DNA from: Ignavibacteriota bacterium | GTDB lineage: Bacteria > Bacteroidota > Ignavibacteria > Palsa-1295 | Assembly (NCBI GenBank): GCA_963787835.1 | Contig: CAWBEI010000006.1 | Location: 32,001-96,000 of the forward strand | DNA: 64,000 nt | Direction: 5' to 3' | Shown here: one piece after another, positions 1 to 64,000 of the stretch | How the letters are laid out: each line of letters opens with the position of its first letter | Position numbering within the stretch: position 1 is the first letter of the stretch | Notes under the pieces: generated by a model | The model's database searches: none | What the model was told of the DNA's origin: nothing | The model's input: the letters and a program-made list of their open reading frames with translations, nothing else | Program-made: the position numbers and the translations under genes

Positions 1-407
1 ACGCCGCCTCCGGCCGTTCCTGCTAAAAGATCCCCGCCAGCGACTGCCAGAACCTGTATCGCCTTCGATGGCAGGCCGGTACTCGCCGGGTTCCAGCTCC
101 CACCATAATTCGTGGAGATGAAGACACCGTTACTATAAGTCCCGGCAAAAACATCCGAGCCGGATGTAGCAAGTGCTGTAACATAATTGGTGGTTAAGCC
201 ATTATTAATAGCCGTCCAGCTTGAGGCGTTATCCGTGGAAATATACACGCCGCCGACGGTCGTCCCGGCAAAAAGACTTGATCCGCTGACCGCGAGCGAA
301 GTCAGCGTAGTTCCAAAAGGCCCATTCGGGTCCACCCATTGCGCGCTCATCGGTGACACGAACGCAAAGGTGAAGATCATCGCGATAACAACTATGTTCT
401 GTTTCAT
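1..407 (-). CDS. Secreted BNR/Asp-box repeat beta-propeller protein (5' part; runs off the window edge)
   Basis: Manual translation MKQNIVVIAMIFTFAFVSPMSAQWVDPNGP...GVYISTDNASSW...GVFISTNYGGSW: signal peptide plus SxDxGxxW-like repeats; AGGAGG RBS before the ATG at 407. Confidence 0.85.
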   Translation of the reverse strand, partial: MKQNIVVIAMIFTFAFVSPMSAQWVDPNGPFGTTLTSLAVSGSSLFAGTTVGGVYISTDNASSWTAINNGLTTNYVTALATSGSDVFAGTYSNGVFISTNYGGSWNPASTGLPSKAIQVLAVAGGDLLAGTAGGG

Positions 408-479
408 AGAGCCTCCTGTGTTTTGAAGTGACCCACAAGCCCGCGACACCTACATTAGCTAATACCACCCCGCAGGCTG

Positions 480-1852
<1,373 letters not shown>

Positions 1853-4283
1853 TTATGCAGCCACCGGTGGCTGCATCTCCACACCATTCTTGAGCGAAGC
1901 CTGGCCTGAATTTAGCCGAATCAAATTTAGCGCCGAACCGGCTTCGAACCACGCGATGTGCTCCATGTTCATCGTGTGTTTGAGTGGGATGATTTCCACA
2001 GTGCCATCAGTATGCGTGACTTTCATGTTCACCGTCCGGACGGGATCGAGTTCGTGGAGATACTCGAGCGTAACAGTATCGCCTTCCTTGATCTTGTCGT
2101 AATCAGCAGAGTTCACGAACGTGAGCGGAAGAATTCCCTGCTTTTTCAAATTCGATTCGTGGATGCGAGCGAAGCTGCGGGCAATAACGGCGAGGCAGCC
2201 CAAATAGCGCGGTGACATCGCGGCGTGTTCGCGGCTCGATCCTTCGCCGTAGTTCTCATCGCCAACAATGACCCATCGTTTGCCGCGCGCTTTGTAATCG
2301 CGAGCGACGGCGGGAACGGGAAGGTTCTTTTCGTGCGTGTAGATGTTTGTCGTTGTGCCGATCTCACCGGACCATGCGTTGACAGCGCCGGTCAGCATGT
2401 TATCGGAGATCTTATCGAGATGCCCGCGATACTTCAGCCACGCGCCGGGCAGGGGAGATGTGATCAGTTGTCGTTTTGCCTTTGGTCTTGATAAGGACAG
2501 GCATGTTCTCAGAATCCACGGGGGAAACCATTGGCGAAAACGGTTCGAGAACCTGCAAACGCTCGCTTGTCGGCGTCACATCAATTTTAACAGTTGTGGA
2601 CTGCTTTACAGGAGGCACATATCCAATGCGACGTCCAATGTAACCATTTTTCGGCAATGGATCGACTTTCGGCGGTGGCTGCAAGCGATATTTCTTGCCA
2701 TCTTTGCCTTCTAATTCATCTTTGAGCGGATTGATGGAAAGATCGCCAGCCAACGCATACGCAACCACTACTTCCGGGCTTGCCACAAACGCAAGCGTGG
2801 CGGGATTCGCATCGTTACGGCCTGGGAAGTTTCTGTTGAAGCTATTGATGATCGTGTTGCGCTCGCCTTTTTTTACATCATCGCGTTTCCATTGGCCGAT
2901 GCACGGGCCGCAGGCATTAGAGAGAATTTCAGCGCCGATGCCTTCGAGCGATTTTAGTTGTTCATCACGGTCAACGGTGTTGCGAATGAGAGCGGAACCG
3001 GGATTTATCATCAGCGGTGATTTCGCATACCCGCCGTTCGCAATTGCTTGTTCAGCAATTTGCGCGGCTCGCGTGAGATCCTCGTAACTGGAATTGGTGC
3101 AGCTTCCAACGAGCGTGGTCGAGATCTTCATCGGATAATCATTCGCCTTGGCATCTGCAGCGAGATTGGAAACGGCATGTGCAAGATCGGGCGTGAACGG
3201 CCCATTGATAAGCGGCTCCAACTTCGAAAGATCGATCTCTAAAATTTCATCGAAATATTTTTCGGGATTTTGCTCGACATCCGCATCGGCGGTGAAGAGA
3301 TCCATGTGTTGTTTTGCAAGATCGGCAAGCTCCTTGCGGTCGGTGGCATTCATGTAGAGCACGCCATTGTCATCGAAAGGAAATACGGAGGTCGTAGCGC
3401 CGATCTCCGCGCCCATGTTCGTGACCGTGCCTTTGCCCGTCGTTGAAAGCGTTTTACAGCCGGGGCCGAAATATTCGATGATGCGATTCGTGCCGCCTTT
3501 GACGGTTAACTTTTCTGCAACATGCAGGATAATATCTTTCGGCGCTGCCCAACCGCTGAGTTCACCTGTGAGCTTTACGCCGACGAGTTTCGGATTCAAT
3601 ACTTCCCACGAAAACCCGGCCATTGCATCGACGGTATCTGCGCCACCGACACCAATGGCAATCATCGAAAGTCCGCCCATGTTGGGCGTGTGCGAATCGC
3701 TTCCTATAATTAGTCCGCCTGGGAACGCATAATTTTCCAGCACGACCTGATGGATAATTCCCGAACCGGGACCCCAGAAGCCAATGCCATATTTCGCACA
3801 GGCAGCTTTCAGGAAATGATAAACTTCGGTGTTGGTATCGAGCGCTTTGTTTAAGTCGCTTTCGGCGCCCTGATAGGCTTGAATGAGATGATCGCAGTGG
3901 ACACTTGAAGGTAGCGCAACCTGATCGCGCTGGGCTTGCATGAACTGGAGGATCGCCATTTGCGCGGTAGCATCCTGCATGATAACGCGATCAACTTTCA
4001 GCGCCAGAAAGCTTTTACCGCGCGTCAGGTCCTGGGACTGCGGATCGGCAAGATGGCCATACACGATCTTCTCCGCAAGCGTCAGCGGACGGTTCAACCG
4101 CTTACGAATGACGGCAAGCGTTTCTTCCATACGCTTATAGATGCCGGCGGCAAAATCGCGGGTGGTTTCGACGAACATTGCGCGCGGGTTGGAGCGTATC
4201 TCGCTCATCTCGACCGCCGCCGGTTCGACAAAAAAGGGTTGGTTTGCTATCGGCAGGTTCACGCCATTCGTTGCTTGGGCCAT
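1853..4283 (-). CDS. acnA: Aconitate hydratase (mitochondrial-type), split by a 1-nt frameshift at ~2447-2449
   Basis: MQDATAQMA, HCDH, DSHTPN, GSCTNSSYED, CGPCIGQW, NRNF and GEGSSREHAA motifs; TTDHISPA/GAWLKYRGHLD joined by removing one C. Confidence 0.95.
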
Positions 4284-4356
4284 AAAGTTTTCAATGTTGA
4301 ATTGTTGGAGAACTACGAACGTTTAACCATACGAAATTTGTGCCAGAATGTTGCTT
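4264..4356 (+). repeat. Copy 1 of a ~93-bp direct repeat (acn start codon plus upstream region)
   Basis: ccattcgttgcttgggccataaagttttcaatgttgaattgttggaga...accatacgaaatttgtgcca recurs 335 bp downstream. Confidence 0.95.
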
Positions 4357-4388
4357 ATCGACAAAGTGGGCAGCTACGGGAGAGAATT

Positions 4389-4589
4389 ATGAGACTAAAA
4401 GTAGATCGCAAATCGGATGCTTTGTATCTGCGGCTTGACGAATCCAAAATTGTGGATTCGGAAGAAGTCACGCCCGGCGTTGTGCTTGATTTTAACGAGC
4501 ACGATGAAGTGGTTGGCGTAGAAATTCTTCGTCTCTCGAAACGTGTCTCAATATCCGATATTTCGAAGGTTTCGCTGGAAACGGTTTAG
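4389..4589 (+). CDS. DUF2283 family small protein (putative antitoxin-like)
   Basis: MRLKVDRKSDALYLRLDESKIVDSEEVTPGVVLDFNEHDEVVGVEIL matches the DALY...D....VVGxEI pattern. Confidence 0.88.
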   Translation: MRLKVDRKSDALYLRLDESKIVDSEEVTPGVVLDFNEHDEVVGVEILRLSKRVSISDISKVSLETV

Positions 4590-4598
4590 CGAACCTGC

Positions 4599-4691
4599 CC
4601 ATTCGTTGCTTGGGCCATAAAGTTTTCAATGTTGAATTGTTGGAGATGTGCGAACGTTCAACCATACGAAATTTGTGCCAATTTGTTGCTT
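4599..4691 (+). repeat. Copy 2 of the ~93-bp direct repeat
   Basis: Near-identical to 4264-4356 with a few substitutions in the 3' half. Confidence 0.95.
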
Positions 4692-4725
4692 TTTGAATGG
4701 CAAAAGGCTTAAAGATCTTATAGAG

Positions 4726-5370
4726 ATGTCAATATCACCAGGCAAATATGAAATCGGAGAGAAGCTTGTATTGCCTTTGTTCATTTTTGAGGGCAATCAC
4801 ATGGAACTTGTGAGCGCTCTGAAGTTTCACAATTCTGAAGAGGGGCTACACACCTTGATGCCTCTAAGAAATAGGTATAAACAAGATCATTTCAATACCG
4901 ATGTAAGTGTACTGATAATTAATTTCGTTGCATCAGCAAGGATGCTCGTTGATCAATGCAGGCGAGCCGTGAATAAAAGCGCAAAGACCACACAATTTGT
5001 TCGCGAATTCGAGGCTGAAACATTGCGATTAGTGACAGGAAATGAGAATATTGCCATTGTTCACTTACTAAGCGACTATTGTGTACATTATTTCAATCCA
5101 TCACTAACGACGCATCACGATTTCAATCGCAGCTTCGAAAATAAAATGGCTCGTTTTACTGTTCCCAGAGATTCTCTTATTAGATTTGCAAAGCGTAAAT
5201 TAGTTAAGCTTAAGAGAGATGGATTAAACACACGTTCAGTTGAATTGGCGCTTGCTTTTCTTAATCAGGCGAGCAAAGATTTAGAGATTGAAGAGATGAT
5301 TGATGTCTATCATAAAATAACAAGCGCATTCTATTTCAGTATTTTAGAAAAAGCAAGAGCCGATGAGTGA
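4726..5370 (+). CDS. Hypothetical alpha-helical protein, HEPN-like family, degenerate RxxxxH (SDYCVH)
   Basis: AT-rich ORF; FEGN...NFVASARMLVD...LSDYCVHY pattern shared with the next ORF; the ORF-track start at 4648 lies inside the repeat, so ATG 4726 is preferred. Confidence 0.7.
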   Translation: MSISPGKYEIGEKLVLPLFIFEGNHMELVSALKFHNSEEGLHTLMPLRNRYKQDHFNTDVSVLIINFVASARMLVDQCRRAVNKSAKTTQFVREFEAETLRLVTGNENIAIVHLLSDYCVHYFNPSLTTHHDFNRSFENKMARFTVPRDSLIRFAKRKLVKLKRDGLNTRSVELALAFLNQASKDLEIEEMIDVYHKITSAFYFSILEKARADE

Positions 5371-6246
5371 TCAGTATGAAATAATGGAGCGAATGAACAA
5401 CACCCCTGAATGTGTGAGAGCCAGAAAAAGCAGGAGGTGTGATAGTTCACTGAAAGCCTTTGAAAGGAATGCTGATCGATTGCTGAAAACACTTGTTTTG
5501 CACAAGAATACAAAAGGAACAATGGTTTCGCCCAGCGGAAAAGGCATTCCAATGGCGAGTTTCGAAGTGGCTCGAAATTTCTTCAATTTTGTCATTATCG
5601 CAGTTGCCATTATTGATCATTTGAAGGAAATGGATGAGGATGTGTATGAAGGTCGCGGACCCGACAAACGCCCTCGACTTTCTTTAATGATCAAGGAGCT
5701 TAAAAAAAGCTTGACCTTCCAACTTGCTTACGGCATTCGCCAACAAATGCAACATTACGAGATTCCAGATATTTTTATCGGGTCGGGAGCCTTTGCAATG
5801 AGTTCAAGTAGCATATTACTCTGGGAAGGCTGGATGCAAAAACGATATCGAGAAGCCTATCAGCATCTCACGACGAACCCAGGAGTACATTTGCATGCAC
5901 TCGCTTTAAATTATCGGCTTGAATTACATAAACTATTTTCATTCTACTATGCTGAGCAGGCTGTTCACTTAAAACAAGAATATGAAATTTATGAGAAGCT
6001 TGCTTCTGAACTTAATGAATCACTATTCGAAATTGTTCGATCCATCGTCGGTAGTTCGTTATCAAACCCAGCTGTATCTCATGATATGTTCGAGCAAAAT
6101 CTACTCGGCAGGATTTCTTCGGATGATTGGGAACTACTTGATAATTCACGCGATATGAATTCGCGCGGGGAAGCTATGATAGAGGTTTTAAAAGGAATCA
6201 TGCTCTTATCGACGAGGAAAAAGTTCGAAGCTTATACAAATCCTGA
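5363..6246 (+). CDS. Hypothetical HEPN-like protein with RxxxxH (RQQMQH); 3' end uncertain (ORF track runs to 6664)
   Basis: FERN...EVARNFFNFV...IDH...IRQQMQHY; one extra A at ~6190 gives a natural end ...IDEEKVRSLYKS* at 6246, whereas the annotated tail reads through repeats and an antisense gene. Confidence 0.6.
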
Positions 6247-6320
6247 GAGCGGTTTGCCACCCCCATCGCCTCTCGCGGCAGGCGTCGCATCCCTCAACAG
6301 GGTTGGAGTGGGGCGGTGGG

Positions 6321-6404
6321 TGTCTGAACTGGGATTTATGGGATGCATGGAATTTTTGGGATGGGGAATGATCCCATTCATCCATTGCAACCCACGTTCA
6401 GACA
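6321..6404. repeat. Short inverted-repeat element TGTCTGAAC...GTTCAGACA with internal GGAT/ATCC units
   Basis: Perfect 9-bp terminal inverted repeats; a similar half-element lies at ~26505-26538. Confidence 0.7.
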
Positions 6405-6589
6405 ATCTTCATCAGGCTTTTGCCGCAAATGCTATTACCCCGGAGTGTTGTAATGCACTTTGGCGGTTCACCGAGCACGAGTTCGCATTGCCCACAGGTT
6501 TTGCAGGTCACAAGTACGCCAAGCTTTTCCAATTCATGGAGAATAGCGAGTTCCGTCTCTGCTGTGATTTCATCTATCGTTTTAGTCAT
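6398..6589 (-). CDS. Small Cys-rich (zinc-ribbon-like) hypothetical protein, 63 aa
   Basis: AAGGAG RBS upstream of the ATG; MTKTIDEITAE...CKTCGQC...C...C. Confidence 0.55.
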   Translation of the reverse strand: MTKTIDEITAETELAILHELEKLGVLVTCKTCGQCELVLGEPPKCITTLRGNSICGKSLMKIV

Positions 6590-6789
6590 TGTTCTACTCC
6601 TTCTCACTTCAAATGCTTTCCGTTGCGTGTTTGTGCCGTCACACCCCCGTTCAGCCATCCGTAAATTTCCGTAAGTGTCGAATTTTTTCGTATATTTGTT
6701 TGGTATGTTTCTTACCGACCGGTGGGGTGCCCGGGCATGGTGCTTTGTGTAGCTCCGCCGAGTTTTGTAACTTATTTCTGATCACGCTT

Positions 6790-7263
6790 ATGAAGAATAA
6801 ACTATCCTTGTTGGCTTTAGCATTTTTAGTCACGTTCCTATTCATTAATGTTGCTTCTGCGGGTGTTGTGCAGCTTTGCTATACGAACTCGCATGGAAAT
6901 ACCGGGTGCTGCTTTGCCTCCGGCAATTGCGCTAACATTACGTGTCCTCCCGGCTGGACGTGTGTGAATTATGCCACTGTTATAGGGGCATTCATCACCA
7001 AGAACTCCAATGGCGGGGCAAGCATAACGATGAACGGTGTAACGACGCCTCTTGCCAGCGAAGCATTTCAGAAGGCGTTCGATCAATTGACGAAGGAGTA
7101 TTTAGCAAAGGGTGCGAACAAAGCACAGATCTTGAAAGAATTGAGCGATCTTTGGAATGCGCCCAGTTCCTGGAAAGTCTCTGACAACCTGCTACAGAAG
7201 TACGCCAAGGAATTACATGCGAAGATCGTCAGCGCTTCTGGTTCTACCTCTGGTGGAAAATAG
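6790..7263 (+). CDS. Secreted hypothetical protein with a six-Cys N-terminal module
   Basis: Signal peptide MKNKLSLLALAFLVTFLFINVASA followed by C-x9-CC-x5-C-x4-C-x5-C. Confidence 0.8.
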   Translation: MKNKLSLLALAFLVTFLFINVASAGVVQLCYTNSHGNTGCCFASGNCANITCPPGWTCVNYATVIGAFITKNSNGGASITMNGVTTPLASEAFQKAFDQLTKEYLAKGANKAQILKELSDLWNAPSSWKVSDNLLQKYAKELHAKIVSASGSTSGGK

Positions 7264-7501
7264 TTAACCACTCTATGTAGTTCATCGCAAAGGCTTTTTC
7301 GTAGCCAGCCATTGTGCTGGGTGAAATGCTTCGACCTGTCGGTACGTGTTTTCTCATATTAAGACATTAATCGCAGGAACCACATATTAATGCGAACGAC
7401 TATGGAGTATTGGTGTTATCTCCCGCGCTGAGGAGGCAATTAGCTTCAATTCAGCGATCACAATCTCAGTTCCGGTATTATCCCGGTCGGTTCAAATCTT
7501 C

Positions 7502-7687
7502 ATGAAACAGTGTATCATCTTTGAAATAGAGCCGTCGGAGTGCGGCGACTTCACCCGCGACGAAATCATAGAAGCAGTCCTCGATGACGAGATCACTTTA
7601 AAAGGGAAGCGAGCCTTTGTCGCGTATCACTCTCTTAACTTTTTGCAAAATATGTTGAACGTGTTAGACAAGGTGCCACGCGGTTGA
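7502..7687 (+). CDS. Small hypothetical protein
   Basis: 61-aa ORF with protein-like composition in an otherwise empty interval; no family recognised. Confidence 0.45.
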   Translation: MKQCIIFEIEPSECGDFTRDEIIEAVLDDEITLKGKRAFVAYHSLNFLQNMLNVLDKVPRG

Positions 7688-8235
7688 TCGTAAGTCGATG
7701 ATCGGGTGGTTGCATCATTCAAAATAAATCTTACTTCGTTTGAGACTGCTGTTGATAATGCGTATTTTTTGGAAATGAATTGACGGGCACCCTATGATCA
7801 ATTAAAAATTAAGAACTAAAAATTAAGAATGGGGAAGGCTCGATAGTTCATTGACAATTAGACTGGGATTCACGGGAATATGATGAGATTTATTGGATAT
7901 ATCTCGCAGGGGTTCATGAAAAGTGACTTAAAGTAAAATATACCTCTTTAAATGAATATGTAAGAGAGATTTGATGGGCACCTATGTCTTCTGGAAATAT
8001 ACTCCGCGATTGAAATCTTGCTTTGTAAGAACCATTGATTTGTATTTCGGGGTTACAATTTGTTGTCCCATTATTGGACATTGGGATAATTTATGTCCTA
8101 TTTTGGGAAAGAAGTATATTCTTTCGTGAATTTTTAAATGGAAATGGAATTATATTACGCGCTTAACCTTTAAGTGTGTTCCAAATATTGCGATTTGGTT
8201 ACAATTAGGTTAATGGTTTTGCGAAGCGTATTGCG

Positions 8236-10047
8236 ATGAGCAGTTCAACACTTTTGAGTGGTATCCCACCAGAATCCGGTTCCCATGCTAAGGAGCCGGA
8301 ATACGATGCGAATACCTATCGAAATGGCCAAGGAGACCAGCACAGGAACGGGTCAACCGCTCAGGTATCAACGGCTCAGGTAATTGTTGAAACCTCTCCT
8401 GGAAAGGATATCACATCGAAAGATAGCGCATCGGTTGAACTGCAAACACAGCTTCAAGATAGCCGTCTTTTTTCAAAACTCTTCGATGAGTTAGGGGAAG
8501 CGGTTCTCATCTCGGATGAAACCGGGCGAATCATTCGTGCCAATCAATCGGCGTCGAGAATCTTACGAATGCCGGTCGAACAATTGAAGGGGTTGATGCA
8601 TCAGGACCCTGTTTGGCAGGCGGTGCTGGAAGATGGAAGTCCCGTACCGACGAGCGAACTGCCGGCCAACAAAACGCTTCGTACCGGTCAGGCTATCTCG
8701 CATCTCGAAGTCGGGATCGTTCGTACCGATGGAACTCTGGTTTGGGTCTTGCAGAGTTCGGCTCCTATTTATGATGAGTATGGGCAGATGACCGGTGTCA
8801 TCGTAACATTTCCGGATATTTCTCTTGCCGTTAAACAGCGTCAGGAACTCCGGGATCTTAATTTGAAATACCAAAAGGAACGTGACCGCGCGAATGCCGC
8901 AAATCGTTTGAAGTCCACGTTCCTTGCCAACATGTCCCACGAGATCCGCTCTCCGATGACAGCCATTCTTGGCTTTTCGGAAGTATTGATGGGGGAATTA
9001 AAAGGTCAGATCGCGGAACATCATACGGCGTTTCTGCACTCGATCATTGTATCCGGCCACCGGTTGTTGGCACTGCTGAACGACATTCTCGATCTTTCGA
9101 AGATCGAAGCCGGTTACATCGATATTAAGAAGTCCGAGATCGACCTTAGTGAAGAAGTCGAGACCTGGGTTTCGCCGCTGATCATGGGAGCAAATAAGAA
9201 ATCCCTTACGATGCATCTTAAACTGCACCCGGAAAAGCTTATCATTCATGCGGATCAGCAGCGATTTGGGCAGATCATGACGAATATCGTGAGCAATGCA
9301 ATAAAGTTCACGCCCAGTGGCTCTATCACGATCCGAACGTTTGTCAGACCCGGAAAAGGTACTGTTAATTATGCTGTGGTAGAAGTAGAGGATACCGGCA
9401 TCGGAATTCCCGAAGAATTCCTGCCAAATCTTTTCGAGGAGTTTCGGCGTGGGTCTGAAAAAGAATATGAAGGAACCGGGCTTGGCCTTGCGATCTCCAA
9501 ACGCCTTGTTACAAGGATGGGTGGCACGATCGAAGTACACTCTCGAAAAGGCCGAGGATCTGTTTTTACAGTATTGTTCCCATTAGTTGCGGTTGGTCGT
9601 GATCCCATTATTATCTCAAAGGCCGAGGAAGAGATCATAGACACTTCTGAGCCGGAAACCCCACCGATCAAAGATGCCCTTCCCATACTTGTTGTTGAAG
9701 ATAATTTAGAAACGCAGCGTCTGATCGCCGCGTATCTTCGCGATCACTACCGGCTTGTTAATGCTCAGAATGCCGATGCCGCTCTTGAAGCGATTGCCAA
9801 AGAAGTTCCGGCGCTGATCCTGATGGACATCAATCTTCCAGGCAGAGATGGGCTTTCGATCGTGAGAGAGATCCGCTCTGGTGAACGATGCCCCAATGTA
9901 CCGATCATCGCACTAACAGCATTTGCAATGGCTGGGGATCGGCAGAAATTCATCGATGCTGGTTGCACCGATTATCTTTCTAAACCAGCGACTCGAAGGG
10001 AAGTATTAGAAGCGGTCAGCCGGTTACTTCAGCCCCAACAGGCCTAA
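8236..10047 (+). CDS. PAS-domain hybrid sensor histidine kinase/response regulator
   Basis: PAS region, FLANMSHEIRSP H-box, NAIKFT, DTGIGI, GTGLGL, and receiver domain ILVVEDN...LMDINLP. Confidence 0.95.
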   Translation: MSSSTLLSGIPPESGSHAKEPEYDANTYRNGQGDQHRNGSTAQVSTAQVIVETSPGKDITSKDSASVELQTQLQDSRLFSKLFDELGEAVLISDETGRIIRANQSASRILRMPVEQLKGLMHQDPVWQAVLEDGSPVPTSELPANKTLRTGQAISHLEVGIVRTDGTLVWVLQSSAPIYDEYGQMTGVIVTFPDISLAVKQRQELRDLNLKYQKERDRANAANRLKSTFLANMSHEIRSPMTAILGFSEVLMGELKGQIAEHHTAFLHSIIVSGHRLLALLNDILDLSKIEAGYIDIKKSEIDLSEEVETWVSPLIMGANKKSLTMHLKLHPEKLIIHADQQRFGQIMTNIVSNAIKFTPSGSITIRTFVRPGKGTVNYAVVEVEDTGIGIPEEFLPNLFEEFRRGSEKEYEGTGLGLAISKRLVTRMGGTIEVHSRKGRGSVFTVLFPLVAVGRDPIIISKAEEEIIDTSEPETPPIKDALPILVVEDNLETQRLIAAYLRDHYRLVNAQNADAALEAIAKEVPALILMDINLPGRDGLSIVREIRSGERCPNVPIIALTAFAMAGDRQKFIDAGCTDYLSKPATRREVLEAVSRLLQPQQA

Positions 10048-10056
10048 ATATAGAAT

Positions 10057-11442
10057 TTAAGAGTTTCCTTTAGCCATCTTCTCAATATTGAGAACTTCGT
10101 CAAGTTTGGCCTCCCCCATTATGCCTTGCTCGAGAATAATGGATCGAATTGATCTGCGAGTTTTTAGCGATTCTTTAGCGATCGCAGCGGCTTTGAGATA
10201 ACCGATTTCCGGCGCAAGCGCTGTTACAAGGCTGCCACTGGATTCGGCGTAGTGACGCATTCTTTCTCGATCTGCAATAATTCCATCGATACACTTTTGT
10301 GCCATGACTTCCAGCGCGTTGGAAAATATCTCGATCGAGAATGCAATATTGAACTGAACGACCGGCATCATCACGTTAAGCTCAAGCTGTCCACCTTGCG
10401 AAGCATACGAGACGGTTGTTTCATTTCCGACAACCTGCATCGCTACTTGGGAGACCATCTCGAGAATAGATGGATTCACTTTGCCGGGCATAATACTGGA
10501 ACCGGGTTGAACGGATGGAAGTGTAATTTCGGCAAGTCCGGTCATCGGACCTGAACACATAAGACGCAAATCACCTGATATTTTAATAACGTCGAGCGCG
10601 AGATTTTTCAGTCCAGACATCAAATGCACAAAGGGAGCAAGCGATTGCATCGCTTCAAAGAGATCCACGCTTGGTTTGACATCCAGATCGGTAAGCCTGC
10701 GCAATTCTTCGATGACAAATTCGCGATAGCCTGTTGGCGTATTTAGGCCGGATCCAGCGGCACTACCACCGATTCCGAGAAACGAGATGTCATGTTCAGC
10801 GCCTTTGAGCCGGTTAGCATGACGAATCATCATTCCAGCCCATGCACCAAACTCCTGCCCAAGTGTGATCGGAACGGCATCTTGCAGGTGCGTACGTCCC
10901 GATTTTACAGCATCATCAAACTCTATTGCTTTTGCGATAAACGATTGCTTGAGTGTTTCGATGGCAGGGAAGAGACGTTCTTTTAGCAACAGCAATGTTG
11001 AGAGCCGCATCGCTGTTGGGTAGGTGTCATTCGTCGATTGCGACATGTTCACATGATCGTTCGGGGATATCTTCTCGAACTCACCGCGATGTGAGCCGCT
11101 TTTTTCCAAAGCACGATTCGCAATGACCTCGTTAACATTCATATTGGTGCTGGTGCCGGCGCCAGCCTGAAAAACATCAACGACAAAATGGTCTCGCAAT
11201 CCGCCGGAGATGATCTCATCGCAAACTTCCTGAATTTGCTTCGAAATATTAGAGTCTAGTACGCCTGCTCGCTCGTTAGCGAGAGCACAGGCTTTCTTTA
11301 GCAATGCATAGGCCCGGATGAACGTTGGGTGAGCACGAAGTCCGGAGATAGGATAGTTTTGAACTGCTCGTAAGGTCTGAATACCATAATAGGCTTCATC
11401 GGGGAGTTCAAGCGTGCCGAGAGAGTCTTTTTCTTGTCGCAT
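10057..11442 (-). CDS. aspA: Aspartate ammonia-lyase (fumarase/aspartase family)
   Basis: GAGTSTNMNVNEVIAN, GRTHLQDA and GSSIMPGKVNP signatures; class II fumarase not fully excluded. Confidence 0.85.
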   Translation of the reverse strand: MRQEKDSLGTLELPDEAYYGIQTLRAVQNYPISGLRAHPTFIRAYALLKKACALANERAGVLDSNISKQIQEVCDEIISGGLRDHFVVDVFQAGAGTSTNMNVNEVIANRALEKSGSHRGEFEKISPNDHVNMSQSTNDTYPTAMRLSTLLLLKERLFPAIETLKQSFIAKAIEFDDAVKSGRTHLQDAVPITLGQEFGAWAGMMIRHANRLKGAEHDISFLGIGGSAAGSGLNTPTGYREFVIEELRRLTDLDVKPSVDLFEAMQSLAPFVHLMSGLKNLALDVIKISGDLRLMCSGPMTGLAEITLPSVQPGSSIMPGKVNPSILEMVSQVAMQVVGNETTVSYASQGGQLELNVMMPVVQFNIAFSIEIFSNALEVMAQKCIDGIIADRERMRHYAESSGSLVTALAPEIGYLKAAAIAKESLKTRRSIRSIILEQGIMGEAKLDEVLNIEKMAKGNS

Positions 11443-11539
11443 TATTAGTAAAATGATGTATGAAGTATCATGTTAACAAAATCAGCTTTCGAACCGTCCC
11501 TTCCGCGGCACTGTTCTTTGCTTTTCAAACGAATTCAGA

Positions 11540-12715
11540 ATGATAGATATTCCTATTGACTCCCTTAACTTCGCTCTTAGCGAAGACCAACTTTCGATTC
11601 GCGATGTTGCTCGCGATTTTGCTGAAACTGAGCTAAAGCCTCATCGCCTCGAGTGGGATGAATCGCAGCAATTTCCATTCGAAGCTCTACAGAAAATGGG
11701 AAGACTCGGATTTCTTGGAACACTGATTCCTGTTGAGTTCGATGGCGCTGGGTTAGGGGCAACTGAAAACGCGATCATTATCGAGGAGATAGCGAGGGTC
11801 GATCCTGCTGTGGCTCTTTCTGTTGCCGCCCACAACGGGCTTTGCACCAGTCATATATTTCGGTTCGGTTCGGATGAGCTAAAGTCAAAGTATGTACCTG
11901 CTCTGGCACGCGGTGAAGTGCTCGGCGCATGGGGATTGACCGAACCATCCGCAGGTTCAGATGCTGGTGGCACACGAACGACTGCTCGGAAAGAAGGTGA
12001 TGACTATATCATCAATGGCTCCAAGAATTTCATTACTCATGGCACCGTTGGCGATACAACCGTAATTATGGCGGTCACGGATGCCGCACAAGGGACCAGA
12101 GGTATCTCAGCGTTCGTATTAGATAAGTCTATGCCAGGTTTTCGTGCTTCGAAAAAGGAGAATAAGACCGGCATGCGCTGTTCTGATACATCGAGCCTCA
12201 TGATGGAAAATGTGCGAGTTCCAAAAGAGAATCTCATTGGTGAAGAAGGGGAAGGTTTTGTGCAAGCCTTGAAGATATTAGATGGCGGACGTATTTCTAT
12301 TGCCGCACTTGCCGTGGGAACGGCGCAAGGAGCATTTGAAGCTGCCATCCAATATGCACAGGTAAGAGAGCAATTTGGCAAAGCGATCAGCCAACAGCAA
12401 TCGACTCAATTCAAGCTTGCTCAAATGGCAATGAAGATAGATGCTGCGCGATTGCTTACGATGAAGGCGGCATGGTTGCGCGACAACGGTCAGCCATTTT
12501 CCAAAGCAGCAAGCATTGCAAAATTATTTGCGAGCGAGACTTCCGTCCAGGTTTCTGAAGAAGCGGTCCAGATACATGGTGGATATGGATATATCAAGGA
12601 ATATCCAGTCGAGAAATTCTGGCGTGACTCCAAGTTGCTTACTATTGGAGAAGGTACGAGTGAAGTGCAACGAATGGTGATCGCTCGAAATGCGATCGAA
12701 GAGTACCGCTCCTAG
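11540..12715 (+). CDS. Acyl-CoA dehydrogenase
   Basis: [27 protein letters not shown] and [10 protein letters not shown] motifs. Confidence 0.95.
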
Positions 12716-12728
12716 AATTATACATACC

Positions 12729-13766
12729 TCATCCCAAATTGGGCGACTCTGAAGCATTCAAGATTCTCTCACATAATTCATCGAACGAGATGCCGGCAGC
12801 TTTGGCGGCATCCGGAAGAAGGCTGAGTTCAGTCATACCGGGGAGGGTATTGATCTCTAAGCAAAAATATTTTCCATCGGGTCTGAGCCGGAAATCAACT
12901 CTTGCATAACCCCGGCAGCGACATGCTTGAAATGCGCGGAGTGCGTCCGCCTGAATTCCATCCGTAATGTCAGATGGAAGAGTGGCTGGACAAATATGGA
13001 ATGACATTCCCTGAGTGTATTTGTGATGATAATCGTAAAATCCACCCTTTGTTGTTATCTCGACGATTGGCAGAGCCTCATTTGCAAGAATTCCAACGGT
13101 CAATTCTCGTCCTTCGATAAATTCTTCTATTAGTGCTTTTGAACTGTAATCTAACGCAAGTTCAATAGCTTTCATGAATTCATCTTCCGAGTCCTCCTTC
13201 AATATTGTTAAACCGACAGTGGAACCTTGATCGTTCGGTTTAATGACCATCGGGATTCCAAGCTCTGCCTTAGCTAACTCCCATGCGGCATGACGCTCCT
13301 GTGGATGAGAACCTTTTGCGACGATCATTCCCTTCGGAACATCAACTCCAGCATTATTGAGTATGATCTTCGTGAAATGTTTATCGATACACAGTGCACT
13401 TGCACGGGAGTCCGAACCAGTATATCGTTTACCGAGAAGCTCAAGTACCGATTGCACCAGTCCATCCTCACCGGGCACACCATGAAGCCCCAGCACAACC
13501 ACATCGGCATCCCGGACCGTACTTGTCATCAGGCTTTCCAGCATCATTGTACCTTGTGTAAGCGTGCCAAGTGCTTCAGCTGATGGTGGCTCGACGCTGG
13601 CGGAATTCACCTGAAACTCATCGAGTCGCGATACGAGGCCCGTAGCTGGGTCGAGCAGTGTGACCTCATGGCCACGGTTTGCAAATGCCTTTGCCATGCC
13701 GAAACCTGACAAAAGCGAGATCTCGCGTTCCGCACTCGGCCCGCCCAATAAAACACAAAGTTTCAT
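12729..13766 (-). CDS. ddl: D-alanine--D-alanine ligase
   Basis: GGPSAEREISL, LHGVPGEDG, KPNDQGST and LEINTLPGMT motifs. Confidence 0.96.
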   Translation of the reverse strand: MKLCVLLGGPSAEREISLLSGFGMAKAFANRGHEVTLLDPATGLVSRLDEFQVNSASVEPPSAEALGTLTQGTMMLESLMTSTVRDADVVVLGLHGVPGEDGLVQSVLELLGKRYTGSDSRASALCIDKHFTKIILNNAGVDVPKGMIVAKGSHPQERHAAWELAKAELGIPMVIKPNDQGSTVGLTILKEDSEDEFMKAIELALDYSSKALIEEFIEGRELTVGILANEALPIVEITTKGGFYDYHHKYTQGMSFHICPATLPSDITDGIQADALRAFQACRCRGYARVDFRLRPDGKYFCLEINTLPGMTELSLLPDAAKAAGISFDELCERILNASESPNLG

Positions 13767-16375
13767 ACTGCTACGATATTAACCAATTTATCCTGTACCA
13801 CAATTATTTTTCGGATCTCTTTACCATCGATATACTTCATCACATTCGGGCTGGCGCGAGCAAACCGGTCGAGTTCATCATTCGAAAGGCCGCGTGGAAC
13901 CTCAAGCTTATCGCGAAGTTTTCCATTGACCTGTAAAATAAGTGTTATTGATTCTTCGATAGTTTTTGCTTCATCGTACTCCGGCCACCGTGAATAAAAT
14001 ATCGTTCCATTATTCCTGATACGTTGCCACAATTCTTCGGCAATATGTGGCGCAAACGGGGAAACTAATTGAACAAGTATTTCGAAGGTACTGCGTGGTA
14101 TTCGCCGTTCTTGTTCGATCGCATTCAGTAATATCATTAATGAGCTGACAGCGGTATTCAGGCGAAGCTTTTCGATGTCTTCAGAAACCTTCTTTATTGT
14201 CCGATGAAGGATCCGATCGAGTTCAGAAGTGAGGGCATTCTCCGTAAGTCTGGAAAGATCGGTTACGTTATCCTCGTTTACGATGATGCGCCAAATGCGA
14301 TTTAGAAAACGATGCACTCCCATAATACCCTTCGAATCCCATGGTTTCATGGCTTCGAATGGCCCGAGGAACATATAATAGGTACGCAGGCTGTCTGCCC
14401 CATACTTGGAAAGAAATTCCTCAGGGTTTACAACATTCCCGACCGACTTCGACATTTTTCCGCCGGACTCACCGAGAATGATCCCTTGATGAACCATTCT
14501 TGTGAAAGGTTCTGGTGTGGAAACAATCTCTTGATCGAAGAGAAACTTATGCCAAAATCTGGAATAAAGTAAATGGGTGACAGCGTGCTCAGCCCCGCCG
14601 ATGTATAGATCGACCGGCATCCAATACTGCTCGGCTTCTCTCGATACTAATTCTCGATCGTTCGTTGGGTCGAGATATCGAAGATAATACCATGATGAGC
14701 CAGCCCATTGAGGCATGGTATTAGTCTCACGACGGGCAGGATGCCCGGTTTCAGGGTCTGTGGTATTCACCCATTCAGAAATTGTTGCAAGCGGGGATTC
14801 TCCTGTGCCCGATGGCTGGTAGCTTTCAACTTCCGGCAGAAGAACCGGCAAGTTAGATTCACTCAATGCTTTTGGATACTCGCCTTCTCCTTCGTCGACA
14901 TAAATAATAGGAAACGGCTCACCCCAATACCGCTGCCGTGAAAACAACCAGTCTCGTAATTTATATTTGATCGATCGAGAACCATTGCCATGTTCAACAA
15001 GCCATTCGATCATTCTCTCTTTGGCTTGAGACGTGTTACACCCATCGATAAACCCTGAATTTACTGCGATGCCGTCATCGGTAAATGCTCTCAAAAGTGG
15101 TTCTTCCGAAGCTACATGCTCCGATTGAACCACCCTCGTGATGGGTAGTCCAAAGGCCTGCGCAAATTCGAAATCCCGTTCGTCATGACCCGGAACGGCC
15201 ATAATGGCGCCAGTTCCGTAGGACATAAGAACGTAGTCGGCTACCCAAATCGCTATATTTTCATTCGTAGCTGGGTTGACAGCATATGCACCGGTGAAAA
15301 CACCTGTCTTATTTCTGGCCATATCTACGCGCTCAAGATCGCTCTTTCTGCGCACTTCATCCAGATAGACCCCTACTGCTCCGACATGCTCATGTGTCGT
15401 AATTTTCGCGACAAGAGGATGTTCCGGAGCAAGAACCAAATATGTTGCACCGAAGAGCGTGTCGGGGCGTGTGGTAAAAACTCGAATAGGTTCAGGAACT
15501 CCTTCAATATTAAAATCGATCTCAGCGCCTTCGCTTCGTCCGATCCAGTTCCGTTGCATCTCGATGGTGCTTTGGGGCCAATCCAGTGTATCCAGTTCTT
15601 GCAATAGCCGGTCAGCATAAGCGGTGATACGCAACATCCACTGCCGCATATTGCGCCGAACTACGGTAAACCCTTTCTCTTCCTGCTCTGGAACTTCCTC
15701 GTTTGCCAACACTGTACCAAGTTCTGGGCACCAATTTACGGGTGCATCGGAAATATATGCCAACCGGTAATATGCAAGAAAATCTGACTTTTCCTTATTC
15801 GAGGCTTTGTTCCATTCATCAGATGTAAAGTGGCGTTGCCTTTTTCCAGCGGACGAAGCAGGAATATCGTCTGATCCTTTCGACTCGATGTGTCTGATAA
15901 GCTCCTCTATTGGTCGTGCTTTTCCTTCCTCGATGTTGTAATATGAGTTGAAAAACTTGAGAAAGATCCATTGTGTCCATTTAAAGTAATTGGGGTCGGT
16001 GGTATTAACCTCCCGGCTCCAGTCATAAGCCAGCCCAAGTGATTCAAGTTGTTGGCGAAAGGCTGCAATATTTTGCCCAGTTGTGATCCGTGGATGGAGC
16101 TTGTTCTTAACAGCAAATTGCTCGGCGGGAAGTCCAAAGGCATCCCATCCTGTAGGGTGCAACACATTAAACCCTTGCATCCGCTTCATCCTCATTACAA
16201 TGTCAGCAGCCGCGTAATGTACATGCCCCATGTGCAGGCCGGCCCCCGAGGGATATGCGAACATATCCATAACATAATATTTGGGTTTATCGGGGTCGAG
16301 GTGGACACGAAAGGTCTCATGGCTGCGCCAATAGTCCTGCCATTTTTGCTCTATCTCCGAAAAAGGGTATGCCAC
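13763..16375 (-). CDS. leuS: Leucine--tRNA ligase
   Basis: HMGH and KMSKS class I motifs, CP1 editing domain FTTRPDTLFG. Confidence 0.97.
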   Translation of the reverse strand: MAYPFSEIEQKWQDYWRSHETFRVHLDPDKPKYYVMDMFAYPSGAGLHMGHVHYAAADIVMRMKRMQGFNVLHPTGWDAFGLPAEQFAVKNKLHPRITTGQNIAAFRQQLESLGLAYDWSREVNTTDPNYFKWTQWIFLKFFNSYYNIEEGKARPIEELIRHIESKGSDDIPASSAGKRQRHFTSDEWNKASNKEKSDFLAYYRLAYISDAPVNWCPELGTVLANEEVPEQEEKGFTVVRRNMRQWMLRITAYADRLLQELDTLDWPQSTIEMQRNWIGRSEGAEIDFNIEGVPEPIRVFTTRPDTLFGATYLVLAPEHPLVAKITTHEHVGAVGVYLDEVRRKSDLERVDMARNKTGVFTGAYAVNPATNENIAIWVADYVLMSYGTGAIMAVPGHDERDFEFAQAFGLPITRVVQSEHVASEEPLLRAFTDDGIAVNSGFIDGCNTSQAKERMIEWLVEHGNGSRSIKYKLRDWLFSRQRYWGEPFPIIYVDEGEGEYPKALSESNLPVLLPEVESYQPSGTGESPLATISEWVNTTDPETGHPARRETNTMPQWAGSSWYYLRYLDPTNDRELVSREAEQYWMPVDLYIGGAEHAVTHLLYSRFWHKFLFDQEIVSTPEPFTRMVHQGIILGESGGKMSKSVGNVVNPEEFLSKYGADSLRTYYMFLGPFEAMKPWDSKGIMGVHRFLNRIWRIIVNEDNVTDLSRLTENALTSELDRILHRTIKKVSEDIEKLRLNTAVSSLMILLNAIEQERRIPRSTFEILVQLVSPFAPHIAEELWQRIRNNGTIFYSRWPEYDEAKTIEESITLILQVNGKLRDKLEVPRGLSNDELDRFARASPNVMKYIDGKEIRKIIVVQDKLVNIVAV

Positions 16376-16441
16376 TTGAAAAAAGTATGAATTATTTGCT
16401 ACGAAGAATGATTAAAATGCTAACTTCGTTTTTATGTAGCA

Positions 16442-17911
16442 ATGAGAACACAGAGAATCGTTTGGGGTTTCGCAACTTTCATTATTTTATGCCCGTCGCT
16501 TGCTGTTGCCCAGGGTATGCCGGTCGATAGTATTCTTTCAAGGATAGACAGCGAACTTCACTCGACAACGCTTGCTCGGCAGCTCCAAACATTGATACCC
16601 GGCTATGAAGATGCTCGAGTCTGGGGACTTGCGATAGGAGATTTTACCAATGACACCTTACCAGACCTTGCGATCTCGATCTACGACCATAGTAAGAAAG
16701 GTAGCACGGTTCGAGTTTATTTTTTCGAGAATCATAACGGAAATAAACTTCTCGACCGGTTTGAACAAGAAATTCCATTTGTCGAGTCACCGATCGAGGT
16801 GGGGCTGACGGTGGAAGGGTCCGTTGTCACGATCACTCGGAGAACTGGCTCAGAGCATTGGGAACAAGAAGGTTACTCAATTGAGTGGGGAGACGTAACC
16901 TTGATCGATCGCTTTGAAACCAATGAATCGAACGTTGCTGGTTCCAGTACTTCAAAAACACATGCGCTTGGCCATCAAGTCTATCGCAACTATGAGACAC
17001 TTCGCTCTAAGGAGTCCTATTTTACGGAATCATCAGGGGATCCACTAATGGCAGAGTCATTTGTCACCCTCCCTGCTTATGGCCGTTCCCGCGAGATCTA
17101 TCCCGGATATGGTCATCTTTTTTCAGATTCTACGACCGATCTTGTTGTTTCGGGTGGAGGGCTGCGGCGTGATGCAAGTGATCTGTCAATCCGATCATTA
17201 CAAGCAGCTTATAGTGATGAGTATCTCTACATTGCAATTCGTGTTCGTGATGATTATGTCGTAGGTGGAGAGCCAAAGGACGATGCTAATGATCGTGTAT
17301 CGTTTTGGTTCGACACGAAGTACACCGGTGATCGGCTCAACCGAGATAGAAGGTTGCTTTCGCTGTCTGGTGGATTTCCAACGTTTCGAACCTCGATCGA
17401 TTCACTCGTCTCGAATATTACCTTTGCTTTGCCGGCTCATCCTGGTAAGGTGACACAAATCTCGTACAGCACATTAAACCCTTTGGATGCAAATCAGCAA
17501 GATGGACTGAGCCGGGTGATGGGCTTGATGGCGTATGATACTGAAAGGGGAGTAGTAAGCGGATATCGCCTGACCGTCCGGATCCCGTTCTCATTTCTTG
17601 GATTTGAGACCAATCCCGAACATGCCTATGAAACTCCGATACCTGCTACAGCATCGGAGGACACAACCGTGCTCACTTCAGCCGCAGATATTTCAAACGC
17701 TGCAACGCTTGGATTTACCGCCCTCGTCTATGATATTGACGACCCAGCTCATCCAGATGAGGTAACTATTCAAGGAACGAGCAAATATGAAGCTGGCAAT
17801 CCGTCCAGCTTAGGAACCTTGGTGCTCGAACCCCAAGGCCAATACTATGGCGAGGTGCATCCGACCTATCTCGATAAGCTGAAGGCTGGTTTAACAAATG
17901 CTGGATATTAA
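16442..17911 (+). CDS. Secreted hypothetical protein (FG-GAP-like N-terminal motif, CBM9/DOMON-like C-terminal region)
   Basis: Signal peptide; GDFTNDTLPDLAI; AYSDEYLYIAIRVRDD...DRVSFWFD...YRLTVRIPFSFL. Confidence 0.65.
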   Translation: MRTQRIVWGFATFIILCPSLAVAQGMPVDSILSRIDSELHSTTLARQLQTLIPGYEDARVWGLAIGDFTNDTLPDLAISIYDHSKKGSTVRVYFFENHNGNKLLDRFEQEIPFVESPIEVGLTVEGSVVTITRRTGSEHWEQEGYSIEWGDVTLIDRFETNESNVAGSSTSKTHALGHQVYRNYETLRSKESYFTESSGDPLMAESFVTLPAYGRSREIYPGYGHLFSDSTTDLVVSGGGLRRDASDLSIRSLQAAYSDEYLYIAIRVRDDYVVGGEPKDDANDRVSFWFDTKYTGDRLNRDRRLLSLSGGFPTFRTSIDSLVSNITFALPAHPGKVTQISYSTLNPLDANQQDGLSRVMGLMAYDTERGVVSGYRLTVRIPFSFLGFETNPEHAYETPIPATASEDTTVLTSAADISNAATLGFTALVYDIDDPAHPDEVTIQGTSKYEAGNPSSLGTLVLEPQGQYYGEVHPTYLDKLKAGLTNAGY

Positions 17912-18001
17912 GACTGCCAGAATGATAACAAAAGAGATACTTGAATGAATATAGACCTTCCTAACTCTACCAAGTCAAGCGATCATTTTAGCTTGAGTTA
18001 A

Positions 18002-18763
18002 ATGAGTTCTTTAATCTTAGTAATTTTAGTTGGCCTGTTCACGGGATTCGCTTCGGGTTTGCTTGGAATTGGGGGGAGTGCATTGGGAACTCCTTTGTTG
18101 CGACTTCTGATCGGCTTGCCGCCGCTTATCGCTTTAGCAACACCGATGCCTTTGATGCTTCCCTCAGCAATATCGGGAGGTATTGCATATGTTCGGGAGA
18201 AGAAAGTTGACTACAAACTTGCTGGTTGGATGCTCCTTGGTGCTGTCCCGATGACATGGATCGGGGCAACAGTGACTGCTTATCTATCCCCGGTAGTATT
18301 GATGGTGCTCACAGCGATCTTCCTGATATTAGTCGGAATTTCCTTTCTGATCAGAGGATTTATTCTAAGACCTGCGGAGCAACCTGTTGCAATAGAAGGT
18401 TATGTCAATAAGCCGAAAGCGATCATCTTTGGTGCCTTCGGAGGATTTCTCGCTGGCTTACTCGCTATTGGTGGGGGAGTGATCTACGTCCCTGTAATAG
18501 TGCGAATATTTGATCGCTCAATGAAGGTAGCTCTCGCTACATCGCTTGCCGTTGTTACCATTGTTGCCATCCCAGGCTCGATCAGGCACCAGATGCTGGG
18601 TCATATTGACTGGAAGATCGTTGGTTTACTTTCTCTTTCCGTCATCCCAGCATCATTCCTTGGTGCAAAATTAGCGCTCCGTCTACGGAATCAGACCCTC
18701 GAAAGGATCTTCGGAATTTGTACTATTGTGTTCGGTATCTATTTTCTGTTCACTCAGATTTAG
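18002..18763 (+). CDS. Sulfite exporter TauE/SafE family membrane protein
   Basis: Duplicated GxxxGLLGIGG motifs and multiple transmembrane helices. Confidence 0.9.
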   Translation: MSSLILVILVGLFTGFASGLLGIGGSALGTPLLRLLIGLPPLIALATPMPLMLPSAISGGIAYVREKKVDYKLAGWMLLGAVPMTWIGATVTAYLSPVVLMVLTAIFLILVGISFLIRGFILRPAEQPVAIEGYVNKPKAIIFGAFGGFLAGLLAIGGGVIYVPVIVRIFDRSMKVALATSLAVVTIVAIPGSIRHQMLGHIDWKIVGLLSLSVIPASFLGAKLALRLRNQTLERIFGICTIVFGIYFLFTQI

Positions 18764-18825
18764 TGAGTACCTCTGGGTTCGGAAGTGCTATTTTTCGACT
18801 ATTCGAACGTCGATCAGAACAAGCG

Positions 18826-20193
18826 TTACATTAACTCGCACCACGAACCCACCGCGGGGGCACTCACTTTAATATTAGGAAATGTTTCCAATATTAACTC
18901 ACTAAACGCAGCGATAGCAGCTTCATCGCCGTGCGTTAACACGACATGTTTCGGCTGAAGCCGTTTCACGATCTCCAGTAGTTCCTCACGGCGTGCATGC
19001 GCGCTAAACCGGAAGCGTTCTATTTTGCAACGAACGGGAACATCTCGTTTCATCGAGCCAAATCGAATACGCGTTTCCCGCTCTGCATGCGATACGGTGT
19101 AGCCAGGCGTTCGAGGATCCGTATAGCCAACAAAACAAATGGAGAAATTTGCATGCCTTAGCCAACGCTGAGCCAAAAGGTAACTTGCCGTTCCGTCCTG
19201 CATCATACCACTGGCGGCAAGTACTATGCTTGGTTCATTAAAATACTTTCCTCCGAACAGGAAATCTCTGCGTGGTAATTCAGCTTGCTCTATATCGGAT
19301 GTCTTATCCGTATCATTCGTTCGGGATCTGCTGGAAAGAAACTGGTCATATACCTCGCTAATCTTTCTTCCCATACCACCAGTATAGATCGGTACTTTTG
19401 GTATTTTACCATCGCGAATTGCATCACCGATCATGACGAGCATTTCCTGGAGTTTTCCGAGTGCAAAAACAGGCATGAGAACCGAACCACCGGCTGCAAG
19501 CGTCTCATTAAGAGACTGTATAAGGCGCTCCAACTCAAGTTCTCGTGAATGAGTCAGATAAGCATCAACTACACCATTGGTCGATTCTGATACAAGAACG
19601 TCAACGTGCTCAACCGGCAGTTCCGCGCCGGCGATGAGTCGTTGTGCATGCAGAGAAGTATCTCCAGTGTGAAAAATACGTTTGCCCTGGTGCTCAATCA
19701 AAATCCCTGCCGCACCCAATATATGTCCGCTTGGATAAAAAGAAAGGCTCACTCCGTTTGGCCAAAGCTCTCTCGAATTGCCAAATCCGATTGGCAACAT
19801 CTTACCTATTGTTTCCGGCAGCGCAAGCACTTTGTAATTTGGCAATGCATCGATCACATCCTGCGTATGCTGCTTTGGCAAAAGGCTCGCCGAATTCGCT
19901 AACATGATCTTCGCTAATTCGATGGTCTCGCTAGTTGCGTAAATAGAAAGGTCGGGATACGATTGCCTTACAAAAGGGAGCGCTCCAAGATGGTCGGTGT
20001 GTGCATGCGTAATAAAAAAATGATCTACCGGGTTGCCGGCCAATGATCGAATAGAAGGGAATGCGTCCCAGCCGGTCTTCTCTGGGTGGAGACCGGCATC
20101 AACTAAAATTCCATGACCATCGACGCCATAATAAAAGCTATTGGCGCCTATTTCGCGCCCTCCGCCGAGCGCCATAAATTTAATTTCCGCCAA
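18826..20193 (-). CDS. Beta-CASP metallo-beta-lactamase-fold ribonuclease
   Basis: LGGGREIG, THAHTDH, GHILGA, TGD, ESTNG, FSAHA and LTHGD motifs; start (TTG 20193) approximate. Confidence 0.9.
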   Translation of the reverse strand: MAEIKFMALGGGREIGANSFYYGVDGHGILVDAGLHPEKTGWDAFPSIRSLAGNPVDHFFITHAHTDHLGALPFVRQSYPDLSIYATSETIELAKIMLANSASLLPKQHTQDVIDALPNYKVLALPETIGKMLPIGFGNSRELWPNGVSLSFYPSGHILGAAGILIEHQGKRIFHTGDTSLHAQRLIAGAELPVEHVDVLVSESTNGVVDAYLTHSRELELERLIQSLNETLAAGGSVLMPVFALGKLQEMLVMIGDAIRDGKIPKVPIYTGGMGRKISEVYDQFLSSRSRTNDTDKTSDIEQAELPRRDFLFGGKYFNEPSIVLAASGMMQDGTASYLLAQRWLRHANFSICFVGYTDPRTPGYTVSHAERETRIRFGSMKRDVPVRCKIERFRFSAHARREELLEIVKRLQPKHVVLTHGDEAAIAAFSELILETFPNIKVSAPAVGSWCELM

Positions 20194-20318
20194 AATATGT
20201 GGTAGTTTGAACGATGAATTGCCGGAGCGCAAAGAGGGCTATGGTGCATCCTCAACCGCTCGGGGAATAATCCGCTGTTAACATCCTTCCAAAAGCGAAC
20301 AGTTCAGGGTGAACGCAG

Positions 20319-21401
20319 ATGATCGAGGCGTTGTCTATATCCTATCGAATGAGCGAGTACTTAACATCAAGTCCATCCCAGCGCCCGGTCTCACCATTGG
20401 GCAATAATGTTCAGTTATCCAAGCGGATACTAGTTGTGCTTATTCTGGGGTCTCAATTTTTAGGGTATGTGATTTTGACTCAAATCCGGTATGAGGGCCA
20501 GGGTTTAACGGCGGATTATGTACATTTAAAAAGCCTGAGCGATATTATTTCAGCATCGTTTTTACTGCTGAACGCGGCTCTTCTCCTTTTAATCATCTTC
20601 CAGCCAACCCGATTAGATAAAGCGTCAACCCTAACGGCATCAATTCTATCGCTGATATCCTTATGGCTTTATTCCGGAATTCGTCACACCCCACCAGAGG
20701 ATTTCTCTCCCGAGGCAGCGATCGTATTGTTGTTAGTAATGTACTTTTTGCTTGCAATTCTCCTTACGAAAGCGAAGGCAGGATATTGTGGTTTCCGATA
20801 CGTAACGCGGTTATTTCGAACGACTATCTTGATCACTATTGTTTATGTTTGTATAGCATTCTTCTATACGTTAAGTTACCAAACAGACTCCAACATTTCA
20901 GATGTAGCTAGTTTCAAAGCCGATGGCGCTGTTATCTTTGGCGCGGCAGTATGGAATGGTAATGGCCTCGGAGATCGTCCGAGTCCCGCATTGCGAGAAC
21001 GAATTGCTTTGGGGTATGACTTGCTTACAAAACATGCCGTTTCCAGAATAATTGTCACTGGGAGTAATGCTCCAGGAAAGCTTGCCGAGGCCGAAGTTGC
21101 AAAACGTGAATTGATCCGCTTAGGCGTGGATCCATCACAGATCATCGAGGAAACTTCCTCTCACTCGACATTGGAGCAGGTATTATTTCTCAGAGATCAG
21201 TTAAGCCGAAAGTATGAGTGGAATCGTTTCGTAATTGTGAGCGATCAATACCATCTTGCCCGCGTGTGTGAAATGTGCAAATTCAATGGGCTAAGTGTTA
21301 TAGCCTGTCCTTCACACATTCATGAGCCATTGCTTGATCTTGTTTATTACCGGCTTCGAGAAAGCGTTGCCTTGCTCGAATACTGGTTTTTCGGACGTTG
21401 A
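20319..21401 (+). CDS. YdcF/DUF218 family protein with a multi-TM N-terminus
   Basis: VIFGAA, RERIA, IVTG, EAEV, IIEETSSHSTLE and VSDQYHLAR motifs. Confidence 0.88.
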   Translation: MIEALSISYRMSEYLTSSPSQRPVSPLGNNVQLSKRILVVLILGSQFLGYVILTQIRYEGQGLTADYVHLKSLSDIISASFLLLNAALLLLIIFQPTRLDKASTLTASILSLISLWLYSGIRHTPPEDFSPEAAIVLLLVMYFLLAILLTKAKAGYCGFRYVTRLFRTTILITIVYVCIAFFYTLSYQTDSNISDVASFKADGAVIFGAAVWNGNGLGDRPSPALRERIALGYDLLTKHAVSRIIVTGSNAPGKLAEAEVAKRELIRLGVDPSQIIEETSSHSTLEQVLFLRDQLSRKYEWNRFVIVSDQYHLARVCEMCKFNGLSVIACPSHIHEPLLDLVYYRLRESVALLEYWFFGR

Positions 21402-21406
21402 CGTCC

Positions 21407-22363
21407 TTACGATGACTGATCAAACTGCTCAATCATTCTTCGAGCGGCTTCATATTCTAAGATTAAATTCTGAATAACCTGATCGCAGGTAAGCAATTCA
21501 TGTACTAATCCTGACGATTGCCCCATTTCTAGTTCACCATCTTCGAGATTGCCTTCAAAAATTCCCTGCATTTCCCGCTTGCGGCCGAGTAATTCAATTT
21601 CCTGTTCTTTTGTAGCGCCATGTAGTTGGGCTTCGAGTGCCAACATTGCAAATCGATTTTTTTTCAACCGTACTGGCGCGACCTTCTTCAGTACAAGTGC
21701 AGTGGCATCATCTCCCGACTCAATAATAGCTTGTTTGTATAATGGATGGGAACTAGATTCAACCGTTGCAGCAAAGCGCGTACCGATTTGAACGGCCTGG
21801 GCGCCCAGTGCAAGACAGGCCAGCATCTGCCTGCCATCGGCAATACCACCTGCGGCAATAACTGGGATCGTTACGGCATCCACTACTTGAGGGACAAGGC
21901 ACAGGGTGGTAATTTCATCGATACCGTTGTGCCCACCGGCTTCGAATCCTTCGGCAACAACCATATCGCAGCCAGCTTCTTCTGCTTTGCGAGCATGTTT
22001 TACACTTGCCACGACATGGGCAACGATACATCCGGCATCTTTAAGCTGTTTCGTATAAGCTTTAGGATTCCCAGCGCTCGTGAATACGATCTTAATGCCT
22101 TCCTCGATCGTGGTTTGAATGAGGGAAGCAACGTCGCCACGGATCAATGGGATATTAACCCCGACTTGATCGGCAACATCGGTTGCCTTAGCATTTCGAA
22201 TATGCTCGCGAAGCAACGCTGGCTTCATCGAGCCGGCACCGATCTGTCCGAGGGCGCCGGCTCGTGCAGCGGCAACAGCAAGCTTCCAGCCGGAAGTCCA
22301 TACCATGCCCGCCTGGACAATGGGATACCGAATTCCGAGGCGGAGCGAAAGCGGCGTTTGCAA
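21407..22363 (-). CDS. Nitronate monooxygenase / FabK-like enoyl-ACP reductase family flavoprotein
   Basis: YPIVQAGM, EGFEAGGH, IAAGGIADGR and VQIGTRF motifs; TTG start just after the upstream stop. Confidence 0.9.
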   Translation of the reverse strand: MQTPLSLRLGIRYPIVQAGMVWTSGWKLAVAAARAGALGQIGAGSMKPALLREHIRNAKATDVADQVGVNIPLIRGDVASLIQTTIEEGIKIVFTSAGNPKAYTKQLKDAGCIVAHVVASVKHARKAEEAGCDMVVAEGFEAGGHNGIDEITTLCLVPQVVDAVTIPVIAAGGIADGRQMLACLALGAQAVQIGTRFAATVESSSHPLYKQAIIESGDDATALVLKKVAPVRLKKNRFAMLALEAQLHGATKEQEIELLGRKREMQGIFEGNLEDGELEMGQSSGLVHELLTCDQVIQNLILEYEAARRMIEQFDQSS

Positions 22364-22365
22364 TG

Positions 22366-25191
22366 CTATGATTTCTTCTCCGGATAGAGAATAACTTCCA
22401 CGCAATTATCTCGGTTAAAATATTCCTTTGCCGTCTGGAAGATATCTTGTGGCGTTATGGAGTCATAGAGCTTGTTCCCTTCAGTGAGCGTTATCGTGGA
22501 AGGGTCGATCCCATTCCAATAACGATCCTGAAGCTGTGACATCCAATATCGGTTATCCTTCAAATTGACTTCAAGTTCGTTCTTGCCTATCTTTTGAACC
22601 CGGTCGATATAGGTGGATTCAATAGGCTGTGTGGTGATCGTATCGATCTGCTTCATGACTTCCGCGACCAGTTCATCGACGCGTGCCGGGTCGCAGCCGA
22701 AATTGATCGTGATCTGATACTGATCGTGAGGGATCTTTTGAAAGGAAGGAGAAACTCGAACATAATAAACACCGCTTTTGTCTTCACGAATATCCTCGCG
22801 AAGTTTAATTTCAAGCGCCTGCGCCATTGCAGAAAGCTTGAATCGATTCTCGCGTGAGAACTCTTTCTTTCCTGAAAAGATGATCGAAACAACGCTCTTC
22901 TGCGCCTCTCCCTTATAGACCTTTTTCACGATCATGCCTGTCGGTGGGGTAATCCCCAAATCCTTCCAGGTCGTATGCTTATTCGAGGAAGGCAGGGAAG
23001 CGAGATATTTCTCGACCATGGGTCGTAATGTTTTGGGATCGATATTGCCGACAAAATAAAAGGTGAATCCGCTTGCATCGCCAAAAAGAGTCTTGTAATA
23101 GCCGAATGCTTTCTGAGGATCGATCTCGTTCAATGTTTCTTCCGATTGAGGTCTCGCGCGATAATTATTTTGTGCCATCGTCACCTGAAGTGTATCTCCG
23201 TACGCGACTTCGGGCATTTTGCCCATATTTTGGAGCATAGACTTCTGATGCGAAAGCCACGTGGCCGAGGCCGCAGAATCGTAGCGAGGTTGTGTCATAT
23301 AAAGATAGGTGAGTTGGAACATGGTTTCAAGATCCTTCTTTGTGCTGTGTCCATCGAGATCTTGTCTCAACATTCCAATATTCGAGGAAACATCAACCTC
23401 TTTACCAGCAAGCATCTTCTTTAGCGTAGTAGCGTCGAATCCAGCGAGACCGGAATTCTCGACAATATTATCGCCGCTTTGTGCTGACATGTACTCCGCA
23501 TCCGGGGCGTTGGAACTTCCACCGGGCGCAGTTGCATGGAAAAGGATCTCGTCATCCTTGAAATCAGTAGGCTTCAGAACAACGCGTGCTCCATTCGAAA
23601 GCTGCCATACCGTCACCCCGATGGACGCAATATTCTGTTCGTCGGTGATCTTGCCGGGTTTTGGTTGGGTCGCCAGGAGGGGAGCGTTGCTGGTCTTATC
23701 ATCATACGCAGCATAATGCTCGTTCTTCGTCTTATTGATAATTCCCATGATCTCGTCTTTCGTCGGAGGCGTGAAGCCAGAGGACTCTGGTCCCTCAAAC
23801 ATGACGACCGGGCTGGCGTTCTCCATCAGCTTTGGAGTTAGAGCGTTTACTTCCTCAAGCGTTATGCCGGGTGCATATTTTTTATAAAGCTCGTATTCAT
23901 AGTCGATACCAGGGGAAGGTTCCTTATTAAGGAAATTGCGAATATACTCTTGAGTGAAATTGACGTTTTTAGTCTTGTCTCGCTCCTGCCATTGCTTTTC
24001 CATTCCGCTGAGAAGTGTTTTCTTCGCTCGGTCAAGTTCTCCGGGAGTAAACCCGGTTTGTTCTGCGCGGTAAACCTGGCTTAGAACTGCAGTGATACCT
24101 GCTTTGATCGAGTCTTGCGACAGCAGGGCAAATATGCTGAAAGCTTTCAGGCGCCCGATAAATGCTCCATCTTGCACTCCAGCTTGCGTTAGCGGAGCCT
24201 CGCCTTTTTCAATCGCTTCTTGAATTCGAGCGTTGAGCATTTGATCGTATAATCCTGTAACGAGGTGATTATAGCGATAATCTCCAACTGTGAGTTCGTC
24301 CGTTCCTGGCCGCTCGAATTCCATAGAGAAGATGGTCAAGGGCATTTCCTTATCCGTATTAATAGCTACATACGTCTCCTGATGTGGAGGGATAGGAAAT
24401 TCTGTTCGTGGCCGCTCATTCGTTGGATTGGTAAGGGGTGTGAAGACGGCTTTGATCTTTTGTTCGACCTTATCGACATCAAAATCACCAACAACGATAA
24501 CAGCCATCAGGTCGGGGCGATACCAATCGTAGTAAAACCGTTTGATCGTTGATTGGTGTGCGGTATCAATAACGGGTTTGAGCCCAATGGTATTTCGCTT
24601 CGCATATTGGGAGCCCGCAAGAATAATAGGGAATTGCTTATCCTGAATTCTCTTAAAGGCACCCAAACCCATGCGCCATTCTTCGCCGACAACCCCGCGC
24701 TCTTTTTCTACTTCGACGGAATCGAAGGTATTGTTGTGTGCCCATTCGCCAAGAATATCGATGCCGCTATCGAGCACATTGCCTTGATCGGTTGGCAAGG
24801 ATTCCTGATAGACCGTTTCGTCGAAGGAGGTGTACGCATTGAGATCGGCGCCAAATCGAGCGCCGTGCTCTTCGAGGAACGATTCCAGCGTATTATGTGG
24901 ATACTTGACCGTGCCGTTGAACGACATGTGCTCGTTCAAGTGAGCAAGCCCTTGCTGATCGTCATCTTCCAGCACAGAACCGGCATGGACAGCGAGCCGG
25001 AGTTCAGCACGATGCTCCGGTTTGCCATTATGCCGGATATAATAGGTCAGTCCATTCGGCAGCTTACCGGTTCGAACATTGGGGTCGAACGGAAGCGGGG
25101 AATTTAGATCGGTTGACGGTGTCTGAGCCTGCGCTACGAGCGGCAATAGCGCACAAAGAAATGCGAAAGATAAAAAGCGAGATAGTCTCAT
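22366..25191 (-). CDS. M16 family zinc protease (PqqL-like), exported
   Basis: Signal peptide, LPNGLTYYI, HxxEH (HLNEH), NAYTSFDETVY. Confidence 0.95.
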   Translation of the reverse strand: MRLSRFLSFAFLCALLPLVAQAQTPSTDLNSPLPFDPNVRTGKLPNGLTYYIRHNGKPEHRAELRLAVHAGSVLEDDDQQGLAHLNEHMSFNGTVKYPHNTLESFLEEHGARFGADLNAYTSFDETVYQESLPTDQGNVLDSGIDILGEWAHNNTFDSVEVEKERGVVGEEWRMGLGAFKRIQDKQFPIILAGSQYAKRNTIGLKPVIDTAHQSTIKRFYYDWYRPDLMAVIVVGDFDVDKVEQKIKAVFTPLTNPTNERPRTEFPIPPHQETYVAINTDKEMPLTIFSMEFERPGTDELTVGDYRYNHLVTGLYDQMLNARIQEAIEKGEAPLTQAGVQDGAFIGRLKAFSIFALLSQDSIKAGITAVLSQVYRAEQTGFTPGELDRAKKTLLSGMEKQWQERDKTKNVNFTQEYIRNFLNKEPSPGIDYEYELYKKYAPGITLEEVNALTPKLMENASPVVMFEGPESSGFTPPTKDEIMGIINKTKNEHYAAYDDKTSNAPLLATQPKPGKITDEQNIASIGVTVWQLSNGARVVLKPTDFKDDEILFHATAPGGSSNAPDAEYMSAQSGDNIVENSGLAGFDATTLKKMLAGKEVDVSSNIGMLRQDLDGHSTKKDLETMFQLTYLYMTQPRYDSAASATWLSHQKSMLQNMGKMPEVAYGDTLQVTMAQNNYRARPQSEETLNEIDPQKAFGYYKTLFGDASGFTFYFVGNIDPKTLRPMVEKYLASLPSSNKHTTWKDLGITPPTGMIVKKVYKGEAQKSVVSIIFSGKKEFSRENRFKLSAMAQALEIKLREDIREDKSGVYYVRVSPSFQKIPHDQYQITINFGCDPARVDELVAEVMKQIDTITTQPIESTYIDRVQKIGKNELEVNLKDNRYWMSQLQDRYWNGIDPSTITLTEGNKLYDSITPQDIFQTAKEYFNRDNCVEVILYPEKKS

Positions 25192-25284
25192 GGTAGTAAG
25201 AGGAATAAAGTGACCTCTTGCTACAATAAAAGGGCATAAGACGGTTCCGCCATATTTCAGCCGGTATGTTACCCTATGATTTCT

Positions 25285-25578
25285 TCAATATTTTGCCCGC
25301 AGCGTCTCGCAAAGGGATTCGAGTCGTGTTTGCAACCGGATATCGGCTACCTGAAAGGGCTCCCGAAGGGGATCGACTCGGCGAAAGGTTACCTCCGCAA
25401 GGGTAGTTGTACCAAAATCCTGCCTTTTGGTACGATCACCAAAATGCTGACCAAATCCCATTGCGACCTCCCGGATGTCGTGATCCGTTGACATTGTGGC
25501 GCGTCCATCTCTCTGAACTGTCAGCTTTGCGCCAGATTCCCTACTGACCGACTTGATCTCACTATTTATAGTGTGCAT
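25285..25578 (-). CDS. Small hypothetical protein downstream of lexA
   Basis: 97-aa ORF starting 16 nt after the lexA stop on the same strand. Confidence 0.35.
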   Translation of the reverse strand: MHTINSEIKSVSRESGAKLTVQRDGRATMSTDHDIREVAMGFGQHFGDRTKRQDFGTTTLAEVTFRRVDPLREPFQVADIRLQTRLESLCETLRAKY

Positions 25579-25594
25579 AATAATACTCTAAAGA

Positions 25595-26272
25595 TCATTG
25601 AAATTTAAGTTGAAATACACCAGGACGCTTTTCATCGAGTGAGCGTAAAACGCTCGTAACCTTGCCGAGGATCTGAAAATCGATATTCTTCGTGATCGGA
25701 ATGGGCTTAAATCTCGCGTTAGCCGGTTCAAGGAAGATACCTTTTCTGGTTTTGCGGAAGGTCTTGACCGTCGCAGAATCATCCAGTCTTGCGACGACAA
25801 CATCGCCATTATCGGCTGTTGGCTGCTGGCGCACGATAACGAGATCGCCATCCATGATGCCAACGTCCTTCATGCTTTCACCCTGTACGCGAAGCCCGAA
25901 GATCTTTTTCGAAAGGTCCATCGGCTTAAACGAAAGCCATCCCTCGACATTCTCAATCGCAAGGATCGGCTCACCAGCGGTTACGCGGCCAATGACGGGA
26001 ATGGAATTCGAATGGCGCTCGCCGCCCCGCATGACCGAAGGCCGCGTGACCATCAGTGCCCGCGAAAGTCCTGCGCCACCACGCTCCAGAAAGCCCTTGC
26101 GAAGCAGAGCATCGAGATGCTTTCGCACCCCAAACGTGGAGCTTACACCGAGATAATCGGTGATTTCAGAGATGGACGGGGGATAACCCGAAATTTCGAG
26201 ATATTCCTCAATATAATCGAGTACTCGTTTTTGTTGTGTCGGAAGTTGGTCGCGTTCTAAGATCTTTGCCAT
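25595..26272 (-). CDS. lexA: LexA repressor
   Basis: GYPPSISEI winged HTH, VTAGEP Ala-Gly cleavage site, GESM catalytic Ser, ATVK catalytic Lys. Confidence 0.96.
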   Translation of the reverse strand: MAKILERDQLPTQQKRVLDYIEEYLEISGYPPSISEITDYLGVSSTFGVRKHLDALLRKGFLERGGAGLSRALMVTRPSVMRGGERHSNSIPVIGRVTAGEPILAIENVEGWLSFKPMDLSKKIFGLRVQGESMKDVGIMDGDLVIVRQQPTADNGDVVVARLDDSATVKTFRKTRKGIFLEPANARFKPIPITKNIDFQILGKVTSVLRSLDEKRPGVFQLKFQ

Positions 26273-26444
26273 TTTGTTGTGTTCCTTTCAGTTTAGCTTT
26301 CTTTATGCAATTGGTGCCTATAACTCTTAATTGAATTGTCATTTCATGAACTGTGCCCTTTTTGAGCCAAATTCGCCATTTCTTCAATTTAGTGCTACTT
26401 CTAACACTTGCTCCTGAAAGCAGGTGCCCATCAAAGCACGACCT

Positions 26445-26473
26445 AACTTACGAAATAAAAACCACAAAGTCAA
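26445..26473 (-). promoter_or_regulatory. Candidate sigma70-type promoter of lexA
   Basis: TTGACT-N17-TAAGTT on the minus strand. Confidence 0.5.
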
Positions 26474-26554
26474 GTGATTTTAAAAGAATTTTTAAAATAA
26501 ATGATGTGAACCGTGATTTTATGGGATTTGGGGGATTAAGGACATGATTATTAT

Positions 26555-26580
26555 GTCATTCCCGCGTAAGCGGGAATCCA
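26555..26580. repeat. dRS3/RPE-like palindromic repeat
   Basis: GTC-ATTCCC-gcgtaagc-GGGAAT-CCA matches ATTCCC(N8)GGGAAT. Confidence 0.75.
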
Positions 26581-26672
26581 ATCCTGTGGAGGCAAACCGT
26601 CTGAATTATTCAGAAAAAGGGGTTGTTTTTCGAGACAGCTTGAAAGTGGTATTCCCTGAAAGGAAATGTACT

Positions 26673-27491
26673 ATGAAACGAATCAGTCTTCTCGTTTTTG
26701 TGCTAATGCCAGCTTTAGCCTTCGGGCAGGCGGGTAATCAGCTTGGTCCGCTGCATTTGCCTTTTGAGTTTAAGATCACAGTGAATGGTTTATTTGCTCC
26801 ATGTATCGATGAATCACCATATAGTCCGCCGACCTCGTTTGTTTTTGATTGGATTATCGATTCTGGAGATACAAATTACCATCTTAACAATGACACAATA
26901 ACATACAACGATAGCGGTAGTAGTAACGTAAAGGAAGCTTCGTATTTTAAAATGATATTCGACACAACGACGGAAACTGTCCGGGAATTATCGTTTGCGG
27001 AATCTCAAGATTATATCGTAGGCTTTGGCGGTAGCGATTTTAGTCAATCATTGGAACTTATTAATTTAAAATACAACTCAACTTCTATTTTTAGCCCTAA
27101 CTCGGGCCTGACAAACCACCTCGGTGAAGCTTATTATTACTCTTATTGGGAAGCAGCTACCGGCAACCCACCACCGGAATGCGATACCTTGGTCTATGTC
27201 ACCTCTGTCAATCTCTCCGGAAACTTCCAACCGGTTGTGCTCTGGGCGGGAGTTGCCATGCCAGCTGCATCGCCATCGACCATTTCCATTATCGACTACG
27301 ATGGCACCATCCAATGTACTTTTCCTTCTTCCGATCAACTGCGCATTTTGGAACTCTACACACCGCTTGCTATGAAAGCCGCAGCCATCGAGATTACATC
27401 TGGACAGGGTTCAATTTCGCTACCGAATCTATCGAGGGGTCTATACTTCCTTCGGTTAGATGGAAATGTGATCAAGTTTGCGGTGCCTTGA
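26673..27491 (+). CDS. Secreted hypothetical protein with T9SS-like C-terminal domain
   Basis: Signal peptide MKRISLLVFVLMPALAFG; ends LPNLSRGLYFLRLDGNVIKFAVP. Confidence 0.8.
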   Translation: MKRISLLVFVLMPALAFGQAGNQLGPLHLPFEFKITVNGLFAPCIDESPYSPPTSFVFDWIIDSGDTNYHLNNDTITYNDSGSSNVKEASYFKMIFDTTTETVRELSFAESQDYIVGFGGSDFSQSLELINLKYNSTSIFSPNSGLTNHLGEAYYYSYWEAATGNPPPECDTLVYVTSVNLSGNFQPVVLWAGVAMPAASPSTISIIDYDGTIQCTFPSSDQLRILELYTPLAMKAAAIEITSGQGSISLPNLSRGLYFLRLDGNVIKFAVP

Positions 27492-27544
27492 GTGTTCAGC
27501 AAACACTGTGGAACCACCGAATTTGTCCTCTGTTCTGTTTACTT

Positions 27545-28798
27545 ATGATGATCAAGCGCGGCACACCGATCGGATTTGGTTTGCTACTATTTTTCCTATT
27601 CCTCCCTCAAAGCCCTCTTATTGCCCAGCGGCTTGCGGTTCAGGATATTGCCGGTAGCTGGGCCACGTTTTCTGCAAACGGATTTACTCCGCGTGGCGCA
27701 TTTACTACGCAGGAGGTTGGTGGCAAGATCTATGTGATTGGCGGTTTTACAGGATCGGATTACATTACTACGATCCAGGTCTATGATCCTGCAACGGACA
27801 CCTGGGACTCCATTCTGAATCCCACTGGCACGTTCACGCCGCGCAGGGGAATGTCTTCCGTTGTTGTGGGTGGGAAGATTTACACCTTTGGTGGCGCGAA
27901 TGGGTCTGGCGGTTCTAATGGCTCCGGGGCGCTGAATACGTGTGAAGTGTTCGATCCAGCAAAGAATACATGGTCAAGCCTGCCAAACATGCCTACTCCA
28001 CGGTGGCGCTCCTGCGCAGTGCTGTTAAATGGGAAAGTTTACGTCATGGGCGGCTACAATAGTGGAGTGGTTAATGCCTTCGAGCTCTTTGACACACTGA
28101 CGAATATCTGGTCGCAAGGAGATACCGCGGGCTTTCGCGCTCGCTCCGATTTCGCTGCGGAACTTATCAATGGAAAAATATATGTTGTCGGAGGCCAGGG
28201 TGACACCGTTTCTCCACAAGTATTCGATCCGGAATCGAACACATGGACAACTCCGGTCACAACAGGAAAGTATTTCGAGCGTCAGGGTCTCTCTGCAGCC
28301 GTTATCAATGGCGAGATCTATGCATTCGGCGGTGATGATGGTGGACTTTATTCCAATACCTTCGATGTATTCAACCCCGCTACCAATACATGGACAACAC
28401 CCGCAACATCCGATACGCCGATCAGCCGCGCTGGAGGTTGTGCAACACTATATAACGGAAAAGTCTATATTATGGGTGGCCGCGATGATTGGGGACAGTT
28501 GGACACGAATTCGGTTTTTACTCCGGCATCAAGTGGCGTAAGTGCAACGCATCCATCAAACTCGCTCGCTATATTTCCAGAACCAACAGATGGAATATTA
28601 ACTGTTCAAATGATGCCATCTTCAAATCCATCCCATCTCATTGTTATGAATATTCTGGGAAGAATACTCATAGACAAAATGATCGAACCCAGTTTCGGTA
28701 ACGTTTCAATCAATCTATCTGGGTTTGCATCAGGGATCTATCGGGTACAGATCACGACCGATACCACAATGTTTGAGCACACTATTGTAAAACGGTAG
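27545..28798 (+). CDS. Kelch-repeat protein with T9SS C-terminal domain
   Basis: Six GKIYVxGG...FDPxxNTW repeats; IFPEP...NILGR...SGIYRVQI C-terminus. Confidence 0.92.
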   Translation: MMIKRGTPIGFGLLLFFLFLPQSPLIAQRLAVQDIAGSWATFSANGFTPRGAFTTQEVGGKIYVIGGFTGSDYITTIQVYDPATDTWDSILNPTGTFTPRRGMSSVVVGGKIYTFGGANGSGGSNGSGALNTCEVFDPAKNTWSSLPNMPTPRWRSCAVLLNGKVYVMGGYNSGVVNAFELFDTLTNIWSQGDTAGFRARSDFAAELINGKIYVVGGQGDTVSPQVFDPESNTWTTPVTTGKYFERQGLSAAVINGEIYAFGGDDGGLYSNTFDVFNPATNTWTTPATSDTPISRAGGCATLYNGKVYIMGGRDDWGQLDTNSVFTPASSGVSATHPSNSLAIFPEPTDGILTVQMMPSSNPSHLIVMNILGRILIDKMIEPSFGNVSINLSGFASGIYRVQITTDTTMFEHTIVKR

Positions 28799-28804
28799 AA
28801 CGCA

Positions 28805-30562
28805 ATGATCACGCGACGGAACTTTATCAAGAGCGCAGCCGGTGCAGGCATAGCAGCTCTTGCTGTGCCAGAGATTCTCTCGGCCATAGGAAAACCGGCT
28901 CGCTCTGCATTGAACGAATCATCATTGCTTTGCGGGCTTCCTTCACAAACGTTCGGCTCCCGCGAGCCAGAGTCAACGCTGCAATCGGATTCTCAACCAC
29001 TCCGCATCCCATCAGTTATTTCGGGCGGCGATTTGGTGATGGCGGCAGGGACTTATCAAGTCTTTATGGATCAGGTAACGAATTTACTGATGGTCAATAA
29101 CTCGTTTCCTGCGCCAACGATAAAGTTGAAATTCGGCGATACGTTTGCTGCAACCATCCATAATAATTTAGATGTACCCAGTGTGCTTCATTGGCATGGT
29201 GTAACTGCACCGGCTGCGATGGGTGGGCACCCAGCAAATGTTGTGAGCGCCGGATCGTCATACAGCGTGAATTTCCCGATCGTCCAGCGTTCGAGCATCA
29301 ATTTCTATCACGCACATCCCCACATGGCTACCGGTGGGGAGGTGTATATGGGACTTGCGGGATTTTTCCTCATCGAGGATGACGATGAACTCGCGCTTGG
29401 GCTGCCCTCCGGCGATTACGACGTTCCACTCATGATCCAGGATAAGCGCGTCGATGCGAATCGCCAGCTTATTTATACGCTTACCGAAGCAGATATGGAA
29501 AGCGGATGGCTCGGTGATACCATCATGGTAAATGGGACGCCAAACCCGTATCTTCTGGTTGCACCAACGCTATATCGTTTTCGTGTCGTCAATGGCTCGA
29601 ATGCTCGTTTTTACAAACTTGCGCTCTCGGATGGCAGTGCCTTCACGGTGATAGGGAACGATGGAGGGTTCCTGCCGGCACCGGTGACGCTCACTTCCGT
29701 TAATCTCGCGCCGGCAGAGCGGCTGGATATCCTCGTTGATTTTTCGCCCTATTCACTTGGGCAGACCGTAACGCTGCAATCTCTGGCTTTTACGATGAGC
29801 GACCCTCCCGGTTCCGGAACCGTTCCTCAAGGCGCTCAACTGGATCTGTTGCAATTCCAGATCAACGAGGCCGGCAGTTCCAGTGGCCAGATACCTTCCT
29901 CGCTGCCTGCTATCGTACCCTATGATGCTGCGGATGCGAAGACCACGCGTGTCTGGACCTTCTCTGCCATGCGTTACATCAATAGTTTAGCTTATGACGT
30001 GGCGCGCATCGATGCCAATATCCCATTCGGCCAACTCGAAAAGTGGACGTTCAATAGTGTCGGGAATACGCATCCGGTTCATATTCATGGCTCACAATTC
30101 CAGGTGATCGATCGTAATGGCAGCCCCCCGGACGCCTGGGAACAAGGATGGAAAGATGTGATCCGGCTCGATCCCCAGGGCACGGTAGATGTCTTGGTTC
30201 AATTCAACTCCTATTCGGGTCTCTTTCTGATGCACTGTCACAAATTGGAACATGCGGATGAAGGGATGATGTCGAACTTCCAGGTTGTGCCACTGAACTC
30301 CGTGTTTGAAGCTCAAACGGGTAATTCAGCACTTCAGATCATGCCGAATCCTGCTTCAGATCATGTTGCATTAACCTTTCCAGCCCTCACGAACAACCAA
30401 ACCCTGATCATCATCGACGAAAAGGGAGCGATTATTTATAAGCAGAAACTTTCTGCTGGGGTGGATCGATACGTGGTTCGCACTGCTTCATTCGAGAACG
30501 GAAGATACGTCGTTTCGATCGGCTCGCTGAAGTCGCAGCTTATCGTTTTGAAAGGTCAATGA
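28805..30562 (+). CDS. Multicopper oxidase (CueO/bilirubin-oxidase-like) with Tat signal and T9SS-like CTD
   Basis: TRRNFIK; copper motifs HWH, HAH, HPVHIH, HCHKLEHADEGMM; IMPNPAS...NGRYVVSI tail. Confidence 0.92.
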   Translation: MITRRNFIKSAAGAGIAALAVPEILSAIGKPARSALNESSLLCGLPSQTFGSREPESTLQSDSQPLRIPSVISGGDLVMAAGTYQVFMDQVTNLLMVNNSFPAPTIKLKFGDTFAATIHNNLDVPSVLHWHGVTAPAAMGGHPANVVSAGSSYSVNFPIVQRSSINFYHAHPHMATGGEVYMGLAGFFLIEDDDELALGLPSGDYDVPLMIQDKRVDANRQLIYTLTEADMESGWLGDTIMVNGTPNPYLLVAPTLYRFRVVNGSNARFYKLALSDGSAFTVIGNDGGFLPAPVTLTSVNLAPAERLDILVDFSPYSLGQTVTLQSLAFTMSDPPGSGTVPQGAQLDLLQFQINEAGSSSGQIPSSLPAIVPYDAADAKTTRVWTFSAMRYINSLAYDVARIDANIPFGQLEKWTFNSVGNTHPVHIHGSQFQVIDRNGSPPDAWEQGWKDVIRLDPQGTVDVLVQFNSYSGLFLMHCHKLEHADEGMMSNFQVVPLNSVFEAQTGNSALQIMPNPASDHVALTFPALTNNQTLIIIDEKGAIIYKQKLSAGVDRYVVRTASFENGRYVVSIGSLKSQLIVLKGQ

Positions 30563-30648
30563 GTTCTGCGCATAATCGGGTTTATGTGACGTACTCACGT
30601 ATTTGATCGGAATTCTTCATCTTTTTCATAAGTACAATTCCCAAATTC

Positions 30649-33487
30649 ATGAGCCGCAATATTGAATCCGTCCTCCGCAATCGTATCTCCGGTCAAGTTC
30701 GCTTTGATGATGGCTCGCGGGCGATCTATGCAACCGATGCCTCGAACTACCGGCAGATTCCGATCGGTGTTGTCATTCCGCGCACCATTGATGATGTAAT
30801 TGCTACCGTTGCAACGGCACGAGAGTTCGACGCTCCCATTCTTTCACGGGGCGCTGGAACGAGCATCGCAGGGCAGTGCTGCAATACTGCCATCGTAATG
30901 GATTTCTCGAAATATCTGAATAAGATCATCGAGATCGATCCAGAGAAAAGACTCGCGCGAGTCCAGCCGGGAGTGGTTCTCGATGATCTTCGAAATGCAG
31001 CAGAGAAATATGGACTAACCTTCGGCCCCGATCCTGCAACACACAAGTATTGCACCCTCGGCGGAATGGTCGGCAATAATTCCTGCGGCGTGCATTCGAT
31101 CATGTCGGGACGAACGGTGGATAATATCGAATCGCTTGATGTGCTGTTGTATGATGGGACTAGGCTTCGAGTCGGAGCGGGTAGCGTGGACCGTATGGAC
31201 GGTAGTGGGCACAGTGGAATGCTTGAAAAACTTCAGACCATAGCAAACAGCTATGGTGATGAAATCCGACGGACTTTCCCGGATATTCCTCGCCGTGTTT
31301 CGGGCTATAGTATTGACCAACTACTTCCAGAGAATGGATTTCATGTTGCTCGGTCATTGGTCGGTTCAGAGGGTACTTTAGTTACCACTCTCGAAGCCAC
31401 TGTGCAGCTCATTCCATCACCGAAACAGCGTGTATTACTTGTTGCTGGCTTTGATGACTTAGCCGTTGCCGGCGACCATGTTCCATTAGTTCTTGAACAC
31501 AAACCGATCGGCCTTGAGGGCTTCGATGAGCGATTCCTGTTTGCAGTAAAAACAAAGGGATTGCGCGGTAAGCAATTCCCGGATTTTCCTGAAGGGAAGG
31601 GATGGCTCATAATTGAATTCGGAGCAGACCACCCGGATCATGCTCGTGCGCTTGCAGAAGAGTGTTCACGATCGATACAGCATGTTATGCTTGGATCCCA
31701 CATCTATGAAGGCGAAGACCAGCGCGCAATATGGGCTGTCCGCGATTCGGCGCTCGGTGGAATTTCGCGCGTTCCAGGTCAACCGGATAATTGGGAGGGG
31801 TGGGAGGATTCTGCCGTATCGCCCTTAAAGATCGGCCCTTATATTCGTGATCTACAAAAGCTTCTTACCGCTCATGGATACAGCGCCTCCATGTATGGAC
31901 ACATCGGCGATGGCTGCCTGCACAACCGTATCAACTGGGACCCCAAAAGCAAAGAGGGGATTGCACAATGGATGAAATTCGTCGAGGATGCTGCTGATCT
32001 CGTCATCAGCTATGGCGGCTCACTCTCTGGCGAGCACGGTGATGGCCAGGCTCGCGGCGCGTTGCTCCCTAAGATGTATGGGCCGAAGATCATGCAGGCA
32101 TTCGAGGAGTTTAAGCAGATCTGGGATCCCGATTGGAAAATGAATCCGGGCAAACTTATTCGTCCCTACCGAATTGATGAGCATTTGCATTATGGCGCAG
32201 ATTACTATCCATTAAGAGTCCAGACCCATTTTGCATTTCCAGATGATGAGGGAAGTTTTTCACGAGCAGTTGAGCGGTGTGTCGGTGCGGGCGTATGCCG
32301 CAAAGAGGATGGGGTCATGTGCCCAAGCTATCGTGCTACTCGCGATGAGAACGATCTTACTCGTGGCCGGGCACACGCACTATTTGAGATGCTACGGGGA
32401 GATCATCTCACAGACGGGTGGAAGAGTGAGGCGGTGAAAGAATCGCTGGATCTTTGTCTATCCTGCAAAGCTTGCAAAAGTGAATGCCCGGTGCGTGTCG
32501 ATATGGCGACGTACAAATCGGAGTTTCTGGCCCATTATTATCAAGGAAAGCTACGTCCGCGTGCCGCATATTCGATGGGATTGATCTATTGGGCGGCACG
32601 AATGGCTTCGATGGCCCCAACACTTGTGAATTGGTTAACTCACTCTCACATCACAAGCGGCTTCGTAAAATGGCTTGGCGGCATTCATCCCGAACGTGAA
32701 ATTCCTCGCTTCGCAAAACAGACCTTTAAACACTGGTTCTTCGGTCGCCCAACATTACACTCTGCGCCTTACCCTTTCCCCAAGGTCATCCTCTGGGCCG
32801 ATACGTTCAATAATCATTTCCGAACCGAGACCGCAATAGCCGCAACGACGCTATTGGAACTGGCCGGATTTGAGGTTAATGTCTATAAGCAATCGATGTG
32901 CTGCGAGACGCCCGCTTTATGATTGGGGAATGCTAAAACAATCCCGAAAGCAATTGGAGGAGATTCTCAGGATCGTCGGTCCGGATGTTGCAAATGGTAT
33001 TCCGATCATCGTCCTCGAACCAAGTTGTGCCTCTGTGTTCCGTGACGAACTCAGAAATCTGATGCCTGATCGAGAAGATGCAAAAATGCTTGCCGAAAAT
33101 GTCTATCTCTTATCTGAATTTCTCGAAAAATTTGTTCCAGATTTTGCTAGAAATTCAATGAGGGGTGATGCAATTGTCCAATTTCATTGCCATCATAGCT
33201 CTATTCTTGGCAGAGATGCCGAAGAGTCGATCCTACGCAAAAGTGGGGTGAATGCAGAAATTCTCGATGCCGGTTGTTGCGGTATGGCGGGCGCTTTTGG
33301 GTTCGATCGGAAGCATTATGATGTCTCTTTGAAAATAGGAGAACATAATGTATTTCCCAAATTGCGTGAGAAGGAAGGAGAACATATCATTATTGCAGAT
33401 GGATTTAGCTGCCAGGAGCAACTCCAACAATCATTAGGGGTTAAGGCGCATCATCTCGCGGAAGTTCTATTAAATTCTATTCACTAA
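30649..33487 (+). CDS. FAD-linked oxidase / 4Fe-4S protein (GlcD/YdiJ-like hydroxy-acid dehydrogenase), 1-nt frameshift at ~32906
   Basis: RGAGTS, GGMVGNNSCG, GEHGDG, CVGAGVC, CLSCKACKSECP and CCG motifs; CCGRPLYDWG restored by removing one base. Confidence 0.92.
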
Positions 33488-33549
33488 TTGAAGATTTTTT
33501 TCAAAAACTCTAAATTATTTTTGTAACCCGAGCGACCCAGTGCGTTCTT

Positions 33550-33755
33550 GTCTATAGGCGAGAAGATCTCGTTTCGAATGTTCTCTCATAGAAAACGGTG
33601 CGAAGTTCTCGTTCAATACATGGGAGCGCACCAGCGGAAAAACCGGTCACTCATAACTTGACACATTTTATGAGGATGCGGGAGATTGATCCGCTTTGAA
33701 TGCAGGATAAGGGGTTGCCCCGTTCGGAGATAAGGCCGAGCGGGGCATCTTTTTT
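33550..33755 (+). ncRNA. Candidate structured small RNA (unassigned)
   Basis: No ORF; stems GGTGCG/CGCACC, CTCATAA/TTATGAG and GCGG/CCGC, ending in a strong terminator; 5' end approximate. Confidence 0.35.
33716..33755 (+). terminator. Rho-independent terminator
   Basis: TGCCCCGTTCGG/CCGAGCGGGGCA stem followed by TCTTTTTT. Confidence 0.8.
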
Positions 33756-33770
33756 CATTTAAAAATTAAA

Positions 33771-33849
33771 AAGTAAGAATTAATAAATAGGGGGACGAGA
33801 ATGCGGTTCTCGACAATTCCCCCTAATTCCTAATTATTAATTCTTACTT
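33771..33849. repeat. Long hairpin built from heptamer-like arms
   Basis: AAGTAAGAATTAATAA (33771-33786) is the perfect reverse complement of TTATTAATTCTTACTT (33834-33849). Confidence 0.8.
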
Positions 33850-33855
33850 AAAAAG

Positions 33856-33928
33856 TGGACTCGAGGGGACTCGAACCCCTTACCTATAGAATGCAAATCT
33901 ATCGCTCTACCAGATGAGCTACGAGCCC
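33856..33928 (-). tRNA. tRNA-Ala (UGC)
   Basis: Cloverleaf GGGCTCG...TTGCA...GGTTCGAGTCC; G3-U70 identity pair; CCA not encoded. Confidence 0.97.
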
Positions 33929-33935
33929 TGGTGTC

Positions 33936-33995
33936 AATTTAGAATTAAGAATTGAGAATTTAGAATTGAGAATTAAGAATTGAGAATTAAGAATG
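33936..33995 (+). repeat. Tandem 7-bp repeat array (AGAATTR-like)
   Basis: aatttag aattaag aattgag aatttag aattgag aattaag aattgag aattaag. Confidence 0.9.
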
Positions 33996-34340
33996 AGGAT
34001 CATTTTCACGAGTAGATTTTATGATAGAGCTTAATATTTTACATAGCTCGTCACAATCTTTGAGGAAGGAGTTCGCAAGACGTGTCTCGATTTTCTTCGA
34101 TTCACGAAGAAGAGCAAGGCAATAGAGCGTCTCACGTGCTTCTTTGTAAGCAATCGCCATTTTTGCAATGAACTCTTTTCGTGAAACGGCTGCATCGGCT
34201 TCGGCTATATTTGCTCCGATACCAGTCCCAGAACTTGATCCGAAAGAACGAAGGATCGCTTCTCATGAAGCTGATCCGCAAGTTTGATAATTCTTAGCCC
34301 GAAGGCAAAGCCTTTTCGGGCGGATTACACTATCCTTCAT
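33987..34340 (-). pseudogene. Four-helix-bundle protein (23S rRNA intervening-sequence protein family), disrupted
   Basis: Frame-spliced translation MKDSVI...FAFGLRIIKLADQL...LSDQV/SGTGIGANIAEA...SRKEFIAKMAIAYKEARETLY; two indels (~34318, ~34232). Confidence 0.85.
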
Positions 34341-34358
34341 TACAGATCATCTTCCCCA

Positions 34359-34385
34359 TAATTCTTAATTCATAATTCTAAATTG
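34359..34385 (-). repeat. Inverted copy of the 7-bp repeat array
   Basis: taattct taattca taattct aaattg. Confidence 0.8.
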
Positions 34386-34390
34386 AGTTG

Positions 34391-34464
34391 TGGGCCTAAG
34401 TGGAGTTGAACCACTGACCTCCCGCTTATCAGGCGGACGCTCTAACCAACTGAGCTATAGGCCC
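34391..34464 (-). tRNA. tRNA-Ile (GAU)
   Basis: GGGCCTATAGCTCAGTTGGTTAGAGC...CTGATAA...GGTTCAACTCC...TAGGCCCA. Confidence 0.97.
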
Positions 34465-34470
34465 CTGTTT

Positions 34471-34503
34471 CAATTAAGAAGTAAGAATGGAGAATTAAGA
34501 ATA
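34471..34503 (+). repeat. Further 7-bp repeat array upstream of tRNA-Ile
   Basis: aattaag aagtaag aatggag aattaag aat. Confidence 0.75.
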
Positions 34504-34705
34504 AAAGCTCTCGATTCGTTTCCTGATTGAGCGGCGAGTTAACGGGATGGGTAGTTTTCGCGTTCCCCCAACCGCTCCGCTTAAATACGCTTTGTTATGC
34601 TAAACTCTTATTCGATATGCGCTGTTATTCGGGACAACGCATAAACTAACAACTGTTAGTTACGTCGAGAATTTTCTTGTCGATCTAAAAAGGAGATACA
34701 CGCCA

Positions 34706-35050
34706 ATGGCTATTATGATTACGACTGAATGCATCAACTGCGGTGCATGCGAGCCGGAATGCCCGAACAATGCGATCTACGAAGGCGGAGCGAACTGGAC
34801 GCTCGGCGGTCAAAACTTCGGAGCAACCGATCCCGGCCCGAGCGGTGCAGTCGGCTTTTTCTCCTCGGACTATTTTTATATCGTGCCCGATAAATGCACC
34901 GAATGTGTAACCTTTCACGACGAGCCCCAGTGCGCTGCCGTTTGCCCGGTAGATTGCTGCATCCCCGATCCTAACTGGCGCGAACCACAGGAACAGCTCG
35001 AAGCCAAAGTGAAATGGCTCGATGAAGTCGATCCCGGACGCAAACGGTAA
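34706..35050 (+). CDS. 4Fe-4S dicluster ferredoxin (YfhL-like)
   Basis: CINCGACEPECP and CTEC...PQCAAVCPVDCC; AGGAG RBS. Confidence 0.95.
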   Translation: MAIMITTECINCGACEPECPNNAIYEGGANWTLGGQNFGATDPGPSGAVGFFSSDYFYIVPDKCTECVTFHDEPQCAAVCPVDCCIPDPNWREPQEQLEAKVKWLDEVDPGRKR

Positions 35051-35053
35051 CGA

Positions 35054-35893
35054 ATGACCGTCGGATCATATACCCTTACCCCTATCGAGACCGGCCGCTT
35101 TGCTTTAGACGGCGGTGCAATGTTTGGCGTGGTTCCTAAAAACTTGTGGAACCGGACAAATCCTGCTGACGAGCAGAATCGCATCGATATGGCGCTTCGT
35201 GCCCTGCTTGTGCAGGGTAACGGAATGAGCATCCTCGTCGATTCTGGAATGGGAGATAAGTACGACGAAAAAACAAGAAACATCTATAAGCTGGATCATT
35301 CCACCTTCACCCTCCATGCTTCTCTTGCTGAACGTGGATTGAAGCCGGAGCACATCACGCACGTCATTCAAACACATCTGCATTTTGACCATTGCGGAGG
35401 ATTGGTCTCGCAGACGGCGACGGGTGAATACGTTCCGACGTTTCCTAACGCGAAAGTTTTCGTCCAAAAAGAAAATTTGAAATGGGCGCGCAACCCAACC
35501 GATAAAGATCGGGCAAGTTACCTGACACAGGACTGGGAAGCGATCGTCGCAAATGGGATGCTTGAAGAATTGGACGGCGCCGGGGAGATTTTTCCGGGAA
35601 TTGATCTTCGAATATTTAATGGGCATACTCGGGCTCAGCAACTTCCACTCATTTCAGACGACGCGGGAAACAAACTATTCTTTTGTGCCGACCTTTTCCC
35701 TACCAAAGCGCATATAAATTTGCCCTGGATAATGGGATATGATAATTTCCCGCTCACGACGCTTGAAGAAAAACGGACACTATTGCCAGAAGCCTATGAG
35801 GATGGATGGAAGCTTTTCCTTGAGCATGACCCTGGAAGTGCCATAATTCGTATAGAATCAACTCCTAAAGGATTTCGGGCTGCCGAAAACTGA
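35054..35893 (+). CDS. MBL-fold metallo-hydrolase (YtnP-like)
   Basis: LDGGAMFGVVPK, THLHFDHCGG, GHT, ADL and FLEHD motifs. Confidence 0.92.
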   Translation: MTVGSYTLTPIETGRFALDGGAMFGVVPKNLWNRTNPADEQNRIDMALRALLVQGNGMSILVDSGMGDKYDEKTRNIYKLDHSTFTLHASLAERGLKPEHITHVIQTHLHFDHCGGLVSQTATGEYVPTFPNAKVFVQKENLKWARNPTDKDRASYLTQDWEAIVANGMLEELDGAGEIFPGIDLRIFNGHTRAQQLPLISDDAGNKLFFCADLFPTKAHINLPWIMGYDNFPLTTLEEKRTLLPEAYEDGWKLFLEHDPGSAIIRIESTPKGFRAAEN

Positions 35894-36100
35894 GATTTTG
35901 GTCTAAATTCGATATTTTCAACCAAATCACTAAATTATTAACAATTTGGAAATAATTTGGTAATTTCCCTTGACTGCTTAGGCAGAATTGGTTATTTTTG
36001 TATCGGTTGCTTGTGCATTCTGCCTGAGTGATCACTATGGAACTGTCCGATTGACGGTTTCAAGCCTTAATCTTTTCATCAACTATTTGGAGGTATTACA

Positions 36101-36760
36101 ATGAGTCGTTCTTTTTCAAAGATCGTTACATGTGCGTTCGTTCTTGCATTTGTGTTCGGAGTCGCCCGGACTTCTTTTGCGCAAGAAGATAACAGCATCA
36201 TCCGTCCAATCACCAAACAAGGCAGTGCCGCTATGATTTTCGAATTGGCAGGCATTGGCACATTCGGATTTAGCGGCCCTGGCATCCTGGGCTTCGGAAT
36301 GCCGGCCGTAGGAGGAAAGTATTATGTTTCCGACGATATGGATATTTTTGTCCTCGCTGGACTCAATAGCTCCAGTGGCAGCGATAGTATCGCCAGTACG
36401 CAGAGTGCAAAACCGAGCTCAACCGATTTCGGGATCGCTGCCGGTGTGCAAGCGCATTTTCGGCCGCTCTATTCTACATCCCCTTATGTTGGCGGCGTGG
36501 TTAGTTTCGGAAGCCACTCCGATGATGAAGGACTATCGAGTAACGATGTAAAGCATTCTTCCAGTACCTTTGGGATTGCGGCACTTGCGGGCTTCGATTG
36601 GTTTTTTACTCACGGGCTTTGCCTCGGAGGAGAAATGACGCTTGGTTTTAGGTCTACAAGCAGTTCCCAAACGGTCGAAGGGACGACAACGGATTCACAG
36701 GGAACAACCGTCATTGCACTCGCGACAAATGCCAGCGTCCACCTGAACGTCTATTTTTAA
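36101..36760 (+). CDS. Outer-membrane beta-barrel protein
   Basis: Signal peptide, alternating beta-strand pattern, C-terminal LNVYF; GGAGG RBS. Confidence 0.85.
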   Translation: MSRSFSKIVTCAFVLAFVFGVARTSFAQEDNSIIRPITKQGSAAMIFELAGIGTFGFSGPGILGFGMPAVGGKYYVSDDMDIFVLAGLNSSSGSDSIASTQSAKPSSTDFGIAAGVQAHFRPLYSTSPYVGGVVSFGSHSDDEGLSSNDVKHSSSTFGIAALAGFDWFFTHGLCLGGEMTLGFRSTSSSQTVEGTTTDSQGTTVIALATNASVHLNVYF

Positions 36761-36781
36761 ATCATCTGATCATCCTTGTCA

Positions 36782-36809
36782 AAAAAGCCCTTCTCTGGAA
36801 GGGCTTTTT
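36782..36809 (+). terminator. Rho-independent (bidirectional-type) terminator
   Basis: AAAAAGCCCTTC-tctg-GAAGGGCTTTTT. Confidence 0.85.
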
Positions 36810-36845
36810 CGTTATTTGGTGTTCTCATCCATAATTTAATTATTT

Positions 36846-38471
36846 ATTAAGCTTACGGAAACCGACGTACTCGTTCTTGGCTCCGGCTCTGCCGGATTAT
36901 TCTTTGCCCTCACGGTCGCGGAGCGGTCGAAGATGCGCGTGCTTATTATTACAAAGAAGGAGCGTTCGGAATCGAACACCAATTATGCGCAGGGAGGTAT
37001 CGCGAGCGTTGTTAGTGCCGACGATTCAATTGAATCACACTATCGGGATACCATAACCGCAGGGGCTGGATTGTGTCACGAAGATGCGGTCCGGGTGTTG
37101 GTTGATGAGGGTCCGGATCGTGTTAAAGATCTGATACAGCTTGGCGCACGCTTCACCCGCACTCGAAGTGGCTCGCTCGATCTTGGACTTGAAGGTGGCC
37201 ATTCGGCAAACCGGATCGTTCATGCCAAAGATTTTACCGGTCGAGAACTTGAACGTGCGTTGCTTCAGGCCGTTCAGGAGCATCCCCAGATAACTATTCT
37301 TGAAAATCATTTTGCCGTTGAATTACTAACCGACCATCAACGGAAACACGGTCACGTTTCGAAGAATGGACATCCGCTCTCTTGCTATGGTGCATATATT
37401 CTTGAAGAGGCAACAGGGAAGGTAAGCATTTGCCGAGCTAATGCGGCAATCATGTTAGCAACGGGCGGTGTGGGTCAGGTCTATCTGCACACAACGAACC
37501 CTGTTATCGCAACCGGCGATGGGGTAGCAATGGCGTACCGCGCCGGCGCGAAGATCGGTAATATGGAATTTATCCAGTTCCATCCGACCACCCTTTACGC
37601 TCCGGAGGCAAATTCATTCCTGATCAGCGAAGCGGTTCGTGGCGCCGGTGGGATCTTGAAAAATCGAGGTGGTGAACGATTTATGAAGCACTACGCTCCG
37701 AAACAAATGGAATTGGCTCCCCGTGATGTGGTCGCTCGTGCGATCGACGCAGAATTGAAACGGCGTGGCGACAGCTACGTTTTCCTCGATGTCTCACACC
37801 TCCCGGCGCGCGCGATCCGACATGAATTCCCGAGTATTTACACCAGATGCAAAGAACTGGGTCTGGACATTACGAAACAACCGATTCCGGTAGTACCGGC
37901 GGCTCATTACAGTTGCGGTGGTATTGTGGCATCGCTTGATGGAACGACGAATATCGACCGCCTTTATGTATCCGGTGAATCATCCATGACGGGTGTTCAC
38001 GGCGCCAACCGGCTTGCCAGCAATTCGTTGCTGGAAGCGCTCGTCTGGTCGCAGCGCGCTGCAGCAGATCTGATGAAACGAAGCGGTAATAAACGAACGA
38101 AGCAATCGAAAATCGAATTGATGGAATGGGATGAATCAGGCACGGCGAATGCCGAAGAGTGGATCTACATTTCTCATGACCGCAGGGAAGTCCAGGAATT
38201 AATGTGGGATTATGCTGGCATCGTTCGCAGTAATTATCGCCTTTTGCGAGCGGAACGAAGACTTAAGCTGATCCGCAAAGAGATCGAAGAATATTACCGG
38301 CGCACCCGTGTTACTGTGCCATTGCTCGAACTTAGAAACACAGCAGAAGTTGCATTGCTCATCGTTCGTTCAGCGTTACGGCGAAAAGAGAGCCGCGGGT
38401 TGCATTATACAACGGATTTTCCGAAGACGGATGATGTTCATTGGCGGCACGATACCATTATTGCCCAATAA
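36846..38471 (+). CDS. nadB: L-aspartate oxidase (apparent ATT start; first ATG at 36933 omits the FAD-binding motif)
   Basis: In-frame DVLVLGSGSAGL upstream of the first ATG; SNTNYAQGGIA, EGGHS, QFHPT, HYSCGG, HGANRLASNSL. Confidence 0.93.
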   Translation: MKLTETDVLVLGSGSAGLFFALTVAERSKMRVLIITKKERSESNTNYAQGGIASVVSADDSIESHYRDTITAGAGLCHEDAVRVLVDEGPDRVKDLIQLGARFTRTRSGSLDLGLEGGHSANRIVHAKDFTGRELERALLQAVQEHPQITILENHFAVELLTDHQRKHGHVSKNGHPLSCYGAYILEEATGKVSICRANAAIMLATGGVGQVYLHTTNPVIATGDGVAMAYRAGAKIGNMEFIQFHPTTLYAPEANSFLISEAVRGAGGILKNRGGERFMKHYAPKQMELAPRDVVARAIDAELKRRGDSYVFLDVSHLPARAIRHEFPSIYTRCKELGLDITKQPIPVVPAAHYSCGGIVASLDGTTNIDRLYVSGESSMTGVHGANRLASNSLLEALVWSQRAAADLMKRSGNKRTKQSKIELMEWDESGTANAEEWIYISHDRREVQELMWDYAGIVRSNYRLLRAERRLKLIRKEIEEYYRRTRVTVPLLELRNTAEVALLIVRSALRRKESRGLHYTTDFPKTDDVHWRHDTIIAQ

Positions 38472-38491
38472 TACATTTTCACACACCCACC

Positions 38492-39397
38492 ATGAAAGCT
38501 CTTCCAACCTCTCAAAATTTTCTTGCATTACCGAAAGAATCGAGCAGCTACGCTTCGAGCAAGATCGTCATTCTCTCTGCTCCGTATGAAAAGACGGTTA
38601 GCTATGGCGGCGGCACTGCAAAAGGCCCTGATGCCATTATTAAAGCTTCCCAATATGTAGAATTCTTCGATGACGAGTTTTTTAAGGAACTCTGCTTCGA
38701 GCAAGGGATCGCAACATTGCCTCCCGTAGCCTTTGGCAAGCATGTTGGCAAGCCTATGCTGGATCAACTGCAGCGAGCAGTATCAGAACAGATCGAAAAT
38801 AATAAATTCGTCGTGACGCTCGGCGGCGAGCACACGATCGCTACAGCACCGCTCATGGCGCACTATGCACATTATCCTAAAATGTCCGTGCTTCATTTCG
38901 ATGCGCATTCGGATCTTCGCATGGAGTATTCCGGTACGCCGTATAGCCACGCCTGCTTCATGGCGCGTGTGGCAGACGCCGGGTTCCCAATGAAACGAGT
39001 GGTTCAGGTCGGCATTCGAGCCCAGGAAAAAGCGGAATTCGAATATGCAAAAAAAATAGGCGTAAGAACCTTTTACGCGACCCGAATCCGCAGACGTGAG
39101 CATGGCCTGGACTGGCAAAAGAATATCGCCAAAGCGCTTCCTTCTAATGATGTCTATGTGACCTTCGATGTCGATTATTTCGACCCCTCGATCATGCCAT
39201 CTACCGGTACACCGGAGCCGGATGGATTTGGGTGGAATGAAACAATGGAGATCTTCCGAGAATTAAACCGGGCAGGGAAGAGAATCATCGGATTTGACGT
39301 CGTAGAACTCAGTCCCGATCCAAAAGCAAAACATGCAACTTATCTCGCAGCTAAGTTAGTGTATCGGATGCTGAACTTTGCATTCGCCAGATCGTAA
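38492..39397 (+). CDS. speB: Agmatinase
   Basis: LGGEH, DAHSD, SHAC and TFDVDYFDPSIMPSTGTPEP ureohydrolase motifs. Confidence 0.9.
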   Translation: MKALPTSQNFLALPKESSSYASSKIVILSAPYEKTVSYGGGTAKGPDAIIKASQYVEFFDDEFFKELCFEQGIATLPPVAFGKHVGKPMLDQLQRAVSEQIENNKFVVTLGGEHTIATAPLMAHYAHYPKMSVLHFDAHSDLRMEYSGTPYSHACFMARVADAGFPMKRVVQVGIRAQEKAEFEYAKKIGVRTFYATRIRRREHGLDWQKNIAKALPSNDVYVTFDVDYFDPSIMPSTGTPEPDGFGWNETMEIFRELNRAGKRIIGFDVVELSPDPKAKHATYLAAKLVYRMLNFAFARS

Positions 39398-39399
39398 GG

Positions 39400-39945
39400 T
39401 CATTCGATCACAATATCGAATCCCGCCAATAAATTGAGCACTTCCGGCGAAGAGAATCGCGCGCCTTTCACTTTATTCAAAGTGGGGTCGATGAAGTAAC
39501 CTGTCGCATACCGGAAATTGGCTTTGGTAAGATTGGTATTCCTAAATACACAATTATCAAATGTCGTATTCGTAATATCAGCAGCAGAAAGATCCGCGTC
39601 AGAAAAATCGACATTGTGAAGTTCGCAACCTGTGATCTTTATGCTGTGAAGTTTCAGCTCCGCGAAGGAGGAATGCCGAATAAGACACTCATGAAAGCTC
39701 AACGAGAGCAATGCTCGCTTGGCAGTGAAAAAATTGATCCCTTCGATCTTAGAGTGATTAAACGCCGCCTGAATAACAGCACCTTGTATCTTGACCGAGC
39801 TTAACTGACATCGTTCGAAAATACAATCAATAAACTTCCTATTGCTTAGGTCGAGATTGAGGGCGGTCTCACCCTGGAAGGTTACACCTTCAAAGTCACT
39901 GTCAGAGAGGAAAATGGAGGCAGGTTCGTTTTCCTCCTGTATCAT
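39400..39945 (-). CDS. Pentapeptide-repeat protein
   Basis: Repeated A(D/N)L/F-type pentapeptides (VDFSDADLSAADIT, TNLTKANF). Confidence 0.9.
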   Translation of the reverse strand: MIQEENEPASIFLSDSDFEGVTFQGETALNLDLSNRKFIDCIFERCQLSSVKIQGAVIQAAFNHSKIEGINFFTAKRALLSLSFHECLIRHSSFAELKLHSIKITGCELHNVDFSDADLSAADITNTTFDNCVFRNTNLTKANFRYATGYFIDPTLNKVKGARFSSPEVLNLLAGFDIVIE

Positions 39946-39949
39946 CGAA

Positions 39950-40951
39950 TTATGCCTCCACCAAATTCGCTGGACGTTCCGCCTTCACTTTATCCCAATG
40001 ATGACAGGCGCATAAATGTCCCTTTTCATGCTCGATGAGTGCCGGTTCCTCTTTATAGCAAATTTCTGTCGCCCAGGCACAGCGCGTATTGAAATTACAT
40101 CCGACCGGGAAGTTGACCGGTGAAGGAACGGTTCCTTCAATGGTCATCAAACGTTCGGATTCCACGTGAAGTTTCGGAATAGATCCAAGTAGTCCGACGG
40201 TATAGGGATGAAGCGGATTATGGAATATTTCATCGACGGCGGAATATTCCACGATGTGGGAGGCATACATCACGGCGACCTTATCGGCCGTCTCAGCGAT
40301 AACGCCGAGATCATGGGTGATGAGGATGACGCCCATACCCAGTTCTTGCTGAAGTTTGTTAATGAGTTCGAGGATCTGAGCCTGTACCGTTACATCGAGA
40401 GCGGTCGTTGGCTCGTCAGCGATCAGAATATCCGGATTGCAGGAAAGCGCGATGGCGATCATCACACGCTGACGCATCCCACCGGAGAGTTGGTGCGGAT
40501 ACTCGGCATATCGCTGCTCAGGTGCAGGAATACCAACAAGCCGCAGCATTTCGATGGCCTTCTCTTTTGCTTGCTCCTGCGATACTTTTTGGTGCAGCAA
40601 AATAGACTCCTCGATCTGGTTTCCAACGGTAAATACCGGATTCAGGGAAGTCATCGGCTCCTGAAAGATCATCCCGATCTTGTTGCCGCGAATTTTCCGC
40701 ATTTCTTCTTCCGGCAGCTTAAGCAGATCCTTGCCATCAAAAAGAACTTCGCCGCCAACGGTTTTGCCGGGCGGATCGGGGATCAGTCGCATGATCGAAA
40801 GCGCCGTTACGGATTTGCCGCAGCCGGATTCGCCGACGACGCCGAGCGTCTCACGACGATCGACAGTGTAGCTTACGTCATCGACCGACTTTGCTACGCC
40901 GTCGTCGGTAAAGAAATAGGTTTGGAGATGCTTAACTTCGAGTAATGCCAT
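39950..40951 (-). CDS. oppD: Oligopeptide/dipeptide ABC transporter ATP-binding subunit
   Basis: [29 protein letters not shown] and C-terminal Cys cluster. Confidence 0.9.
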
Positions 40952-41066
40952 GAATTAATGTGAAGATGCAAAATTGCGAGTTGTCAACTGAATGAAGAAA
41001 ACTTTCGCTCCTTGAACATCAAAATCAGTTGAATTTGTGATTATTAGCTTGCCGATTGCATGGCCT

Positions 41067-41093
41067 TGTAACATTCGGTATTCCCAATGTGTC
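41067..41093 (+). promoter_or_regulatory. Candidate ECF-type (autoregulatory) promoter
   Basis: TGTAAC-N17-TGTC immediately upstream of the ECF sigma gene. Confidence 0.45.
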
Positions 41094-41122
41094 CTATTCG
41101 TATGAGCGAGTAAGCTCTATTC

Positions 41123-41854
41123 GTGGTCATGCCACAGGCACAACGGAAAATATTTGACGATAATGAATTAGGCCTTATCGCGGCATTCACTCGTGGTGAA
41201 ATGCCGGGGTTTAAGTTTGTCTATACGTTGTACCGGCAGCAGGTTTTTAGTTATTGCCTGTATTACATGAGCGACCGAATGCAGGCAGAGGATGCATTTC
41301 AGGAGGTATTTATCCGTATTTATACGCATCATGAACAATTACGGGAAGCTCGGGCCTTAAAAAGCTGGGTTTTGCTCATTACCCGGTCGGTCTGCCTGAA
41401 TTTGCTTCGCAGCTCGAAATTCACGCCGGAATTCGTTTCCATGGGAGATTCGGAGGATAACGAGATCCTGGGAAATACACTCGATATGCCAGCCATGCCA
41501 TTGGATGTCACCATAGCTGACGATATGCTTCGCATAGCTCTGGCTAAGATCGCGCCGATCTACCGCGATGCCTTCCTGCTCTGCGAATTCGAAGGCTATG
41601 ATTACGGTGAGATCGCAAGGATCACTAACACGACCGAGGCCAACGTAAAGGTGCGAATTACTCGCGCCAAAAAACAGTTACGAGTGCTGTTAGCTCCTCA
41701 TTATCAATACGAGGCGAGTCAGTCGCGAACGTCAAATAAGACGGCAAGATCTGAGAAGAAAAATCCGACACGGAAACTTGCCAGAACGATCGTTAATGAA
41801 GTAGATTTTGGAACGTTTGATGACACTGGATTGCATGGGGAGGTGTTCGCATGA
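41123..41854 (+). CDS. ECF RNA polymerase sigma factor with C-terminal extension
   Basis: AEDAFQEVF (sigma2), LKSWV, YGEIA...VKVRITRAKKQLR (sigma4). Confidence 0.92.
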   Translation: MVMPQAQRKIFDDNELGLIAAFTRGEMPGFKFVYTLYRQQVFSYCLYYMSDRMQAEDAFQEVFIRIYTHHEQLREARALKSWVLLITRSVCLNLLRSSKFTPEFVSMGDSEDNEILGNTLDMPAMPLDVTIADDMLRIALAKIAPIYRDAFLLCEFEGYDYGEIARITNTTEANVKVRITRAKKQLRVLLAPHYQYEASQSRTSNKTARSEKKNPTRKLARTIVNEVDFGTFDDTGLHGEVFA

Positions 41855-43131
41855 TGAATTCGGACTATATGATGGCGGTTCCTATTGAAGATACGATCAT
41901 CGCTTACTTAGATGGCCGGCTGAACGATGCAGATAGCGCAGAGCTTCTGCACCGTGTATCGGTCAGCCCGGAGATTCGTCAGATATTTCAGGAGCATGGG
42001 GCGCTTCGTCAGATGTCGTTTCGCGCCGCTCGCAATGCCGTCATCTCTCCGGATTTAGAAGAATCTGTTTTCACTCGCGTTGCTGCATTACGTGAAGATC
42101 GCAGGCGATTGATTCCCATCCCTTTTTGGTCTTTACCACGAATTTCTGCGGTTGCCGGTGCAACGGCAATTGTGCTTCTTCTAGCGATACTCGCACCCTG
42201 GCAGAGTCGTAATGATAATTCTTCTGCCTCTCAAATCGCACCCACTTTCGCTCAAGCTTCGGTGCAATCTTCAACATCTTCGCCAGTATCAGATATTAGA
42301 GCAGAGATAAGCCCCCAACCGGTCACAACACAAACTTTCGCTCCTGCTTCCATAGCAACTGAGCGCCAAAGCAAGGTGAAATCGCTTGCTACTACCGCGC
42401 CAGCGAAGATTATTCCACTTGATCTGCCGGACTTTGGTGAACAGAAGCAAAGCGCTTCTGAACCCTCTATTCAGATCGTTCCAAAACCGGAAGAATCCAA
42501 CCATATCAATATGCCGACTGTGGATAATCCTCCACAAACGATGCGGTCGCTTCGTGGTTTGCCTGATCCGGATGTAGCTCCGATGTTCGAGATCGGCATA
42601 GCCTCCGATGCTATGCCAGGCTTTAATGCACCAGCCGACCTTATCGAGCAACCGCTGCCAGTCACAGATCTCGCTTCAGAATTTGCAGTACGAGTCGGAT
42701 TTAATATCGATGCAAGAAACCAGATCGGACTCCGATTCACGCGTGTATCATTCCCGAGCATGTCATTGACAGCAACCCCGGTAGGACTGGGATATACTGT
42801 TGTCAACAGTTCGATCGAGTCAGCGATCGGCTATGCTGAGGAACTGGTTTACAAACACAGGGAACCGGTCGATCAGGGGCTGTTCTATCTTACTGGCAGT
42901 GTCGGAGGAGGCTTCTACACGCTGGGTACCTTATTTAGCTGTGAAGCAGGCTTGGAAGTGCCGGTAAGCGATAAACTTATGGGCAGCGTTTCCGTGATCG
43001 TCAGCCGGCTCCATCAAAATCCTTCAGAACTAAATGCCTTATTGGACAATGGTCCCAAGATATACGAGGGCGCTAATATTTATAACACGCTTGCCGGCCG
43101 CATGGAGTATGGGCTGTCATACCGATTTTAA
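41851..43131 (+). CDS. Putative anti-sigma factor with TM helix, low-complexity linker and C-terminal beta-barrel-like domain
   Basis: Overlaps the sigma stop; IIAYLDGRL anti-sigma-like start; hydrophobic segment; ends YGLSYRF. Confidence 0.7.
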   Translation: MMNSDYMMAVPIEDTIIAYLDGRLNDADSAELLHRVSVSPEIRQIFQEHGALRQMSFRAARNAVISPDLEESVFTRVAALREDRRRLIPIPFWSLPRISAVAGATAIVLLLAILAPWQSRNDNSSASQIAPTFAQASVQSSTSSPVSDIRAEISPQPVTTQTFAPASIATERQSKVKSLATTAPAKIIPLDLPDFGEQKQSASEPSIQIVPKPEESNHINMPTVDNPPQTMRSLRGLPDPDVAPMFEIGIASDAMPGFNAPADLIEQPLPVTDLASEFAVRVGFNIDARNQIGLRFTRVSFPSMSLTATPVGLGYTVVNSSIESAIGYAEELVYKHREPVDQGLFYLTGSVGGGFYTLGTLFSCEAGLEVPVSDKLMGSVSVIVSRLHQNPSELNALLDNGPKIYEGANIYNTLAGRMEYGLSYRF

Positions 43132-43197
43132 ATTTTAATATATTGATAAGAAATATGTCATATTCGCCATAGTCGGTTATAACCGAGGATGAGATAG

Positions 43198-43869
43198 ATG
43201 CTACACTACAACAACATAAATCATAAACGATCGGGATGGATCGTATTCACTGCTCCGTTAGCGTTATTCGTATCGCTAACAGGGTGTTCCATCGTGGATT
43301 CGCCTCCAGCAAAGGTATCGCCCGAACTCGATGTCAGGAATTTCTACATGCAGCTCGCCACCAAGAACGTCCAGTACCAATACGCTGTGGCTTCGACCGT
43401 AGAATATTATCCTGCCACCGACACCCTTTCAATGAACATGCAAGGGATCTGTGACAGCGCGAATTACGTCCCACTTTTTTCTTGCTTGTGGACGTATCGC
43501 AACTTTGGTCAACCGACACTCTGGTATTATGGACTATCGGATAAACAAGCCATTAATTTTGGGGAGAGAACATCCGGCAGTACCTATGCGGATAGCTGGG
43601 TCGATCTTCAATCACCATTACAAGATTCCGCTTCCTGGACCTTTACTTCGATGTGGGAATCGATCACTGCAACCGTCGTGCAATATGGAGTTTCTGCCCA
43701 AGTGGAAGGGAAGAATTATAGCGATGTGGCTATGGTGCAATATACCGGTTCAAATGGTACCACAGGCACGGAATGGTTCGCAAAGGGGACTGGACTCATC
43801 TATTCAAACATCTTTCGTCCTAATTACGGAAAGGTTGAGAATCAGCTTCAATCTGTTATTCAAAAATGA
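43198..43869 (+). CDS. Hypothetical lipoprotein
   Basis: Lipobox LTGC; C-terminal EWFAKGTGLI motif. Confidence 0.75.
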   Translation: MLHYNNINHKRSGWIVFTAPLALFVSLTGCSIVDSPPAKVSPELDVRNFYMQLATKNVQYQYAVASTVEYYPATDTLSMNMQGICDSANYVPLFSCLWTYRNFGQPTLWYYGLSDKQAINFGERTSGSTYADSWVDLQSPLQDSASWTFTSMWESITATVVQYGVSAQVEGKNYSDVAMVQYTGSNGTTGTEWFAKGTGLIYSNIFRPNYGKVENQLQSVIQK

Positions 43870-43911
43870 CTTTTTAGGTCTGAGGGTTTATCTGTAAGTA
43901 TTTTTGTTACG

Positions 43912-43937
43912 GGGTATTCGATGGAATACCCTTTTTT
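43912..43937 (+). terminator. Rho-independent terminator
   Basis: GGGTATTC-gatg-GAATACCC-TTTTTT. Confidence 0.8.
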
Positions 43938-43964
43938 ATTGTTCCAAAAAGTTTAATCTTAACT

Positions 43965-45134
43965 ATGCTTGTCGATTATTACGATATTGAATCCCAGCTG
44001 ACCGAAGAGCAGCGCATGATCCGCGACACCGTTCGCTCGTTCGTGGAGTCTGAAGTACTGCCTATTATCGAGCAGCACAATCAGGCAATGACCTTTCCCC
44101 TGGGGTTGATCCCTAAGATCGGCGCACTCGGCCTGCTTGGGTCGACGCTTCCTGAAAAATATGGCTGTGCCGCACTTGATAATATCGCATACGGCCTCAT
44201 CATGCAAGAATTAGAGCGCGGTGATTCCGCTATCAGGTCATTTGCAAGTGTGCAAGGTGCGCTTGCTATGTATCCAATTTATGCATTTGGCTCAGAGGAG
44301 CAACGCATGAAATGGCTGCCAAAACTTGCTACTGGAGAAGCTATCGGCTGCTTCGGGTTGACCGAACCCGATTTTGGATCGAATCCTGGTGGGATGGTAA
44401 CGAAAGCCAAATCGATGAGTGGAGGATTCGTGTTGAACGGTGCTAAAATGTGGATCACAAATGGTACTCTTTCGGATGTTGCAGTTGTATGGGCAAAGCT
44501 CGATAACGACGATCCCAAAAATATTCGTGGCTTCTTGGTCGAAAAAGGAATGAAGGGTTTTACTGCACCGGAAATGAAAGGGAAGTATTCACTTCGCGCC
44601 AGCGTAACGAGCGAGCTTGTCTTTCAGGATGTTTTCATTCCAGAAGAGAATATGCTTCCAGAAGTGAAAGGATTGAAAGGCCCGCTTTCGTGCCTAACAC
44701 AGGCGCGATATGGTATTGCCTGGGGTGCGATCGGCGCCGCCATGGCATGTTATGAAAGCTCAGTAAATTATGCGAAAAGCCGAATTCAGTTCGGCAAGCC
44801 GATAGGAGGATTTCAGCTTGTCCAACAAAAACTTGTCGAAATGCTAAATGAGATTACGAAAGCGCAGCTTTTAGTGTATCGGCTTGGGCAGTTAAAGAAC
44901 GAAGGAAAGATGCGCCCGGAGCAGGTGTCACTCGCAAAACGAAATAATGTCCAAATGGCACTCGATATTGCTCGCTTGGCTCGCGATCTGCATGGCGCGA
45001 ACGGCATTCTCGGCGAGTATCCGATCATGCGGCACAGTATGAACTTAGAATCGGTAAATACCTACGAAGGTACGCATGATATTCATACACTCGTGCTGGG
45101 TGAAGATATTACGGGGATAGCGGCTTACATTTAA
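43965..45134 (+). CDS. gcdH: Glutaryl-CoA dehydrogenase-like acyl-CoA dehydrogenase
   Basis: [27 protein letters not shown] and TYEGTHDIH motifs. Confidence 0.88.
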
Positions 45135-46420
45135 TTGCGCAATAGATTCAAAGCCCTACGATGTACTTCAACCGTTCTCTCCAAATCCTCATCGCCATGT
45201 GCCATTGAAACGAACATTGCCTCGAATTGTGACGGTGCGAGATAAATACCAACATCAAGCATTGCGCGGAAGTATTTTGTAAATGCGTTTGTGTCTGAAA
45301 TAATGGCGCTTTCGTAATCGGAAACTTCCTGATTTGTGAAGAAAAGGCAAAGCATTGAACCAACCCGAGTTTGAGTCGCTTTCACATTTGCATTGCGAAT
45401 ATTCTCAGCAAATTGCTGCTCTAAAAATGAAGAATTTCTCTCTAACTCGGGATATGGATTTTCTTCCTTCAGAATATTTAGAGTTGCCAACCCAGCTGCC
45501 ATCGCCAGCGGATTTCCACTAAGGGTTCCCGCCTGATATACCGGCCCAACGGGCGAGAGCATTTCCATGATCTCTCGTTTTCCGCCAAATGCGCCCACTG
45601 GCAGACCACCCCCGATTATCTTTCCCAACGTTGTCAGATCGGGACGAACGCCATAAAGCTCCTGTGCACCGCCAAGCGCAACACGAAAGCCCGTCATCAC
45701 TTCATCAAAAATAAGAACTATTTTTTCTCTATCGCAAATTTTGCGTAAGCCCTGAAGAAATCCAGACTTCGGCGGAACGACGCCCATGTTACCTGCAATA
45801 GGTTCTACTATCATTGCAGCTATCTCTCCGCGATTTGCTGCAATAAGGTTTTCAACAGATGCAAGATCGTTAAATCTCGCATTCAGCGTATCCTTTGCAG
45901 TCCCTTCGGTCACGCCGGGAGAATTTGGCGAACCAAGCGTCAGCGCTCCGCTACCAGCTTTGATAAGGAATGAATCCCCATGCCCATGATAGCAACCTTC
46001 GAATTTAATGATCTTCTCGCGTCCCGTAAATCCGCGTGCAAGCCGAATCGCGGACATCGTAGCTTCTGTGCCACTCGAAACCATCCGCAGCATCTCGATT
46101 GATGGCATAATGCTAATGACAAGCTCCGCTAATTCTACTTCAAGCTCGGTTGGCGCGCCAAAGCTTGTTGCGATTTGTGCTTGCTTCCGAATGGCTTCCA
46201 CAACTTTCGGATGAGAATGACCTAGAATCAGAGGGCCCCACGAGCCGACATAATCGATGAACTTATTGCCATCGGCATCCCACACATAAGCGCCTTCGCC
46301 ACGCGTAAGAAATAATGGATCAATTCCAACAGATTTGAATGCACGAACGGGGGAGTTTACTCCACCAGGAATGCTATGTTGAGCGCGTTCAAAAAGAGCA
46401 TGACTATTATTGTAATTCAT
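45131..46420 (-). CDS. hemL: Glutamate-1-semialdehyde 2,1-aminomutase
   Basis: [36 protein letters not shown] and GTLSGNP motifs. Confidence 0.97.
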
Positions 46421-46423
46421 ATT

Positions 46424-46483
46424 GTAGCCGTGACCTTTAGGTCACGGTTTCATAGTACACCGTAACCTAAAGGTCACGGCTAC
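46424..46483. repeat. GTAG-family REP doublet (REPIN-like) overlapping the hemB stop
   Basis: GTAGCCGTGACCTTTAGGTCACGG...CCGTAACCTAAAGGTCACGGCTAC: 24-bp inverted pair with one mismatch, each unit itself palindromic. Confidence 0.85.
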
Positions 46484-47504
46484 AAATTCTGGCCGCTTCC
46501 AGTGCAAAATAAGTAAGAATGATCGAAGCGCCCGCACGCTTGATCGAAGTAAGCGATTCCATCATCACGCGTTCTTCATCGATCCAACCATTTTTCCCGG
46601 CGGCTTTTATCATAGAATATTCTCCGCTTACTTGATAGGCTGCGACTGGCACGAGAAATTGTTCCCGGACGCGGCGAATAATATCAAGTGATGAAATTGC
46701 CGGCTTTACCATTACAATGTCCGCGCCTTCTTCAATATCACGTTGGACAACTCGCATCGCTTCATCGGAATTCGCAACATCCATTTGGTGAGAACGACGG
46801 TCTCCAAAGCTGGGAGTGCTTCCCGCCGCATCGCGGAACGGGCCATACAATCCAGAAGCATATTTCGCGGAATAACTCATGATCGGCAGGGATTCAAATC
46901 CACTCTGGTCAAGCGCATCGCGAATAGCTCCCACTCGGCCATCCATCATGTCGCTGGGGGCGATCAAGTCACTTCCAGCTTCAGCATGGCTCACGGCCTC
47001 ACGGACGAGGAGTTCGACCGTCGCATCATTTGCAATTTCAATTTCCCCGTTTCTATTCCTTTCAACGACACCGCAATGACCGTGCTCTGTGTATTCGCAA
47101 AGGCAGACGTCCGTAGCAATGAGCAGCTCCGGGAATCTCTTTTTAATTTCCCTAATGGCATTTTGTATGACTCCGTGTTCATTGTATGCTTGCGAACCGA
47201 ACTCGTCCTTATGCTCAGGGATGCCGAATAAAATGATTCCTCCCAATCCTGCTTTTAGCGCCGATTCACTTTGTGCGAGAGTACCTTCCATACCAAGCTG
47301 TTCCACGCCAGGCATTGCATCGATGGGTTTCCTGAAGTTAGTTGGAGCTTCAGCCACAAAAAGAGGCAGAATAAGATTAGAAGGAGAGAGTATGGTTTCG
47401 CGTACGAGACTGCGATGCCGTTCCGTCATGCGCGTACGGCGTGTGCGTGAAGATGCTGGTATCGTTAGCGCTTCTATATCGAGATCGTGATGATGATCGT
47501 GCAT
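46467..47504 (-). CDS. hemB: Porphobilinogen synthase
   Basis: DVCLCEYTEHGHCG Zn site, APSDMMDG, YSAKYAS, MVKPA, AYQVSGEY. Confidence 0.97.
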   Translation of the reverse strand: MHDHHHDLDIEALTIPASSRTRRTRMTERHRSLVRETILSPSNLILPLFVAEAPTNFRKPIDAMPGVEQLGMEGTLAQSESALKAGLGGIILFGIPEHKDEFGSQAYNEHGVIQNAIREIKKRFPELLIATDVCLCEYTEHGHCGVVERNRNGEIEIANDATVELLVREAVSHAEAGSDLIAPSDMMDGRVGAIRDALDQSGFESLPIMSYSAKYASGLYGPFRDAAGSTPSFGDRRSHQMDVANSDEAMRVVQRDIEEGADIVMVKPAISSLDIIRRVREQFLVPVAAYQVSGEYSMIKAAGKNGWIDEERVMMESLTSIKRAGASIILTYFALEAARICSRDL

Positions 47505-47511
47505 TGTTACA

Positions 47512-48843
47512 TTAAACAAGCTTTTTTGCGAGTTCCGTTGCATTCTTGATGCTCGCGCCCATTGAAATGCCATTCCGGTAATTACCGATGAAGTGCATTC
47601 CAGGATTCTCAGCTTCTGCCAGATTTATTGCATCAAGAACAGCACCATATCCAACATTATATTGCGGAATAGCGCGCTTCCAAAACAGAACATGCTGAAA
47701 TGCCGGAGCGCCTCGAGGATTTAGAAGGCCATTTACTTCTGCTGTGGCCACATCGAGAATTTCTGTATCTGATTTGCTGACTATGTCTTGCTGAGTCGCT
47801 CCGCCCATAATAATGGTAAGTAATAAGTGATCCGCAGGAGCACGATTCGGGAAATTGGATGATGAAAAGATTATCCCAAGTATTTTCCGATTTTCTTTCG
47901 AAGGAATCAGTCCGCCAAACCCTTCTGGAATCCGAGAGAATTGATTATCGCTATACCCGAGATATACGACAGCAACAGGAGGATAGATAATGTTTCGAAG
48001 GGAGTTAGATAGATTTGGTGCGATAGCCTGCAACATTGGTGCTGCATCATAGGCTGGCAAAGCAAAGATAATCCGTTCACATCGGAAAACATCGGATGCC
48101 GACGTAATTGAAAAACCATTTTGGGTTCGCTCTATATTTAGAGCGTCTTCATGCAGCCGAATATGCTGACCCAATGCATTACGAAGTGCAGTTGTCAGTT
48201 CTGAAAGCCCCTCAGGGAAAGAAATAACGCGAGGACGAAAATTCTTTTTTGCCGTTTTCGAGCGATTCCTAATCATTCCCTTCATAAGCGAACCTTGCTC
48301 TTGTTCAGCATGCCACATGGAAGGGAACCCGTGTCGCATACTGAGTTTATGAGGGTCACCGGCATAGATTCCCGTGATAAATGGATCCGCAGCGTAGTCG
48401 AAAACTTGTTGCCCTAATCTACGCGAAATGAAATCAGCGGCGGGCTAATCTTCAGAGTGTGTTTTAGGAATAAATATTTCTAATGGAATTCGAAGCTTTC
48501 CTGCGATAGAAAGCAAGGAAGTCGTGATTGCTTCAGTTGGCCCACTCGGAATTTTGACCCACTTGCCCTTCTTAAGAATAAAACGCTTCTTTGCATTAGG
48601 GCTTATTTCGATTACGCGTGAAGTTAAGCCACATTCTTCGATAAGATCGATCGTTTCCGGATTTTCAACTCGCAGAGAATTTGGCCCAGCTTCAAGAAGA
48701 TAGCCATCTATTCGTTCGGTAAGAATTTTCCCTCCAGCCTTACCTGCGGATTCAAGAACTATTACTTCCTTGCCTGCCCGAGCCAATTTGTAAGCGACGG
48801 TCAATCCTGAAATACCTGCTCCGATGACAATGAACTCAGGCAT
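47512..48843 (-). CDS. hemG: Protoporphyrinogen/coproporphyrinogen oxidase (HemY/HemG type) with an in-frame TAG at 48445-48447
   Basis: IGAGISGL, EAGPNS, GIYAGDP and WKRAIPQY; both ORF pieces are in the same frame across a single stop. Confidence 0.9.
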
Positions 48844-49603
48844 TTCCTATAAGCATTTCATAGAGTGCATCAGCTATTCCCGGAGCACAACTTGCAAGAT
48901 GACCTCCATCAATTCGTTGTTGGCCGGTAAAATCAAAATATTTTCCTCCTGCTTCTGAAATGATAACTCCGAGCGGTGCAGCATCCCATAGTGCCATACG
49001 TGCATCGAGCATTGCTTCAGCGCGCCCCGTGGCTACAAGAATGTGTCCCCAGCAATCTCCCCATCCACGATAAAGCCCGAAGGAGCGAGTAATGGTGTCG
49101 TACTTTTCTCTTCCAATTAGTTCTTCGAGACGGCTTGGACTGGTCGTGCAGAGAAGGCTATCCGATAAATCACTTTTGTTTGATATTTGGCATAGCTTAC
49201 CATTCCAATAACAACCTTCTCCGATTCCGGCTGAAATAGATTCCTTCAATGCTGGAAGATGAACGATACCGTGTGTGACCTCACCATTTTGCTCCAGAGC
49301 AATTAGCACACCATAGATTGGCACGCCATGAACAAAGCTTTTCGTTCCATCGAGCGGATCGAGTATCCAGCGTCGGCTTGGATCCGATCCCTCTTCGCCG
49401 TATTCTTCGCCGAGAATTACGTCGTTTGGGAAATGTTCACGGATGCATTTGCGCAAATATTCCTCTGACTCTCTATCTGCACGAGTAACAGGGCTTGCAT
49501 CGTTTTTTGTGATGATCTCCAGATCGGGATTATTAAAATATTTTAGAGTAATATCGCCTGCACCTCGGGCGATCTCTTCCATGAAAAGTCTTATGTTTTT
49601 CAT
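48836..49603 (-). CDS. hisN: Histidinol-phosphatase / inositol monophosphatase family protein
   Basis: KNDASPVTRAD, GEE, WILDPLDGTKSFVHG, GWGD and WDAAP motifs. Confidence 0.82.
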   Translation of the reverse strand: MKNIRLFMEEIARGAGDITLKYFNNPDLEIITKNDASPVTRADRESEEYLRKCIREHFPNDVILGEEYGEEGSDPSRRWILDPLDGTKSFVHGVPIYGVLIALEQNGEVTHGIVHLPALKESISAGIGEGCYWNGKLCQISNKSDLSDSLLCTTSPSRLEELIGREKYDTITRSFGLYRGWGDCWGHILVATGRAEAMLDARMALWDAAPLGVIISEAGGKYFDFTGQQRIDGGHLASCAPGIADALYEMLIGNA

Positions 49604-50622
49604 TCGAGTTTAAGAGCGTGAATTTCTTTAATAGCAATATCTGCGAGGCATTCGATGAAGAGGGGATGGTCGTTTAAACCTTCCATAACGTGGTAGTTCG
49701 AAATTCCAGCGCGTTCGGCGGTAAGGCGTTCTTCGATATTGAGTTCGTGAAGCGTTTCAATGTGGTCGCTCACGAAAGCAATAGGGATAACAAGAATATC
49801 GGTAATTCCTTTCTGTCCTAACTCTTCGATCGTGTTGGTTGTCGATGGCGTAAGCCATTTTTTCGGGCCCACTTTGCTCTGGAAGGAAAGCATGTACGGC
49901 TTATCCCGTCCTCTTTGCGACATCACAAGTTCCATGGTCTCACGGATCTGCTCGGAGTATGGATCGCCGCGTTTTACAATATCAACAGGAGTTCCATGTG
50001 CTGAAAAAAGCAGAAATACCTTCTCGGGATTTTCAAAAGTTATTAATGCTTCGTCTATCCGTGCGCTTATCGCTTGGATATATTTTTCATTGCGGTAGTA
50101 TTCTCTTACGCGGCGATCGTTAAACGTTGCACTTTGACGTTTTGCAACGCGATCCCATTCATTGAAACTCGAACCTGCATTCACAATGGAATATTGTGGG
50201 TATAGCGGCAGTAGGATAACTTCATTTACTCCATCCCGAATAAGCGATTGCATCGTCTCGGAAGTAAGAGGGTTCCAATATCGTGCAGCCAGACGAACGG
50301 TCGTATTAATTTCAGGATGGCGAGTATCGAGATACGTTTGCAATGCTCGTACTTGCTCATCCGTGCTTTCGACGATAGGGGATTTGCCGCCGATCTCAGC
50401 ATACTTATCCCGGACGTGTCTGGCTCGGCGTTTGGAAATTGTCTTCGCAACAAACCTCTGAAAGGCAGGCCCAATTCGTGCAGCCCATTCCTTCTTTAAG
50501 AGCGGAAGCTGAAAAATATCAGGGTCGCTAAAAAGGTTGAACAGAAACGGCTCGACGGCTTCAAGCGAATCCGGCCCGCCAAATTGCAGGAGAACGATAG
50601 CAATGGGTTTTTCTTCAGTCAC
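49600..50622 (-). CDS. hemH: Ferrochelatase
   Basis: GGPDS, LPLYPQYS, FSAHGTP, FQSKVGP..WL.P and FVSDHIETL motifs. Confidence 0.96.
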   Translation of the reverse strand: MTEEKPIAIVLLQFGGPDSLEAVEPFLFNLFSDPDIFQLPLLKKEWAARIGPAFQRFVAKTISKRRARHVRDKYAEIGGKSPIVESTDEQVRALQTYLDTRHPEINTTVRLAARYWNPLTSETMQSLIRDGVNEVILLPLYPQYSIVNAGSSFNEWDRVAKRQSATFNDRRVREYYRNEKYIQAISARIDEALITFENPEKVFLLFSAHGTPVDIVKRGDPYSEQIRETMELVMSQRGRDKPYMLSFQSKVGPKKWLTPSTTNTIEELGQKGITDILVIPIAFVSDHIETLHELNIEERLTAERAGISNYHVMEGLNDHPLFIECLADIAIKEIHALKLE

Positions 50623-50677
50623 AGCGTTTCGAATGAGCCACGAAACGCCTGTACAACTTCATAAACTCCCTTAGCTT

Positions 50678-51784
50678 TCATTCGAGCACTACACGCTGAA
50701 CTTCATGAACGGCTTCATCATTGCTTCCTGTACCGGTCACAACGATAAAGTATGTCCCTGCGAGAGCGGTCCCGTTAGCCCCTGAACGATCCCACAACCA
50801 GTCTCCGGTGATAGGAGTAGCCTTTACTGTTCTTCCAAGCACATCAGTAATTGTGAGGTCCGCGTGTGTGATGTTTTCGGTATGGATCGTTACTGAGCCA
50901 TAAGATGGATTGGGATAAATGGATAAATATGTCGAATTTGCAGGTTGAATTTGGACAGCATCATTTGGTAGCAAAAGTCCTTGAACAGAAAGGGGAAGAA
51001 TCGGCTGATCAGGAGATGTAATAAAATCAGTATAAAATCCGGGCCTTTTTGCCGTAAAGGAAAGATTAAGTGTGAAAGAACCTCCTGACGGAAGCGTATC
51101 GGGAAATGAAATGGAACTCGACACAATATGAAAAGCAGTGTCATTCTGGAGTCCGAGAGACTGAATAGGAAGGCTTTTGCCGAAATTGTTTTGGAACTGA
51201 ATTTGAAGCGTTTCATTCGATGTATCACTTTTGAACGCGATGATGTTGTGCGAAGTGTGTTTGAGGGGCAGAATGGAATTATTGCCGGTAGAGCCAACGA
51301 CTTCAGCAAGAACTTCAAATGTGGTTTGACAGGAGTCGGAATCCGCTGTGTTGGGTTCGAACACAACTGGAAGAGAATCGGTACGCAGTGACGAATCGGA
51401 GAAAATGAATGTCGTGACATAACCTGAATCTCCAGGGGCAAGCCTAATCCCTGAAGAAATTGTCCATGAAAATTCCTGGGTTTTCGCTGATATAATCCTG
51501 AAGACGGAATCTCCCTTGTTATCGGAATTCATGAGATATAATGAATCCTGAATTGTCCCTCCGGAAAGAACAGCACCAAGATCAATCGTGCCTCTGCCGC
51601 CGCAAGAAAGGGTGTTACTCGTTTGCGCCACAGCGCTCATAGCAGGGAGAATTACCACTCCAGCCACACAGGCAAAAATAAAGCGGTTTATGGAAGAACT
51701 AAATCGGACTATGGACATTCGTTTCAGAAGCGATAGTAACATTGCTCTTACAAAAATACGCCGAATAATGATACTCTTTGGCAT
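50678..51784 (-). CDS. Secreted Ig-like-domain protein with T9SS C-terminal domain (true start may be 51718)
   Basis: Hydrophobic leader, beta-rich body, IYPNPS...TDVLGR...AGTYFIVV tail. Confidence 0.82.
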   Translation of the reverse strand: MPKSIIIRRIFVRAMLLSLLKRMSIVRFSSSINRFIFACVAGVVILPAMSAVAQTSNTLSCGGRGTIDLGAVLSGGTIQDSLYLMNSDNKGDSVFRIISAKTQEFSWTISSGIRLAPGDSGYVTTFIFSDSSLRTDSLPVVFEPNTADSDSCQTTFEVLAEVVGSTGNNSILPLKHTSHNIIAFKSDTSNETLQIQFQNNFGKSLPIQSLGLQNDTAFHIVSSSISFPDTLPSGGSFTLNLSFTAKRPGFYTDFITSPDQPILPLSVQGLLLPNDAVQIQPANSTYLSIYPNPSYGSVTIHTENITHADLTITDVLGRTVKATPITGDWLWDRSGANGTALAGTYFIVVTGTGSNDEAVHEVQRVVLE

Positions 51785-53478
51785 TATTCGATTTTCCCCA
51801 ACCCGGTGAGGTAAGTAACAAGATTCTCATCCGATGAAACATGTAGCTTTTTCCGAATGCCTTGCCGATGGTTTTCAATCGTTCGCGTGGATAGGCAAAG
51901 CAGATTGGCCATCGTCTTTGTTGGCAAATTAAGGCGAGTAAGCACTGCAATCTTCAATTCTGCCGGAGTAATCGATGGGTTACGAGAAGATAACTCACGC
52001 AAAAACCCGCTGTGAACCTGATTGAATTGATTTTCAAATGTTTCCCAGTCACGGTCGCTCTTGATATGATCGTCAATGCGACGACCAATCGCTTTGGCCT
52101 TCTTTGAGGATTTAATAGCCGGTTCAATCTCTTCTTTCAAATTGCAAAGGAACTCGTTCTTTTCCACGAGTTGCAAGGCAAGGGTAGTAAGTTCTTTCGA
52201 TTGACGCTCGGTTTCGTTGCGAAGTAATTCTGCCCGATCATTTGCATCCTTTGCAATACTTTCCATTCGTGCGCGTTCGCGGTCGGCTTTATCTATTTCG
52301 ACTCGTGCTTGCACCTCAACAATGGCACGTTGACGTTCCTGACTATTTACTATGGCGTTCAGCACAATAAATCGATTGTAATACTGCACTGCGTGTTTCA
52401 GTTTTCCATCGGCCTGATACGCTTGCGCCAGAAATCCGAGCGAGTCACATTCCAGCTTCTGCATTCCTGCTTCGGAGGACATATTGAGTGATTCTCGCAA
52501 TGCCTCGATCGCGTCCGATGGCTGCTTCAAAGCGAGGTGGGTTTTTCCAAGCCCAATTAAACTTGCGCACAAAACCGTTTTAAGATCGATAGACCTTGAA
52601 ATCTCAATTGCTTTCCTATAGCACTTCAGAGCTTCGCTCGGATGACCCTCTTCGAGCTTAAGATTTCCAAGGCTTTCTAAAATATATCCTTCGGCGTCGC
52701 GACGGTTAACAGATTCTGCAAGATTAAGGGCCTCGGATAAGAGAGATTTCGCTGTTTCTATCTCTCCTCGTTTATATGCAATGATCCCTCGATTATGAAT
52801 AGCATTAAAGAGGCCGTATCCGTCGCCGACTTCCCTCTTAAGGACAGTGCTCCGGTCAAAAAACATATCTGCTTTATCGAGGTCTTGGACTTCAAGATAA
52901 ATGCGACCGATATTTGTAAATAGGATAGATCGGCTTAAAATATCATTATTTGCATCAAGAATGGAGAGTGCATCATAAAGATATTTGAGCGCGCGTGGAT
53001 AATCGGCCAGCTCGATAGCGGCATTACCCATTGCACACAAAATGCTAACCTCCGAGCTACGAGCATATTGTTTGCAAAGTGCGAGTGCCTTTTCGTAATG
53101 CTCGAAAGCATCTCGGAACTTACCTTGTTGAGCGTATACCAACCCAAGAGAGAAAATCGGACCTTCAAGCAGCGGGTTTTGAAATTGATGCGCCTTATCT
53201 AATTCAACGGCTTTTTTGAATGAGGTTTCCGCATCACCGTATTGCGCTTGTTGAAATGCTGTTGCGCCAATATTATAATGTGCCCTTGCAATCCCCTCCG
53301 CATTTTTCAACGTTGTCGCAAGTTTCAACGCCTCTCGCGCCCATTTTTCGGCTTGCTTGGGGTTCTGGCGGTAGAAATCTTTGCTGTAAAGAAGCAACAA
53401 GCGAAGGCGCTCGGCGGATGATTTGGCATCCGCCGGGGCATTCGCGAGTTCCTGCTTTGCTTGTTCGAGATCGAGCAT
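51784..53478 (-). CDS. Tetratricopeptide-repeat protein with C-terminal LuxR-type HTH
   Basis: Many TPR helices; ITPAELKIA...LSTRTIENHRQGIRKKL. Confidence 0.9.
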   Translation of the reverse strand: MLDLEQAKQELANAPADAKSSAERLRLLLLYSKDFYRQNPKQAEKWAREALKLATTLKNAEGIARAHYNIGATAFQQAQYGDAETSFKKAVELDKAHQFQNPLLEGPIFSLGLVYAQQGKFRDAFEHYEKALALCKQYARSSEVSILCAMGNAAIELADYPRALKYLYDALSILDANNDILSRSILFTNIGRIYLEVQDLDKADMFFDRSTVLKREVGDGYGLFNAIHNRGIIAYKRGEIETAKSLLSEALNLAESVNRRDAEGYILESLGNLKLEEGHPSEALKCYRKAIEISRSIDLKTVLCASLIGLGKTHLALKQPSDAIEALRESLNMSSEAGMQKLECDSLGFLAQAYQADGKLKHAVQYYNRFIVLNAIVNSQERQRAIVEVQARVEIDKADRERARMESIAKDANDRAELLRNETERQSKELTTLALQLVEKNEFLCNLKEEIEPAIKSSKKAKAIGRRIDDHIKSDRDWETFENQFNQVHSGFLRELSSRNPSITPAELKIAVLTRLNLPTKTMANLLCLSTRTIENHRQGIRKKLHVSSDENLVTYLTGLGKIE

Positions 53479-53685
53479 GCTGAATGGGCAAGTGGTTAAC
53501 GCTCTTTGATAACATCAAAACACGAGAGGCAGCCCTGGAATTATAATTACGAGCGCCAGCTTGCCAGCTTCATGCATTAAAACTGACAGAAGCCTTATTT
53601 GTTACCAGCCTTGACTACTCAATTTATACTTAGACGACAGAATTGCCCTATGTCAAAAAAGCGATAAAAGCGCGTCAAAACAGCC

Positions 53686-55343
53686 TCAAACCTGAATTAC
53701 TCCAACATTGAATTTCGGGATTTCCGGAACGTGGTTAGCCATCGAAATTCCGGTAGAAACGATCTCTCGGGTCTGTCGTGGATCGATAATGCCGTCAGTC
53801 CACAGCCGCGCGGCGGCATAAAGCGGGCCAGTTTGCTCATCATAGATCTTTTGAATATCTGCGTGCATTTGTTTCTGCACTTCGTCCGAGATGGTCCCAC
53901 CGGATTTTTTCATACTCGCCAGCTTGATCGAAAGCAGCGTCTTCGATGCTTGTGCACCACCCATAACGGAAATTTGCGATGTCGGCCATGAGAAGATCAT
54001 TCTCGGATCGTAAGCCTTGCCGCACATGGCATAATTCCCGGCACCATTTGAATTACCGACAATGAACGTGAACTTTGGAACTACGGAGTTAGCAACGGCG
54101 CTAACCATTTTTGCACCATCTTTGATAATACCACCATGCTCCGAGCGTGTGCCGACCATGAAGCCTGTAACATCCTGAAGAAACACGAGCGGGATATGCT
54201 TCTGATTGCAATTCATGATAAAACGCGCTGCTTTATCGGCAGAGTCGGAGTAGATCACTCCTCCGACCTGCATCTCGCCTTTGGCATTCTTAACAACCGC
54301 TCGCTGGTTTGCCACGATACCAACGGACCATCCGTCTATTCTTGCGTAGGCAGTGATGATCGTCTTGCCATATTCGGCTTTGTACTCGTCGATCTCGGAA
54401 CCATCTATAAGTCGCGCAATGACCTCGTACATATCATACGGCTTTGCTCTATCCTGAGGAACGAGTGCAAGAAGATCATCGGAGGGGAATAGGGGTAACC
54501 TTGCTTCGATGCGATCGAAGTGGTTATGTTCCTGGTTCCCAAGTTTGCTCATGAGGCTGCGAATCTCGGCAAGACATGCATCGTCATCCGGCATTTTGTA
54601 ATCCGTGACGCCGGAAATTTCGGAATGTACGCGCGCTCCTCCCAACGATTCGTTATCTGTCCGCTCGCCAATGGCTGCCTCTACTAATGCACTGCCCGCG
54701 AGGAAAACATGTCCTGTTCCTTCAACGATGAGCGCCTCGTCGGACATGATCGGCAGATACGCGCCACCGGCCACGCATGGCCCCATGATCGCCGCAAGTT
54801 GTACGATCCCTTGTGAAGACATGACGGCGTTGTTTCGGAATATCCTGCCGAAATGCTCCTTGTCGGGAAATATCTCATCCTGCATTGGAAGATAGACTCC
54901 GGCGCTATCGACGAGATAAATGATGGGTAAGTGATTCTCGATCGAAATTTCCTGCGCCCGCAAATTCTTCTTGCACGTCATCGGAAACCACGCGCCCGCT
55001 TTGACAGTGGCATCGTTAGCGACAATAACCGCAAATCTTCCGCTTACTCGACCGATCCCAACTACCACCCCCGCCGATGGCGCGCCCCCTTCATCGGCGT
55101 ACATTCCATGAGCCGTGAAAAGGCCGATCTCCAGCAATTCCGAACCCGGGTCTATTAGCTTTGCAATGCGCTCACGAGCGGTTAGCTTACCTTTTTCGTG
55201 CTGCTTTTCTATATTTTTTACCCGCCGCCAAGCTGAACTTCATCGCCGAGGGCAGAGAACTTTCGCAGGGCATTATTCGTCCAATCTAACAGCGTTTGGT
55301 AGGGCAGGGCAGTTGCATCGAGCGGAGTACCGATTGTTTTCAT
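53686..55343 (-). CDS. Acyl-CoA (methylcrotonyl/propionyl-CoA) carboxylase beta subunit, 1-nt frameshift at ~55221
   Basis: LGGG/IEKQHEKGKLTARERI, ANDATVKAG, DSAGVYL, GPCVAGGAY and GAGNYAMCG; one extra G restores the frame from ATG 55343. Confidence 0.9.
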
Positions 55344-55438
55344 TGATACAAATTTACGGACAAACCATGACCCACACTCGTATAATAAAATTCAGAACGC
55401 GCCGAAGCGGGTTCTAAACAGCGTAAACTATATTCTCA

Positions 55439-55837
55439 TTATCCACCCCAGTCATCCTTGACCGTTTTGTTCTTCTTGATGGCTTTTTTATCCTTACGAA
55501 TATTCTTTCGGACTGCTTTGAGTTTTTGCTCGTCTTTAGTGGCAAGTGTTTCGGCTTCTTTCGCTGCTTTTACATGGCCAGTCTTAAGATCGGAGTTCGC
55601 AGCATTAATGTTTGCGTTCCGGTTCTCTTTAAGAGCGTGCGCCCTGCGTCTGGCGGCGCGAAGAGCCGCACGTTCCTCTTTGGTGGTCTTGCCCGAATCA
55701 GCCACGAATGCAATGGAGCTCGCATGTGCCACAATGTTCCCACAAATTTGCGCGCCGCACAGGAACAGTGCAAAAATGAGCAAACGTCCTACCGTTCGAA
55801 AAATAGTTATAATGTTTTGATTTGATTTATGTTCCAT
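55439..55837 (-). CDS. Small Lys/Arg-rich exported hypothetical protein
   Basis: Hydrophobic N-terminal segment followed by a highly basic coiled-coil-like region. Confidence 0.6.
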   Translation of the reverse strand: MEHKSNQNIITIFRTVGRLLIFALFLCGAQICGNIVAHASSIAFVADSGKTTKEERAALRAARRRAHALKENRNANINAANSDLKTGHVKAAKEAETLATKDEQKLKAVRKNIRKDKKAIKKNKTVKDDWGG

Positions 55838-56202
55838 AGTCTTGTCCTATTAAGCGAAGTTGCATGCAAAGTATATTATTCTCTAAAAAGTTTTGCTTTC
55901 ATGAAAGTAGACGTATGAATAACCGCTCGGTTTAATTTGGAGATTTAGCCATTATACCTGCTACGACGTCGGATTCTGAAATATATTTCCGTCTCCAAAA
56001 AGGTATTCAAAGGGAAAGGAATGATGAATTCCTTCTAATAATTTTCGGTAGGATGTTGTAAAACGCCGATTGCGGCGTTATATCAATGCGGTTGGAATTG
56101 CAAATATAGATTCGCTCCAGAAATAGGAAACTCTCAGGTAATTTTGCTGTTTTGGGACTTCCGATGAAGTAGGTCTGTTCGAAGCACGCTATTCCACTCG
56201 GT

Positions 56203-58830
56203 TTGATCGGATTTCATAACCTTATCCTTTGTACTAAATTGAAGAACACCCACAAAATTTTTGGTTTACTTTGGCTCTGCACTTTGCTCACGACTCTGGC
56301 AATGTCAACCATACTTGCAGGTTTTGCCAAAGCGCAAAGCACGACAACATTACCAGCCTGGAGAGAAGACCACGAGGATGAAGCCGCGAAATGGCTCGCG
56401 CATTTCATCAACCCGATGGATGAAGCCAATTACGATAGCCTGCGACTGATCGGTTACGATCAGCTTATGCGTATGAATAATCATCCGGCGATGATGGCCT
56501 TATCAAGCTCCTCCTGGCTACCGAGTGCCATCTCTCAGGAGGGAAATGTGAGCGGGCGCGGTGCGTGCATCGCATTCACTCCAACCGGAACGATCTACTA
56601 TGCCCCAACCAAAGGTGGTTTGTGGAAATCAACAGATGATGGTGCCGATTGGACTTCATTAAGCGGGACGTGGAAAACGCTTGACCTTGCCGGGGTTGCT
56701 GTGGATCCGAAAAACCTCAATATTATTTATGCCGGCACAGGTACTCCTGCTGGAGGCGTTGGCGGAGGTGGCGATGAAACAGGTATTGGCATCTATAAAT
56801 CTGAGGACGCGGGACTTAATTGGACACTTCTTCCTAAAAGTCCTCAGAGTGTAACTACTCAAATGGAAGTAAATCCTGCTGGCTCGAATCTTGTTTATTA
56901 TGCCTCTTCTGGCGGGGTTAGCCTATCTGACGATAGTGGCGTAACCTGGCAAACGGTTCTCTCTCTCGGCGGGTACTCGAGCATCGTATTCGATCCTAAT
57001 AATCCAGCAATTGTTTATGCTGCTGGTGGGGGAGATATCGAGCAATCGCTTGACTCAGGCCATACGTGGGCTAGCCTTCCATCTGGATTTCCCACCGGTT
57101 ACTGGATGGTTTTGGGCATGTCGCGTTCTTCGGATACAATTTATTTAAGCACCGGTGATGACAACGGCACGCTTGCACTATCGACGGACGCTGGGAACAC
57201 TTGGACTACAAAATCAAGCACGGTTGATTATCTTGGACAACAGTCGTTTTATGCTAACGCGATGGCAGTCAATCCGACGAATCCAGCATACGTCGTCGTT
57301 GGAGGCCTTGATATTTATGCGTCAAGCACTGCAGGTTCCAGTTTACATCAGAAAACGGTTTGGTACGATGGATCGAGTGCTACCGATTTTTCCCATGCTG
57401 ACATTCACGTACTAAAATATGATCCATATAATGGCAGGCTGTATGCTTTGACTGATGGAGGAATCTTCTATAGTGCAAACAACGGTGGAACGTGGATACA
57501 GCGAATGAATGCAGGTCTAAATACGCTTTCTTTTATCGGTGGAGATATGGCAGTAAATGCTTCGGGAGGCCCTGATTTCTTCTGTGCCGGTGCTCAGGAT
57601 AATGGATTGAATGCCATTACATTCGGTACCGATCCGAACAACTATACTGAGGTTCAGGGTGGTGACGGAGGAACTATGTTCGTGTCGCCGACCGATGGGC
57701 AGACCACTTTCGGCACTTATACGAATGCCGTCCTCTATCGCTCCGAAGACCGAGGCGCAAACTGGGATGCACCTACCGATCCAGCAGATCCAGCAGCTGG
57801 AGAAAATATTCTAGGTTCAGGAATCGTGAGTGAGGGAGCTCCCTTTTACATGACCTACGATGTGTGGGATGGGGGACCAGGAGTCGTTGCATGCTGCGGC
57901 GTAACAAATTTATATTTAGAGACCAACGGAAATATTGGCCAGTCAGCGTTTCCGCGATCAACAAACGCCATTGACCCAACAACGAACAAAGTCATTCCAT
58001 CGACCGCAGTTAGCGGCAGCGTCGTGGCTGTGAACATTGCATCCTCCGATGACGACTATATTTATATTGGAACTACTGCTAATCTCTTCTATTACAGTAC
58101 CGATGTGGGACAGTCCTGGACGAAAAGCTTGACTTCGACTGGAGCCGCGATGAAATTTACCGGCACCCCCACAGGCATCACTACTGATCCCAACGATGCC
58201 ACGCACGTCTTTATGACGGTCGCAGGGACGAGTTCAAAACATTTCTATTATTCAACAGATAACGGGCAGACCTGGAAGGCTCCTGCAACCAACCTTCCTT
58301 CACTCAATTATCATTGCGTAGCGATCGATGGTAATGGTATTCTGTACATCAGCAATGATTATAGTGTGCTCCGTTCTGGTGATACAGGGAAGACATGGTA
58401 CCCCGTTGCCGACGGGATGCCACTCGCCTTAGTAACTTCTCTTCAAGTTCGTGGTAAATATCTCGATGCGGCAACGTATGGCAGGGGAATGTACTACGTC
58501 GATCTGACACAACTTGCGCCATTGGGTTCCAGCTCAGTCGCAGCAAGTGCAGCGTCTAATTCCGGGATCGCGATTACGGCAGTGTACCCAAGCGTGGTTA
58601 CAACGTCAGCGCCGCGCTCGAACGTTGATTATTCTCTTTCCGGCAACGAGCAGGCAACTCTTGCTATCTTTGATGTTCTGGGTCGTCAGGAACGTATGCT
58701 GATGAATCAGTTCACTTCCCAAGGTGCTCACGAGCTTGCTGCGGATCTTTCGGGTCTGGCCACAGGTCAGCATTATCTTGTACTGACCGCTGGTGGAAAT
58801 TCGGTGACGAAGCCGATCATCATCCAGTAG
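56203..58830 (+). CDS. Large BNR/Asp-box (VPS10/GH74-like) beta-propeller protein with T9SS C-terminal domain
   Basis: Many SxDxGxxW repeats, HADIH and GAQDNG motifs, VYPS...FDVLGR...TGQHYLVL tail; exact start uncertain. Confidence 0.9.
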   Translation: MIGFHNLILCTKLKNTHKIFGLLWLCTLLTTLAMSTILAGFAKAQSTTTLPAWREDHEDEAAKWLAHFINPMDEANYDSLRLIGYDQLMRMNNHPAMMALSSSSWLPSAISQEGNVSGRGACIAFTPTGTIYYAPTKGGLWKSTDDGADWTSLSGTWKTLDLAGVAVDPKNLNIIYAGTGTPAGGVGGGGDETGIGIYKSEDAGLNWTLLPKSPQSVTTQMEVNPAGSNLVYYASSGGVSLSDDSGVTWQTVLSLGGYSSIVFDPNNPAIVYAAGGGDIEQSLDSGHTWASLPSGFPTGYWMVLGMSRSSDTIYLSTGDDNGTLALSTDAGNTWTTKSSTVDYLGQQSFYANAMAVNPTNPAYVVVGGLDIYASSTAGSSLHQKTVWYDGSSATDFSHADIHVLKYDPYNGRLYALTDGGIFYSANNGGTWIQRMNAGLNTLSFIGGDMAVNASGGPDFFCAGAQDNGLNAITFGTDPNNYTEVQGGDGGTMFVSPTDGQTTFGTYTNAVLYRSEDRGANWDAPTDPADPAAGENILGSGIVSEGAPFYMTYDVWDGGPGVVACCGVTNLYLETNGNIGQSAFPRSTNAIDPTTNKVIPSTAVSGSVVAVNIASSDDDYIYIGTTANLFYYSTDVGQSWTKSLTSTGAAMKFTGTPTGITTDPNDATHVFMTVAGTSSKHFYYSTDNGQTWKAPATNLPSLNYHCVAIDGNGILYISNDYSVLRSGDTGKTWYPVADGMPLALVTSLQVRGKYLDAATYGRGMYYVDLTQLAPLGSSSVAASAASNSGIAITAVYPSVVTTSAPRSNVDYSLSGNEQATLAIFDVLGRQERMLMNQFTSQGAHELAADLSGLATGQHYLVLTAGGNSVTKPIIIQ

Positions 58831-58865
58831 GAATTATTTGGAAGTCAGGCGAACTATTATTATCT

Positions 58866-59303
58866 ATGAGTTCGCCTGACAAACATATTCCGTTCTCAAG
58901 CCTCTTTGAGGCTATCGGGCGGGGCGGCGTAGAGGCACGCCAGCGTTTGATGGCGTTAGTCCATCATCGCCCAAAGATCGTTCTTCCGTATGCACGCGAG
59001 GTCGCGGCATTACTGGACTCCTCACGCACTCCAGTTCGCGAGGCTTCGATCGAAATACTTGCAATGTTATCGAGAGTATCGCCCACTGCGATGGCATTCC
59101 TCATCCCTCGTCTTCACGATCTGCTTGCAAACGAGCCCCAGAACACCGTTGCCAATCATGCCATCGAGATATTACATAACTACGCTCGAACCAGCAAGGA
59201 GGCTGCTCAGAAAGTGATCCCAATACTGAAATCCTCCATCATGAGCTTAAAACCGAAAACAAAGGCGCATGTTCCACAGGTGATCGAGGAGCTATCAAAG
59301 TAA
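58866..59303 (+). CDS. Small HEAT-repeat-like hypothetical protein
   Basis: LLDSSRTPVREASIEILAML and LLANEPQNTVANHAIEIL helical repeats. Confidence 0.6.
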   Translation: MSSPDKHIPFSSLFEAIGRGGVEARQRLMALVHHRPKIVLPYAREVAALLDSSRTPVREASIEILAMLSRVSPTAMAFLIPRLHDLLANEPQNTVANHAIEILHNYARTSKEAAQKVIPILKSSIMSLKPKTKAHVPQVIEELSK

Positions 59304-59310
59304 ATTATAG

Positions 59311-59574
59311 TCATTTTTTTGATTCATGATGCAGAAAGGCATCGAGTTCCCTCCGCGCGAACGCTTCGATCTCTACGATCGTGTGAGAGTCCGAAGGCGT
59401 GGTGAACATAAAGCGTGTCCGGCCACCGATCGCAAAATCTGCATCGATCTGTAATATACTGCGAATGGATGCTTCAAGATGATCGCGCCAGGCGCGTAGC
59501 ATGTCATCAGAGATGGGTAGGGATGCGCCATGTTTTCGAAGCCAGTCCGGGCCGAGAAATCCTGTAAGTGTCAT
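59311..59574 (-). CDS. Small hypothetical protein
   Basis: Open frame converging on the previous gene; start chosen at ATG 59574. Confidence 0.5.
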   Translation of the reverse strand: MTLTGFLGPDWLRKHGASLPISDDMLRAWRDHLEASIRSILQIDADFAIGGRTRFMFTTPSDSHTIVEIEAFARRELDAFLHHESKK

Positions 59575-59779
59575 AATTGCATTAGCAAAACTAATTTTAA
59601 TGATAACAACTTGCTGAAACAAAACGAGCAGCTATTTAGGTGTTTTGTGTTCAACAGCAAATTTATAACATTGATATGCTCTCTCCGAACCATTCTACCT
59701 CACCGAGAATTAGTTTGAATCTTTCGAATACAGTTCTGCCTTGATAGTGGGGATGATCCTTACACGCATTTCTTAACGC

Positions 59780-61336
59780 TTGAAAACATTGTATTCCGTT
59801 TCAACAAAATTAATTTTAGCAATAGCACTGGGACTCATCGTGCTCCAGTCGCTCGACTATGTCAATTTTACTGTGGATGATGTGTTCATTCCCATCCGAT
59901 ATGCAATGAATGCTGCTCATGGTTCCGGGTTGGTTTATAATGTTAACGATGCTGTAGAGGGATATTCAGACCCGCTCTGGGTTTTCGCACTTTCAGGAAT
60001 TGCCAAGTTATCTTCGGGTTGTACAAACTCTGGAACGATCTTACTGTGGTCGGCAAAAACGATGAGTTTCTTATTCGGAATGCTCACACTCGTTACCCAG
60101 TATCGTTTTACAAAACGAATATTCGAAGGATCGCCGCGTAGATCATTGTATGCTGTTTTTTCACTGCTCGCATTGGCGATATGTGCACCGTTCATTGCGT
60201 GGAGTGTAGGTGGGCTTGAAACGACACTTGTTGCCTTCCTCTATCTTTTGCTTGCTTTCATCGTTTTTGAAATCTTTAGAGCGACAAACGGTCAAAGGGT
60301 CATCCCACGCAAGCATTTTATATCGATACTTATAGTATTACTTTTGGCTACGATCACACGCCCGGAGCCAGCAATGCTTTGCGTCATGGTGCTTTCTTTT
60401 CTATTGATTACATTACCACGACTTGAGCGAAAGCCCCTTATTATATGGACAATAGTGCCATATCTTGCCGGGCTATTTCTTTTCTTGACATGGCGATGGA
60501 CAACATATCACGAACTGTTGCCGAATACATTTTATGCTAAGACTGGCGGTGGGATCTCCGGCTATATCAATGGCGTAAAGTATGTATGTGCTTCCATCGC
60601 ACTGTTGGCTGCACCGTTTCTAATTATGTTCCCCTTTGCATTCTCTGAGAAACGGTCGAAAGACCCGTTCATGCTCTTTTTGACGTTAATGATCGGATTT
60701 GAATGTTTCTTTGCGATTTTTGCAAAAGGGGATTGGATGCCCGGAGCACGTTTTTTGATACCTGTTGCGCCGCTTCTTGTACTGATCGGCATTACAGGCC
60801 TTGCGAATGTTTTGAATAAACTCTCAGAAACATCCGCCCCCCTTTTATCGACAAAGGTCGTTGTTGGGACTGCACTATTTGTCGGAATTCTTTTTGCCAT
60901 GGCAGGCAGAACAACCTTGCGAGGAGAATCATCGGGAATGCTTCCTGGATTTGTCTCGCTGAAGGGGCATTCTTTACTCTCACATGAACAAGTCGGAACC
61001 TGGCTTGCATCGCATGTGCAACAGAACTCAACCGTAGCGCTCAGTGAAGCAGGGCTTGTTGGTGTGATGATACCGAACACCCATATCCTCGACCTTAATG
61101 GACTTATGGATTCTCACATTGCTCGGGCACGACATAACAATACTGCGTTCAATGTTCACTATGTTCTCGACCACAAACCTGATTTTATTGTTCTGCACAA
61201 CGATCCGACGTCACCTATTTTAGAATCACTGGCTACAGATCCCCGTGCGGCTCTCGGGAAGGATAGTCTCTTTCAGGTAACGTATTCCTTAGTTGAACAA
61301 TATCCTCAATTCGAAATATACGCTCGAAAACAGTAA
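59780..61336 (+). CDS. GT-C-like integral membrane glycosyltransferase (AftB/PMT-like)
   Basis: DDxFI..RYAxN...GLVYN...VEGYS, GLET, TRPE, LPNTFYAK, GDWMP..RF and DLNGL motifs. Confidence 0.8.
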   Translation: MKTLYSVSTKLILAIALGLIVLQSLDYVNFTVDDVFIPIRYAMNAAHGSGLVYNVNDAVEGYSDPLWVFALSGIAKLSSGCTNSGTILLWSAKTMSFLFGMLTLVTQYRFTKRIFEGSPRRSLYAVFSLLALAICAPFIAWSVGGLETTLVAFLYLLLAFIVFEIFRATNGQRVIPRKHFISILIVLLLATITRPEPAMLCVMVLSFLLITLPRLERKPLIIWTIVPYLAGLFLFLTWRWTTYHELLPNTFYAKTGGGISGYINGVKYVCASIALLAAPFLIMFPFAFSEKRSKDPFMLFLTLMIGFECFFAIFAKGDWMPGARFLIPVAPLLVLIGITGLANVLNKLSETSAPLLSTKVVVGTALFVGILFAMAGRTTLRGESSGMLPGFVSLKGHSLLSHEQVGTWLASHVQQNSTVALSEAGLVGVMIPNTHILDLNGLMDSHIARARHNNTAFNVHYVLDHKPDFIVLHNDPTSPILESLATDPRAALGKDSLFQVTYSLVEQYPQFEIYARKQ

Positions 61337-61438
61337 AAGTTATTTTCAGACTGTTGTTCCGAGAACTAATACTTCCGCTTGCACTCCATGAACAGAGATT
61401 AAGAATCTCTTTTGGAACAGGCTTGTTGAATTATCGAA

Positions 61439-62146
61439 ATGGTGCCACGTTCGATTTTAATCCAGTCATTACTTTTAATTCCACTTCTGGGAATGTGGGG
61501 ATGCTATGATCATTATAGCACTGAGCCGTATGGTTATTACGCAACGCAACACGTTTATTCTGCAACACTGCAGAGCGTGTTAGAATACGATTCTACAAGC
61601 ACCACTTTTCAATCATCAGCGTATCTGGACTCTCCGGGATTCGCGTCAGATAGCGGGTGGAGTGTTACACTTAATGCCATCCCCCTGGAATTCAATTCGG
61701 CAAGTAACTATTATTCATCGGATTCTCTGCCTCCGGTTGCGAATGGTATTTTCAATTGGTCTGTAAGCAAGGGCCGTCGCAGTAATTTGGCAGAGCTTAA
61801 TGTGGCAATAAGGAACCCATCTATTCCAATGAAAATAGCACTGCCTAATGATACAACGGTCATCTCGATAGACTCGGCTATCGTGGTATCATGGAAACCA
61901 GACAGCTCTTCAGAACCAGTACATTGGGAAGTGATCGATTCGGCGGGGCATTTGGGCTATCAATGGCAATCTCGCAACACAGGCTTGGACACCATCTATC
62001 CGTATTTCGGGCAATATCGTCCTTTGGCCGCTGGCCCAGCCAAACTCATAATGTGGCGTGATAATAATTACCAAGGCTACACCGATGAGTTTAATTATCA
62101 GGTGAATGCGGAAACCCAGAGTACGGTGCATTTTAGATTGAAGTAA
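61439..62146 (+). CDS. Hypothetical lipoprotein
   Basis: Hydrophobic leader ending MWGC; beta-rich body. Confidence 0.7.
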   Translation: MVPRSILIQSLLLIPLLGMWGCYDHYSTEPYGYYATQHVYSATLQSVLEYDSTSTTFQSSAYLDSPGFASDSGWSVTLNAIPLEFNSASNYYSSDSLPPVANGIFNWSVSKGRRSNLAELNVAIRNPSIPMKIALPNDTTVISIDSAIVVSWKPDSSSEPVHWEVIDSAGHLGYQWQSRNTGLDTIYPYFGQYRPLAAGPAKLIMWRDNNYQGYTDEFNYQVNAETQSTVHFRLK

Positions 62147-62306
62147 TATCCGAAACTGCCAGGCTCGACGATCAGGTTGCGAAGTTCGTTGTGCCGCCAA
62201 GATAGGCAAAAATAAATCCCCATGGAATGGTAATGCTCTTGAAGTGGTTCGAAGGTGAGCAATTTGGGCTTTCTCTATGTGTTATTCTTAAATAAGAGGT
62301 GGATCT

Positions 62307-63116
62307 ATGAAATCGTTAAGCTGGATTATCCTGGTATTACTCGTTCCGTTTTCAGCGACCGCACAGTCACAGCTTTATTTTCACGCAACGATCGAAATGC
62401 CTGTGACGGGGTGGCACAACCCCGGCTATTGTAGCGACGATAGTTCTCGTCCAATAAATAGCATTACAGTGCAGCTCAACGACTCTCTTTCGCTCGTGGC
62501 AGGAGAAAATCAGGATTCTCTTAAGTCGCCAATGCTGAATTGGGGCCCGAATGGGGTTTGCTCAGGAAATTATACATTTCAATATGACCCGCAAAGTCAT
62601 ACACTTTATAACCTCCAGGTTTCAGCAGCTGGGCATGGCGATATGGATGTTTCGGGATGGTACGATTCGTACAATATCAGTTTTGCCATATCCCTCGACT
62701 CGATTTCGCTTGGTGCAGTCTCAGAATCCAACCGTACCCTTGCTGGCGGTAGTTGGTTGTGCTCATATTCTTCCCATTATTCTTCTATCTTCAACGGTTA
62801 TTCCGGCGGGGACAATGCGAGTGGTCAAGGGCAGACCACACTCGTGACCCCAACTGCGAGTACTGCGGGTGTTAAGGTTTCTACAGGAGTTCCTTCGTCT
62901 AGTGTCCAGATTACTTACCTCACTAATGGTGCGGTAGAAATTGAACGTAGCTCGAGTAATCCCTCGGAGGCCGTCGAAATATTCGACGCTCTTGGCCATG
63001 TGGCCCTCCGCACAAACATGAATGGGAATGTAGCTCAAATTTCGAATCTCATTCCCGGTCTCTACTTCGCCCACATTGGCGAGCAGGTGGCAAAGTTCAT
63101 TGTGTCGCCTCGGTAA
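62307..63116 (+). CDS. Secreted hypothetical protein with T9SS-like C-terminal domain
   Basis: Signal peptide MKSLSWIILVLLVPFSATA; IFDALGH...IPGLYFAHIG...KFIV tail; GAGGT RBS. Confidence 0.85.
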   Translation: MKSLSWIILVLLVPFSATAQSQLYFHATIEMPVTGWHNPGYCSDDSSRPINSITVQLNDSLSLVAGENQDSLKSPMLNWGPNGVCSGNYTFQYDPQSHTLYNLQVSAAGHGDMDVSGWYDSYNISFAISLDSISLGAVSESNRTLAGGSWLCSYSSHYSSIFNGYSGGDNASGQGQTTLVTPTASTAGVKVSTGVPSSSVQITYLTNGAVEIERSSSNPSEAVEIFDALGHVALRTNMNGNVAQISNLIPGLYFAHIGEQVAKFIVSPR

Positions 63117-63307
63117 TATTTAGTCCAACACCTCCCATTCTTCGTAATTTTGCAGGCGGTTCAGGAACGTCCTGAGAATCGGCCTGTTTTCCGTGCGTTC
63201 TATCCACCCCCGCATCGTCGGCGATGCCCCCACCTTAGAAAGGCGGGGGAATAATAACGGGGTAGAATCAGCGAAATCTGCAAAAATAAGCGATAAATTA
63301 GGTTTTA

Positions 63308-63874
63308 ATGGCAACTACGAATGATTTTCGGGTAGGCGCAGTGCTCCGTATGGACGGCGAACTTTACCAGATCGAAGAATATGTGCACCGTACACCCGGC
63401 AACTTGCGCGCCTTTGTGCAAGCTAAAATGCGCAACATGAAAACACTCAACCTCAAGGAAGTACGCTTCCGATCAGGGGAAGAGGTAGAGATGATCCGGA
63501 TGGAGAAAAAGCCGATGCAATTTCTCTATCGCGATGGCACCGATTTCGTCTTTATGGATAACGAAACCTACGAGCAGATCAATGTGCCGGAAAAGCAGGT
63601 TGGTTTGGGAGCGAAATTCTTGAAGGAATCCGACAATTGCGATATTCTATTCGCAGAAGATGGCACGATTGTTACGATCGAGCCGCCCAACTTTGCTATT
63701 CTCCAAATTTCAAGAACAGATCCGGGACTCAAGGGCGATACCGCGACGGGCGCTACAAAACCAGCTACGCTCGAGACCGGCGCAATCATCAATGTGCCAC
63801 TGTTTCTTAATGAGGGCGATAAAGTCCGTGTCGATACGAGAACAGGAATGTATTTGGATCGTGTAAAAGCATAA
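63308..63874 (+). CDS. efp: Translation elongation factor P
   Basis: HRTPGNLRAFV, FMDNETYEQ, PGLKGDTA, KPATLETG and VPLF motifs. Confidence 0.97.
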   Translation: MATTNDFRVGAVLRMDGELYQIEEYVHRTPGNLRAFVQAKMRNMKTLNLKEVRFRSGEEVEMIRMEKKPMQFLYRDGTDFVFMDNETYEQINVPEKQVGLGAKFLKESDNCDILFAEDGTIVTIEPPNFAILQISRTDPGLKGDTATGATKPATLETGAIINVPLFLNEGDKVRVDTRTGMYLDRVKA

Positions 63875-63880
63875 AATAAG

Positions 63881-64000
63881 ATGGATCTATCTTACTTAGA
63901 ACAACTCATAAAACTCTTCGAATCGAGCACCCTGACCGAGCTTGAGATCGACGAGGAAGGCTCGCGCGTTACTTTAGGGCGCGCGAAGGAGCAGCAGGCG
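63881..64000 (+). CDS. accB: Acetyl-CoA carboxylase biotin carboxyl carrier protein (5' part)
   Basis: MDLSYLEQLIKLFESSTLTELEIDEEG matches the AccB N-terminus; conserved efp-accB order. Confidence 0.85.
   Translation, partial: MDLSYLEQLIKLFESSTLTELEIDEEGSRVTLGRAKEQQA

Follow-up and report, generated by a model that had tools for sequence, protein, structure and literature searches.

An overlapping pair of diverged HEPN-like genes from an Ignavibacteriota bacterium as a candidate two-part RNase within a large unnamed family

Two motifs are required in HEPN RNases; what each half contributes has so far had to be studied with engineered chimeras. HEPN proteins are characterized by an R-x4-6-H motif that has a polar residue after the arginine and closes helix 3, an acidic helix-2 residue in the arrangement E-x3-[KR], and an insert separating helices 2 and 3 (PMC3710099). 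The same paper gives operons that combine two HEPN families, such as Bxe_C0808 with AbiU2 (PMC3710099, Table 1). HepS from the Gifsy-1 prophage is a solo HEPN abortive-infection anticodon nuclease that forms a homotetramer from one gene (PMC13043305). Esos, a tested anti-phage system from an integron cassette, is a single gene with an HEPN-like domain alone (10.1101/2024.07.02.601686), and DefensePredictor mentions four HEPN systems (PMC13092281). Las1 chimeras with three of the four R/H residues are described in a preprint as still cutting with altered fidelity, with two losses crippling the enzyme, and single motif mutations of Cas13 are described as impairing cleavage, so that a tolerance of three out of four residues is no general rule (10.1101/760058). 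The preprint lists only two architectures, homodimers acting in trans and the heterodimer that Cas13 forms in cis (10.1101/760058). A literature search for a two-gene HEPN heterodimer returned only this Las1 preprint, most subscription papers being outside its reach.

The locus described here lies in a stretch of 64,000 nucleotides from an Ignavibacteriota bacterium, called the window below, and is made up of two overlapping genes with the following features.

4726..5370, forward strand: gene A, 214 aa, comprising the HEPN-like core alone, without the N-terminal helices and the C-terminal helical domain of the family
5363..5370, forward strand: overlap of A and B, 8 nt, with the stop of A over the start of B
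5363..6246, forward strand: gene B, 294 aa in its database form, comprising the HEPN-like core and a C-terminal helical domain
6186..6193, forward strand: homopolymer region in gene B with a likely 1-nt assembly deletion, indicated by the database protein and a Logan contig

The initial annotation had described two AT-rich open reading frames with an 8-nt overlap and an end at 6246, and this description is borne out. The GC content of A and B together is 0.398, compared with 0.501 ± 0.042 for the genome, and among 2,375 windows of 1.5 kb taken across the genome, 1 is equally low. The 8-nt overlap suggests translational coupling of A and B; at the metagenome locus L013, the overlap is 23 nt. 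The end at 6246 is right despite an assembled frame of 433 aa, which reads through to 6664. In the databases, a 294-aa protein agrees fully with B over residues 1 to 277 and then continues in another frame to the stop at 6244-6246. One Logan contig shows an extra A behind 6189, an observation that is weak alone (depth 2.4) and possibly stems from the same campaign. Full-length homologues of B have 295 to 303 aa, and the aconitase (1853-4283) and enolase (480-1810) genes of the window are each broken into two frames. These observations together place the end of B at 6246 and indicate that the window is likely 1 base short near 6189. The 433-aa form is therefore rejected as an indel artefact. 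Orthologous aconitases have open frames of 811 to 870 aa in most relatives, and the assembly likely carries homopolymer indel errors that touch other findings in this genome as well. A GTG-started form of A with 240 aa is also rejected, since the extension lies within a repeat copy and the homologues have 194 to 223 aa. A scan for promoters and terminators around the pair found nothing in excess of shuffled sequences, and the listed public sequencing runs holding the locus include no RNA datasets.

The surroundings of the pair contain a further gene and two repeats.

4389..4589, forward strand: DUF2283 gene, a neighbour of the pair outside the module
4599..4696, no strand assigned: 98-nt direct repeat, second of two copies, with 91% identity to 4264-4361 (aconitase start region), forming the left border of the inserted pair
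6319..6368, no strand assigned: dispersed intergenic repeat 3' of B, with 35 matches in the genome and internal GGGAT units of 9 to 10 nt

The dispersed repeat at 6319-6368 supports non-coding DNA after 6246. A second dispersed intergenic repeat family, also with many genome copies, is found at about 7775-7860. The two copies of the 98-nt repeat (4264-4361 and 4599-4696) bracket the DUF2283 gene and include the aconitase start codon with its upstream DNA, and the relative genome G006 shows the same duplication with other inserts (L053, 271-365 and 1116-1208). Neither A nor B is present at the aconitase-upstream site in any of the five relatives examined (5 of the 13 with a match), each of which holds different genes there. 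The site resembles an integration hotspot that duplicates the 5' region of the gene, and comparison with the relatives identifies the A+B pair as an accessory insertion at a variable site. An accessory island beside DUF2283 had been proposed earlier; the AT-rich accessory insertion stands, and the DUF2283 gene proves incidental. As part of the module, it is rejected, being absent from the other two pair loci according to ORF lists and translated flank comparison, and in G006, it is present at the aconitase-upstream site without the pair. Four more DUF2283 copies with 30 to 40% identity occur in the genome. A 157-aa ORF at 6790-7263 has a signal-like N-terminus and a cysteine-rich segment but no family match, and it is 87 to 97% conserved in three of the five relatives at this site.

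Compared directly, A and B show no significant similarity (BLASTP E of 1.7; hhalign probability of 0.6). The common sequence pattern noted earlier for the two proteins is thus not significant in pairwise comparison, and it becomes significant at the level of profiles. A profile of 139 family proteins, from which all 12 known clade members (5 A and 7 B) were excluded, matches A with an E of 1e-36 (113 bits) and B with an E of 6e-28 (84 bits) at Z=1, although this test is not fully independent because the 139 proteins were retrieved using a profile containing A and B. The paralogy of A and B is upheld by these matches, and a single-gene protein in the relative G010 is matched by both the A and the B profiles. 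The profile comparisons place A and B, as diverged members, in a single large family that is unnamed and whose R-x4-H motif is invariant. A profile of seven sequences retrieves 1,669 clusters (50% identity) at an E of ≤0.001 among 1.84 billion cluster representatives, and the family members analysed here are drawn from the best 150 of these 1,669 matches. A word-based protein search with a mixed alignment returned only two proteins.

The pair had been proposed as a candidate undescribed module, and neither A nor B is matched by a model in Pfam, NCBIfam, or PADLOC. Of 130 family members compared with Pfam and PADLOC, no more than one matches any given model at an E of ≤0.01; the one hit to a HEPN Pfam model is weak and is to pEK499_p136 (E of 0.006). 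An NCBIfam model is matched by 0 of 131 members. The PHROG phrog_12680, which is without annotation, matches 92 of the 131 members of the family alignment with a best E of 1e-16 but does not match B itself. Searches of PDB sequences with two profiles gave no match below an E of 0.28. No confirmed relative was found in the viral contigs scanned and none in phage genomes. The closest clusters in the ESM Atlas are unnamed; an AceK-regulatory cluster is returned for both A and B (0.89 to 0.93), and this kinship is set aside as a weak lead. In a FastTree tree of 149 rows, with rows of >400 aa excluded, the A clade and the B clade are separate with a support of 99 each, and one further member is added to each. 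The tree does not place the two clades as sisters. The two proteins diverge equally, with identities of 45% (A) and 43% (B) to L013 and of 36% and 35% to G006. Family members with long C-terminal fusions (703, 718, and 552 aa; L025 139-2247, P0121, and P0033) contain no second family domain, and the L025 fusion protein has no Pfam match.

The two proteins differ in the residues that they have kept from the family, most visibly at four positions.

4900..4911, forward strand: residues D59-V62 of A, the equivalent of E-x2-R; both E and R are replaced in all five A-clade proteins
5071..5088, forward strand: motif S116-x4-H121 of A (SDYCVH, residues 116 to 121) at the family R-x4-H position
5564..5575, forward strand: helix-2 motif E68-x2-R71 of B; in the B clade, E is present in six and R in seven of seven proteins
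5738..5755, forward strand: motif R126-x4-H131 of B (RQQMQH, residues 126 to 131); R is present in seven and H in six of seven B-clade proteins

The arginine and the histidine of R-x4-H are each found in 139 of 139 family proteins. The residue after the motif arginine is N, Q, H, or D in most family members, and B contains R-Q-x3-H. S116 of A and R126 of B share one alignment column, which confirms that SDYCVH and RQQMQH occupy equivalent positions, as first noted. The helix-2 E-x2-R motif of the family (E in 114 and R in 128 of 139) differs in spacing from the published HEPN arrangement E-x3-[KR]. All five A proteins have lost E199 (114 of 139 in the family), R202 (128 of 139), and W325 (129 of 139), and all seven B proteins have lost R219 (133 of 139), Y247 (135), F263 (135), and W381 (133), counts that are not independent because the sequences are few and related. 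Genomic context is at hand for three pair loci, with two A and four B proteins being without context. The helix-2 histidine is lost in both A and B. B retains the helix-2 E-x2-R motif, the motif arginine, a conserved tryptophan, and the C-terminal domain, and A retains the motif histidine, the small dimer-axis residue, and several core aromatics. At the other two full pair loci (G006 and L013), A and B both keep R-x4-H, and all three full pair loci retain at least three of the four motif R/H residues. A clean split into an active and an inactive partner, as the initial annotation had proposed, is not supported in that form: the A clade keeps the motif histidine in five of five and the arginine in three of five proteins, with the change from R to S confined to the remaining two, and B has lost the histidine in one of seven proteins together with other family-wide residues. 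On the alignment, the pattern points to reciprocal degeneration, not to one live and one dead copy.

AlphaFold2 models of A and B reach pLDDT values of 92.7 and 95.3, respectively. In both models, the core has four helices, helices 2 and 3 are separated by an insert helix, and the motif ends helix 3 and is followed by a β-hairpin. The modelled helices of A span residues 9 to 35, 47 to 84, 107 to 121 (ending at H121), and 188 to 213, with the insert at 89 to 105; those of B span residues 25 to 46, 61 to 95, 117 to 131 (ending at H131), and 177 to 202, with the insert at 106 to 114. The family shows the motif of the HEPN superfamily (R-x4-6-H with a polar next residue), and the predicted models of A and B show its placement at the end of helix 3 of an up-down core. 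Among the best 50 VIA-align rows, HEPN chains occur in seven for A (7ae2, 1jog, 1ylm, 8xdj, 6of2, 5yep, and 1wwp), with 7ae2 at a Z of 8.2 and an rmsd of 3.9 for 125 aligned residues, and in eight for B (1jog, 8xdj, 7ae2 at a Z of 8.2; 6of2, 1ylm, 1wwp, 3jrt, and 9dun). The entries 6of2 and 5yep are taken here to be HEPN proteins. Generic bundles match or exceed these structural scores, with p130Cas at a Z of 8.8 to 8.9 compared with 7 to 8.2 for HEPN chains. Foldseek searches with the A and B models against the PDB, and with B against viral models, gave nothing at an E of ≤0.001. Because the structural scores tie with those of generic bundles, the HEPN assignment rests on motif, placement, and context together, and on this combined basis, the A/B family is very probably of the HEPN type. 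The earlier HEPN-like label is backed by motif and placement.

The proposal of a heterodimer in the initial annotation finds support at the level of prediction. The A:B complex obtains a score of 0.86 compared with 0.63 for the best control, with the control keeping A scoring 0.63. Of 157 solved complexes, 116 attain the mark applied, as do 2 of 215 mismatched pairs. Close cousins, represented by colicin pairs, also reach it in 10 of 12 cases. The complex prediction modelled the A:B heterodimer from alignments of A and B with 126 family rows in common, so that a homodimer signal by itself could give rise to the pose. With these common rows, with cousins passing, and with A:A and B:B outside the comparison, the score speaks for compatibility with a family dimer, not for a preference. 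Runs agree in at least 96% of the contacts, and the partner pLDDT is at least 82. The pose is pseudo-twofold: the interface comprises 35 positions in A and 40 in B, which have 29 alignment columns in common. The predicted interface holds N66 opposite N75 and both motif histidines (A 119 to 124 and B 129 to 134). The dimer-axis position is alanine in 119 of 139 family proteins and in five of five A proteins and is bulkier in six of seven B proteins; in the model, A69 of A touches I78 of B. R71 of B contacts N24 of A, and A is without the mirror arginine, with the mirror asparagine of B being relaxed (five of seven). The C-terminal domain of B adds model contacts through E244 and W256, found in six of six full-length B proteins. 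The asymmetries of the pose coincide with the clade-specific changes, and the bulky axis residue of B would speak against a B:B dimer.

The gene order A then B is found at all three loci with context, in accordance with the expected co-occurrence of the two genes: in G000 and G006, which belong to the same genus, and in the metagenome locus L013, at three different sites with different neighbours. The pair is rare. Among 401 genomes of the class, it occurs in two, both of one genus, with a single gene in five and a spurious match in one. A weak match in G428 is rejected as a gene owing to internal stops. A shallow profile matched 2 of 401 genomes in a phylum sample, and the 35 genomes of the taxonomic family contain the pair in two and a single gene in two. 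In G006, A, B, and their neighbours, which are ruvB-like and gcvT-like, show apparent frameshifts, and A in an alternative frame would extend to overlap the start of B. Thirteen single-gene loci (2 to 14 kb) contain no second family gene. A scan of 34 + 31 chosen neighbours at single-gene loci finds a defence or toxin-antitoxin neighbour at 6 of these 13, a raw count without a background rate.

L009: TIR effector-like neighbour
L021: MNT-HepT neighbour
L023: ThsB-like TIR neighbour with 8xMP
L024: methylase-Mrr neighbour
L026: SIR2-like neighbour
L029: putative Abi and HigBA neighbours

At L009, a gene for a zinc-ribbon and TIR/NDT-like effector (5113-6030, reverse strand) lies directly 3' of the single-gene member in G010. 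At L029, the single-gene member WP_095466730.1 (5800-6684) is part of a cassette-like array of Vibrio sp. HDW18, beside the putative abortive-infection gene and HigBA. Two integrases flank the single-gene member at L027. At the three pair loci there is no defence island, and a small HEPN gene is nearby only in G006.

The explanation favoured here, as a quite plausible but tentative one, is that A and B form a subfunctionalised heterodimeric HEPN-type RNase with one composite RNA-cutting site, likely acting as an abortive-infection-type defence effector. A mixed two-part enzyme appears likely because each clade has lost different conserved residues and the pair recurs at unrelated sites. The single-gene relatives would work as homodimers. 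With two copies co-expressed, each may have lost a different part of what the homodimer needs, leading to interdependence. At the shared A:B site, A would give a histidine and a packing surface, and B would give the two arginines and its own histidine together with the C-terminal domain. The R-to-S change of A in the window would leave three of the four catalytic residues, as in the Las1 chimeras that cut RNA. By analogy with solo HEPN defence proteins, A:B may be an infection-triggered RNase like HepS, with tRNA or another RNA as the substrate and a comparable trigger.

The same pair may be read as a toxin with its antitoxin, with B being a toxic homodimeric RNase and A a dead upstream paralogue that keeps B locked up in A:B dimers without activity until A is removed under stress or infection. 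The upstream location of A is the usual antitoxin position (PMC3710099), all five A proteins are without the helix-2 E-x2-R motif and two of five without the motif arginine, the predicted A:B pose occupies the dimer face and would block B:B, and B is not seen without A at the three loci with context. This reading is rather unlikely: A preserves the full R-x4-H motif in three of five proteins and the histidine in all, several family-wide residues and, in one protein, the histidine are missing from B as well, and the bulky axis residue of B would disfavour the very B:B dimer that is to be held in check. The 13 loci with a lone family gene further indicate that the family needs no such antitoxin. 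Two independent accessory genes captured as one cassette, each forming its own homodimer or with A slowly decaying, are unlikely. Against them, the order and overlap of the genes are kept at 35 to 45% identity across three different sites, the divergence of A is no faster than that of B, and the losses are reciprocal, several of them at the predicted interface. In their favour are the position at a hotspot with a changing set of unrelated genes, the lack of a sister relationship in the tree, the two-HEPN-family operons in Table 1 of PMC3710099, and a complex score that may mirror family likeness.

A family outside HEPN, or one without nuclease function, is very unlikely; it would be a four-helix bundle with a coincidental R-x4-H motif and a binding or regulatory use. 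A and B match no HEPN Pfam model, the one weak hit among 130 members is to pEK499_p136, no solved structure is matched by sequence, and the fold scores lie within the range of common bundles. Against this stand the conserved glutamate in helix 2 and the recurrence of HEPN chains in the top structural rows for both models. The preferred reading of a heterodimeric RNase extends, with somewhat more reserve, to a possible natural HEPN nuclease acting in trans, in which reciprocal loss would have turned a homodimeric defence RNase into an obligate A:B heterodimer. This would be a third architecture beside homodimers and the Cas13 cis pair. It would still tolerate one missing residue among the four catalytic ones, on whichever side, and would sit atop a family of solo HEPN-like defence RNases with more than 1,600 clusters. 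If true, a natural pair with reciprocal losses, including variants missing one R or H, would make each half directly testable and would show the path from a homodimeric defence enzyme to an obligate heterodimer with one half freed for sensing or control. The single-gene family (1,669 clusters), unmodelled by Pfam, NCBIfam, and PADLOC and often beside defence genes, is a candidate for phage tests.

In relation to described systems, the family of A and B resembles the stand-alone HEPN proteins Cthe_2314, pEK499_p136, and 3jrt (PMC3710099) in the R-x4-H motif with a polar next residue, the acidic helix-2 residue, and the four-helix core with an insert. The integron-cassette HEPN protein 3jrt aligns with the B model at a Z of 7.1 and an rmsd of 4.2 for 139 residues. 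The helix-2 E-x2-R motif, the pairing of two diverged paralogues, and the absence of any matching named model set A and B apart from these families. HepS (PMC13043305) shares the single-domain HEPN organization, the lack of an antitoxin, the accessory location, and the composite site of two motifs. It differs in being encoded by one gene where two are present here, and the search of PDB sequences found no sequence link with it. By analogy, HepS might show how the single-gene members work and how the pair is triggered. Esos is likened by description to the single-gene member in the Vibrio cassette-like array, and it could belong to the single-gene family (10.1101/2024.07.02.601686).

The best HEPN structural matches come from the MNT-HEPN systems (HepT/MntA; 7ae2, 8xdj, 1ylm, and 1jog), with a Z of 7.5 to 8.2, and these systems have a two-gene layout too. 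Unlike MNT-HEPN type VII systems, the upstream gene here is the HEPN-like paralogue A and no nucleotidyltransferase, and the A and B proteins are about twice as long. No minimal nucleotidyltransferase antitoxin is found upstream of B; A takes that place, preceded by DUF2283. The homodimers of Las1, RNase L, Ire1, and Csm6 and the tandem HEPN domains of Cas13 share the composite site of two motifs, with Cas13 being a natural asymmetric pair. Unlike both Las1-type enzymes and Cas13, the predicted A:B complex would be an asymmetric pair that is natural, acts in trans, and is assembled from two genes.
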